A stretch of 60,907 nucleotides of DNA, filler included, from Sphacelaria rigidula (taxonomy: Eukaryota): the NCBI GenBank assembly GCA_964200075.2. It is 6 parts of 6 records of this genome, joined end to end, with 100 filler letters (N's around TTAATTAATTAA, not from the genome) between each part and the next. Parts side by side here need not be neighbours in the genome. Positions count along the whole stretch, not along the records: positions 30,507 to 40,573 come from CAXNAA020007214.1; 5 more parts are not named here. One strand, 5' to 3'. How positions within the stretch are numbered: the stretch's first letter is position 1; each line of letters opens with the position of its first letter. Positions 1 to 60,907 of the stretch are shown here, one piece after another. The notes below the pieces were generated by a model, which saw nothing but the letters and a program-made list of their open reading frames with translations, had not been told where the DNA came from and did not search any database. The translations under genes and the position numbers were made by a program.

Positions 1-37
1 ATAGCCCTCTTGTCCAGATCGTCTGGCAGAGGCTATA

Positions 38-595
38 GACCGTTCCAGAGCACCTTCGCGTTTTCTGTAGGTCACAGTTTCGTTCTTGGCCAGACACTTT
101 CTATGATAGCCCCCCCCCCCACAAGTGCATGATTTTGGGAGGAAAAATCTTCACGTCAATCAAAATGGGAAAAGCCGAACACAACTAGAAGCTGGGAATT
201 CCCACGCTTGGGTTCGTCTAGCCAATGTCGCCAATATGAGGCGCTTCACGCAGCCTGAACCGGAACATCAGGCGCTATATGTCCATTTTTTTCGTACACT
301 TTTAGCTGGTTTGGGCAGGGGGCTATCGTAGAAAGTGTCGCCAAAAATGCATTTTCAATAGCAAACGGTCGAGTTATTAAAAACATGGCAGTTTTCCCCC
401 TGTTTTTCGATAACTTGACCGTTTGTTATTGAAAATGCATCTTTGGCCAAGACCGAAACTATGACCTACAGAAAACGCAAAGGTGCTCTGGACCGGTCTC
501 AGCGAGTAGAGCAAGTCATTCCAAGGTGCCCACATCCGCCTGTCCCTTTTGGGGGGACAAGAACGACGGAGAAGGGCCAAAAAAGCACTTTTCAA
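38..595. mobile_element. foldback/palindromic MITE (left arm truncated), interrupted by a second MITE
   Basis: 38-92 is the reverse complement of about 443-497; 344-390 pairs with about 400-445; homologous uninterrupted copy at 15355-15752. Confidence 0.8.
93..339. mobile_element. 247-bp MITE with 22-bp TIRs and 4-bp TSD
   Basis: GACACTTTCTATGATAGCCCCC ... GGGGGCTATCGTAGAAAGTGTC, flanked by GCCA on both sides; related copies near 24805-24970, 38320-38420, 52979-53120. Confidence 0.85.
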
Positions 596-3500
596 CAACT
601 TTTACTTCACGATACATAAGAAGTAGCCTTACTAGCATAAAAAAAGACCTTACTAGCATTACAAGTAGAAGCCTATTTGTAAGATAGGAGTCACGTGCCG
701 CTTCGTGCCCTTCGACCGCATGTTTTCGATCGCAAATTATTGCTTTATACGTCGTTACATTCTTTTCGGCGCGCCGCTAATTACAATTTTGAGTTGAAGC
801 CTTCAAGGAACATGAATGCGGTGGGCGCATGAGATCGGCAAAAAAATATTCGACCGCAATTTTTTGATCGAAAAACAAAGTGCGAAGACACGTCCTCAGA
901 GCCCCAAAGAGTCGATGGACCAAAGGTACTTGGCCCTAAAGAGGCAGCAGAGCTAGGAAAGGTGCACCGAAGGCCTTCTGCAGATGGCCTTCTGCAATTC
1001 TGCGGTTCTATTCTGACCGACCGGATAAACCCTTCGTTTCTGACTAGCCGGGTAGACGTTTCACTACATCGCACTCCCTGAATTCAACCACCCTGGGACT
1101 GATTCGGCTACGTAGCTCTCTTTCATCGTCCAACTCTCCCAAATGCCAACTAACCTTCACTAGGTGAAGCTGGCGGAAGCGCGCGACTTCGTCACGTCAG
1201 ACGGCGGTTTACCCGGAAGCGGTGATCAAATAGGCGACACGGCGAGCGTGTTCGAAGCCATATACCAAAGACGCAAGCCTCACGTGCCAGCGAACTGGCC
1301 GGACACGCGCCAGCAACCTCCAACTGGTTTTGCTTACGCGTGAATCTGTAGGAATCTCGTGGAGGCGCCACGTTACTTGCTCCGTAGACGACCACAGCCT
1401 GCGGACGATAATGCCCGAGCAATCTGCGGCTTTGCGTGACCCAGCTATCTTCATTGTTCCTCACGGAAATAGAATTCTGCAGGCCGCCTAGTTGATTTAT
1501 TTTTGGGGGGTACTTGTCTTGACGTTTCTTACCCCGGGGCAGGAGTTTGTCCTTCATGCGGGATCATCCCATGGGACATGTGTTTTAGGGATTTCCTGCC
1601 ATTCTCGGCTATCAACGCCCCTGGCCGCCTACGTATTTCGTCGAGTGCTGCTGCCGTCGACGCAGTCATTGGCATTCCCCCCGACGCGTCCGAGACTCTC
1701 TCTTTAGGTGTAGAGTACTCCCTGGTCTCGGTTGTGTACCTCATCTGGGTGGGTGCACTACGTCACGCAGTTCCGTTTGCAGGGGAAATGGCTCAAGTAC
1801 GATTGCACTACTGGGGGTGACACTTAGCGCGTCTGCCTCGTTCGATGCCCACTGGCATTCCGGGACGCACGTGTTGTACGTGTACGTCAAGACGGATCTA
1901 CTAGTAGCGGCCAGGGATAGATCGGGAGAACCTGGCGGGAACTTGCCGAGCGATGACTCCGGTCTCAACTCCGCCTTCCTGCGCGCCCTTGCGCACGTGG
2001 AAGGACGTCACACGAACTAGAACGATAATGTCTGGAATTTGCGTGGTGCGATGCGCGAAAGAATTGACATCGTCAATCTATGGCCCTTACTTTCTTGCCG
2101 TCCCTTCTTCTGCTTGTATGCCGTTCTTGCTTTTCTTCATTGAGGGCGTCTGTCTCTTCTGTTCCTTTTCCATTTCATTCCAATGTAAGAAAGGATGGGA
2201 AAACTGGAAGTGCGATACGAAGCAGAGCAATCTATTGTAAAATCCATCCCCAATTTGTAGGTTCCCGTGTCTTTTATAATCTGGGAGCACACTGTGATGT
2301 CACCTCGCCCCTGTGGTCGAACTGATGGACCTTGTAAACCTGTTGACGCGGAGTCGACGACTCAAACCTGTCTCACCCTGCGGATGACTGGAAAAGTAAA
2401 AATCACGACAATAGTCACCACAATGGATGATTGTCTGTCAGTAACCTCAAAGCTAGGGCAGAGTGCGGTGATGCGCAGGCCTTCAATGGCGGAACATTCA
2501 CAACGGGAGAAGTACTGCGTGTCCAAACTCACTCAAAATCTCGGCAGATGGCTAAGGGCGCAAGAATTGCGAAAGAGCATCGGGTTTGACGGTCGTCTTC
2601 ATCTTTGCTAAGTGGGTCGAGTCTAATTTTGCCATTTTTACTGAGTTAATCGTGACGGCTGAAATTCGACTCGTTCACATTATGCCGTAATTCAAGAGGT
2701 CAACTTAACGTGTGCTCGTCACCATTTTCCCCAATGCAACTGTTTTCGTACGGCATCGTGAACCGAACGCGTGCAACAGGTTCCGGCAGTTTCTTGCGTT
2801 TGTGTATCAACTCCGTTTATGTTCGCCACCAGTACTTGACTTCGGTTGGCGTGCTTTTTCTTCTCTGTTCGCTTAGCTTGCATTGCTTTTCCTTTCCCGT
2901 CTGGCTCCTTGTTTTCCCCTTTTTTTCATTTTCTGGCCAACATACTTCATCGTATCCGTTTCTAATTGCCGTTCGTGGTTTATCGAGTGCTCCTTTAGCA
3001 AGCGTTCCCAGTTTGTTCACGTTCACCTTGGGTGTGGGTATCCCATGATCACGACTGGAGGGTTCGGAAACCATTCCACGACGACCAAATAGTCGAAAAA
3101 CCGTGACACTCCACCCAGGTTCGTCCCCATTATTGGATTCACTGGTATGTCTGAAGTCATGTCAGTCACTATTCTTCAGAGCTAGTCGCACGTCTCAAAT
3201 CAGCTTCGACGCGGTGTTCCGGAGATATTCGTATGGTTTGTGTCATCTTGTGCGGCTTTTCCGCATTTGTCTTGATGCCTCGAGCTTTAAATATCAAGGG
3301 TTGCTAGGCTCAATGAGGACGACATAAAGCCGAACGATCGCTCCTTCTTTCTCATCAGCGGTGGTCATCCCAGCAGTCATCAAGGTCATCTCGAGTGAAT
3401 CGAGTTGATTAGGTGCCACTTGCGAGCTTGATTACTCCTCGTACCTTGCAGAAGCAACAGTGTGGGACATAGCATTTTCAATTCGCTACCACGCTGAAAT

Positions 3501-6188
3501 TCGTCTGAGAACGTAGATAAATTTCTTTTTTGTAGGTTATTGTTCGCCGCAAGCTTGAACTAATCTTTGGGTCTCGGCTAGCTCGTTTCTGATTCCGCTC
3601 CCATGACTTCCGTCTTGTCGTCTCATGGGTGGTAGAGCCACGAAGAATTTGGATCAGAGGAAGTTCAAGGTGCGGAAGGTTTAAAGGAATTGCTGTACGA
3701 GAGCTCCAGCCGATGAAGAACAAATGTATTTCGGAGAGACGAAGGCTTCGCAGAAGAGAGAGGACGCTTAATTCCTGACTTTCGTACCGTGGTTAGTAAT
3801 ATTAAATGCACCACCCCCGAAATTCCATAATATTCTGAACGGGGAGGGGGGCGCGAATCATTCCCGAGGGCCGGTTTCTCTCTCTTTCACTCCCTTAGTC
3901 TTGTGTGTGTGTCAACGGCGCGACTAACAAGTACCAGATCGTCACGTGGTCGTAGTCAGCGCTTCTAAACGGATGTTCCTGCAACGTGCGGATCGTAAAT
4001 GCATTTCTACACCCCTCTCGAAAGAAAAAAAACAGCCAGGCTTCAGCGCACACGTTGCCTAGCGCGGAGGGTACTGATTTCTTTTTTCGTTTTTCGTGGG
4101 GGTCAGCTTGAAAGAGACTCGGGGCGGAGGCAGAGTAGACGTGGACATGATATAAAATAAAAACCTTCAACCTACATGCCTATCCGGCGACTAGTTTCGC
4201 TCGCCGGACCATGTGGTTGTCTAGCCAGAAACGTTCAGGATTGAGAGAAAACAAGCGATTTGATCATTGCAAAGGCCTCAACATGGGGCTAAAACCAACC
4301 GAAACGTAGCCCAAGATGCTGTCACACATGTCCCAATCGTTGAAACGTAGGGTCCCCCCGACACTTGATTCGACATCGCCGTGATGAATGGAGTCCAAAT
4401 TATCCAAGAATTCCCGGAATTGCTCGTGATGACTAGACGCAGAAACATGCCCTGTTCGTCGCATTCGTCGTGGCAACTCGAGTCGGGTTTGTTCAAGTTC
4501 CCAAGCTCCGAAAAGAGATTGGGTCTGTGTCAGCGGAAATTCCCAAGCTCTGATAAGGGACTCGGCCTCTGTCAGCGAAAATGCAAAAAAGTGTGTCGTT
4601 TTGTTGATGAGGGTCACCCCTTAATCAATTGACTCTCAATACCTGATCTCCGCTCACAGTGCAAACAATCGCCGATCACCGAGATCAAGCTTTCCATTGA
4701 GGATGAGAACCCGGAGGATTCAAATCTTCGTATCCACACGAAATCTTCGAAATATGGCTTTATTTCTTCACCTACTGGTGGCTATTGACAACTGCTACAT
4801 GCCCTACAAATTTGGACTTTGATAACCCAAATGTGAAACAACTTCGGGGAATTTTGGTGATCCGATCGGATTGTCGAAATACCCCCCTAAAATTGTTTTT
4901 TTCACCTCGGATCCCATCATTTCGGTTATCGAAATCCAAAATTCGTAGGGCGCGTAGCAGTTGTCAAACATTATCAGTAGATGAGGGAGTGGGACCAGGT
5001 TTTGAAGATTTTGTGAGGATACGAAGATTTCAACCCTCCCGGTTCTCATCCTTCATGAAAAGCTCCATCCTCAATTTCGATGATCGGCTGTTAAACTTCG
5101 CGCCACTTCATGCATCTCTGTTCATGCGACATGATTTCGTGGGCTTTTCTATGTTATCCTAGCGGCTATCGTCTTCTGCGGCATGAACAGAATCAATGTC
5201 GTGTCTTTAGACGACAGGCGAAAGGTAAAATGCCGACCCTGCCTCACGTCCTCAAGTAAGTACGATCCTGTTTCCGTTACTTCTGCACCGATCTCAGCTC
5301 ACAGTGCAAACCCCCCTCCGCTCTATGCATCTCTATGTAGACAAGCTGATTTCGGGAGCTCTGCTTCGTTTCTTTGTAGTTATCATCTCCTGCGGCATAC
5401 GAAGGCCGGTGTTGCGCTTTCAGGCGATACAGCAAAGGTCGAGCATGTCGCATACCCTAAATTGAGTACGATATTCCTGGCAAAGTTCAATCCTGTGTGG
5501 AACTCAGAGTGTAGATGTACTAAACTCATATCGAACTCTACTTTGTCTGGCTTACTCACAAATGATAGTTTGACACTTCATCACCCTCTTACTCGAGCGT
5601 GGGGTTTCCTCTGATCAAGCCTCGAGTGACAGCATCCCACCTCACTCTTCAGAGACATCATGTTTCATCGCTTGATACACGCCTCAGGGATATTTTCAAT
5701 GCGCCGTCACGCTGACGACTACCTGTTATTTGGTGAACTTCCCAGTTTCGGATCCGTCTCTATCTGTGAACACAACATCACAACGCACTCCTGGGATTAC
5801 ATTGAAAAAAACACAACCATTTTGACACCATGCGGGGATTGGGGTCTAGCCTTCCTTCTTCAGACCACTGATCAGCAGTCCCTGTGCGCACCAGGCCAAG
5901 TCCCATCAGCTCCCCCAACCGTGTGTCCATTGCTTATTTCGTTTCCTCATTCGAGGTAAGTCGCGCATTTCCATGTCCCTCGATAACCTCAACCTAAACA
6001 TGTGCGGGCTCCCTTAGGCATCAAACACGCCTTCGACTTGCAGACATTTTCTTGCCAACAATCCGTTCACCCAGAATATGTTACCTCAAACAGGGGTCGA
6101 ACCTAGCTCCCAACCCAGACTCGGGCGAGCCCTCATAACAACCGAACATGTCGAAGGATTTGCACTTGCGATAGCGGTAAGCTGCAGC

Positions 6189-6979
6189 TTAAACGTGATT
6201 AGCAGGCAACCTCCCCCTATTTCTCCGTCTCTGCCTCCAACGTTTCTGCCCTCGGAAAACTACCGCAGTTGACTGTAACGAGACGCAATACTGCGTATCA
6301 ACTCTCCACGAGTGATAGTACCGTCGTAACCCATCATGCGGGTCCCAATATCGCAATCTGTATTTGATACCACGGTCGCGATAATACAGGCGTTGATTAC
6401 TTCCTGGCTGGACGCATGGCTCGGAGACCACACCGTTGGCCTTCATGGCCTCAATGTCGGCAATTCGCTCGATTGGGTGCTCACACATGCCCAGGGATCT
6501 GCTGTTGTACTTCTTCATCAGTTGGTTTACTGCTTGGATAGTCTGAGGCTCGAACCACTTTCGCAGTTTCCTCCTGGCTGCATTCGGTCTACCTACTGTA
6601 AAAATGACGTTCTTCACGGCCTGTGTCGCGACGTTGCAGAACAGTACCGCGAAAACTTTCCGAGCATGATTGATCTCGACCATGAAAATGTTCTCGTAAG
6701 ACGCGGCATGTCGAGCGGCTCGACTGTGACATCATCATCTCTCACCAGGGCATATCTGAGCTCCCTCTTCCTGCTCAGCAGTTGTAGAATTTCCCTCGCC
6801 CATTTGCTGTAATCTTCGACAGCACCGCTGAACATCGGGTACTTCATGCGGTCTGCGCTCCATCCTGAAGTCGAAGCTTCACTATCCCTGCTACTGTGTG
6901 AGTTGTCACCAGCCACCGCGGTGCCGCTTCTGCCTGCATCACCCGCACCAGCACTCACAGTTACAGCGCCATATGTCAT
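6189..6979 (-). mobile_element. degenerate Ty1/copia gag (frameshifted)
   Basis: ORF 6614-6979 (KYPMFSGAVEDYSKWAREIL) shifts into ORF 6189-6683 (PNAARRKLRKWFEPQTIQAVNQLMKKYNS...HPIERIADIE), a UBN2/copia gag-like pattern. Confidence 0.65.
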
Positions 6980-8879
6980 CCTAGTATATCCACTGTTAAC
7001 ATGATCTGCCGGCGGGGATTCCTGTCCTCTTTCAGCCGTCAGTTTCTCGAGAAGCCAGGTGATCGTGTCTATTAGATATTTTTGTTATCAACAGCTCGGT
7101 CTTATTGGCAACATCGTTGAGCCCATCGCTATTTTCACCAACTTGATTTTCCAGCGACACATTCGTTTTTTCCTCCTCGGCCATGTTGCACATTCCGTAA
7201 CACGACAACCAATGGACGCTAGTGTGTCAAGACATTTTGCCTAGTAGTGTAACGTAGGTCGCAGGTTGTAGGTGATGCATCAATGTCGGCATGGCGCACG
7301 AAGCATGGCTTGCGGATCAAGCCCGGCCATGAACAGTTGAGCGGTAGAAAAGACATATAGTACGAGGAGTTAATGAAAATGCATGTCTACCTAAACAATA
7401 AATCATGTAATACTTTGTTTTCTGCATCCATGCACAGAACACTCTTAAGATCCACTTATACTTGACGAATACAACGACAGTGGCTATACTTCAGCGTCTT
7501 GAATTCATTTATCGGACTATCAACACCCATATGCACTGCAGAACGCGTTGTTGAAAAACAGGGCGATGTTTCCGTCACCGCTACTGTTTTCTCTCATACA
7601 CATGCCAGCAAGGACGGTGCTGCGGCAATAACATATCCAATTTAAACTTGGGCGGTGTTATTTATCGTTGGTTTAACCCGTCTTGTGCACTCGTACCTGG
7701 GCGTGCGCGACGACGAGGGCGTGCCGTACGCCAGTTGGGGGGGTGTATCAGAGATCAAGCACTTGTGGAGACCTTCTCGTCATGCGGAATGAAAACCGAT
7801 ACCTATGGTGGTGACCTAACCGTTGCTAGCGTGGTGCAGAGGGGTACGTCCATGCTACAATGTTGCGCACCTACCCGGCCGCTGCGTGTGTCGCGGTAGC
7901 TTTCGACAACTCTCAAGTGAGTAAGTCATTCATTACAAGCTGAGGAGAGATATGTTGTACAAGGAATAAGAGTGCTCTGTGATCAACCAAATGTCGTTGC
8001 ATTTGAGACCCACGCCATCAACCGCCGACCGCGAAGGTCTTGTGGCTTCAAACCAACGCTTGCGGCAGTACGCCAGACAACCCGGTCAAAGCTAGCTTTC
8101 GTCGTTCTAATGTCTGTACTGACTGTCGCGGCGTCTGTACAATCACCTCGTAACAGCACCGAAATCGACAAGGGTTGTAAAAATGAAAAATTCCATTTTT
8201 CAATTCATCCTACACACTTTAAGATACTCTCAAGAGCTGCGGGAAAGTGGCCGCTTTGACTTTGGTCAAACGTGCGAAGGTATACTGTCGAACAGCAAAA
8301 CCAAGCTATGCAGGGATTGGCGAAAATCAATCAGTATAGAACCGAAGTGGAATGAACAACTTGACGTTCTGAACGTAAACCTAAGCGTTCGAAACTATTT
8401 GCATGTGGGAAAACGCGGGTTTCCATCACGAAAGCTCTCTGTGACCCCGTCAATGTTACATGAACTGGCAAACACTCTGTCGTCGTGCCATGTGGACGTA
8501 GTTGAGAAACTCGGCTTGTTTTATTTTCACATCACGGCGCTTCGCGCTTGGTGATTGAGTGCGATCTTGGTCCGGCGAAATCCCGGCGTGCTCCGTCCCG
8601 GTTGTGTCGTGGTGCNNNNNNNNNNGGTTAATGTTCTTATGGGTACAGCGGGCATGGTGATGATTACACCCCCCCCCCCCCCCCCCTTCCCTCCCTTCCT
8701 CTGTAGCAGCATCACTAGATAATATTAACGACAATAGTAATACTGGCAACAACAACAACAACAATGATGACGACGGCGACGAGAATCGCGCGGTAGCTGT
8801 ATACACGAACTGTGCGGAACAAAATACACGGCCCTTGGATCTCACCAGCGCACACGTGAGAGACGTGAGCACCGTGTAC

Positions 8880-9978
8880 AACTGTACTGTACTTAAGGAG
8901 AGTGCCAGACAATTCAACAAACGGTTAGTGTCGAGACTGGAAAAAATTGGTTTCGAACAGTGCCTGTCGGATCCATGCCTATTGCGATTGCTAGTGGATG
9001 GTAAGTTGGTAGGAGCAGTCGTTCTGCATGTAGATGATATCATTTTTGGAGGGGCAAGTAATGTGGGTAAGATGGTAGTGGAAGCACTAAATGACACACC
9101 GCCAACTAAGCATCTAGGCGATCTCACATGGTACATGGGAGTGGAGAACAAGCGTGACAAGGAGAACAGGGTTATTGAGTTATCACAGACAAGTTACATT
9201 AGAAGCGTACTTGAACGTTTTGATATTTGTCACTCCAGCTCTCTTCCCGCCTCTACTTCTATGAATCTCAGGTCCGTGAATGGCGAAAAAGGTGTCAAGG
9301 ATGTGCCGTTTCGCGAAATGGTGGGTTGTTTGATGTGGATTGCCAAGCGAACCAGACCTGATATCTCCAACGCAGTGAGAGCCGTGGCGCGACACTCGCA
9401 CGACCCGAAGGAAACCCAGTGGAAGGCGGTACAAAAGAGTTTCGAGTACCTGCATTCAACGGCGGACCTAGGGCTGACATATCGTGTAGGACCTGGCGTA
9501 GACAAAAAAAACAACAGTGTATGTGGATGCGGACTACGGGAAAGATGACGAGGTGAGGAGATCGGTATCGGGTGGTGCAGTTTTGTGTGGTAGATCACCA
9601 GTGGCATGGTACTCCAGGACGCAAAGAAGCGTTACACTTTCGACCACGGAAGCAGAGTATGTGGCTATGGGGGATGGTGTCGAAGAAGCTTTGTTTATTG
9701 ACGGCATTGTGGATTTTCTTTTCGTTGACTGGAAAGCAAGGACTATGAGGGTGTTGGAGGATAACGAGGGTGCGATTGCTCTAGCTGAAAATGCAATAAG
9801 CTCGTCGAACAGCAAGCGTATAGATATTCGTCATTATTTTCTGGGGGAGTTAGTGGACAAAAAGAGGATAACGTTGGAACACGTACGGAGTAACGACCAA
9901 CACGCTGATATTCTGACCAAAATGGTAACCTCGCGGAGCTTTCGTCCACCATTGAACGTTTTGTTGGGTATTGAGTGA
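8880..9978 (+). mobile_element. 5'-truncated Ty1/copia pol fragment: reverse transcriptase + RNase H, frameshifted
   Basis: LKESARQFN, GFEQCLSDPCL, LHVDDII, RTRPDISNAV; then YVDADY, RRSVSGG, LSTTEAEYVA, EDNEGAI, SKRIDIRHYF, QHADILTK; frameshift at the A-run near 9503-9512. Confidence 0.96.
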
Positions 9979-10069
9979 ACATACAGTGAATCCTAGAAAA
10001 AGAAGTTGATACAAAATATGGGGCTGAAGTGGCATTTTTCTTTTGCAGGGGAGACGCGAAACACTAGCG

Positions 10070-10169
10070 NNNNNNNNNNNNNNNNNNNNNNNNNNNNNNN
10101 NNNNNNNNNNNNNTTAATTAATTAANNNNNNNNNNNNNNNNNNNNNNNNNNNNNNNNNNNNNNNNNNNN
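10070..10169. other. artificial contig-joining spacer
   Basis: 44 N + TTAATTAATTAA (stops in all six frames) + 44 N. Confidence 0.97.
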
Positions 10170-11021
10170 CTTAAATTCATCCTGAACGGGGAAAATCTCG
10201 TCCCTGGGGCAAAGGCAGGGGACCCACCCCTCCCGAGGACCCCCCCCCCCCCCCCCCCCCCGGCGAGCAAATTTTTTATCACGAAAGGGTATTCTCTTCT
10301 CTCTCAATGTCGCTGTGCGAAAACGGCGCACGAGCCGGTCGATAACTAATCGAACACGAAGAATCGGAGGAGATGACAAATATACTTGAGGAAACGTTGA
10401 ATGTTGAAGCACTTCACGTGTCACACGCGTCGAACAGCCACACAAGCAGCAACAAATCGGTAGCGAAACACCGTGAAAAATGGAACGGACCTGTAGCCCA
10501 TGTATACTCCCGTGAAAAAATGTCCTTATTACACAGTATGTTCTTATTTCACGAAAAAGAGCAACACTCGACAATGTTTTTGCCCATGCGATTCTTCACA
10601 AACTCTGAAAGCACTATTCATCAAAACTAGGCTGGTAAACGGCGTACACATGCTGTTCCGAATCCCCACCGACCCAGGCAGTAAATCTAGAATTCTCAAC
10701 TCAACTTTCAGAGGTGCGATTTCAGAAAGGGTATGGAGAATCACAAGGGCATGATGAAAAATGTTAGGCAAGTGTTCATGAAAACTGGATGTTGCGTTTT
10801 GGCCTGGACGTATGGAAGAATATTTTCATCAGGGTGGGGAAATTACTTCTTTAGCTATGCCCCAACGATTCTCCATGTCAGCTCTTTCTTTTGAAACTCT
10901 CACAATCGATACGGAAATCCGTCTGCAACGTACCGGCCCGCTTCTAGGCTGGCCCAGCTTGTACACGTTATGTTGTACTTTCCATGCACTACTGTACTCG
11001 GGCGGTTTTTGCTTGGCACAC

Positions 11022-11121
11022 CTGATCCACGCACAGGAGTTCCCATGCACCCTCTTGCAATCATCACGCAGACACCGCATCCCCTTTTCAAAGCTTGGGC
11101 AGTAAAGTCTAATACGTAGGC
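11022..11121 (-). CDS. alpha/beta hydrolase (ABHD1/2/3-YheT family), exon
   Basis: AG/GT-bounded; AYVLDFTAQALKRGCGVCVMIARGCMGTPVRGS follows HGLNGGSAE in phase 0, matching the family's Y-V...RGC motif. Confidence 0.85.
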
Positions 11122-11473
11122 CTGTTCACATAGACCAATCAATGGAGAACAACATGGAGAAAAATAATGCAAGCGTCGGTATCAGCAAATATAGCTGGGG
11201 CGATGTACCGCATTTAAGGGCTGTTCGCGTGAATGTCAGCGGCAGACACTCCCAAGTGAACTGTGTATTACTACCAACCACTCGGATGGTAACGCGGCCA
11301 AGAGTCTCAGGTCATATCATGCAAAGCAATGCACTTTCTACCGTAACATTTTGGCGATTCAGCACCCATTCTCCCGCAGTTGGTGAAAACTGTCCTTTGG
11401 GACGGGTTGCGCAATTGACTTCCGCCCATCCACAACGTGAAGAGCTCTAGCCTCATCCACTCAGGTACTCCAC

Positions 11474-11892
11474 CTCTGCGGAACCACCATTGAGGCCGTG
11501 CAGAACCAGGTAAAACGGCTTGGATGAATCCATTCCAGTCTCCGGCAGCGCCAGATCTAATGCCACTGCCTCCTCCAGGTTATCAAACATGGACTCTCCA
11601 CTACTTCTTGCCGCAGCATCACTGGAGCTCTCATCGTGGGCGGTAGATTTGTTACCGTTCAAAGCATCCTGCCCATCTTTACGGACGGTCTCATTCTCGC
11701 CGCTAGAGGTATCCACGCCGTTGGAAACGGGATCCAGTGGCTTGAAGGTGGGGTTATGGTCAGGGGTTCCTGCGCCGCGCGTGTGTTTGGTGTTGACTGC
11801 AACCCACCTTCGGGCATATTCTACCTGAGGTAACTTGAACGCAAGGAAGGGGAATATCGTGGCCATGTCTCCGCCCAGGATCCAAGGTGTGC
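11474..11892 (-). CDS. alpha/beta hydrolase (ABHD1/2/3-YheT family), exon
   Basis: AG/GT-bounded; TPWILGGDMATIFP, VEYARRW, AVALD, PFYLVLHGLNGGSAE. Confidence 0.88.
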
Positions 11893-12159
11893 CTGTCATG
11901 CGTGTATTTGCCAGAGTAGAAAAATTGCGGGGAGGCCATGCACTCAGCTGATGAATCCATCTGTCCTGGGCTTGAATCCCCCCGTGATGACGTGTGTATT
12001 TCGTGAAGGCAGCTATGGCACCACCGATTGCGCTACAACTCAGGTCTAGCCTAGATATCGTTTTTATGACCATCAACTTGTCGTTGAGCAATAGCTGTAT
12101 TTTGCACAACAGGCATGTGCCACAGGGCACAAAGGATTGAAAAAAGTAAAGCTTAGGAC

Positions 12160-13250
12160 GGGGAGAGTACGGGTACGAGTGATTTGAGGTGTCAATAATC
12201 CAGATACTCGGAAATACTCAGTATTCTTGGCAGGAGAAACTGCGGGTACTCTCAATTGACTTGATTGATTGACTGTCGCACATTGGCTAATACCTCAGGG
12301 ATTCAGCCGTGGTCACAAGGTAGACATGTCGGGGTAAGCAAAATGGGGAGACTCGCCAATAGAAACTCGACAAAGGGAGAAGACAATATACAAATGAAAG
12401 CACAAACGTCCTTAATTGGGCATAAACGAGAGCCAAACGAACAGGAGGGGGGAGATTAATACTCAGTGTTTTGGCAGGCAAAACTCAAGGTTCCCAGCAA
12501 TACCCAGTAAATTCGGCTGACTATACTTCAGGTACTCTGGAATACTCAATATGCTCGGCAATCGATTCTCCAGGTACTCTGTCTGGAATACTGCGTGATG
12601 AAAATGCGCTATAAATTCAGAGTACGGGAAAATCGCACTCTGTCGCATGCATCATTGACTGAATGAGTACTGGGTACCCAGGAGTGCCTCGCGTTGTGCA
12701 CTGTACTGGACACCTACTGCCATCTGCACGAGTTTGCATGCCATGATATCGCCGCATGCCACTCTAATATACTACTGTGCTGTTGGTTCATTGATGAAAT
12801 ACTTGGGGTGAGCCTAAGGTTCGGAGTGGGTTCTACCGTTCGTTGCTTGAACCGAAAGCAAGAATCGCGCTGTAGATCGAACCGCACGCGGTGTCACTAA
12901 CGTCGCCCATCTTGATGTCCCAGTACATTTGCGGTATGTCCTCTGTACTTAGGTATACCTGCTAGTCTCAGTTTCGGCGGATGACTACCCCGTAGAACTT
13001 CGGAGTACCCAATTTTTCCGGCAGATGGTACTCCAGGTACGCTGGAACACTAAGTATTTTCGACAAGCGATATGGTGGGTAGTCTACGCCAGACGATACT
13101 CAAGGTACTCTGGAACACTCAGTATTTTTGGCAGGTGATATTCCACATACTTCAGGACACTCAGACCTTCAATAGTCGATACTCTGGATACTGTCGAGTG
13201 CTGAGTACTGAAATACCATGGAAACCCAGGGTACCTGTAGTATCGTACTC
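12160..13250. repeat. degenerate intronic repeat rich in GGTACTC/AATACTC/GAGTAC motifs
   Basis: recurring CAGGTACTCTGGAATACTCA-like units at about 12200, 12530, 12570, 13030, 13100, 13150. Confidence 0.6.
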
Positions 13251-13675
13251 TATCCTCTACACATTTGCAAGGATTCAGTCAACTATCCAAGTGCACGACT
13301 CAGACAGTTCAATGCACATTCATCGCCATGTAGGGTGGCCAATTTGCACAAGTGAGTCGGCGTGGTTGCTCGTTTGGGGACCGATATTAGCCGAAATCAA
13401 ACATAAAATCAGCCTCTATATTCAGAGCCGCGGTCCCACGATGGAAAATACCCGGGCAACCGCCGATAAACAGCATCACTACTCTGTTGGGAGGAACGTG
13501 GAAAGTCGCTACCGTGACAAGCCACGCAGGTGGTCCTCTCTCCCGCCACAGTAAGTATATCATCATCACAAAACTCTGGATGGGAAGAAGCCCGAGTAAC
13601 GGCATACTAGTAAGGCAAACGAACAGCATGTCTTCGAGAAGAGTATTGCAGGAGAGAATAGCAGAAATTGCTTAC

Positions 13676-13866
13676 TTTTATAGTGGGGATACTGCAGCGC
13701 CGGAACCATCGAAATGATGGCCTTGCTTCTGGGGGACCGTCGGCAGTGCAATCCTGGTGGAAGAACTTGGTGGTGCCTCAGGAAGGCCGCCCCGAACGTT
13801 GGTTCGCAAAGGCATAGGTAGGCCAAGAGACAGACGCCGAGTGCGACGCAGACGTCTCGCCGTAGC
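13676..13866 (-). CDS. alpha/beta hydrolase (ABHD/YheT family), upstream exon
   Basis: cag|...|gtaagc; LRRDVCVALGVCLLAYLCL...MVPALQYPHYK joins in phase to give YKSTPW. Confidence 0.75.
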
Positions 13867-14292
13867 CTGCATCAGATTAGGGGGAGATGGAGCAGCTGCA
13901 CAAAATCGGGTTCTGATTGGTACGGTTGTGAGTCATAAAACGCAGCCCGTGTGCGGCACTGCAATCAAGGTACGTACTGGCAATTTGGATACACGAACCT
14001 AAATCACCTGAGGATGCGGCGTGTGCAGTACGGTACGCCGAACTTCATGTGAATTCAGAGCGTTTGTGAAGTCGGCAAAAAAACGTCGGGTCAAATCACG
14101 ATGGAGGTGTCTGCCGTTTCCGCCTTCCAGATAGATGAATAATTTGCTTCAAAGAGGAACACATTCATGCTTCCATTCCAAAATGTCGTAACACTCGTGT
14201 CATCATTACGTCTGAAAGACTCGCGGTTTCATGTGAATGGCGAGGTAGAACAACAAGCAATATTCAACCCCCTTGCCAGGTGTCACCCTCAC

Positions 14293-14424
14293 CCGAGAGC
14301 AGCGGCGGCAAACAAGCCAACCATAATGTACGGGAGGAACACGTGCACTGTTAACTTCACCATCGCCACAACCACGGGACCCAGGCATGCCAATGACTTG
14401 GTGTTGAACTTTGGGGGAGCCTCG
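14293..14424 (-). CDS. alpha/beta hydrolase, hydrophobic upstream exon
   Basis: cag|...|gtgagg; EAPPKFNTKSLACLGPVVVAMVKLTVHVFLPYIMVGLFAAAAL; phase-compatible with 13866. Confidence 0.6.
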
Positions 14425-15354
14425 CTGCAAATTAAACAGACGAACAGAAAGGCAGACAGACGGCAAATAGTACAGGAGATTGATAAGTTCACGAGGCTGT
14501 TTGAACGAACAACACTCAATGCACGCTTCTCATGGATGAGCATATGCGCCCCCGTCGGATGCACCGTGGATTGCCTCCGCAAAAACAAAATACGGCCAGC
14601 GGCAGTGACGCGCTCTCGCGTGCGTCAACGGCAGATACTTGTAATCGTTACACAAGTAGAAATCCGTCACAACACCAACTTCATATGCCGCCACCGCCGG
14701 ATACCCAGGGTAGGAGGGCGTACTAGACGGAAACAACGATGTGTCCGTCGTTTTTGCCTCCCTGTCTACCATTTCGTTTGGGCTGTACAAGCTGGGCCGA
14801 CCAAGAGTCGGAGGTCTCGCCAAGTGCATGTATAGTCAGTATATATCTTCGTCCCGCAGTTTTCAGTTCTGGTGGGGTTTATGCTTTCATCGTTTACAAG
14901 TGCCCCACTCTGGCAGGCGCCCCTGTGCGATATACGCAAGCGACATACATTGTCTCCCTCCATGTTTTCGTCGCCGTGCTGCTGCCTCAAAGGCAGGGCT
15001 GGCACACCTCGAGCGTGTTTCGACCCTGCGCATGTCAGATCGTCCAAACTGTGCCCCTTCTGTTTTCGTCTGTATTGTTTCTGCTGCTCTACCGTAGATA
15101 TATGCAAGCTCTTCTCATCAGCAGCCAATTACAACGCAATGAAACTGTCAGCGTCCGATCATTGCCCACTGAACAGAGTATACTGCGCGTTGTTGCCATC
15201 TCTGTGAAGTGTTCCACAACCACACTACAGGCGATGTGAAGCTATGCTGGCAACACAAGATGGATCAGGACGGCGGCAAAAACTACGAGCAGAATGAAAA
15301 TTATGCTCTGTGTCCAAGATTTCTATGATTAGACCACTTCTAATGTTAAAAAAA

Positions 15355-15752
15355 TTGAAAAGCGCATTTTTGACTCGTCTCCATCGTTTTTCGCCCGAAA
15401 AGAGGGCCAGGCGGATGTTGGCACGTTGGAATGATTCGCCATGCTCGTTGTTTCCAAATCACCCTTGAGTTTCCCGCAAGCAGCAGTTTTGCTTTCGACG
15501 AAACTTGCATCTTCAATAACAAACGGTCAAGTCATCGGAAAAATGACCGCTTTCACCCTGTTTTTTGAGCAGTTGACCATTTGTTATTGAAAATGCAAGT
15601 GTGGTCAAACAGAAACTGTGACCTACGGAAAATGCAAAGGCGCTCTGGCACGGTCTCAACGAAGACAGCAAGTCCTTCCAAGGTGTCAACATCCGCCTAG
15701 CCCTTTTTTCGGGCGAAAAACGATGGAGAAGGGTAAAAAATGCACTTTTCAA
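15355..15752. mobile_element. foldback/palindromic MITE (same family as 38-595)
   Basis: TTGAAAAGCGCATTTTT ... AAAAATGCACTTTTCAA long inverted arms and an internal hairpin. Confidence 0.8.
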
Positions 15753-18700
15753 CGAGTTTTCTTCTTTTTTCGTAAGAAATAGCCTCAGATGGTCGTTTCC
15801 CAAACGGTCAATTACGGCTTCACTGCGGGGTAGTCCACCTGCGATTCATTTGTGGGGGAACAAAAGTGACCATTCCTACCAATCAAGACTGTCAAAATAT
15901 TCACTGCCCTCCGTTCGGGCCTCGTCCCTGGCTTGGATTTTTCCGCAGGAAACTTCCAAACGCACATGGCTGATTTCGTGAACTTGGCTCTTCAGCAAGC
16001 AGAAATCCCCGTCCCCTGAAATCTCCTAGATGTACCTCGGTTGTCAGCAGGCGAAAACTGTTTCGAGGTAAGGGTGGCAATCGAAGGATCAAGCTTGGTC
16101 ACTTGTGTATCAGCCCGTGTGATCATTATACCCTCCGCGGCACAATATATATACACTTCGAAGTATATATATTGCATGCCGTGCATGCGCGCCCGCGCTG
16201 TCTACATCTTGACCTACAAATGATTGAGGGGGGGGTTCCGTGAGGAGGGTAGATACCAAAATCCTGGTATCGGCCAAACATGAATCGTAAGGGTGCAACC
16301 CGATCTGTTTGTGACCTCTTTGAACCTACCTCACGACTCCTTCGAACCCAGCGTGCGACCAACCATGCGCCAGTTTTTCAACAGCTTGAGGTAAGGTTTT
16401 GGGTCTATTGGGGAGAGGTGGTGGTACCATAAATGAATGCACCCGACTTGACCCCTGATGGTGCTGAAGGTGAGTACGCCCCACTGTTCATATTTTCTCG
16501 AAAGCCCTTGACCAAGCGGACACGCTCTTATATTCGTACAGTCTATGTATAGGTGGGTACCTCAAGTAAATATCAAGTTGCAACTGAGATTCCACAAGGT
16601 GTAGAGTATGTGTGGAATTCAGAAAGAGGAATTTTTTCTTTCCCTGAAACCAAGACAAACAGGCCAAAAATAGAGAGACATGTATCCAAATGCTTTTTCT
16701 CAGATGCCTCATTCTCAATGTATGCTGATTGGCACACGAAGCGAATCAAACGGACCTGCCTGCATCGTCACGGGCTTTTCGGCAAGTTCGAAAGTTGAGA
16801 GGCACGAAGACACTATCAGAAGTCATATTGCATGCATTCGTAATGAGCACTTTCTAATGGTTAATCCTTCCATTTGGCCCTATGTTCTCTTTCCTGCGTT
16901 GTGGTGTTCCTTTGAAGGGCTGGGCACGCAAACATCATTTTATGCATGCATTTCTCATGCTGAGGATACACGCTTTTCATGTCGATAAAAATGGAACCAG
17001 CAATGTCTCCCCACAAACGAAAAAGGGGACATCGGATCAGTCATGTCCAAAGGTTCGGCAAGGGTAGGCTCTGCGGTTGTGGAGTCTCGCGCATAGTCCA
17101 CAAGGAGGCAATGCTAGTGGTCGGGGCGAGTTGGCCATATGATCCATGAATACTGTCAACCTTTCCAAGAGTACAGGAAATTCGAGAAGGTCGGAATTTG
17201 CAGAACCGGCCCCTTCAAGAGTGTTCAGCCTAGCTACTCGTTACAATCGACCCAGCCAACGAATAGCGTGAAAAGGGATGAATGTCCACGAGCTCGCTGT
17301 CGCAAAACCTGCCGATGGAATTGAACTCGCGGAAACATATAGCAGGATAAATACTCCAGGCGACGGTGAATATCATTGGGTACGTGGTATACCATCCCCT
17401 GGATATCACCCCTGGGTGACGAGTTCCCGGCTATTTTTGGCAGCACGTCAGTTTTGCGGTGGTCTACTCCGGTACGTGGTAAATGACCCCCCCTGCCCTC
17501 TTGAGGGTTGGCGTCGGTTGACCACGACGCTGTAAAGCGCGCAACCAGGCTACCAGGGTTTTCTTTCGCTACCTTTCTACGGTAACCATGATAGTGTTCG
17601 ACTTAGATCACTTCACGTGGGTCGGAGAACATCAACCCCGCGCAAGGGGGTTGACCGTAACACGTAGCGTTTAAATTGTGCAACACCCATGAGGCAGTGT
17701 AACCCGTGGCTGTCCCTGCAAGAGGCGATACCATACATAAAGCAACTAATTCGAGGCTGCCATCCTTACGCAAGATAATTAGCACGCTTCGGGGCGAACA
17801 ATCTAAGCAGGATGTAGAGTACTCTCTGTGCGACTCGCCGAACAAATCATGGCCCTTTGCGCTTGATGATGACGAGCCTGGCCCGGCGAAAACCCGGCGG
17901 GCTCTGTCCTGGCTTCATAGCGATGCGAGGCCAATGGTCTCATGGCTACGGCATGCAGAATAATGAGATCCCACCCGCCGCCGGCCCTACACCCCCGAGT
18001 AACCCCCAGGTGACAAGTTCTCGAGTACCAAAACCTGATTGCGCGGGGCTCAGCCGTAGTCGGCTACATTTTCGTCACCTCCACTAAGTAGGTTCAGCCG
18101 TAGTCGCCGTACAATACATTGAGGTAGTCGACACTGCTGCCGCATAATCATGCCATCGCGTTATCCAGCGAAAGCCGCAAAGAGGCTGATTGGTCAAGAT
18201 CCGGCGAATGACACTGAAATAAAACGCGGCGGAACAACTTTTGTTCTTACCGAGACCAAAAACAGAAGCGGAAAAAATGAAACAACCGTCCAAAAGGAAA
18301 GCAGTGACTAGTTGCTGCAACCATAGACCCGCCTAGCGATGATTGAACATGCTGCTTTTGGAGCTTGTTCCTTCGCCCGATTATTATTTTTATCTCGATA
18401 AGATGGTGCTCTGCCGCTTTGCATTAAAACGACCAAGACCTGCCTATTAGTCCGCACTTTGCAGTGGCACATAGCTTGCGCTTCTAACGACACACAAGAA
18501 CAAAGCGCCATCTTGCATACTTGAGCAGCTTCCACGTACCATCAAAGTGCTCCCTGATGCAGACTCTAACCCTATGACAGACATACTGCAGAAGACCAAC
18601 CACCTTCGCACAGATACGTTGGATGTCGACTTACGCGGGTATCGGTGGTATAGCGGTCTTGTGAGGATACACTGCAGTCGTCAGCCCGTCGAGGGCAATC

Positions 18701-19120
18701 ATGAAAGCTTGATTAGGCATGGTCTCGCTTCTTCCCCCGGCGCCCATACCGCTACCACCACCCGCTCTCGTCTCCACTCCTCTGCAGTCTGCTACCGTAG
18801 TGCCTCGTGCTCCCTGGTGACAGACAACAATTCAGGATCCTGGTTTTTCGACAGGAGACATTGCCAGTTGCTCAGACCCACGGTGAGAGCTGTCCACTGT
18901 TCTGAAGATGAGAAGGCGAATTCGCCGGGGAGCATGGTCAGCAGCAGATTTGAAGGGTAGCGCAATCACATCTATATGATCTGAAAACCGAACCCTCCTT
19001 AACTCGCATATCTACCCGCGCTTGTTTTGTACAGATCAGTGGGTGTAACAAGGAGTTTCTACCTTATGACTGCGGATCTGAAGAAAATACAGAGACAAAC
19101 TGCATTTCATACAACAGTAC

Positions 19121-19408
19121 ATGACGAAACAACGACACCAGTCGATGCCTTGGTGGGGCAAGCGAGGCTCCGCGGTGATGATCGTAGGTACTATTGCGCC
19201 CTTGCCGCTTGTTTTATCGTTTGCTCTTACTTCTCAACCTCTAGTCCAACCTCAGAGACTGCAGCGAGCGAGTTTGTGCAGCAGTAGACACATGAGCAAT
19301 GTCGATGGTGCTGATGCTGGAGCAGATCCGATCCTGAGGACACATGAATCGTTGGCATCGATGGTGGATGCTGTGCGGAAAGCAGGCGATGCTGCTCTTG
19401 CTTTGCAG
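19121..19408 (+). CDS. probable first exon of an inositol monophosphatase-superfamily protein with N-terminal targeting peptide
   Basis: ATG-initiated 96 codons ending cag|gtaaac; hydrophobic stretch ending VLSF, Ser/Arg-rich transit-like region, then LASMVDAVRKAGDAALALQ, similar to IMPase/CysQ helix 1. Confidence 0.5.
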
Positions 19409-20238
19409 GTAAACCAGGTGTTCAATTAATCAGCAGTATAGTACAGTGTCAGCAGGAGCATGAGGTGAAACGTCGTGATCACCCTGCTCCCCCGCCTTCT
19501 CCACGTGTACACCGTACAATACTGCACGATCTTCTGATGCTCTGGTATCGCGTGAACTAGTGAGGGGGGACAGTGGTCGCCGTAATACACACAGGCTGGG
19601 CCGCCAAGACGCGACCAGGAATATTGACACGCGATTATACTACTCATTGTTGGATCGTTTTCGATGAAGCTTTGACATGATGTACAGGACTTGTGTTCGA
19701 AGACCCTCTATTTCCCCTCTACACTTTTTTTTGTTCGTGGCCTATTTGTGATTAAGTAATGAAAAAACTGTTCTAAAATGTTCTGTCGACAACTCCTTTG
19801 TGTGTGTGTTTCATGGGGGGAAAAAGTGAAAAAATGCAATGGAGGAAAAAGGAGGTTTTCTCATATACTTCCTGTACACCGTGTTAACATTTCACAGGAA
19901 GTGACCCAAAAGTTGCAGTATAATCGCGTTTTCGTGTCGAAAATCGCATTCCATCTCGAGATGGACCAGCCACGACGCGAACAGGAACCTCTGAACGGTG
20001 GTTACGCTGTTCAATTTCAACTCGTTTCTCGTGAAACTTTGGGCACACCGCCTATTCATGGGGATATATGTTTGTAGTGGAATGTGAAACTCAACCAATC
20101 AGAGGCCTATCAGTGAGAAATCGGTGGAATCTAGCGCCAATGAAATTCGACCTTGTGTGTGTGTATTGTGTGTGTGTTGTCGTCCCATTTATTCTGGGCA
20201 CCAGTCTACCCCTTTCGGGATATATGGGCGCATCAGCC

Positions 20239-20338
20239 NNNNNNNNNNNNNNNNNNNNNNNNNNNNNNNNNNNNNNNNNNNNTTAATTAATTAANNNNNN
20301 NNNNNNNNNNNNNNNNNNNNNNNNNNNNNNNNNNNNNN
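20239..20338. other. artificial contig-joining spacer
   Basis: identical 100-bp N/TTAATTAATTAA/N spacer. Confidence 0.97.
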
Positions 20339-21809
20339 CCTGTCTTCCCCCATCTCGGGTCTCTGTGGTTTTTGTCGGTGGGGAGGCGCGGGGCGGCGGC
20401 ACTACTCAAGATCATGCATGCCATAGTCAAAATACCATTGAACTCGCATCCGTACAAAGCCGGGACGGAACACGCCGTGATGGCTTTAACAACGGTACAC
20501 TAGCCAAACATGTGGTATAATGTTCACTCAATCGGGATTTTTCACCGACGGTTTGTCAGCTTCACTCGAGAGTTTGAGAGTCGGTAGGCGTTGCAAGAAG
20601 CAGCAGGTTGTGGTGAGGACATACTTTCCGAAGTTGGTGTTGTCGGACCGAGACGGAGTAAATCCCCGTTCATTGAGGAGGTGTTACTGACTACACATGA
20701 CCCGACACCACAGATTTTTTACTGTAGCGCAATGAAGATCAAGAAGGAAAAACACTGAAGCCGTTAAATTGTTTTTGTAAAGGCTTGGATCGGTTCGAGC
20801 GAGCGAACGTATCAAAGAGCGACAAGCGGAGGTTGTACAGTCGTCGAACCTCGAAAGACCGGTCAGCCAGCATCTCGATCAGAATTGGTCGTGGATTTTT
20901 TGTCCTCGAAAGTTATGTCGGGTGCTCATGTTTCTCGATGCCCAAAGTTTGGGATCGAACAGAAATCATGATGAGGCGTAGTACCGGGAAAAAAAAAAGT
21001 GGAAAAATCGCTTTTAATCGTAAACGCGAAGTTGACAATTTGACCACTTTATATGCATGTGATCAACACACAGCCGTAGCTGAACAGCTGAACAGCTGAA
21101 CAGCAAGGCGCTTTTTGGTCGGGGTGTACATGCTATGGGCAGCGCGTGCAGACTTAGCGGAGTAGGTCGTTATTTTGTGCCTAGCTTCACGATTTCCCCC
21201 TTCCATCTACAGGACAAGGGTTATGTACTTGAGTGGTCCTACCCCCCCACCTCCCCACCCCTACAGCGAATGAACACGACTAGCACAACTTGACAGTTCA
21301 CTAACATACAAGCAACGCCCATCAAGCCGGAGCGATGGACGCGTCTTCCTTACAAACCCGTGCTGCCCAAGCGGGTGCTCGTGGCGTTGAGAGTTGGCGA
21401 GGAGACAGGCGACCTCGGTCGGCTGTTGCGTTTTAATGACGCAGGCATTTTGTTACGGGAGCGACACTAGATCACAGCCTGGCGCTTTTTTCGTTCCTCC
21501 CTTTTCCTGCCCTTTCCTGTCCTTTCTCCGCTTTTCCCGTTCGCGATTCACTCTGTGTGATGTTCTCTCCTTATTTCTTCACTTGCCCCCCTCTTTCGTT
21601 CAGCGAATACCACACACTCTGGACAATGGACACAATAATAGTCCATTGCTTCAGCAATAGACACGGGGGAAAACCTATCGATATGTTTCGTCGAACACGA
21701 TAGATGGTGAAACACATATATCGATATGTATATATCGGTCGTTGATTATGTCCTTAGTCGGAGGCTCCGCGGTGCCCACTGGTGTGTGTCTGTATCTCCT
21801 CTGCTGCCA

Positions 21810-22206
21810 TGAATCCCTTAGGCCCTTTTTTTCTTTTCTTTTCTTCCTTGTTTTTTCCCATCGTTTCATTGTTTTTTTATTTTATGATATTTTATTTGCT
21901 TTATACTTTCCTCTTGTTTTCCTTTTTCTTTTAGGTCGGCCATTTCTTTCTGTGCTTTGCTTGTGTTGACTTTTTCATTACGTTTTTTGTCACGACTTGT
22001 CTGATATGTCGTTCTGTTCGACCTCTCTTTTTTTTTCTTTTTCTAATCCTATTTTTTTCTGATTCTGTTCCTTTTTGTTTCTTCCTTTTTTTTCTTAGAG
22101 CGTGTTTGAGTTTCTTTTTTGTTGGGTACGTACGTCCATCATGAGACCACGGCTGGATCATGACTCCTGGGGGGGTCAGTTAAAGTGCGACAATCAATCA
22201 ATCAAT
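21810..22206 (+). mobile_element. 3' end of non-LTR retroelement: T-rich tract, conserved tail, (CAAT)n
   Basis: GGGTACGT...CCACGGCTG...GTGCGACAATCAATCAATC; related tails at 28520-28797 (+), 12255-12460 (-), 32105-32135 (-). Confidence 0.6.
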
Positions 22207-22338
22207 CTTTGCAAGGGACAATAGATGTTGCGATAGTCGATCGATAGCCTATGACAATTAAAATAGATGAAGATCACTTGCCATCGGTGGAAATCGTGTA
22301 CCGCAGTAGATTCTGGGATGTATATATCGATAGCCTTT

Positions 22339-22600
22339 GCCGTAGTCAATAGGTTTGGTGAGCCATCCATCGGTAGTCATTGCCGTCGTCAATAGATTTG
22401 GTGAGCAATCAATCGATAGTCATTGCCGTCATCAATAGATTAGGTGAACCATCTATCAATACCGAATACCGTCATCAACAGACTTGGTGAGCCGTCTATT
22501 GATGGCCTCTGCCGCCGATAATGCATTTTTGGGTATCTATCAACATGATTAGTGCCGTCAACAATCGATTGTTCTCGGGAGCACCTATCGATAGCCAGTG
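22339..22600. repeat. 43-bp minisatellite, about 6 units; more degenerate units near 23500-23600
   Basis: GCCGTCATCAATAGATTTGGTGAGC-like units start at 22339, 22382, 22425, 22468, 22511, 22554. Confidence 0.85.
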
Positions 22601-25044
22601 ACGCCAACGATAGGTTCCGATGAATCTAGTGCTCACTGCAGTGGTCACAGCTTGTGTGAAATAAGGTTGAAACATCCACCGAAAAATGTGCATACAAAGC
22701 TAGTGACCGACCCCGTTCAGCTGCTTTTGTGGTCAGCAATAGATATTGGCGGCCTCGATTCAAATTGCATTGTGACCAGCGATATACATTGGTGCCCGCG
22801 ATTCAGATGATATTGTGATCCTCAATGGACATTGGTGCCGCACGGCAGATCCTATCGTGATTACCAGTACACATTGGTCGCCGCAATTCAGAGCCTGTTG
22901 TAACAAACAAAATGTGTCGATAGACAACTTGCTCCCTTCATTGTCACGGCAATGATACATTCTCTCCCTTGTCCCGAATCTGTTGTCGCCTACAATAGCT
23001 ATCGATAGACATTGATGCCAGTCTATTATGACTGACGATGAATATTGACAGTCATATTTTCGGGGCTATTTTGTTGCAGCGCCAATGTTCTATTCCATAG
23101 TCTATTGTCCAGGGTATAAGCACATCTCACCCACACATGAAGTACTCTAGGCGCTCATGTCCATCAGGGGGATAACCATAAGGACCAACACCACACCAAC
23201 AACACAACTTGTAAACCTTTGTCCACACATATTGCGGATTCCTATAAAATACAAGCGTTCCAAAATTGTACAAGTGTGACGTCATATATTCAGAAGTACT
23301 ATCAATATATACCCACTGCATATCCACCTGCGACTTCTCTACCGTACTCTAACGGAGTATGATATGGTATGTACGTAGTATGTTGCGATGTAGGTGTGGC
23401 AATAGATGACAGGGAATATTTATCGGTAGGCATTGTATACCCAGTAGATGTTGGTATGCATCTAGCGATATTCATTGCCGCCATGCATGGATTTTGTACG
23501 CAATCTATCAATAGCGATTGCCGTCATCAATAGATTTGGTACGTGGTCTATCGATAGCCATTGCCACCATGCATAGATTTTGAAAGCTATCGATCGATGT
23601 ATTTGGTCGGCCGCAATAGATTTCGGTGTAGGGCCACAACAGACTGCTGCCCGGACAAAATTGTGGAAAACTGGTCTATCGATAGACATTGCCGACGACA
23701 ATAGAAAGAGAAACTCGCCGATCGATGGCCATTACGGACGGCAAGATTGGCATCTGCTGCAGTAGATTCTATTGTTATTGCGATAGATGCCGTCTGTTGT
23801 CCAGGATGTGGAGTACTTCCCTTTATCTCACTCGGGCACATTTAGTCACCGCGGCTGGATCGCGAATGAGTTGATGGACGGCAATCAACCAACCAATGAG
23901 CCAAGGCGAGGAAACCCTTCACATTCCCGCCTTCAAAACCATGTTGCAGTGATGTTGGTCAACACTAACAACTTGCGATTCTGACTTCGTTTTAGAGTCC
24001 CGCCGATCTACTTTCGACCATCTACACCTACACTGTTGCTATCCTCCAGAAACTGGCAGCACCGTGAGAGGCTAGATTCTCCGAACAGACGGTCGAAGAT
24101 ATTCAAACGGTTGAGTGCGCCTGACAGTCCTGCGGGGGTTTGTACGGTGGGCACCGGAAACGTCAGTTGGCCTAGTGGGCGCTATCGATAGTTCGGATTT
24201 CTCGCGACTTCTTTTTTCGGTCAAAAGATTGCAGCAACCGTGGTTTATTTTTGAGCAAGCCGTTTGGGGTTTCTGCATTGTACATCGTTTGATGCATTAG
24301 TTCCTACCGTGTCGACTAATAGCACAGCGTCAGCTTAAGAGCCGCATCCGTCTTACCCGACACGTGCCTTGTGTATGTCAACGAAAATGACCGGGCCAGC
24401 AGACCTAGACGCCCCTGCTCCTACGAAGGCGTCGTCTCTTCCGCCCTGAACCAGTATTCCGGATTCCCCAGAAAGAGGCGGTCATCTGGCGACTGGGTGC
24501 CTATATTACGGGGAAAGTTATACAGGTCCTCTGTGCCTTTTCGCCCTTCTTTTTCCAAATGGAAGTGATGCCGATTCAGCACATGACGTACCTCTAGGTG
24601 GTCAAAGTGCTGAAGGGTTTATATCCGATGCAAATGCGCGTAGCAGTGCGTAGTCATGTGTCTGTAGTTGCTCCTGCACAACCATTCTAGGCGCACAGGC
24701 TTCGTATCCGAGGGCTGTTCGAGTGCAACCAGTTGCCCCAAGTTTTCGCCTGAAAGTTCTTCATATGCAACTAGATGCGCGGATTTTTCAACCGAAATAG
24801 TATTTTACGACCCCCCCCAAAAAAAAAACCAGCCGAAAATTGCCGCGAAGAAAATGGTTATACAGCGCCTAATGTTTTGTTTTAGGCTGCATAAAGCACC
24901 TCATATGGGCGACATTGGCGAAAACGAACCCAAGCGTGGGAATTCCCAGCTGATGTTTGTGCTTAGCTTTTTTCACTTCGAGTTATGTGTAAATTATTTT
25001 TTTTCTTTTTTCTTCTTTCTTTGTTTTTAGTACCCCGCGCCCCG

Positions 25045-25265
25045 CTTCCTTCTGCGGTGCTGACCTTTATTTTTCATCGCGAGAGGGGTTCAACAGTCCC
25101 TTTCCCTCGTCGACCATGAAGTCGAATTTTGTGTACCCACAACACAGTCGCTCGCCACTGTTGAGGATTGTGTGCGAAAAATCGCAGATCGCTCCGAGAT
25201 TCGAACCGACGACCCGAACGTCAAAAGGTTTCGAGATTACCAGCTGAGCCGCTGGGGTGATCGGC
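25045..25265 (-). mobile_element. tRNA-derived SINE
   Basis: minus strand starts GCCGATCACCCC with A-box GGCTCAGCTGG and B-box GGTTCGAATC; body shared with 42775-42852. Confidence 0.75.
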
Positions 25266-25789
25266 TTACACTGGTTGCACAGGGTTTTGACCCCGCAAAT
25301 GTCTGTATGGAAGTCACTGTAGAGGTTTCTAATGCATTAGTTATCTAAATGCCTCTAGTTGTCTTGACAACGCCTAGCAGACATAGGCCATGTCCGGTCC
25401 GAGGCGAAATACACCACATTGCCCCGTGATTGGTCGCGGCGTCTCACCCTGTCCCTAACAAACAGGCTGCAGAGTCATTTCTGGCCTGGGGATGTGAGTG
25501 TGGAGAAATCCTCAAGGGCTTCATCGAAAAATCGCTTTGCTCGTAAAGAACTGTATCTTAGCGATCACAAGGCGGTGCGTGCCGAGATCTGACACAGATC
25601 TGCCGAACAACCACACATGATTCAATTCTGAGGCCCACTGCCCACGACTACAGAAAGCATGGATGGGTAGCTCGAGCGATAACTGTTGTATCAGTTGAGT
25701 ACGCTGCGCTTTGTTGAGTGTGGAATTCGATCGTGTACAAGCAAGAATAACTCTTTTGTTGGCAAATGCCTGCTTGAGCAGTTATCTGG

Positions 25790-26120
25790 CGGTCGTTGTT
25801 AATGTTCATACACAACGAGTCGCATAGGTTTACTACACGGAGGTTGTTCACGGGTGACTGGTTGCGTGATTATTTTGGCAGAGAGTTGTTCACATGTAAC
25901 TGGTTGTATCAATTTTTCGTCCGAACGTTGTCTACAGCCAACTTGTTGCACAAGTTCCTCTTCCCATAGTTGTTTACATGCAAATTGTTGGGGAGGCTTC
26001 TTACCCAGTAGTTGCCTGCGGGTGACTAGTTGCATAGATTCCCCATCCAGTCGTTGCCCATAGGCCACCACCTGCACGGGTTTCCCATCCAGTAGTTTTC
26101 ACGCAACTACATGCATAACA
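25790..26120. repeat. degenerate 42-bp tandem repeat
   Basis: recurring AGTTG/GGTTG motifs; the minus-strand ORF 25799-26077 shows 14-aa periodicity. Confidence 0.6.
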
Positions 26121-26194
26121 TTTTTGCATGAAAGCTATTTGCAGGCAACTGCAAATTTGTTTTAGTTATACTGTACAGAGTGTGAACGAGTGGA

Positions 26195-27170
26195 CCCATT
26201 GACCGCGCGGATGGGTCATTGCTTGAATCAGCACTATTTTCACTTGAAATATAAATGCAAGACCCAGGTGACCCACCCTGACGATAGAGGGATCGGCGTC
26301 ATTTGTGCTTGGAAAATGATACCAATTCGAGAGATCGACACGCCCCGTCCCTCGAAGGGTTCTTTTGGCCGTCCGAGTGTGTCCATCTGTTGAATTGGCA
26401 TTGTGTTTATTCACGTGAGAATGGTACTGTATCAGACTCGGATGCCGTTGATATGGTGATAATACTGATGTCAACCAATACGTACCGGTCCCGATATACA
26501 GCCCTATTGCTTCAAGCTCTACTTTTCGAGAACACGAAACGATACAATTGAAGCTCGCATGTGCCCCCTGCAGATCAGGATTCCACGCAATCATCTCTTT
26601 TGCTGCGTACAATGTGACAAGTCGACCTGCCCAAGAGCTGCAACCTTTTTGCCTTTTTCTCGTAAAGATTGAAAACCTTTGATGAGGGCTGTGTCTCATC
26701 GACTATCACACGCGCGCGAGAATCCGCGATCAACATTGTTGGTGTCGTGATCAACATTGTTGGTGTCGTGAGGCGTACATCCACGGGCTGACTGGTTTTC
26801 GCCCTGTCTTGTACTCCGTATAACATTGTGCAGCGGGACCACTTTACCCTTCATATGGCCCCCTCCACACCACATCCAAACGCCTCCCGATTTCGAAGAG
26901 CCGGTGCTGCCGTTTCCACCAGCCGAGAGCCTTATGGTCAGAGAGATGGAGCTGGACGCCCTCAGGTAAGAGGAGGCATGGGTACTGGGGGTAGACTGAT
27001 TGACGCAGTTTTCTGACGAAGTTTTGTGGTGTGTGTGCCTGATGATTGCAAAGTCGCTTTAACTTCGCGTTGACGCTTTGACCGCCAGTATGGGTAATCT
27101 GTTGAATCATCGCCAATTTCACTTGAAAATTCCTGCATGATCCAGGTGACCTGCCCTCGCAGTCAAGGGG
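26195..27170. mobile_element. non-autonomous piggyBac-like element
   Basis: CCCATTGACCGCGCGGATGGGTCA vs TGACCTGCCCTCGCAGTCAAGGGG|TTAA; subterminal direct repeat TTCACTTGAAA...CCAGGTGACC at both ends; left TTAA not preserved. Confidence 0.55.
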
Positions 27171-28519
27171 TTAAGGGTTAAGGGTTAAGGTGGCTTGCGT
27201 GGTTTTCTCGAATACTATTCCGAGGCGCTAGCACAGTGCACCGTAAAGTAGTGCAGGAGAATACGTCGGCGCCTGGATGGGTACTTTCCCCCTGATTCGA
27301 CGTAGTGGCCACGTATGCATGAGTGCGTATGCGTATACGTATACGTATGGGTACAGGGTTCCTTCCTTTTCGCTGTATCTCGATGAAGGGCTAGGCGACG
27401 ACTTGCGTTACACACTAGATGGCCGTAGAGTATTTTGAAAAGTCCCTTAAAAGGTTCTCTGAAAGGTCCTCTAATAGCCCGAGACGTGGACAGGTGTTAC
27501 AGGTGTCGAACATCCTTTCGTCTCGTGTTCGTTGCCGGGTTACGACTTTCGACGGGAAAGAAGGCACGACGGGCGTGCGGTAAGGTCGACTCGGATATTC
27601 GCACTTACTTACTATGGAGCAGCAAAAATTAGATGATAACTTGAACAATTGTAGGAGCAGGAACTCTTCATCTGTGGTGAGAGGATGTGAGGCGGCTGAC
27701 AAGCCACTGCGATTTCTCCTACCGTGGAGTACAGATAGTTGGTCCGAGATATTTTGTGCATTTGCATCACTTGATGTCATGCGTTGAGATTTCAACTAGT
27801 CAGTCAAGATGATGGCTCGGAGAAATCGTCCCGACCATGCGTCGGCGGATCGCATCGCCGATTGGGATCGATATGCCGATGAAGACATGCGCGTCATGTA
27901 CTATGTACTATTGATGAAGGGAGTACGGTTTCAGTGTTGTTGATGGCGCTGAAGTACTCCAAACGGTCTTGAACGGCTACAATTACACGTGTGCCTAGCA
28001 CAGCGAGAGCTAGTTGTCTCTCTGTTCTGGTCAGATGAATGGTGGTGTACACACGCCCTTGTCGGCACCATGTCAAATGCACCGTGCGCTTCTAGACCTC
28101 ATGTATTGTGGTGGTACCAAGCGCTTGATTCGCACGACGCTATCGTGACACGTGTTGCATGTCACTTCACGCTTACACGGCGCTCAATGTTTTGCGTGGT
28201 GTCGAAACCGTGTGCACGATACCTTTCACACCTTTCACAGGTGCGAGGAGCCAGAAAACCACAAAGGAACACAAGTGTACGACTCTCTGCAGCCCCCTCC
28301 ACACGATGACTACACGGTAGGGCAAGTCGCTCCTTCTTATGTTTATTGTGTATCCCGGTATGGTTGTTTATGCTACTGTACTTTTGTTCATCTGTAACTC
28401 GGGGTGTTTCTCGACTGCTGAATGGAACAGGTTGACGGGCGCTTTTCAGTCTACAGTTTTCAGCTGAAGCCATGCTGCAGGGGTCGAGCATTTAAAGATT
28501 TCATTTTTGTTCATCGTGG

Positions 28520-28797
28520 CCGGTCTTCTCTTTTGTTTCTTTTCTTGTTCTCCTCCTTTCCTTTCCATCCCCCCTTTCTCTTTTCTTTTTTGTTCCTGTT
28601 TTTGTTTTTCGGTCTTCTCCGTTTGTGTGCTCCCCCTTTTTTTTTTCGTTGTTTATTTCCTATTTTTGTTTTTCTTCATCAAGTGTTGTTCCCATTCTGT
28701 TTACCTTGGGTACGTCTATCATGTAGATAATAACCACGGCTAAATACATCTAACGACTAATGACTCTCAGGGACGGGTGACGTGCGACAATCAATAA
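28520..28797 (+). mobile_element. 3' end of the same non-LTR retroelement family
   Basis: T-rich tract then GGGTACGTCTATCATG...CCACGGCT...GTGCGACAATCAAT. Confidence 0.55.
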
Positions 28798-29255
28798 AAG
28801 CGATTAGTTTGCATGTCTTCTGGAAGGGACGGCTAAAACCTCAAAATGTTGTAACGACGTGTTGCTTTGATTCGGATAGTATACGTTACGGCGAGCGCGC
28901 TGCATCAAATCAATTATGCGGCAGTTTTTGGTTGCAGCTCATTATTTTGCTGAGCCGGAGCGCGAGCGGTACTATGGGACTGCCTAACATCTGTCGGTCA
29001 TCTTAACAAGCCGTCACTAGCCAACATGCCATGTTGGTACATGCGTGCTTGGCATAGGGTGTTGGACTTGACGCCACCCAACCCATACGACACATCTTAG
29101 GGCATGTTGTTATCACAACTTCGAACAATTTGGGCTCAGGGTTAGGGTTTCGGGTGTCCTTCTGTGGTGGGCGCATCTCGCATCTCAAGCCCTTTCTGTG
29201 CGCTTTGTGTTCGGACCCACGGTTGCTTTGCGCTCGAGTCCATCTCCGGACACAG

Positions 29256-29549
29256 TTTTCTTACCTCGTCTCTCATGCATACTGTACTGTGTCATACTGT
29301 GTCATGGGACGATGGCGAACGAATCACATGGGCACTGGCTGATCATCATGGCCGACAATGGCTGCATGATTTTGTCGACGGGCACCAACCACCTCATCGC
29401 TACGGGAATATGACGAATCGGCAGCCGGTGCACGGAGCCACGGATGCAGAGGCCATGCCTCGCTGGTATATCCCAAAGGGACGAGAGGACGATACTCTGC
29501 TGTTCGAGTCTAGGTTTGAGTCAGGCAACCTCAGCAGCGCGGAGAAGAT
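29256..29549 (+). CDS. cytosolic carboxypeptidase (CCP/AGBL, M14D tubulin deglutamylase), exon; 5' boundary uncertain
   Basis: DDTLLFESRFESGNLSSAEK ending at|gtgaga; FESGNL is the CCP family motif. Confidence 0.85.
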
Positions 29550-30093
29550 GTGAGACCGCGACACCACACTTGAATGATGCAATTTGCGAGCGGCATCCCG
29601 TGAAACAAGATTAACAAAAGGGGAAACCGTGGTCTTATGCTTTTTCGGGAGGGGGGGGCGTATTCTGTGCCGTGTGTGCTTTATTTTCGGCCGGGCGTGG
29701 GTGAGGAATCGAGCATGCCAAGTGAGGGGAATCTGGTCGTAGCCGCAGGCGATCATCGTCGTCCCCTGACGTTGCTGTTGTATCTGTTGACCCTCTCTGT
29801 GAGTGTTGCGTTTGCGTTTGTTTTGCCTCTACGATTTCCTCCTCCATCAGAAAATTATTGTATCGTTCCACTGACTGCTTTCATGGGTTACGGCTGCCCA
29901 CAGTCAGTTGAAAGGGATGCGTGGTCAATGATCACACGACTAAGGCAAGCAACAAATGAGTACGCCCCCCCCCACAGTCAGTATCCCGAACAGTCGAAGC
30001 TTTCAACACCCAACGTTGGCACTCGTCGGCCTGTTTGCTGTTACGATACCAGTTGACCTTATCGCCTCGGTACGCTGTGCCCTTGGTACCTAG

Positions 30094-30376
30094 TGGAGAT
30101 TGTCCACGTCCAGTACAGGCTGACCAACGTCCGTTTGTTGATCCGTTTCTCTTGATTTCCACTACCGTACCGTATGACACCGAGGGGCGACGAAGAGGGG
30201 ATGACGAATACAACCTCCAGCTGGCTTTCGACATCAACACAGACAGGCATACGCAGTGGTTCTACTTCCGCGTGTCCAACCTCCGCCTCGGCCGGCTCTA
30301 CAAGCTCAACATGCAGAACCTCATGAAAACTGACGCGGTGTACAACTTAGGCATGCAGCCCTTAATGTACTCTCAG
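30094..30376 (+). CDS. cytosolic carboxypeptidase (CCP1/2/3-like), exon; 5' boundary uncertain
   Basis: DEYNLQLAFDINTDRHTQWFYFRVSN...YKLNMQNLMKTDAVYNLGMQPLMYSQ|gtgcgg; gene cut by contig end. Confidence 0.9.
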
Positions 30377-30406
30377 GTGCGGTGTTGTATATAATCCCCC
30401 CCCCCC

Positions 30407-30506
30407 NNNNNNNNNNNNNNNNNNNNNNNNNNNNNNNNNNNNNNNNNNNNTTAATTAATTAANNNNNNNNNNNNNNNNNNNNNNNNNNNNNNNNNNNNNN
30501 NNNNNN
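30407..30506. other. artificial contig-joining spacer
   Basis: identical 100-bp spacer. Confidence 0.97.
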
Positions 30507-30630
30507 CTCCTCCTCAAAATTGCGCATCAGCAGTGTCGTGCGGTACTCCTGAGGGCTTTTCGTCATTCAACGGCTAGGGTCTTCAAACCTCATTTCATTG
30601 ATGAACCTCATCTTTTAGAGTCCCCTGTTT

Positions 30631-30911
30631 TATTCGTGAAATTCAGAGTGCAGTTCCGGATTCAGAGTGAGTATTTCAAACGGAGGACCAGTTTTCTCTG
30701 TGGTCGATTCTTTGGCAAAACAGCTCGTGTCACCAATCACCCAGAATTGGAAGCGGTGAAAACACGCACGTTCATTATTCGGGTTGGGGCGCAAGCCTCG
30801 GCAGCCAACATTTACGTGTTTCATTTGCAAATTATGCAAAATTGTTCCGAATTGTTCCGCCTTTGTGGGTTGATTTTCTCGAGCCTATAAGAAAGTTGCT
30901 TGGTTTAAGTG
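30631..30911 (+). repeat. left copy of 280-bp inverted repeat
   Basis: reverse complement of 40204-40483, about 90% identical by manual alignment. Confidence 0.93.
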
Positions 30912-31168
30912 CGTGTCAATGGGCTACTATCTCACAGCACGCGCCCCCGTCATTTATTTAACACGCTTCCACGCCTTGTTGCACGAAACGCAGCGACACA
31001 TTGATTGAGATACAAGGGTATCTCTCATTTGAGGCGAAGTACTGCCACGTGTCGGTCCTTCAACGTCATTCATTCCATCAGAATAGATACGAAACAGACC
31101 CCACCCGAACGGGAAGGTATCCTCAACAGCAAAATGTTCAAACGACACAAGTCTTCTCCTGCTATCCT

Positions 31169-31690
31169 CTATTTTGCGGGCCCTCCCGTCTGACGTGCCC
31201 TCATGCGAGGGGAGGCTACAGCGGTACGTTTGGTAGCACGATCCTCGTACTTGGGGATGAAGTACTCGTTGAGCAGTTCCTCCCCCTGCTCAAGTTCACG
31301 AGAAATCTTGAACTCGGCGCCATGTTCGGAATCAGACAACATGGACTCAACATCCTGCTTAGACCACTTCCCATCCCACAACGAGCGCCTGGCGACGTTT
31401 TGAGCTCCCGCCTTACTAATAGACGAATTCACGTAATACAAGAAACATATCGGATCGGGTTTGAGGCACAGCGTTGCGTGCTCCCGAGCAATCTCCGTGG
31501 GTTCCAAGAGGGCCTTAAATTGCTCAGCGGCGCAGAGAGCATACCGCGGTACTCCGTCAATCTCAACCGAGTGCAAAACCTCCTGGGGTGTCAATACCTC
31601 GTAGCTACCTACAGCATAAAGCGGCATCGCTTCGTCTCCGAGCTTTAAGTCTTGTGTGGCGAACACGCCCACGCCATCCAGATCAGATCC
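31169..31690 (-). CDS. SET-domain protein, terminal exon
   Basis: tag|GSDLDGVGVFATQDLKLGD ... FLYYVNSS ... FKISRELEQGEELLNEY: the three SET motifs (GxGVFA, RFINHS-like, GEEL..Y). Confidence 0.82.
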   Translation of the reverse strand, partial: GSDLDGVGVFATQDLKLGDEAMPLYAVGSYEVLTPQEVLHSVEIDGVPRYALCAAEQFKALLEPTEIAREHATLCLKPDPICFLYYVNSSISKAGAQNVARRSLWDGKWSKQDVESMLSDSEHGAEFKISRELEQGEELLNEYFIPKYEDRATKRTAVASPRMRARQTGGPAK

Positions 31691-31905
31691 CTATGTCATC
31701 GGAAAGGGGACAACAACAAAAAGTACACGGTGGGTCCTTCGAAAGTTAGCGTACGCGATCGGCCTTCAACAGGGAGTAACGGACGAGGTTCGAAAAAAAG
31801 GCTACACATAAAATGCACATCATGATACTGGTAACTAGTAGAATACTGTATGCCTGGGCAAAATAGGAGTCACTCGCGCCAAGCTGGTACAGCACCAACA
31901 CTCAC

Positions 31906-32040
31906 ATCTTGAACTGCAGCGACCACTTCGCGCGGGGCACGATGGCTTTTACTTTGACTATCTCGCGACCGATGTCCTTGGACCACTGATCGATCTTCCC
32001 ACACTCCTCTTCGGAAGGGATCTGCCCGACGAGCGCACCC
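31906..32040 (-). CDS. internal 135-nt exon upstream of the SET exon
   Basis: cag|...|gtgagt; two open frames; the GC3-rich one reads GALVGQIPSEEECGKIDQWSKDIGREIVKVKAIVPRAKWSLQFK. Confidence 0.55.
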
Positions 32041-32425
32041 CTGGCAAATAAAGGTAGAAAACGGACAACACGCCGACGGGGCCAGAGATTTCGGGTCTTC
32101 ATGTCGATTGATTGATTGATTATCTCACATTAGCTGATTGCAACAATATACAGGATGTAAAAATACGCGTGTCTTCAAGTGGGAAGGCGCAGCTTGTGAC
32201 CAACAACAAAAAAGATGTACAAACGTCGGATTTGAAGGCACAGCTAACGATTGCTTAAGCTAGACAGACGCCCATCGGGCGTGCTCTGCCAGAATAGGTG
32301 TTGGATCGACAAGAAAAGCTGAAGCATGAGTGCCATCAAGCCGGCTAGAAGGTTTGAACACATGACTGTAACAAAGGTAGAGGCACGCACAACCAGCCGT
32401 ACCGTGCCAAGCGGTAAATGCAGAC

Positions 32426-32641
32426 CTTCTGCTCGTGCTCCTTCATTTCGAGAAACTCCGGCCTGCCGACCATCTTGAGCGTCACTCTGTTGTGGTCGAA
32501 ACGTTTGACGTCCGGGTGCTTGTCGTCGCGGCCATTGAGATAGCTGACATCCAAGAACACGTCAAGCGCGGCCTCCTTGAAGTTGGTGGCGATGTTGATG
32601 TACTTCGTGAGGGTTGTTTTGACAGGCGGCTTCTCCTCTTG
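32426..32641 (-). CDS. internal exon of the ParB-like/SET locus
   Basis: polypyrimidine-cag acceptor, aag|gtctgc donor, GC3-rich codons; EKPPVKTTLTKYINIATNFKEAALDVFLDVSYLNG...EMKEHEQK. Confidence 0.65.
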
Positions 32642-32741
32642 CTGTTGGCCGAGGGAACAACGGAGGAAAGTGATCACAGCGCCGAGCATAATGCATTCGA
32701 GTGGGCCTTGGAGTTCAAGACACGATGCTTCAGCTACTTCA

Positions 32742-33743
32742 GGCCGCTTCTTATAGACTGAAAAAAGTATCTGGACGACTATCCTCAGAGGCTTGTTTCA
32801 GAGAAATCAGTTTGCAGAACTCCACCTCTCAGATTTTGAAAAAATCCTGGGGATTTGTACACCCGAGGCCATCATCTAGCCTGCGTGCAGGCGGTGGTAG
32901 TGGTCATCATTTGCATTTCGTGCTTGAGTCACCTGAGGTAAACCAACACGTAAACAATCCCATCGAGGTACAGGATAGATGGGATGACAACATACACAGA
33001 GGCACAAACACTCACACACACGCGCAGTAGCTACCGGTACAATAGGGAACGAAATAATAGGCGTATCAACCCTTACTTCAGCCGATCGCCGCTTGGTGCT
33101 GTAGTCTTGTCGGTGTAATTTGTTGCGCAGCAGACGGTTTGTCCCACGCTGCACACAACAAATTCAAGCGACAGTTAGCAGTGCGGTAGCAAGCCTCTTA
33201 GTACACAGACTACTACAGAGTCTTCAATCGGTGGCGGGCACGACTAGCATGAAACGATACGAGCAGTCAACACAGCCAGTGGGGGTGACATCGTGCAATT
33301 TTACGGTAGTAACGCTGCCGGCAAAAAGCGCTGTACTGTCTGTACTGTCTGTCCTGCGGTCATGAAGAGGATGCATCGCGTGTTGCAGCAGTGATGCTGT
33401 TGCCACGATACTGTACATACAACATGCATAGCTACTTTTGCTCTGACTGTACAACGCTTGTATGGGAGGAGTATGTGATGGAGCCCTGACTGTACCATTG
33501 TGGGTGCAATGTGCGAGGAATGTATTATGGAACTACAGTTCCCAGAGAGAGAAATTCTCTGCGAATCGACGGCTTTTCGCATAGGGATTTCGCAAAATCC
33601 CGCTCCCTGCAAATTTCGGCCAGTTTCCACATTATTTTTAAATGAAAAATGGCCTTGTAAGGTAGTGTTCTGAAAAACGTCTCTGGAGACTGACCAAAAC
33701 GACTCTCGTCAGAGACGTTTTTTTCCGTCTGTAAGAAGCGGCC
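32742..33743. mobile_element. PIF/Harbinger-like non-autonomous element in an intron
   Basis: TIRs GGCCGCTTCTTATAGAC / GTCTGTAAGAAGCGGCC; flanks TCA and TTA; another end at 37980 preceded by TTA. Confidence 0.65.
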
Positions 33744-33942
33744 TTAGTCTCACCCAGAGTCATCTACAACTTGACCCCAGAAGGGGTGGATTATCAACCG
33801 CTGCTACAGACGACGACGACAGTGAGTGATCCCAACGGTTTTGAGTGTCTCACGGCGACAGCAGAAAACTATTCACAAATCGCGTGGCACGCGCACGAGT
33901 ATGGTCAAGTGGCTTGTAGGCAACACGCGAATGCTCACTTGC

Positions 33943-34094
33943 TTATATGAACTCCTTCCTGACGAGATTGCAGAGCCGGTTCTCGGTAAGCGAAGAGCCT
34001 TGACCCTGCTGGACAGCCCTCAGGATGGTCCTGTACCACCTGATCTGATCGACCAACAAGCGCTCGACCAAAGTAGCGGCGATTCGGTTCAAGC
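33943..34094 (-). CDS. ParB-like locus exon ending in an in-frame TAA
   Basis: catcag|(G)LNRIAATLVERLLVDQIRWYRTILRAVQQGQGSSLTENRLCNLVRKEFI*; donor GTGAGC 4 nt after the stop. Confidence 0.6.
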
Positions 34095-34835
34095 CTGATG
34101 CAGAAACAAGAGCCGAGAGAACATACGAAACATCATGTCACGAAAAAATGAAACCTGGTTATGCTGGATGACTTCAAGTATTATTTCACAAAATTCCGAC
34201 ACGATGCGCATGAGGTAATTCGTGAAGTCCCCATCATCCCCCCTCGACATCTTATTTTCCAATGCGTCGTCGACAAAAATGTAATAGGAAAATCTGTTCC
34301 GAAATTTAGATCACCAGTAACGTACAAGGAAAATAATAACAGAAGATGGGGAAACGGTTGAGTCCCCACCTATACCCGATGTATATCGTATAAAAAATTA
34401 ATGGAGAAAAAATCAAATTCAGCAGTGAAATCGCGTTTTTCTGTCGATAACCGGTTCATTTCCTTTCAGGGTACAACAATCTCAGCCGGGACTTTGACGT
34501 TTTCTACAAGCGGGACGCCTTGGCGCGCCGGAGGTCTCGTCTGTGCGCCATCTCAGGCATGGAGCGCCTACAGTACGACATGCGTTCTTGTACGACCACA
34601 ATTGGTGCAGCATCATCACTGTGCGGCCGCGACACAAACTGTAAGCGCAAATGCCAATTCGGCCGTTTTCTCCCCGAAATTTTGCCGCACAGCCTTCGAC
34701 ACTCAATTCTCTACACTTCGCAGCTGACTGCTGTGCAGAGCTATGGCTAGACGTCCCTCGTGCCAAGGCGCCTAAGCGAAATTGGAATATCAAGACAAAA
34801 AGAGGAAGCAAAACAAAATATTCATGCCAGCTCAC

Positions 34836-35021
34836 CGTGAGAAACCATTCTCTCCGTTGCAGGAGACATCTGACGGTGGACTTGAACCATGATCACCGTG
34901 TCCGTGCCACGCCTGCGGCCGATGTTGTGCACGGCACCCGTCCAGTGGTAGCCATCCAGAACCCTGAAGGTCGTCGTCGCATTTCTCAGATGATCTTCGA
35001 GGTCGATATCGGAAGGGAGAG
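34836..35021 (-). CDS. ParB/Sulfiredoxin-like domain exon
   Basis: aag|(P)LPSDIDLEDHLRNATTTFRVLDGYHWTGAVHNIGRRRGTDTVIMVQVHRQMSPATERMVSH|gtgagc; phase 1 at both ends, matching neighbours. Confidence 0.6.
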
Positions 35022-35171
35022 CTTCGTTTCACACAACAACAGGAGCTTATGCATGCCTAAACCCGTCTTTCTCTACCGATGCCTCCAACGTTTTCAAGCC
35101 CGACTCTCTCTGCAATCTACCGATGGGATCCTTCTAGTGCAGAGGAAAAAGGGGTCGAGCAGTTTGCTTAC

Positions 35172-35234
35172 GTCTACAGCAGCAGGCTTGTCTTCCATCG
35201 CAATAACCCTGGGCACGCACGAGAGGGAGAAACG
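35172..35234 (-). CDS. ParB-like locus upstream exon
   Basis: tcag|FLPLVRAQGYCDGRQACCCR|gtaagc; phase-compatible with 35021. Confidence 0.5.
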
Positions 35235-35299
35235 CTGACCCACACCCGGAGAATGTGGTGAAGAAAGGGAGAGGCGCCGGATAATGAGGGGTGGGGGGT

Positions 35300-35513
35300 T
35301 GTAATGCGTGAGAGGATCGCGTGCTTAGAGGACCGCATCGGAATTTGAACATCCCTATGGTTAAGGTTAGGGTTAGGGTTAGGGTTGAGGTTGTTATGGT
35401 CAGGAGCGTGGTACCTGCAGGGACTGGCCCAATTGATTTCGAAAAACGTCGATTCTGAGGTGTTTTGAACTACGGCGCAGTCCTCTAAGCACGCGGTCCT
35501 CTCACGCATTACA
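35300..35513. mobile_element. 214-bp MITE, TGT...ACA termini, 5-bp TSD, internal TTAGGG repeats
   Basis: 37-bp TIR TGTAATGCGTGAGAGGATCGCGTGCTTAGAGGACCGC; GGGGT on both flanks. Confidence 0.85.
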
Positions 35514-36709
35514 GGGGTGACGAAAAAAATCAGATGCGGATGATATTAGGCGGCGGGGTTTTTTGTCGATACGGTTCAAGGACGAAACACGACCGCTTGT
35601 TTTTGCACCCGCGTGCGTCGGCTGCACTGACGTTTTCTTACAGCGTAAGACAGCATGAACAGCCTAGGTCAAATATAACTTCAATCGGCGGTGGCGTTGT
35701 TCCGGGCTATCCATTCGAATCGAGGTTGAACTGAAGCCAGCTGTTGAACCACATGGCACTTCCTCTTTTATTTGATTGGATGAGTTTCAACTGATGTCAG
35801 CAACGTGTTGTTGACCACGGATCGGGTACAGATGGATCAATTAGCTACAGAACCACCTTCGTCTGAGAAACGTATCTAGTAGTATAATTCAAAAGGATTC
35901 GACGTCTCAACCGTTGCCCGTTGCCCTCTGCAACCCCCCCCTCTCCCCACCCGTTCCCACAACCATCTGGCCTGCATCACCAATCACCTGGAACCTGAAG
36001 CGAAGGCTGCACGTGGTCAAGATCGGCGTCACGTGGTCAAGACCATCCCGGTGGCCTCTGTCTCTCCAGTCGCATGCGCCTTTTGCCCACCATGTATACG
36101 GTGAGTCTTGACAAATTCAACTGTTGAAAGCTTCCGCTGCTGTCGTTGAAGCAGTTTGTCTCGTTTCTTAGAGCAATTGAGTCCCATCAGACGCCACGTG
36201 ACGGATGACGCAGGCGAGTGCAACCCATGCCCGAAGTAGTCTTGCATGGTCGGACGTAAATATCATGCGTCATCACACACGTATCGATGACATGAACTGC
36301 AGCTCGTTCGGTGTGGGCTCCTTTGTGGTGTGCGCTCGACTATTAACTCAAATGCCTCTTGTTCTGCCAAATCGAAGATACACCGGGACAGAATGTGCTT
36401 CATTAAATGAGCGGGCAAAGCCAGCCTCTCAAGCCAAACCTCCCGCACACAGATTAGCGTAAACCAAAGGGACTGTAGAAAGCGCGACTATGGCCGAGTG
36501 TTCAAACTCGGCACTGGCCCAAAATTCAAGACCTCTCCATGATCAGACGAAGGACTGAAACATAGGGCATACCCTGTTTCACTGCTGTACCGCAGCAGAA
36601 ACACTCAATCCGTGTTGCATGTGTCGGAGCTTCGACTGTCTGTTCTGTTGTGGTATGCTCACGCATTGCGAACACGGTTTGGATTGAATGGGCTGCGATA
36701 TTGCACGAC

Positions 36710-36807
36710 TGGCCACTGGGGTGCCTGCAACCTCAAATTTGGACGTTACAGACGTTGCACAACGTCTGTAACGTCCAAATTTGAGGTTGCAGGCACCCCA
36801 GTGGCCA
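36710..36807. repeat. perfect palindrome: 48-bp arms, 2-nt loop
   Basis: 36710-36757 is the exact reverse complement of 36760-36807. Confidence 0.97.
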
Positions 36808-37189
36808 CCCGTGTGTCGGTGTGTTCGTCGCTGCAGAAAACATAATCGGTCGGCACGCAGCGCTGGCATCACACATTTGAAAGCTTCATGGGTGTGTTTG
36901 ACTATTTCGTCTTCGGTAAGACGAACAACGCATTGTCCGTTGATGCGACACTCCAGCTGATGTCGCGCGTTGGGCGCATGTACTATACATGTACCGTACT
37001 TGTGTTTTGTGCTCAGCGCACAACAGTGTATTATCGATGATACTGGATTTTGCTGAAACGCGCTACGAGTTGGACCGCACGCACACTTGGTTTTAGAGTT
37101 CTCCCCTGAAACTTCCCAAGCGAAATGGAGCGATATGATTGGTGAGTTAGCGAGCGATCTGTCCTGCTCCAAATGCAGCTTGCCCTTGA

Positions 37190-37830
37190 TCTTGGCTGCG
37201 CACATATGATGTACTGATGATGTAAAGTAACGTACACATATTACACGTATACATCTACACTTCGTCTTGGAATTTGCGCTCTAACTGCAGGTCGCTGGAC
37301 TTGCAGCTTTCATGTCGCCGACAGGGGTCGCACCGGCGCCTCCGACCGCTGCAGCGAAGGGACCGCAAGCGGACGACCAGCCATCAACTCCTCCTGTGAC
37401 TTCGGTAAGTCTTCCCAGATGCGGGTATTGAAGGCTTCCGCTGCTATCGTTGTCCCAGTTGTATCGTCTCTTGTAGAAATTGAATCCCATGCGCAAAGTG
37501 GTCTTGCATGATTGAACGTAGATATCAGGCGTCCTCACACACGTGTCGATGACATGAACTGCAGCTTGTTCGGTGTGGGCTCCTTCGTGGTGTGCGCTCG
37601 TCTACCAACTAGAATGCCTCCTGTTCTTGGCTGCGCACATATGATGTACTGGTGATGTAAAGTAACGTACGCATATTATATATACAAACGTCGTTGGGGT
37701 ATTTGTGGCCAAAACTCGGGCCGTTGAGCTCGCAGCTTTTATGTCGCCGAACGGGATGGCACCCGGGTCTCCGACCGCTCCACCGGAGCCACCGCAAGCA
37801 GACGATCAGCCACCTACTATGCCTCGGACT
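37190..37830. repeat. local tandem duplication (period about 435 bp) with a third partial copy at about 36120-36365
   Basis: CTTGGCTGCGCACATATGATGTACTG at 37191 and 37626; CGATGACATGAACTGCAGCT at about 36285 and 37547. Confidence 0.8.
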
Positions 37831-37849
37831 CCTCTAGTGAGTGCTTGGC

Positions 37850-37891
<42 letters not shown>
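37850..37891. repeat. (CT)n microsatellite
   Basis: direct reading. Confidence 0.9.
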
Positions 37892-37979
37892 GTTTGTCTG
37901 TGGGTGTGTTTGTGCGTGTTCAAATGTTTGAGCCGCACAGTAGCAGCCGCCAGATGACAGCACTACCGAATGTTGTTTA

Positions 37980-38185
37980 GGCCGCTTCTCATAGACTGAA
38001 AAAAGTCTCGGAGAAAGTCATTCTGGTCAGCCCCCGGAGACCTTTCGCAGAACGCGACTTTACAGGGCCCTTTTTCACGAAACATATATCTGGAAACTGG
38101 CCGCAATTTGCAGACAGCGGTATTTTGCCGAATATCTTCGCGAGAATCCATTTATTCGCAGAGTTTTTTCTCTTTCCGGGAAATG
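37980..38185 (+). mobile_element. end fragment of the same Harbinger-like family
   Basis: TTA|GGCCGCTTCTCATAGACTGAAAAAAG; diverged reverse complement of about 33540-33743. Confidence 0.65.
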
Positions 38186-38466
38186 TCGTTCCATCACACA
38201 TTCCTCGCACACCGCACCCGCAGTGGTACAGCCGGTACCCGATCACACACCCCTCGCATACAAGCGCAGTATAGACAGCGCAATAGTAGTTGTCCATGTC
38301 GTATGTACATTTTTTGTGACTGATGTTTGGGTTCAGGCTGCATGAAGCGCCTCGTATTGGCAACATTGGCGAGAACTAGCCCAAGCGCGGGAATTCCCAG
38401 CTAATGGTTGTGCGAGCTACGAGTTGTTTTGCTTCATCCTACATCCATTACTTGTCGTGCCAACAG

Positions 38467-39875
38467 GGAAGGAGACTACGGCCCGGGCTACATGACGATC
38501 ATGAAGAGTTACCCTAACCTGCGCGACACGCCAGACCATCCTCGGAAGGCGATACCGGACCACACGCTCAGTCAACACCGTCTTTGCACTGACGCGGCGG
38601 GACCCCGAATCAAGAACGGCTGCAACAGCGTCGGTGAGTGAACTCGGTAGCGAGGGTCGGTCATCGTCTCTTCAGCTGGCGGGGGAAGGGTTGTTTGAAC
38701 GTGTGGGCTGGTTACTGGTTGCGATGTGGGGGGCCGGAGGGAAGAAACGTCCATTTCGGGTCGAGTCATTACGACTTGTTTCGGGATCAAAGAACAGACA
38801 TGATCGTGCATTTTCTTCTCTACCGGACGCTAGTGGTGTTTCCGGCAGTCGTGCTTTCCACGCACTATGGGCAGATAGAGGGCTGAGGCAGACGTTACCG
38901 CCATACTCCCGTTCACGACCGTCGGGGTTTATCGCCCATTAGGACCTCTCGATAACCTACCCATGCTCCAGTTTCTTCGTCGGGTGTTTCTTCTTACTGC
39001 CCCCCCCCCCCAAGTCTGCTTCCCACTAACATCGCAGCTGAACTGCCGGAGGGACTAACGGCAGACAGACTCTATGAGAGAAGAATGCAGGAGTTGGCAG
39101 AAGAAGTTGTGGAGATCGGCAAGTCTTCGGATGTCAAGTTCGACTGGAACCTTTCCTTGTACAAACTTGAACCTGTCCTCCCAACCGTTTACCTACCTGC
39201 CTCAGCGGGGGTGGGGGAGGGGCCAGGAGCGGGTGGGGTCGTTCCGAGACCGGCTATTTCGGTAGTGCTCAACGTGGAAGTTGGAGAGTTCGTCGCGCTT
39301 CCGACGTCTCCGAAAGAAAAAGAATCGGTGTCAGATGGGAAAGTACTGTCCACAGCTCCAGGAGAGGGGGGTGACGAGTTGACGTTACATGGTACATGCC
39401 TGCGAGAGTTTCTGACAAATGCGGACGTTCGGAGTATTGTAAGGGGAGATGGACAGAGGAGTACCTTATGGGGGGTGGGAGGCGGGTACCTTTCATTGGC
39501 TCAGAGAGCGTTGCGGCTGTCAGCTCGAAATTCTTGAGCCTTACCAAGCAGGGCAAGATGCCGAAGCACGTTTGGGCTTCTGTCGCAGAGAGTACTTTGC
39601 CGGGGGCAGAGGGTAAAAGTGAGGACGATGAAGAGGAGGAGGAGGGTGAGGAGGAGAAGGACGACGAAGGGGACGAAGAGAGAGAGGACATGGTGGAGGC
39701 AGGGGTTCGCGAGACAGCAAGCCCGGTATTGCCGACTCTCCCTCTCGCAGACCCTCCCGTGCCTGTAGTACCACGCCCGCGTGTGGAGCCACCCCCCGAA
39801 GTACAGCGCAATGCTGCGTACTACGACTACGCAGGGATGGTCGGCCAGCAAACGCTGAATCGAGCAATTAGTTGA
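38467..39875 (+). pseudogene. unknown spliced gene (exons 38467-38633 and 39038-39875) with a frameshift; acidic and Pro-rich C-terminus
   Basis: cag|...|gtgagt, then CTAAC branch point and gcag acceptor in matching phase; ORF 39085-39537 overlaps ORF 39396-39875 (EDDEEEEEGEEEKDDEG). Confidence 0.55.
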
Positions 39876-40203
39876 GAAAAGCATTTAGAGATGAGAAACG
39901 GCGGAGAGCGGTAGAATTGTAAAGCGATAGAGCAGGCTTGATGCTGTTTTCTCAAGCGTATTGGTACGTGCACTTCTCGTTTGGGTCGTGTCTGGGAGGG
40001 TATGACATGCTGAGGCATGGTTTTGCGTGCTATATAATACCTCCTTCGAGTGGCATAGTGTAATGCCTGGCTGGGTGATGGCCTCGACTTGCGACCACTG
40101 AGCGTGGTATGACGCATGCGCACTGACAGGTACCAACTATGAGTCGCGCATCGCATCGTTTGGGACAAGACGGACGTAATCCGCATTTTTGGGACATTCC
40201 GTT

Positions 40204-40483
40204 CACTTGAACCAAGCACCTTTCTTATAGGCTCGAGAAAATCAACACAAGAAGGCGGAAAAATTCGGAACAATTTGAAAAATATGCACATGAAACACGT
40301 AAATGTTGGCCGCCGAAGCTTGCGCCCCAACCCGAATGATGAACGTGCGTGTTTTCACCGCTTCCAATTCTGGGTGATTGGTGACACGAACTGTTTTGCC
40401 AAAGAATTGACCACAAAGAAAACTGGTCCTCCGTTTGAAATACTCACTCTGAATCCGAAACTACGCTCTGAATCTCACGAATA
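40204..40483 (-). repeat. right copy of 280-bp inverted repeat
   Basis: reverse complement of 30631-30911. Confidence 0.93.
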
Positions 40484-40573
40484 TGGTGTTAACCGCACTT
40501 GCCTCTCCCCGCCCCCCTCGCCTGGTCCGGCGGAAACCCGGCGTGCTCCGTCCCGGCTTTGTAGGGGCGGACC

Positions 40574-40673
40574 NNNNNNNNNNNNNNNNNNNNNNNNNNN
40601 NNNNNNNNNNNNNNNNNTTAATTAATTAANNNNNNNNNNNNNNNNNNNNNNNNNNNNNNNNNNNNNNNNNNNN
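40574..40673. other. artificial contig-joining spacer
   Basis: identical 100-bp spacer. Confidence 0.97.
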
Positions 40674-42774
40674 CTGCCTCATGGGTGCCTTACCATTTAA
40701 ACACTACGTGGGGGGGTATTTGATTGCACGAAAAAAGAGGCTCAAAAGTGTGTCAGACGACTTGCCACACTCGCGATGTGCTTGTATTTGGTTCATAACG
40801 TTGCCAATCGTTATAAATGAGCGTTATTTATCTATAACAAGATCGTTCGAGCAACCGTGGATGATTTCAACGACGATTTGCCTTGGATTTTCGTCCAAAA
40901 AGTGCCCCGAAATACCCCATCCCTATCGTAGGATGAATCGGCAACAAACAAGAAGCACGACGATGTACACATGTAGGACACCGCAAAATGAGAAAACAGC
41001 CGTAGGGGGGGGAGGGGGGTATTCCAAATCCGCCAAGGTGAGCTCATCGCTCGCCGCGTCGCCGAGGGATGCGGGCAGTATGTCGTAGCAACTGATGTTC
41101 AGGGCTACGATCTAGTATCTGAGCAGATCGGGCGAAGGGGGTGCTGGCAGGCAGCAAGGGCAGCGGCATATGGAAGGGGGGCGTGGGCTGTGTCCGAAGG
41201 CGTCTCTCCTACAAGGAAAAATGTTCTAGCTCGAGTATTGTTTCCATTGTACGGCAAAAAATCATATTTTGCACTGATGAAGGGAGACATGGTGCGCTAG
41301 GAATACCTGCGCGGTTACGGGGGCACTCCTCTCTCCTTGACAAGGGGCGGGGATCATCTGGTACTACAGGGAAAAGCTCAATCGGGCCGAACTGAAGCGA
41401 TGATGTCAAACATCTTAGGGTGATCACGTAAAACTCGTGGGTTTTCATCCGAGGGTAAATTTTAACGCTATAACCATAGTACTCCTCACGGGAGTCATCT
41501 TTTGATACAGGAAAATATCAATCAGGCCTGACTGAAGTGACGTGGGCAAACATCGTGGTGTGTCACGCAAAACTCGTGGGCTTACATCCGAAGGCAACGT
41601 TCGTCGCTAAAACCACAGTTCGTTGATTGTAAGGCGAGTCCTGAAAGGGGGCTTGATTTGTAGTACCGTTGACGGAAAACAAAAAGTATACACCGTGACA
41701 AGTAAATTGGTGAGGCGAAGTTGTCCCAGAATGGCGGAAATCGACTACTGCAGACTCGAATCAATTGTGCCAACGCCAACAACGCGACGTCCGATATTAT
41801 ATGCATGTGCTGTAACACGGGGAAGCTGTTGTTTCCACGACTGATGGTTCAGGTTCCCATACCTCAGAACCATGCTGCGCGGTTAGGTGCCGCGACAGAC
41901 AAAAGGGCGCGGGCGGGGGAGGGGGGGGTTGCGCATCTACAAATATTTGAGGTGCTCGTCTAGGTACAGGGGGGGCGCTTTATGGCAGCACAAGGCACAT
42001 CAACCGAGTGCTACTACAGTATGAACCGTCGAAACCAACTGTTAACTTGCACCCGTGTAATAGTGGTCGGCGGACAAACACACAGTCTACTATTGTACAA
42101 TGCAACTAGGCCCAGTATAACCCGACGCCTAGAGCAGTCAGAATAACGGGGGCACCTCACTAAATACAAGTGAAAGGCGCAGAAAAAAAAAAACGACTTG
42201 CTGACTACAGTGCAGCTTGAGCAGACAAACACAACGCCAAGCAACACGAGTAAGACTTTACCAACCAGGCAGAACAAAGTCCGTTTCGACGCCGATGGTC
42301 ATAATTATACCCTAGGGTATGGCTAAATGCGTTGGCTGGGGTTTCTTAGTATGAGTGCCAGGGGATACCATGGTTCCAGCTCACCAAGCTCCCAACGTGG
42401 GCACAATCGTACAGACCTTAGCTATCCATCAAGCACACAATACAGTAGGTTATTTCGTGGATACTGCTGGTTGGAGACTCACATGTTGATGACAACATAT
42501 CATACCTACAAGCAGCTCTTTAACTCAGTGCAGCCGGGGCGCAGCCATAGGAGCAGAGCGTAGCGATGGTGCCAGAGTAGCAGGAGTAACTATTCATAGG
42601 CCAGCGAACAAGGCAGGTCAGCAGGTGACAAGATGTGGCGATGGCTTCCAGTCAAGCCCAGTTTCTCGCCACAATAATGATAATAATAGCAAACGCGAAC
42701 GCGTCACGGAACCTAAGGGCTACGAGCAGACCCTCACATCGTGATATCTTGCAACTCCACCGAGCTTCATCACA

Positions 42775-42852
42775 GTTCAGCGATCCTTTTCCCTCATCGA
42801 CCGTGAAGTCGAGTTTTGTGCACCCACGACATAGTCGCTCTCCACTGTTGAA
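42775..42852 (-). mobile_element. SINE body fragment
   Basis: CCCTCATCGACCGTGAAGTCGAGTTTTGTGCACCCACGACATAGTCGCTCTCCACTGTTGA matches about 25100-25163. Confidence 0.7.
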
Positions 42853-43597
42853 CCCAAGGATTCTCCCTTTTTTATCCAGTGCCAAGGCACCATGCGTTCC
42901 ATGCCGACTATTGTCGTGTATTCACGCACAAGATCCTGTATAGTATCCGGACGCGCGGACCTGACGCAACGTGCATTGCGGCTGACGTTATGCAATATCT
43001 CGACGCGGACCTTGTGTAACGCGCATTACACGTAGCGGGTTACTGGGTGTGTGTCCGGGGAACATCGCGAGCGGCAGCTTCCAGAAGCCTGTCTGTACCT
43101 TGCGGCCACGCACGTTACTTAGCTTGAGACGCTGTGCTCACTTGTGTTACAGAACCAGGCGGGTTCGAAAATGCGGATGGATTACATTACGGAGCGTCGG
43201 CCGTGACGTGCTGATAAAAGGTGTACCAGTGGCCACCTGTGGATGCCTTTGGCCTTCGAATGTAGTCTTTAGGCGAGTGGATGTGCTCCGGCTAAGGGTG
43301 GAATGCATCTTACAAGAAACGATAGCCAATCGTAGTATAAATTGCGGGAACGGTAGCTGAGCAACCCCGCAACCCCCTGGACCTGCTCTTTCTCGTGATG
43401 GGGCTATCGTTCATGTGACGTGCTATTACTTCCAACCATCCGCACGCGTCCACTCTCTTAGAAACTACCTTCGACAGCCGACAGTACAGGACAGAACAGA
43501 AACCCCAGTCAGGTTCACCACCATGTCAATTGTTTTAGCTGTAGGATTCCGCATAACCTGAGCACCATTGATGGTAGAGAGCGACAGCTGGGAGGGA

Positions 43598-43629
43598 ATA
43601 TATATATGTATATATATATATATATATAC
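43598..43629. repeat. (TA)n microsatellite
   Basis: direct reading. Confidence 0.9.
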
Positions 43630-44272
43630 GAGAGTTTCGCGGCTTCACCGCCACGATTGGTGGATCGACAGCCAAGATACATGAGCACCGGTGATAGCTG
43701 TGTGCGCTGCGTAGTAGCAAAGGTCATGGTTTGGAGAAGAAGCTGTAGCTGCTCACCAGCTGAGCATGTGCGTGACGATTTAATTCTTCAATTGATATGG
43801 ATTCCAAAAATGAATATTTTCCCCCGTTTGTGGTCCAAAAAAGGAAAACATAGGTGTCCCGTTCACAGGGATACATGCAAAGGCTCGACGATCGACAAAC
43901 AACGCAACTCCATCAAACGTGAACCTCGGGAACTCATTGCCCCCGCAAAACTCACACACGCACACACACACACACACAGGTCGAGCCGTAGCTACTCGTC
44001 GCCTGAGCTGTGCATGACCTGGCATGAATCTTTTCATAATTTAACGAGAAGTAAATGAGGATGTGTGTGAGACGCGTGAGAACCGGCGAAAATTGCGTGC
44101 GTTGCGTAGCGGCGCAGGTCATGCTTCAAAGAAAAGTACCTGCTCATCAGCTGAACACGTTGTTTATCCGTTCGATCGCGAGAGTAGGTCATCCGTTCAT
44201 GAGGAAATGTTTCAGATAAAACTGATGCTGATTCCAGAGATGACCCATGCTCGCGGTCAAATAGTTACGGCC

Positions 44273-44493
44273 TGTGACGCCAGCCAGAAGAAAACTGCTG
44301 GATCACTACTTTTTGAGGGACTCCACAGTCTCACTGGCCTCAGTTTTAGTTGTGAGCAGTTACAACATTTCATTATCCGGAGTGCCCTCCTTGTGGGCAC
44401 AGCCTCTTAGACCTGTGAGATATCACCCCCATGCCCCCGGTCATTATTCAGATCATATCTACCAACTCAACGTAACGGCGCATTTTCGTCACA
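44273..44493 (-). repeat. 3' LTR
   Basis: TGTGACGCCAGCCAGAAGAAAACTGCTGGAT...GTCACA; adjacent G-rich PPT-like tract on the minus strand. Confidence 0.9.
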
Positions 44494-47400
44494 GCACCCC
44501 CACAGCGCGTTGGACGAGAATCGAACAACAAGCTTGACACATGGGAAACGCCAAAGCGGTCAGCAAGTCACAACTAAATACCAAACTCACGCGTAATGCG
44601 AGCAGCAACGGCACGAGTCATGCGCAATTCACGCAATTCCTTCGTGAGAAATTCCGGAGCGGCCTCGAAAATATCCTCGAAAGGCTCCCATGTACGCTTC
44701 TTCACTTCGACTCCAACCCAGTCAACCAACACGATCAACGAACGATCGTCTGCTTCTGCCATTCGGACAATACCAGCTAAATGAAATTACCCCTGATTAA
44801 AAGCATGCTGGAACACGTCCTTAACGTCAGCCATAACATGAAGCTGCGAGCCTGCATGAAAACACAAACGAGCTACATGGGCGGTCTGAACACGACCCGC
44901 AACAATGTTCTGGATCTCAAACACGTGCGGGTGGTGAGCACCAACAGTTCTCCACGGACCAGTCCACGTCGCCATCAACTTGGGCGTAACGCCCGGACGA
45001 CGCACGCGTGCATACAAGACATTGTCGCCGACCTCAAAATTCGGCAATTCCAGCCCCGACAAGGACCCCTCACGTCTACGCGCACGTTCAGCGGCAACAC
45101 GCTCCTGCACTTGAACGTGCAAATGTTCTTGCAAGCCCAAGGCTCCTTGCAACGCACGCCTAATTCGACCATCATCCAAGACATCACAATTCCATTCTCC
45201 CGCCGACGAAAACGCCAGTACCGAGAAAGACGTCCGAGGAGCATGGCTAAACATCACATGGTACGGCGTACTATCGTAACGACGACGATACACTGTATTG
45301 AGCGTCCATTCCACCGCAGGCAACACGGTCATCCACTCGGAAACCGCTCTATGCTGCTCGAGAAGATTAGAGCGAAGAGCACGAACTACTTCCTTGATCA
45401 TGCGTTCGCACGTGCCGTTAGACCACGGAGTATACTCAACCGCAAACTGGTGATCAACGTGCAAAGCCTCTCGCAATCGGGCAAAGATCGCATTCTTGAA
45501 ATGCGTGGCGGTGTCAATCACCCACACACGCGCCACCCCCAAAGGTTTGCACCAATTGAGCAAAGATGCAGCAGGCGATTGGGCAGTACACACTGCTACT
45601 GATTCCAGAGACACGAAGTTGCTCAAATCATCCATTATCACCAAAATGGATCGAAACCCAGCATTCTCCGACAATCCTTAGGAAGCTAGCGGGTCACTCT
45701 CGCCCACGTACAAGAAGTCAAAATGAACGACTTCATTCGGCATGATCCCATGGACCGTTTCACCGAGCGGGCGGGGAACAACTTCGCCCACCCTCGAGTC
45801 AGCACAGTGAGAACACTGGCGGAAACGTTCGTGCACATAAGTTTCCATCCCCTGCCAAATACAAAACTCCTGCAAGTGCACGAGCTTCGCGGCCACACCA
45901 CGATGCCCGGCGTCGCGCAAGTGCGCGCAGATCATCAGACGTACCTGCAATTGCTTGTCAGAGCTCAGAATCCACAAAACGTTTCGACCACGCACATGCA
46001 CACGAAACAGACCTTCATTGTCGAAGAAAGTAGTACCAACGTCCGACGCGAAAGATTGCACATCCGCCTCTTCGACCCCAAGGTCTTTTCGTTGCGCTTG
46101 GTGGACAAACGATTTTGACGGCATCGAGCCATCAAGTTCACACGGACCATACACAGCCACAGCATGCACAGGTAAAACCGGAATATTCACCCAACGCGAA
46201 AGCAAGTCACCCCACGCGTTACGGTCACCCGAAATGTGGCAAATCGAGTAACGATACTGGCCAAGAACACCTTTCCAACCCTCCAAACGTTGTGCCAACG
46301 TCTTCGACACAGACGAAACGCACGCTTCCGGGTTGAAAATTTACACGATCTCGGTGATACGTGAAAATGTGCACGCCATCCCACAAAAGATGCTCCAAAT
46401 GACGAAAAGTGCTCGCGATAGCAAGCATTCCTCGTCATTTGTGGCCCAACGCAACTACGAACCCTTGAAACTACCACTGAGGGAAACCAGCGATTCATGC
46501 GTCATATGCTCGACCGGCAAGCATCGCTGCATTTCAAATTCAGGCACCTGAGTGACAAAACTACCCCAATGGCACTCAGATGCATCCGGAAACATCAACA
46601 CCAGGCAATCAGGACGAGGATGGAACAGCGTAGCGGCATGAGCCACCAGATCCTTCGTTGCTGCCCACGCCTGTAGCCTGCCCTCGGTCCACGGTGCAGT
46701 CGGAATAGCGCGGTTTTTTGCCACGCGCTTCGTCCGCCTCGCAGCACCCGCCATGAGTTCTTCGGAGAAAACACGCAAGGGAGCGACGATTTCTGCCATA
46801 CGTGGCAACGAGGTACGCAGCCAATTCACGGCCTGAAGAAATTGCATGAGTTCTGCGACCGTCTCCTGGCGCCGCATGTCAGACAAGCCTTGCAATCCGA
46901 CAGGGTCAGGAGATACGCGTCCGTGGGAGTACATTTTCCCACACCACACGAGTTCACCAGCGAAAAGAGTACACTTGTGCGCAGCCGCAAACAAACCAAC
47001 ACACTCTAAGCGAGCACTCAACAGATCAAGCATGTCCAACTCTTGGTTGGGAATCACACCTCGTGACTTCTCAACCTGCTCATTCACGGCCTTGTAGTCG
47101 CTTACCAGGCGGAACGAGTCCTTCTTCGGAATCATCATAGCCGGACTGGACCACATCGCCTGCAAGTTCCGATGGACCAATCCGAGCGCCAATGGAGCCG
47201 CCATGCACGACGCCAACCAGCTCGACTTTAACGGATCGTACTGCTGCGGCTTCGTCTTCACCGTGGACATCCCAGGTTTTAGCTGAACACGCATGGGCTT
47301 CACTCGCGCAGGGGGGTCAACCGGCAGCGCACGACGAAACGTGTTGACGCGACAATGCAAGATGCCGCGCAGGCGCTCCGCTTTTGAGACGCTGAGTACT

Positions 47401-49618
47401 TTCGCCACAGCATCCGTCGCGCTCTCCTTCAGCGCGATCTTCCGAGCGGACTCCTCTTCCGCCGGATCCATGAATATCTTCGGGCCACGGTTCACCAAGC
47501 GTTCCAACGCCCCATCCTGCTCCTCGGTCACCTGTCCCCCAGTCTCCTACAAAGCATCCACCGACAATATCACGCGACGACTGCCCAAAAGGGCGGGCAT
47601 CTCCACGCGCGGGTCAGGCGGAGACATCCGTGTCTTCATGGAGACCCACAACCGCGCATACGGGTCGACTCCAAGATCCTGAAGCATGGGCAACCTCAGA
47701 AGAATGACGCCATCCCACCCCGGCATGATCGCAAACGAGATCGGAGGCAACGGCGCCGGCCCCCAGGAAGTCATGAAAGCCAGCTGCAGCGGAACAGTAC
47801 GCTCCGAGACGGAAACATACTGACCCGACGCGGTGACGGCCTGCCGCGCGCCGAGCGAAAACGAATTGTGCAGCGGCACACCCGGGAAAGGATGCTCCAA
47901 CACCTCTACCATTTGCACCGACACGCTCATATGACTCGTGAAGTGGGCGCCAGAATCCAACACAGCCCGAACCGGGATGGCTCCGTACTCCCGTTGATTT
48001 TGAAGACACAGCTCCGCAGGAACGTATTTATGCGCAAACTCTACTGGTATATCACCCGCCGACCGATGCGCCGCTAATCCCACTTGACGTCACGGCTGCG
48101 CAACCTGCGCTGGCGAAGACACCCCGGCAGGTTCAAACGGCACCGCCGGCGAGTACGACCCCCAGCCAGCAGGCGAAGAGTTTGGCGAAACTCCGACCAG
48201 CGCATCAGCAGGCGTCGCGCCTGGCGCTGCTGCTGGCGTCGCCACCGGCGCCACCACCGGCGCCGGCGCAGTGTTCGACACTGTAGAAGTCGGTCCCTCC
48301 TGTACCGCCCGTTGCGGAGCAGCAGCACCTACGGCGGCGCCGGACCCAGAACCAGACCCATGCTGACGCCGCTGCCCCTGCTGCTGCTGCTGCTGCTGAG
48401 ACCTCGACTGCGACCCTCGACCACCGGAGGATCTGCCGCCGCCATCACCCCGATCATCTCATCCTTTGCTCTTGTACTGACGATGCTGATGGCGCGCGGC
48501 ATGAGACTGCCCAAACTCCCCACCGGAAGACGTTGGGCTATCGCGCGCGTAATGGTCGACCTGGCCACAGTGGTGGCAAGTGATGGTCGCGGCGCGGCCG
48601 GCCGATTTCAAGCCGTGGTGGCGAGAAGACTTTGACGAGGAGGTGGACGACTGGCCGAACACCCCTATCTTCCGCCACTCCTTGGCCTCGGCCACGACGG
48701 TGTCCATTACCAGGTATGGATCGGCCTTCGAATTTGTTTCGTGCTGCAACTTGACCAGCACGGCTTGCTGAGACTTTTCCGGCGCCAACCCCTCCTCCAA
48801 AGTCTTGGTGATAACTGCAGCCAGACCGGGAATGAACTCACCATCGGGGGAACAATACTCTTGTTCATCGTTCGGATATTTTGTGACGTACTTCTCCAGA
48901 TTGGACAAGATTGGCTCCACGCGCTCTAGCACCATCTTTCCCCGAGACGACATGGCGACAGCTTTCGCCGCAGCCGCGAACGCTTGGGTCAGCTGCACCC
49001 CGGCGCCCGCCGAATGCCTAGCATGCTTTTTGATCGCCGCAACCAATCGTGGCGGGATGGTTGTGCTCTCATCATTTTTCACACGAGCAAACACTCTCTG
49101 CACGTGCGTCGGCACGTGTTAAGCCATCGACACCACCTGATGTCGCACAGCACCCCCTGCGTTAACGTGCTCCACACGCTTCTTGTACTCCAAGCACTTG
49201 ATGTAGGAAGTGCAGGATGCACTCTCGGACTACTACTTATCCCCGTATTGGGGAGGTCGCCATTCTTCCCGCATAACCACGGGCGTTGCGCTGGACGCAG
49301 CACGCGAGCCGGTCGCCATAGCAGCAGCCGGCTACCTGCGAACCTTTCGCAGACCAGCGGACCGTCGCGCATTGCACACGTCACACTTCCTGCGTCGCCG
49401 CACCACACAGTCGTAGGACCCTCCAAACTCCCGCTGCACGCAGCTTCAGCAAGTCTTCAGTCTGGATCAATCACACGCCAGCCGCCTTTCTGCAGCTACC
49501 TCAGCTTGAACCCCCTCCACGCGTCCGTGATGAATCAGGTTGTCCCCAGCTTCCAACCTCTTCCATCGAAATTCGTCCAACAGGAGGTTCCGTGAGGTAC
49601 TAGAACTAATATCGATAA

Positions 49619-49859
49619 TGTGACGCCAGCCAGAAGAAAACTGCTGGATACTGCTGTTTGAGAGACTCCCCAGTCAGTCTTTACAGCATTTCATTATCCG
49701 GAGTGCCCTTGCAAGTACAACCTCTTAGACCCACAGGGTATCACCCCGTGTCCCCGGTCATGATCCAGAATCCTCCCAGAATCCTTCAGAATACCCGTGC
49801 CCCCAGTCATCATCCAGATTATCACTACCAACTCAACGTGACGGCATAATTTTGTCACA
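49619..49859 (-). repeat. 5' LTR
   Basis: same termini as 44273-44493, with internal indels. Confidence 0.9.
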
Positions 49860-50670
49860 TACCTCGGACTAATTGATGGCCCGAGATGCGATCCACCACC
49901 ACACGCTCAAGAGGGCCGTTGGCATCTTCAACCATCATGTGATCCGGCGGAGCTTTGGCCGCATAGTTGGTCAGCACGTACTGACTGAGATCCATTGGCA
50001 AATTGTTTGGGCATGTCGGTTGTATCATGTGGGGGCAGACACGGTGTACGCTTAACCATCAAAACTCGGCTTTTGGGTTTGATGCCAGGTTCATCCCTGG
50101 GAAAATCTATATACAAAAGTTCCTCGTCTACCGGACTATTGTCAGGTGCGGTATCACAGGGCCCAACCGCCGAGGTTTTTCAAGGACCAGTCCAATTCCA
50201 GGGTATTTTTTCCTTCAACACCTTATAAAATCGTACCACATCATATTCAAGGCGAAGACGATTACTAACAGAAGTATGGTATTCCGCAATATCTCGATCC
50301 AAATTTTGATGGCCTCCGAAAGGTTTCCTTTCGAACACCGTCAGTGACAACCTGGGCATAAGATCAATATGAAATTCGTCGGGAGCCAATCCCGTGGCGG
50401 CATTGACTGAAATGTTGTAGTTCATCTGAACAAGGGGCAAGAGCAAGTCCCAGCGCGTTTGTCCTTTGTTGGTTACCGTTGCAAGCATTCGAGCCATCGC
50501 ATGATTCACTTGCTTAGTGCCGCCGTTTGTGGACGAGAGCTAGTAAAAATGCGATGGGCAACCAGGAGGTTACTGATCGCGGCAGAAAGTCTGCCAGCGA
50601 AATGCTGGCCGTTGTCGGACAACAAGCGTTTGGGTACACCCCATTGTGGAATGTAGGTGTACATAAAGAC
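49860..50670 (-). mobile_element. degenerate integrase of a second, different Ty3/gypsy family
   Basis: YIPQWGVPKRLLSDNGQHF, NHAMARML, WDLLLPLVQMNYNISVNAATGLAP, NWTGP; stops and frameshifts. Confidence 0.88.
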
Positions 50671-50740
50671 GTGTAACAACAAATTGTGAGAATTGAGGTT
50701 TAACTTCGAGATGAGGCTCAAGCCTAAAACAGTGCTTTCC

Positions 50741-50840
50741 NNNNNNNNNNNNNNNNNNNNNNNNNNNNNNNNNNNNNNNNNNNNTTAATTAATTAANNNN
50801 NNNNNNNNNNNNNNNNNNNNNNNNNNNNNNNNNNNNNNNN
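50741..50840. other. artificial contig-joining spacer
   Basis: identical 100-bp spacer. Confidence 0.97.
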
Positions 50841-51688
50841 AACAAATGGCCCAAAATACCCCCCCCCCTATCGTAGGATGACTCCGGTGTAGTCCGGTGT
50901 TGAATGCCAACACGCGACGGGCCCTGTTCTACGATGAACAAAATGAAATGGGATTGATATAGTGTGCAGTAGTCCTTCATACGGCTGCGTACTGTAAAGA
51001 CGATTCCGTGCAAGATCTTTGTAGACATCTCGGCGTTGTACTGAAAGCAAACACGAACACGTTTACGTACGGATGCAGCTAGTACTCCAGAGCAAGACGC
51101 CTCGACGTTTCCTTCTACTCCAAAATACTCGGGCGACTCATGTCTCATACGGCGGCAGAAAACTTGTGAACGGCTCTACTAAGGCAAGGATCTTGCCCGC
51201 GCTATATGTTCGTCTGAATCCGTGTTCTTGCGATAGCTTGCATCGAGCTGAACCTCAACCCAAAATATCGAACCGGGGCGAGGAGCTTCGACCACCGGCG
51301 GGAATGATTCACCCATTCGCCGGACCTCCCAAAAACGTGAAAACGAAGTCTGGCTGGGTTTCCTCTCAGGAAATCTACCTGAAGACTGGTAACATGCTAC
51401 GCCTTTTCTCCCAGCATGTATATCCGCCGAGTGATGAAGCTAAGGTTGTACGTGGCGTCTAAATCTCAACCTAATCTACACCCTCCTTACGCTGACCTTA
51501 AGCGTTAAATGTATCTCAAAGTCTACGCAGAGACTCTAAACTCAGACCCGAACCCGAGCCCGGGCCCAAGTCCTACCCACAAACCCAATGCGTAACCGCG
51601 GCTCTACTAGATTATGTGTCCCGGATCTGATCCTGCCCTACTCTTTGCCTTCTATTCCTACGATGACTACCGCAATCTAGATTTGTAC

Positions 51689-51802
51689 CTGCTGCGCTTC
51701 TGCCTCCGACCGCTGCACGCCCATCTCTTCCAGAAGGATCTCCGTGCCTTGCTTCTTAGCTTCCACATCCTTCATTTTCAGCTTTAGGTCACCACGTAGA
51801 GT
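51689..51802 (-). CDS. dynein heavy chain exon (stalk coiled coil)
   Basis: [38 protein letters not shown]. Confidence 0.88.
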
Positions 51803-54800
51803 CTTCAAAGAAAAAGGACAACCGTAGAAAAACATATATTCGTGCAGCGGTAGGAGACGCTGAGCTAGAACTACCCGTGTACATAACTGTCCACTGAGGA
51901 TGCCACAAAACTCATGTAGCACGCAAGTAGCACACCGAAACGCCGTATGTGTGAATTGGGGGACCGAAGCTAATATATAAAGAAGAGGACGGCTGTCGCC
52001 TACTAATTTACAAATATACTTGGGGAGCCCTAATGGTGCGAATTGCAGCAGGAGTTGCTATACGTCACCAATGATAATAAATTGTACGTATCGATGCGTA
52101 GAATCATGAAGGTGGTCGATTCGTTGCCGTTCGGCGTTGCATTTGATCAAGCATGGGTCTTCAATCGCGCCTGAATATTTCGGTTCGCGGGTCATACGGA
52201 TGAAGCGAACGTTCGCAACGACATTGTTTTCGTTGCTTTTCCTACTTGAAACTTTCGCTGGAAAATATGTACCTCTCAAGGAGCCTCATGAACGAGGCAT
52301 ACATTCAGTTTTTTTTTTCAATTTTTCGAAAAAAGGGGTTCGTTTTCCGACTCCTCCGGAGCGGACTGCGGAAAATAAGCTCCGGCGATGGATTTCAGGA
52401 AAGATCTGTCGTCAGTGTTGAAGTGATATACCGCCGGACCAGGTTAACAAATCTCCTCTCTTTTCTTCGGCGAAAATAGGCTTTCCCGAAACAATCGAAG
52501 ATTCGGAGAAGATATTACCCGTTAATAATAAACCTAAGCGTCGGTGTAAAGAATTCGTTAGCCTCACAAGATGTAACTTCAATGATCCTTCTGCAAAAGC
52601 TACCAGCCATAACTTTCCATGACCTCGCTCTTCCCCATGTGTTGTTCGGCTGCAGGGTTGCGGAGAAACGTTTGCTCTGGTGCCATGGAAGCCATCATTT
52701 CACATCATCGCTGTGGATTTGGAAAGCTACCCGTAAACCTCACGATGCGCAGAACTTGATCACTGAGTGTCCTATTCTGCACATCATGAGACCCCCGAAT
52801 GTTCAGCGGTGGTGGGCGATTCAACATCTTGTATGTAGCCTAGGCCAATCGTTTGTAGGTATTACCTTGGTGGTTTCGTCAATAGTGTGCTTGACATTTC
52901 CATGTCAAGTTGTTTTCGTCTACCCCCCTGAGCAAAAACACATCATTTTGTGGGGTCAAAATGTACTGTATGCTATACGGGAACTCCCACGCCGGGGATC
53001 GTGTCCGCCAATGTCCCCCATATGAGACGCTTCACGCAGTCTAAAGCCAGGAATCATACGCTGTATGGCCTTTTTCTTCGTGACAGGTTTGGGGCTGGTT
53101 TTCGGGGGGGGGGGGTTATCGCGGCATCACTCTCCTGTCTTGACCAAGTTCGTGCTGCCGTCACTCGCGTTTGAAGAGAGCAGCAGGAATACTCTGCAGT
53201 CGGCATACAGGTATTTGTGAAACAACAACCCTGTTCTCTTTGCGGCAAGATAAGTTTCAGCTTGCGACCATGTTTCTCACCCCGATGGATAGTTCTGCCG
53301 TACGCTGACAAGTATCGGTTGACAGTTTACTTGTGAACACTACGAAATATCCGTGCTTTTTTTTGTCGTCTTTACGCTGGAAATCGTTACGCTGACAAAA
53401 AAAATGACGGTTTTCCAAACTGTCCATTGCTTGTCATCCTGATTGGTATCAAGATATTACTATAACTATTGATGAAATGTTCTTTCTTCTCTTCCTTACA
53501 GCTAGTCGCACAGTGGCCCGTGTCTCGGCCCCATCATGGAGGGATACATGGAAGGATACGTGAGGATTGGGGGATCCTATGAGGGTGTTCGGTTTCTCGA
53601 GTCGGCGTCATGTTGCACCTTTTGTTGAGTTGAAGAATATTTTTTTGACAATAGAGTATTGAGTATCATCTGGGTCGCTGACATGTTCTGAGCGGGCGTT
53701 GAAGGACATACATTTGTTTCACGCACCTGCACGTCGTCGTTGGTCTTCCTGAGAGTCTTGAGACCGTTGGCGAGGCGCGAGATGTTGCTGCCCAGCTCTC
53801 CCCGCTTGGCCCGCAGCAATTCTTTGTAAAAGTCGATTAGCTCCAGGAAACTCTTGGGGGTTGTGTAGTTGTGCCTGCCCTCTTCTACCAGATACTTATG
53901 TGATACCTGAAGCATTGACGCAGGTATATCCCAAGGTTGTGGGGGTGAGTACGGCTTCCAAAGGCACACGCTACTATGCCCATTTAATACGACATACGTT
54001 CTAATACACCCGTCTCGACCTGCCAACGCTACATCACAGGGCCATCGCACAGGCCGCTTACTCTGCCGATACGCTTTGTCTTACACAACTCGATGCAAAA
54101 CTCCTGAATTTCCGCTTTTGCCAGACGCCCTCTGAACAGTTGCACGTTTCGACCGTCTTCCGCTCGACACGAAATAACCCGGCAACCCAAGTCAAACCAC
54201 GTTCTCTCCACGGGAGTCGAATTGTCGCCGCTTAAATCGGATGTGTAACATGATAAAAGGAATCTGCGCGAAAATCTAGTTTTGCATGCTTCCGATCTAT
54301 GTCGACCAAATATCTGAGGTGTCATGCTTCATGAACGCTTCCACGCTGTGAACGGACGGACCGGTAACAGATACGCCAATGATCTTTCGAAAACGGGAAT
54401 GGACTGAGATACGTTCCAGATCGGTCAGAACGCCCCGGGTACGAAACGTATAATCAAAAACAAGCGCCGAACGGTAAAGAAGAAGCGACGGGGTGGGGAC
54501 CCCGGGACGCAGCATTCCTGCCGTCTACCTACCGAGGTGGTTCAGAAAGCGGCTCCGTACTGACAAACCAATCTATTGGCAAATGAACCCCTCCCATGGA
54601 AATCTCCTTGACACTGCGTCACAGGGAATTCGGGAACCAACGCGCCCCCTGTGAAGGTAGATTTTGCATGTACAACTCCAGACACGCGATGCACAACTTA
54701 ATACACTCTGTGCCTATGAATCTGGGATTGCCAACTTTCTTCAGACCCTCACCTCGTTAACTGAACCGTGCACCTCCGCCATGTGATGCGCGATGTTCTC

Positions 54801-57800
54801 TAACATCTGCAAGGTACAGACAAAAGCGAGGATAAATCGTGAGCTGTCTAGAGGAAATGGAGAATCACGAGCCGGCACGTGATGAAAACTGTTCCAGCAC
54901 ATGTTAACCACCAGTGCTTCGGGTCGTATTAGACTTACGCCTTACGCTCTTGTAGGAGCAGGAGTAGCGATAGCGCTAGTGTTTGGATGAGGAAGCACCA
55001 TTGATGTCGCTGAGATTATGTCTCCCACAACGCTAAGAGAAGGTTTGATAGGTATTGGGGTTTAGCCTTGTACTTGGTGGGCAGGGTTACGGCTATGGTA
55101 AGGAGCACCGATGCTGTCGGGACTAGGCAGTCCAGGAGGTTGGGATAGAGCTCCGGTAAGGTCCACCTCTACCTGGGGTAAGGGATCGGGTTAGAACCTA
55201 GCCTTGAGTACATACTGTGGCCTCGCAAAAATACTGGTTCTGATATGTACAGTGAATGGAAGATATTCAAGCGGAGCACCAGTGCCGTAGCCGAGGTTAG
55301 GGCTAGGGTTAGGGGCATACCTCGACGTCGCCGAGCTTCATGTCCTCCAGAAACCAGATTGACACCTTGACGAGGGCGTCTCGAGGCCAGGGTCGAAACC
55401 AATTGATCTGGGTCCAGTTAATGAGGCCAGGGAATCGCCGGCATCGCGTCCGGAAGACATCCCCGACGGGGGAGAAGCATAGAACCACGTGCAGATTCGC
55501 CCGGACCCTGTTTGTTGGTGATCGTCATGCACAAACGGCCACAAAAACGATTACTATGTTCAAAGCGCAAGCCGGCTGGGCGGCTGAATACGCTCCAAGT
55601 GCGGCTTCGACGAATGAATGGCGTACATTCAATGCCTTTACCGCGGCCGCCAGGTTCTTCGTTTTTCATGTCTTATGTGTGTGGGGGGGTTTAGCCTTGC
55701 TATGTACGCCGTATTTTCTAGCAGTTTCCGCTCGACGCACAAAGTCAAGACTGCGCACGATACGCCATTCCTGCTGAATCACACGGTCCAGCGATCATTG
55801 CGTACGTTAATAGATCGGAACGACGTTATTCCCACCGGCTCCTAGGCGTTTGTGTCGCGTGCAATACGGTATTTTGTAAGAAGCGTTGGACTTGCAAAAC
55901 CCATCAACATCGACACTAGGAATATTTTTCTGAAGGTGAAACAAACGACGAGATACCGCCAAAGTTGTGAGTTTTCGTCAAATACGGAAACACAGGCCCT
56001 ACCAAAGTGTTTTGCGCGACAGTCACCTTTCCACGAAGAAGTGCATAAGGCTGTCCCTGACGTCTGGAACCCCGGCGGATTTCGCGGCGACGCGAATAGC
56101 CTGGAATATCGCGTCGTACTCATCCTTAGAAAAGAGATCCGGTATCACTCCCGAAGTGAGAAGGTCGTTGACGTAAACCAGGAACCTCTCGTCCACGATC
56201 TGCGCCCGACGATATGCACGAGGAAACGTATGTCTGAAACAGCCGTAACCTCATGCCAAGAACCACGGCATGTAGTCGGGCTCGCGACGATCTGATGACT
56301 GATAAGGGCAGTTCGTCATGAACACGTACATCTCCGAACGCTCTTCCTGTGCTGTCGTTACCTGAGAATCAGTCAACATAAACACAATTGGTATGGCAGG
56401 CTTGACCCCCGCTTTCCGATACAGGTCCTTGAGTTCGGTGCGGAGATCTGCCAGACCATAGTCGCTCGTCACTGAGATCTCCGAGACCTGCGCCATTCCA
56501 GCAAAGTATTTCAACGGTGGCGTAAAAAATAACGCGTTTAACGGAATTGCTCAGCCCAGAATGGCGCTAAGAGACTACTCTCAGCGGTAGCCATGGCGCC
56601 GGGGGATGGTACAGTACTATAGGCAGGGAGGGCGGCGACTTTTTCCAAGACTGTGGAGAAACAGCGTTGTGCTCTGGTGCGAAAATCAAGCACTGTGATA
56701 TCCGCCGCATAGATGAACGAATCGACGACCGAGCGGGAACATGGTTCAACAGTGTATCATGACGCATCATGTTGTGGCGGGGCTTGCATGCGTCTCTCCT
56801 GCTACATCCGTGTCCGTATCTCCAACCAAGACGAACCGTCTCCTTTCCGAAGTATGAGCTTACGCAAAGAACGACATCCCGACGTGCACATTTTGCAGTA
56901 TGCTGCGAAATCTCTCGTCTATGAAAAACGCGCACGAAATCACATCAATGAGTTCTACTGGGTAGATCAAGCACCCGATAAAAGCAGGTAGACGGCACCA
57001 AACTTCTCAGCGAACGCCTACTGTTCCCTACCTCTACTAGCATCGGTCGATCGCACCTCACAGTCGGATATGAAGGCGGCTAGTTTGCAGAGAGTTTGTT
57101 TGCCCGAACCACCGACGCCGAGGAGCAACGCATTTCCGCGTGGAAACTGTCCCAAACACGAAACGATCCCAACGTGGAGGCACATAACAAGCGATAGAAA
57201 ATACTTCGATGGGACAGCATCAAAACGGGTTCCAAGGGTAATGCCTAAGAACCAGCTGTTTTACACGTATGCGCCGCACAGTGTTTCCCATATATACTAC
57301 GCTCCGTACGCGGATTCTCACGGATATTCAAATGATATGGTGACGCGGTATATCCCCTGGCGTCTCAGTATAACAACCAGCCGCGAAAGGCCGCGTCCGG
57401 AATGAACAGACATGAGTCTCAAGTTGAGTGTGGAATTTATTGGCCCCACATTGATTGAACAGCGCTGCGCTCACGCCTCAGGATCATCAAAAACCTCAGT
57501 GGGTGCTATTTCTGCTCACAACATTATTGCAGTGAATTTCGTCAGGGGTTAATGGAAACCGGTGACTTCATGACTGACGAGCGGTATGCGCAGCTCACTA
57601 CGTGCAGCACTCCATTTCTTAACGGCATTCCGCATGCTCAACATCATCTACCGTGCAGTGCAGCTGCGTTGATGCAGCGTCGGGCTGTGCGTGCGCCGAA
57701 GTTCATAGATCACTGCCCAGTACTGATTCCCAAGGGGTATGCATTCTAACAGTAGAGAAGATGACATGCACAAAATACTGGTCGTGCAAGTTTCCGTCTA

Positions 57801-60584
57801 CCGCCAAAGAATCAAGGGGAGGGGCGTACTCAGGTGTTGCTTGCCTTAGTCGTTTGACCATTGACCACGCATCCCTTGCGAGGAGAAGAAAAATATAGGG
57901 TGGGGGGGTACATGAACAGTCTGCAAAAGACTGACAAGAGTGGAGAGGAACGCAACGTCTGCATAATAACCCGTATTATGGTGTGGACAGTCAAATTTTC
58001 CCTTAACTAGGCACACAAGTATCCCCCTTCTCGCGTGCTGTATGAAGACTACATCTATAGTCACGGCAAGGAGCAAGCTTAGGCAATCTTACGGTCCATG
58101 TTGTGGTGAAGAATGTCATCAAGCTAGCGTGAAATGCTACATTGCTACATGTGAAGCGCGACCAATGCCGCCGAAGTAACATGAGTAAAAAGGAAGGAGA
58201 AATCAAGTAAAATATTTCCTTTCGTGGGAATGCTCATTAGAAAATTCAGCATTTTGTTTCCTGGGGTTCGCATCACCTGCAATATCCTGCTGATCCTCGA
58301 AACGTGGTGCATCGCTTGCTCGAACAGGACAAGGTTCATGATGGCGTGTGTCTCGTTGTATTCCTGGGAGGTGTTCGGACGTGACAACATACCCTTTTCG
58401 GATCACTTGATATCTACGTCCGCGTTCGTTGTTCTCATCAGGTAGCAAGCAGCTTCATTTGGTATCGACGACGTTTCTTTTTGCCTACAGGATTTCTGCT
58501 CGCGAAGAGGTGGTGAATGGTTACGTTTCTGTCCACAAACAGTATGATCGCGCAAAAAGAGCTTCTCTTCAGAGGGGGGGGTATCGTCTACATTTTTCAG
58601 TCCAACTAAACGACGCTCACGAGAGAGCCGAATTGCTGTACCCACCACGTGGTGCTACGACGAGCGCACGGCGGCACATGTCAACATCTCCGGTCTCGAG
58701 AACCCCAGCTTTCAAGCGGCAACCGAATGAACGGGGGGGAAGAACGAAATGTAGTAGGTGGAGCAGTTTGTACTCTAGGATATTCAAGCAACTGATGACT
58801 TCGAATTCCTTCTCGGCAGCAGTTCGCCAAAAGGCTCATATCCTCTATCATCTCCGTGTCCACTTTTTGTGTTGCGCTTACCTTTATCCTGTCCTCCAAG
58901 TTCGCTTTGAGCAAATTCATTGAAGGCACCGGTAGGTATTCCGCGGGACCATCCTCGTTTGCCGGCGGCACTGCGAACGTTGTGAAAATATTCGGTTCTG
59001 GGGAGTCCGGTTGTGCCTGTTGGAACAGGAAATGTAAATAATAAAACCCAAACCCGGCCAGAAAACTCGTTCAGCTGAGTAGCATAAGCAGTCTCAATAG
59101 TCGCGTCTGACGACACCGTGTTCTATGCTTGTTTAGGGTGAAATTTAAAGCGTGGATGTTGAGAAAAGGGCGTGCGTGGCGCTCGCGGGAAGACTGGGAT
59201 TTTCCTTGACGCCGCCCAGTAGAACGGCAATCGTGGGAGATAGCCCGGAATTAGTCTATTGTTCTTGAATGTGCCGAGACGTCTTCGATGAAGGAAGATG
59301 CCCTGCTCACGTGTACAGCGATAGTCTTCACGACTCCGGTCGGCACGAATCTAGTTACACATGGAGCTTACGAAACCTCGTGTACAACATTCAGTTCTCG
59401 TGGCGGCTTGACCTTTTCCCCCGCATGTCTGAAAGACTACGTTCGCGGTTTTTGCTAGACGCCCTCCGCGACTACACACCCACGCCACAGACTGAGGGCA
59501 ACTTTTTCGCGTTCAGCACTTTTTGGTCGTGGTCGGTTTTTGAACCATTTCCTTGCACACTTGAAACCCTTACGGGGGCTCAGCTCCAACAGGTCATCCT
59601 TGACGGTAGACCCATGTCAAGGTTCGAGTTCTTCGTGACACTGTGCGTAATACTCATCTGTACAGCCTGAGATTCCACACCGGAAAACCGACCTGCGCCC
59701 TTGCTTGAACCGAAACTCAAGCCCTAAGCCTAACCTCAATGCGCGACATAAAACTCACGTCGAGATTGAGATTTTTCTTGGCAACATCCAGGATAACTTC
59801 CTCGAAAGCCTTGACTTCTACGTCCGACAGTAGCCGGTCCGAGTAGACACGCTCGCACTCGTGCCTCCACAGTCGGCCCAGCCAGTCTCGTGAGGTGCAG
59901 CTGCCAGCACTCGACATGCATATTCCCTGCGAAGGCATACCGACAGATGATAATTGAATAACAATTAATATCAGCGAAATCATGATGTCATGAATCTAAT
60001 CGTGGACAATGGTATTCACATACAGCCAGTGCAGGGACCGATACCCCCATAATTCTCTTCAAGATAGTAATCGCGGGGTGTCATTCAACTCTGTTTCCAC
60101 ATGCTGAACAGACAGTATCATGATTCATTTCGCTCTGATGCCCCCACTTCGGACGCGCATGAGAACTACAGCACGTTGACTGGACCTTCCAGTGATCAAC
60201 AAACACACCGACACATTCATGTTCACGCCCAAGGGTTCCTCGACGAAAGGGTGCGAACAATGTGAAATCACTCGCCCTTTAGACCGAATACCTGAGCAAA
60301 TGTGTGTTATGACCCAATAAAGTGGAATATCAGATCCCGTTGAGAAAAACAAGGGAGAATCGCGAGTTGTAACTAACGACCCGCTGTTCGATCCAGCTAG
60401 TCACCTGAAAGATGCAGGAAACATCCCGCAAGTTGAAGCTGTAGTAAAATTTCACGGCCGTGGGCAAGAACTTGGTGCAGACGGTGCGGTGCAAAGCTAT
60501 TGTAGCATCGACGATGAGAGGTCCGAAACGTCGGATCTCCGGTAAAAACGAGGCAAGATGCCATGCCATGATAGCACCGTATAT
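51689..60584 (-). CDS. axonemal dynein heavy chain, probably outer-arm beta-type; partial gene (end of AAA3, AAA4, start of stalk), 11 exons
   Basis: all exons AG/GT-bounded and phase-consistent; motifs [62 protein letters not shown]. Confidence 0.96.
53727..53906 (-). CDS. dynein heavy chain exon
   Basis: [27 protein letters not shown]...[17 protein letters not shown]. Confidence 0.94.
54753..54806 (-). CDS. dynein heavy chain exon
   Basis: [18 protein letters not shown]. Confidence 0.88.
55321..55507 (-). CDS. dynein heavy chain exon
   Basis: [30 protein letters not shown]...[23 protein letters not shown]. Confidence 0.93.
56027..56199 (-). CDS. dynein heavy chain exon
   Basis: [23 protein letters not shown]...HFFVE. 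Confidence 0.93.
56362..56487 (-). CDS. dynein heavy chain exon
   Basis: [29 protein letters not shown]...FMLTDSQ. Confidence 0.93.
57057..57146 (-). CDS. dynein heavy chain exon (AAA4 P-loop)
   Basis: [30 protein letters not shown]. Confidence 0.95.
58277..58363 (-). CDS. dynein heavy chain exon
   Basis: [29 protein letters not shown]. Confidence 0.93.
58882..59016 (-). CDS. dynein heavy chain exon
   Basis: [14 protein letters not shown]...[19 protein letters not shown]. Confidence 0.88.
59759..59926 (-). CDS. dynein heavy chain exon
   Basis: GICMS...[14 protein letters not shown]...NLNLD. Confidence 0.93.
60405..60584 (-). CDS. dynein heavy chain exon
   Basis: [13 protein letters not shown]...[11 protein letters not shown]. 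Confidence 0.93.
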
Positions 60585-60907
60585 CTGTCATTTTTGCGAT
60601 GGGGGGAAGGTGAACGCGTCGGCAGAGTTTCGAGGAGGAAGTCATGCATCACAGAAGATAAATCCTCGGATACAGGTGATCGGCAAAAACATCTTGAATA
60701 ATCATATGCTCTGCACCGCCGGATAGATGATACCTGTAAAATCGGGAAAATCTATCTTATTCTGTCGGACCCTAACGGAAAGTTTACGTTCAAAACTTGT
60801 GAGAAACAAAGAGGTGAGTTTACCACTCGGTAGTTCCTGGTTCTTGTCCCTTAGTATTTTCTCTCTTCCTTTTTTTCGGTGTACACTTCTGACAGATCTG
60901 GCGTTTG

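Follow-up and report, generated by a model that had tools for sequence, protein, structure and literature searches.

A locus on the minus strand of the 60,907-nucleotide stretch of Sphacelaria rigidula DNA analysed here (the window) appears to be a degraded copy of a brown-alga gene that has introns and occurs in multiple copies; a divergent SET-fold module in its last exon would be the sole recognisable domain. The explanation that we consider probable as a whole is that this is a decayed copy from a SET family with many members, that its upstream exons are unrelated to ParB/Srx or HTH, and that the DGxH(W) motif within them is a chance resemblance. The preliminary description of the locus had proposed that the gene joins a ParB/Srx CTP-binding fold to a downstream HTH and, beyond that, to a SET lysine methyltransferase; with the ParB-like clamp unsupported, the locus is an ordinary one. 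The surrounding window is rich in transposable elements.

The evidence for splicing consists of assembled contigs from three sequencing runs (X1, X2, and X3), whose label as RNA is a guess, with a DNA-like run (X5) used as the contrast for joints; if X1–X3 were actually DNA, the joined forms would represent a processed copy instead. These contigs are only ~93% identical to the window locus, and their source is therefore a sibling copy and not the window locus; X5 has window-like as well as sibling-like letters at some positions. The joints 34836|34094 and 33939|32641 are seen in X1, X2, and X3, and 32403|31690 in one run (X2), and these joints are absent from X5. Sibling copies (~93% identical) are thus apparently transcribed and spliced at these three positions, which bears out, by way of a sibling, the earlier suggestion of a minus-strand algal gene with introns, including the junction (about 33939 to 32637/32641) that had been singled out for checking.

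At the coordinates given for them, the sequence contains the exons originally proposed, complete with AG/GT borders and with the peptides attributed to them. When all six are joined, a single frame runs from exon 1 to the SET exon, interrupted solely by a TAA at 33945-33943 and terminated by a TAG at 31171-31169, and this part of the proposed chain stands. The contigs also back the intron at 34095-34835 and the acceptors at 32641 and 31690, but depart from the chain in two donors and one intron. They put the end of exon 3 at 33939 (donor GT 33938-33937) and that of exon 4 at 32403 (donor GT 32402-32401), whereas the chain requires a GC donor at 33942-33941 and a GT donor at 32425-32424. With the contig donors, the two exons are 4 and 23 nt longer (27 nt in total), such that the frame of exons 2 and 3 stays in phase with that of the SET exon under either donor set. 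The proposed intron 35022-35171 is spliced in no contig, and those from X1, X2, and X3 read straight across it; the resulting long first exon has an in-frame stop at 35031-35029 and its earliest in-frame ATG at 34890. The 135-nt exon at 31906-32040, the frame of which had been called ambiguous and is indeed open twice over, is omitted by the sole contig (X2) that bridges to the SET exon. For exon 4, the protein-like frame is open and fits the originally proposed donors, and the other frame, imposed by the contig junctions, fits the contig donors and has a TGA at 32564-32562. Features of the locus are listed in Table 1.

Table 1. Coordinates of features at the SET-family locus, counted along the whole window.
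Feature	Position	Strand	Basis
3′ untranslated part	30853..31168	-	Same contigs reach 30907 (X1), 30921 (X2), 30853 (X3)
Last coding exon, divergent SET-fold domain (predicted), 173 codons	31172..31690	-	ORF; stop TAG 31169-31171; acceptor AG 31692-31691 used in X2 contig, X1 and X3 contigs terminate at this point
Candidate 135-nt exon, open in two frames	31906..32040	-	AG and GT borders; X2 joint 31692->32405 omits it; low-depth unspliced contig alone covers 31634-32023
Exon 4 per contigs (originally proposed version ends 32426)	32403..32641	-	X1, X2, X3 contigs cover 32405-32641, joints to 33946 and 31692
Intron 3	32642..33938	-	Skipped in X1, X2, X3, not in DNA-like X5
Dispersed repeat inside intron 3	33412-33744		78% identical to 37979-38309
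Exon 3, in-frame TAA 33945-33943	33939..34094	-	Joint 32641->33946 with 7 letters between; joint 34096->34838
Intron 2, GT..AG confirmed	34095..34835	-	Skipped in X1, X2, X3; joint absent from X5
3′ part of long first exon, unspliced in contigs; includes originally proposed exon 1, exon 2 and unsupported intron 35022-35171	34836..35293	-	Contigs 34838-35218 (X1), 34838-35156 (X2), 34838-35293 then 35514-35842 (X3)
'ParB-like' motif FRVLDGYHWTGA, W codon TGG at 34944-34942	34933..34968	-	Located in exon-2 ORF; no ParB profile match
MITE-like insertion in 5′ exon, 214 bp, 37-bp terminal inverted repeats, 5-bp duplication GGGGT (35295-35299 and 35514-35518)	35300..35513	.	Inverted repeats, sequence
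Upstream continuation of first exon, or 5′ UTR, in sibling transcript	35514..35842	-	X3 contig

The last exon had been described as a clear SET domain, and it is the fold, not the clarity, that holds up. The match to the Pfam SET profile (PF00856) covers profile positions 1–104 of 105 and is sub-threshold (E 0.02, 15.7 bits; cut-off 22.4 bits), the sequence being divergent. The ORF is uninterrupted over 173 codons, and its AlphaFold2 model (pLDDT 85.4, pTM 0.75) was compared with the PDB using Foldseek; all 41 of the listed rows are SET or PR domains (probability 0.87-1.00; query-normalised TM 0.31-0.45; sequence identity 11-19%), the top one among them being MLL3 (5f6k_E, E 3.4e-3). The predicted structure thus points to a SET fold for this exon. 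SET domains are characterized by an N-terminal GxG, a C-terminal ELxxxY, and an Asn-His (NHS/C) motif, the last of which contacts the cofactor S-adenosylmethionine in SET enzymes. The first two are represented in the exon by DGVGVFA and GEELLNEY, which align with the matching stretches of SET-protein chains; at the place matching the LINHS of KMT5A there is no NH, as judged from the family-profile alignment only.

The SET exon has 45 homologues at E<=1e-3. Sixteen of 46 aligned family members match Pfam SET at E<=0.1 (best 7e-7), and one of these relatives (P0030) exceeds the cut-off with 24.4 bits. When the family profile was compared with the PDB, the best 10 of 12 matches (E<=10) were without exception SET proteins; two bacterial SET-domain effector chains ranked first (LegAS4 and a near-identical sequence, E 0.006-0.0075), ahead of KMT2C, KMT2D, and EZH2. 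The relatives that have names are all from brown algae (Laminaria digitata, Pylaiella littoralis, Ectocarpus sp. 6, and Scytosiphon promiscuus), with 17 of the 20 looked up being without a name, and the family is probably brown-alga-specific, with the window locus an apparently ordinary, pseudogene-like member. Three long models, P0001 (Laminaria digitata, 522 aa), P0030 (Ectocarpus sp. 6, 708 aa), and P0049 (Pylaiella littoralis, 674 aa), have a C-terminal SET-like domain that is 31-36% identical to the window exon, and a comparison of P0021 with P0030 places a family intron just ahead of the GxG strand, in the same position as in the window gene. These three models share a conserved N-terminal module of ~250 aa that is of no known family and is absent from the window, and the upstream exons of the window have no counterpart in them; P0001, P0007, P0030, and P0049 match the window at the SET exon only. 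Intact members would retain GxG on the N-terminal side and EELLxxY on the C-terminal side, without the Asn-His motif, and would act through the SET fold as either protein-lysine methyltransferases or catalytically impaired binding modules; a lysine methyltransferase role for the family is therefore putative.

Four features of the window copy (the in-frame TAA, the MITE-like insertion, the exon-4 TGA, and equal divergence of exons and introns) make it most likely a pseudogene, in line with the earlier view of a decayed copy with an in-frame TAA adjoining a splice donor. The alternative is a functional gene with another coding path, starting at ATG 34890 or in an unseen upstream exon and continuing through exons 3–4 to SET, with the TAA and TGA as strain or assembly variants, or with the alternative donors 33943 GC and 32426 GT avoiding the frame problem. 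The TAA reads ATT in the joined sibling contigs and could be a strain or assembly variant, the frames are in phase whichever donors are used, the SET ORF is open, the homologues show that the family is maintained, and a 3-nt deletion in the sibling at 32501 preserves the frame. However, the TAA falls in every path using exon 3, the contig donors put exon 4 in the TGA-bearing frame, the 5′ exon carries the MITE-like insertion, and upstream of ATG 34890 there are seven further ATGs with short ORFs. Nor are exons better conserved than introns; mismatches to the X1 contigs are 6.5% in exon pieces and 6.3% in intron pieces, the latter possibly stemming in part from unrelated dispersed repeats. Sibling ORFs have 79-85% protein identity to the window, and by a rough estimate that takes 75% of substitutions to be nonsynonymous, about 85% would be expected from 7% DNA divergence without constraint. 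We consider a functional gene unlikely. Because the originally proposed chain is one frame bar the single TAA, inactivation of the window copy may be only recent. The MITE-like element has very high word depth in X5, and is missing (~220 bp, with a joint 35293->35514) from one X3 contig and one X5 contig. The locus is an example of duplicated gene copies decaying among transposable elements.

A second alternative is a chimeric unit, in which the SET exon was combined with foreign exons from unrelated genes and multiplied by a transposon or segmental duplication. This would account for each exon having its own best frame and for the neutral drift of the copies, of which there are several besides the window (the transcribed sibling with the 3-nt deletion, P0046, P0047, and P0002), and it is consistent with the mixture of letters in X5, with the abundance of transposable elements in the neighbourhood, and with upstream exons that are unrelated to the N-terminal module common to the long models. 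The protein-like frame of exon 4, in which identity to the sibling ORFs is 79% for P0046 and 82% for P0047, also does not follow from the observed junctions. Against this, the surroundings of the unit yielded no transposon ends, target duplications, or transposase, and the originally proposed donors yield one consistent frame with no need for chimerism. A foreign origin for exon 4 was also hinted at by a protein language-model atlas, which returned phosphatidylinositol-transfer-protein look-alikes (score 0.91, 174/256 features), but this lead is weak because the recognition value of 1703 is below 2300, and it has no profile backing; there was no Pfam match to PF02121 for the exon-4 ORF, P0046, or P0047, and profile A3 had no matches in the PDB. 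We thus rejected exon 4 as a phosphatidylinositol transfer protein; the AlphaFold2 model of its ORF (pLDDT 40.6) is uninformative. A chimeric origin of the unit seems rather improbable, and a decayed copy of a SET-family gene remains the preferred reading.

The ParB-like module had been recognised from the segment FRVLDGYHWTGA, which with the basic stretch and hydrophobic strand-like residues that follow it resembles the ParB/Srx box, [YF]xhhDGxHRxxA, in which the Arg of the DGxHR / GxxR nucleotide-binding box is conserved. A relaxed form of the motif was found a single time across the six window frames and in none of 300 simulated windows. It is therefore rare within one window, although its selection was post hoc, from a scan that covered very many windows. 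Five of the 300 simulated windows contain the shorter [YF]xhhDGxH form, and none of the six frames of the window contains the strict HR form; the window has DGYHW, with a W in the position of the defining R. The motif lies in the unspliced 5′ exon of the contigs, 19 codons past an in-frame stop and ahead of the first in-frame ATG, and the N-terminal half of a ParB fold is therefore without coding room.

Profile searches, run exon ORF by exon ORF and with speed filters that may conceal matches above ~E 0.1, matched none of the ORFs of exons 2, 3, and 4 to ParB/Srx (ParB_N, PF02195 and relatives) or to an HTH at E<=10, whether in Pfam, NCBIfam, or PADLOC. The HTH that had been placed after the ParB box likewise fails to appear, with no HTH family (e.g. 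PF17762, ParB-type) at E<=10 in Pfam or NCBIfam for the exon-3 or exon-4 ORFs. PHROGs returned just two families of unknown function for the upstream exon ORFs (E 0.072 and 0.18), a phmmer search of the PDB with the exon-2 ORF gave a single irrelevant match (NKG2-D, E 1.7), and none of the 10 weak phage tblastn matches is annotated as ParB. The language-model atlas gave no usable match, the exon-2 ORF found no homologue in longer proteins, with none of 14 candidates reaching E<=10, and no viral relatives were found. Among long SET-family members, none of the four scanned with Pfam (P0001, P0007, P0010, and P0030) carries ParB; a fifth, P0049, was aligned and blasted only. Absence of a ParB/Srx profile match had been named beforehand as grounds for refutation, and this is the outcome at the sequence-profile level. 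We therefore ruled against a ParB/Srx-HTH module: there is no profile match, the Arg is a Trp, and coding room is lacking. Probably no part of the upstream exons is related to ParB/Srx or HTH; the DGxH(W) motif in them is presumably fortuitous. In spite of the single-frame exon chain and the precedent of ParB-fold fusions to N6_N4 and MT-A70 methyltransferases (PMC12704722), a sequence-targeted chromatin modifier decayed by an R>W change and the TAA is very improbable and, at the sequence-profile level, close to refuted. It is more improbable still that an intact sibling, in this genome or another brown alga, has a highly diverged ParB/Srx-like N-terminus with Arg for Trp joined to the brown-alga-specific SET-like domain.

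Had the ParB-SET reading been true, it would have represented a new means by which a eukaryote directs a histone-type methyltransferase to DNA, but it does not hold. Fusions of the ParB-CTPase fold to HTH, HNH, and N6_N4 and MT-A70 methyltransferases are described in PMC12704722, with Srx as the eukaryotic stand-alone form; the window locus resembles these only in the idea of a ParB fold plus a methyltransferase, and has no profile match to the fold. The word 'lysine' does not occur in the main text of that paper, and a ParB-SET fusion is thus not described there; a diverged ParB/Srx-SET sibling, if real, would be a fusion beyond those given in that main text. The remaining value of the locus is modest, as a decayed copy from a brown-alga-restricted, multi-copy, atypical SET-fold family without the Asn-His motif. 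Comparison with the solved SET-domain structures of KMT5A/SETD8 and MLL/KMT2 shows that the window exon shares their fold, the GxG-hFA strand on the N-terminal side, and the GEELLxxY motif on the C-terminal side, whereas the family has an additional helical insert around a DGVPRY motif. The profile of long family members aligns with KMT5A at E 0.006, and the KMT5A LINHS stretch falls on non-conserved family columns; on this alignment alone, the Asn-His motif is therefore not kept in the family. Two brown-alga-specific SET-domain families have been described (PMC13076208), and the named relatives here have the same restriction to brown algae; the present family may be one of the two. The atypical family bears on the peculiarity of the brown-alga chromatin toolkit, in which PRC2 and DNA methylation have been lost and there are lineage-specific SET and DOT1 families (PMC13076208).

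In this stretch of eukaryotic DNA (about 50% G+C) lies an ordinary, degenerate member of a SET-like family specific to brown algae. The preliminary description had drawn six minus-strand exons from 35234 to 31169, and all of them, with their AG/GT borders and the peptides quoted, are present in the sequence. With those borders one frame leads from 35234 to the final TAG (31171-31169), and a TAA at 33945-33943 is its only break; this chain depends on a GC donor at 33942-33941 (GCAAGT) and on a GT donor at 32425-32424. The exon joints can be compared with contigs from three small sequencing runs of one study (X1, X2 and X3), labelled RNA by the tool's guess, with no run on record as RNA, and read in the covered parts of the stretch. 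These contigs are ~93% identical to the window and therefore derive from a sibling copy; pieces from X5, a DNA-like run of the same organism, are 99% identical to it.

Two joints occur in contigs of X1, X2 and X3 and are absent from X5. The first (34096 to 34838) corresponds to the proposed intron 34095-34835, which is canonical GT..AG with one mismatch allowed. The second joins 32641 to 33946 with seven letters between, which places the end of exon 3 at 33939 (donor GT 33938-33937). The proposal of a spliced algal gene thus agrees with these joints, read from the sibling copy under the guessed RNA label. Where the window has the TAA, the sibling contigs have ATT. In one X2 contig 32405 is joined straight to 31692, such that exon 4 reaches 32403 and is spliced to the SET exon at 31690 with the 135-nt exon skipped, and X1 and X3 contigs stop exactly at these borders of exon 4 and the SET exon. 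The proposed intron 35022-35171 is spliced in no contig, and contigs of all three runs read through it. There is an N run at ~30390-30510, ~350-450 bp past the point where these contigs end on the 3' side.

The choice of donors has consequences for the reading frame. The two contig-supported donors add 4 and 23 nt, which leaves the frames of exons 2 and 3 and of the SET exon in phase and puts exon 4 in an Arg/Gln/Gly-rich frame with a TGA at 32564-32562. The frame first proposed for exon 4 is the protein-like one. Two further sibling ORFs, P0046 (79% identical) and P0047 (82%), have it open as well, and only the donors of the original chain bring it into phase with exon 3 and the SET exon. The phase conflict between exons thus arises with the contig-seen donors and not with the original borders. 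A 150-codon open frame at 32348-32797 (minus strand) spans exon 4, extends into both flanking introns, and is open in two sibling copies too. For exon 4 the language-model (ESM) atlas lists phosphatidylinositol-transfer-protein (PITP) look-alikes (0.91), an identity backed by neither Pfam nor PDB profile search (HMMER) and treated as a weak lead, and an AlphaFold2 model of the frame-2 ORF with its two siblings is uninformative (pLDDT 40.6). The sole PDB phmmer match of the 135-nt exon ORF, SRP54 at E 0.11, is taken as chance. The strand that precedes GxG in relatives is resembled by each of three candidate upstream exon ends.

The interest of the locus came from a ParB/Srx-HTH module suggested to lie upstream of the SET domain, and the evidence does not support it. 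Upstream ORFs have no ParB, Srx or HTH match at E≤10 in Pfam, NCBIfam or PADLOC, and against PHROGs they match just two families of unknown function (E 0.072 and 0.18). The exon-2 ORF gives one irrelevant match by PDB phmmer and no usable match in the ESM atlas. A tblastn search of 50,697 phage records gave 10 matches, all with E≥2 and none annotated as ParB, and a word-indexed search of 5.8 billion proteins found no relative among longer proteins. Viral contigs scanned with the SET exon, exon 4 and the exon-2 ORF yielded no relative by a method that detects close relatives only. Pfam likewise finds no ParB in four family members scanned (P0001, P0007, P0010 and P0030). The motif itself, FRVLDGYHWTGA at 34968-34933, lacks the defining Arg. 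In simulated windows the relaxed motif was found in 0 of 300 and a shorter core in 5 of 300, which shows that a single window seldom contains the relaxed motif; it was chosen post hoc from a very large scan, and its rarity therefore carries little weight. In the unspliced first exon of the contigs an in-frame stop at 35031-35029 precedes the motif by 19 codons, and the first in-frame ATG (34890) is downstream of it, with seven other ATGs with short ORFs upstream of that ATG.

The suggestion that this copy is decayed fares better. An X3 contig reaches 35842 after skipping 35294-35513, with the same skip in X5; the skip corresponds to a MITE-like insertion in the 5' exon (see table) that is specific to the window copy and absent from the sibling. 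Telomere-like TTAGGG repeats form a run inside the element, whose extremely high word depth in X5 indicates that it is very abundant. In addition to the window copy, at least four copies or relatives exist: the apparently transcribed sibling with its 3-nt deletion at 32501, and P0046, P0047 and P0002. The mismatch between window and X1 contigs is 6.5% in exon pieces and 6.3% in intron pieces, the latter possibly including unrelated repeats, and the sibling ORFs have 79-85% protein identity, about what a rough estimate gives for ~7% unconstrained DNA divergence. The TAA, the TGA, the MITE-like insertion and an exon divergence similar to that of introns point to a pseudogene-like state of this copy and to recent multiplication of its subfamily, although the TAA could be a variant.

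Features of the window with their positions
Feature	Position	Strand	Length	Description
Exon 2	34836-35021	-		
SET exon	31172-31690	-		Last exon
MITE-like element	35300-35513		214 bp	37-bp terminal inverted repeats; 5-bp target duplication GGGGT
RVT_2	8667-9548	+		Decayed LTR-retrotransposon ORF; copia-type reverse transcriptase fragment
Integrase_H2C2	45681-46340			Decayed LTR-retroelement ORF; integrase zinc-binding domain
Zinc knuckle	48462-49118			Decayed LTR-retroelement ORF
Retrotransposon stretch	44790-49118	-		Decayed LTR-retrotransposon ORFs; integrase zinc-binding domain, RNase H-like fragment, zinc knuckle
Dispersed repeat	33412-33744 and 37979-38309		335 bp	78% identical, inverted; one copy inside intron 3

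Upstream of the gene, at ~36190-37680 (minus strand), there are two similar ORF fragments ~1.3 kb apart (e.g. 36187-36339 and 37281-37601), which suggests a tandem or dispersed repeat. No Pfam family matches a 233-codon ORF at 36579-37280.

The relatives that carry a name all belong to brown algae (Laminaria digitata, Pylaiella littoralis, Ectocarpus sp. 6 and Scytosiphon promiscuus), and 17 of the 20 proteins looked up are without one. Four members (P0001, P0007, P0030 and P0049) match the window at the SET exon only. The long gene models P0001 (L. digitata), P0030 (Ectocarpus sp. 6) and P0049 (P. littoralis) share a conserved N-terminal module of ~250 aa (alignment A2, columns ~280-500) before the SET-like domain, which differs from the upstream exons of the window. 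Neither Pfam nor PDB profile search recognizes this module, and it is a brown-alga-specific domain of unknown function. A degenerate DNA methyltransferase was considered as a reading of this module, and the Pfam and PDB searches lend it no support. Two lineage-specific SET families are described in brown algae (PMC13076208).

The description of the gene end as SET-type is supported. Pfam SET matches the exon at E 0.02, below the cut-off, yet the whole profile is spanned. HMMER, run in full against 1.84 billion representatives, gave 45 relatives at E≤1e-3; of the 46 sequences aligned, 16 reach E≤0.1 with Pfam SET, and P0030 is above the cut-off. When the family profile was compared with the PDB, the best 10 of 12 matches at E≤10 were all SET proteins. 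An AlphaFold2 model using the family alignment has a pLDDT of 85.4, and all 41 Foldseek PDB matches listed are SET or PR domains (among them MLL3, MLL1, SETD8, EZH2, PRDMs and vSET), with E from 3.4e-3 and TM ~0.4. Both the GxG and the EELLxxY motif are retained. The SET fold encoded by the last exon is thus real, though atypical, and its methyltransferase activity is putative and uncertain. In comparison with KMT5A, the Asn-His stretch of that protein falls on non-conserved columns of the family alignment.
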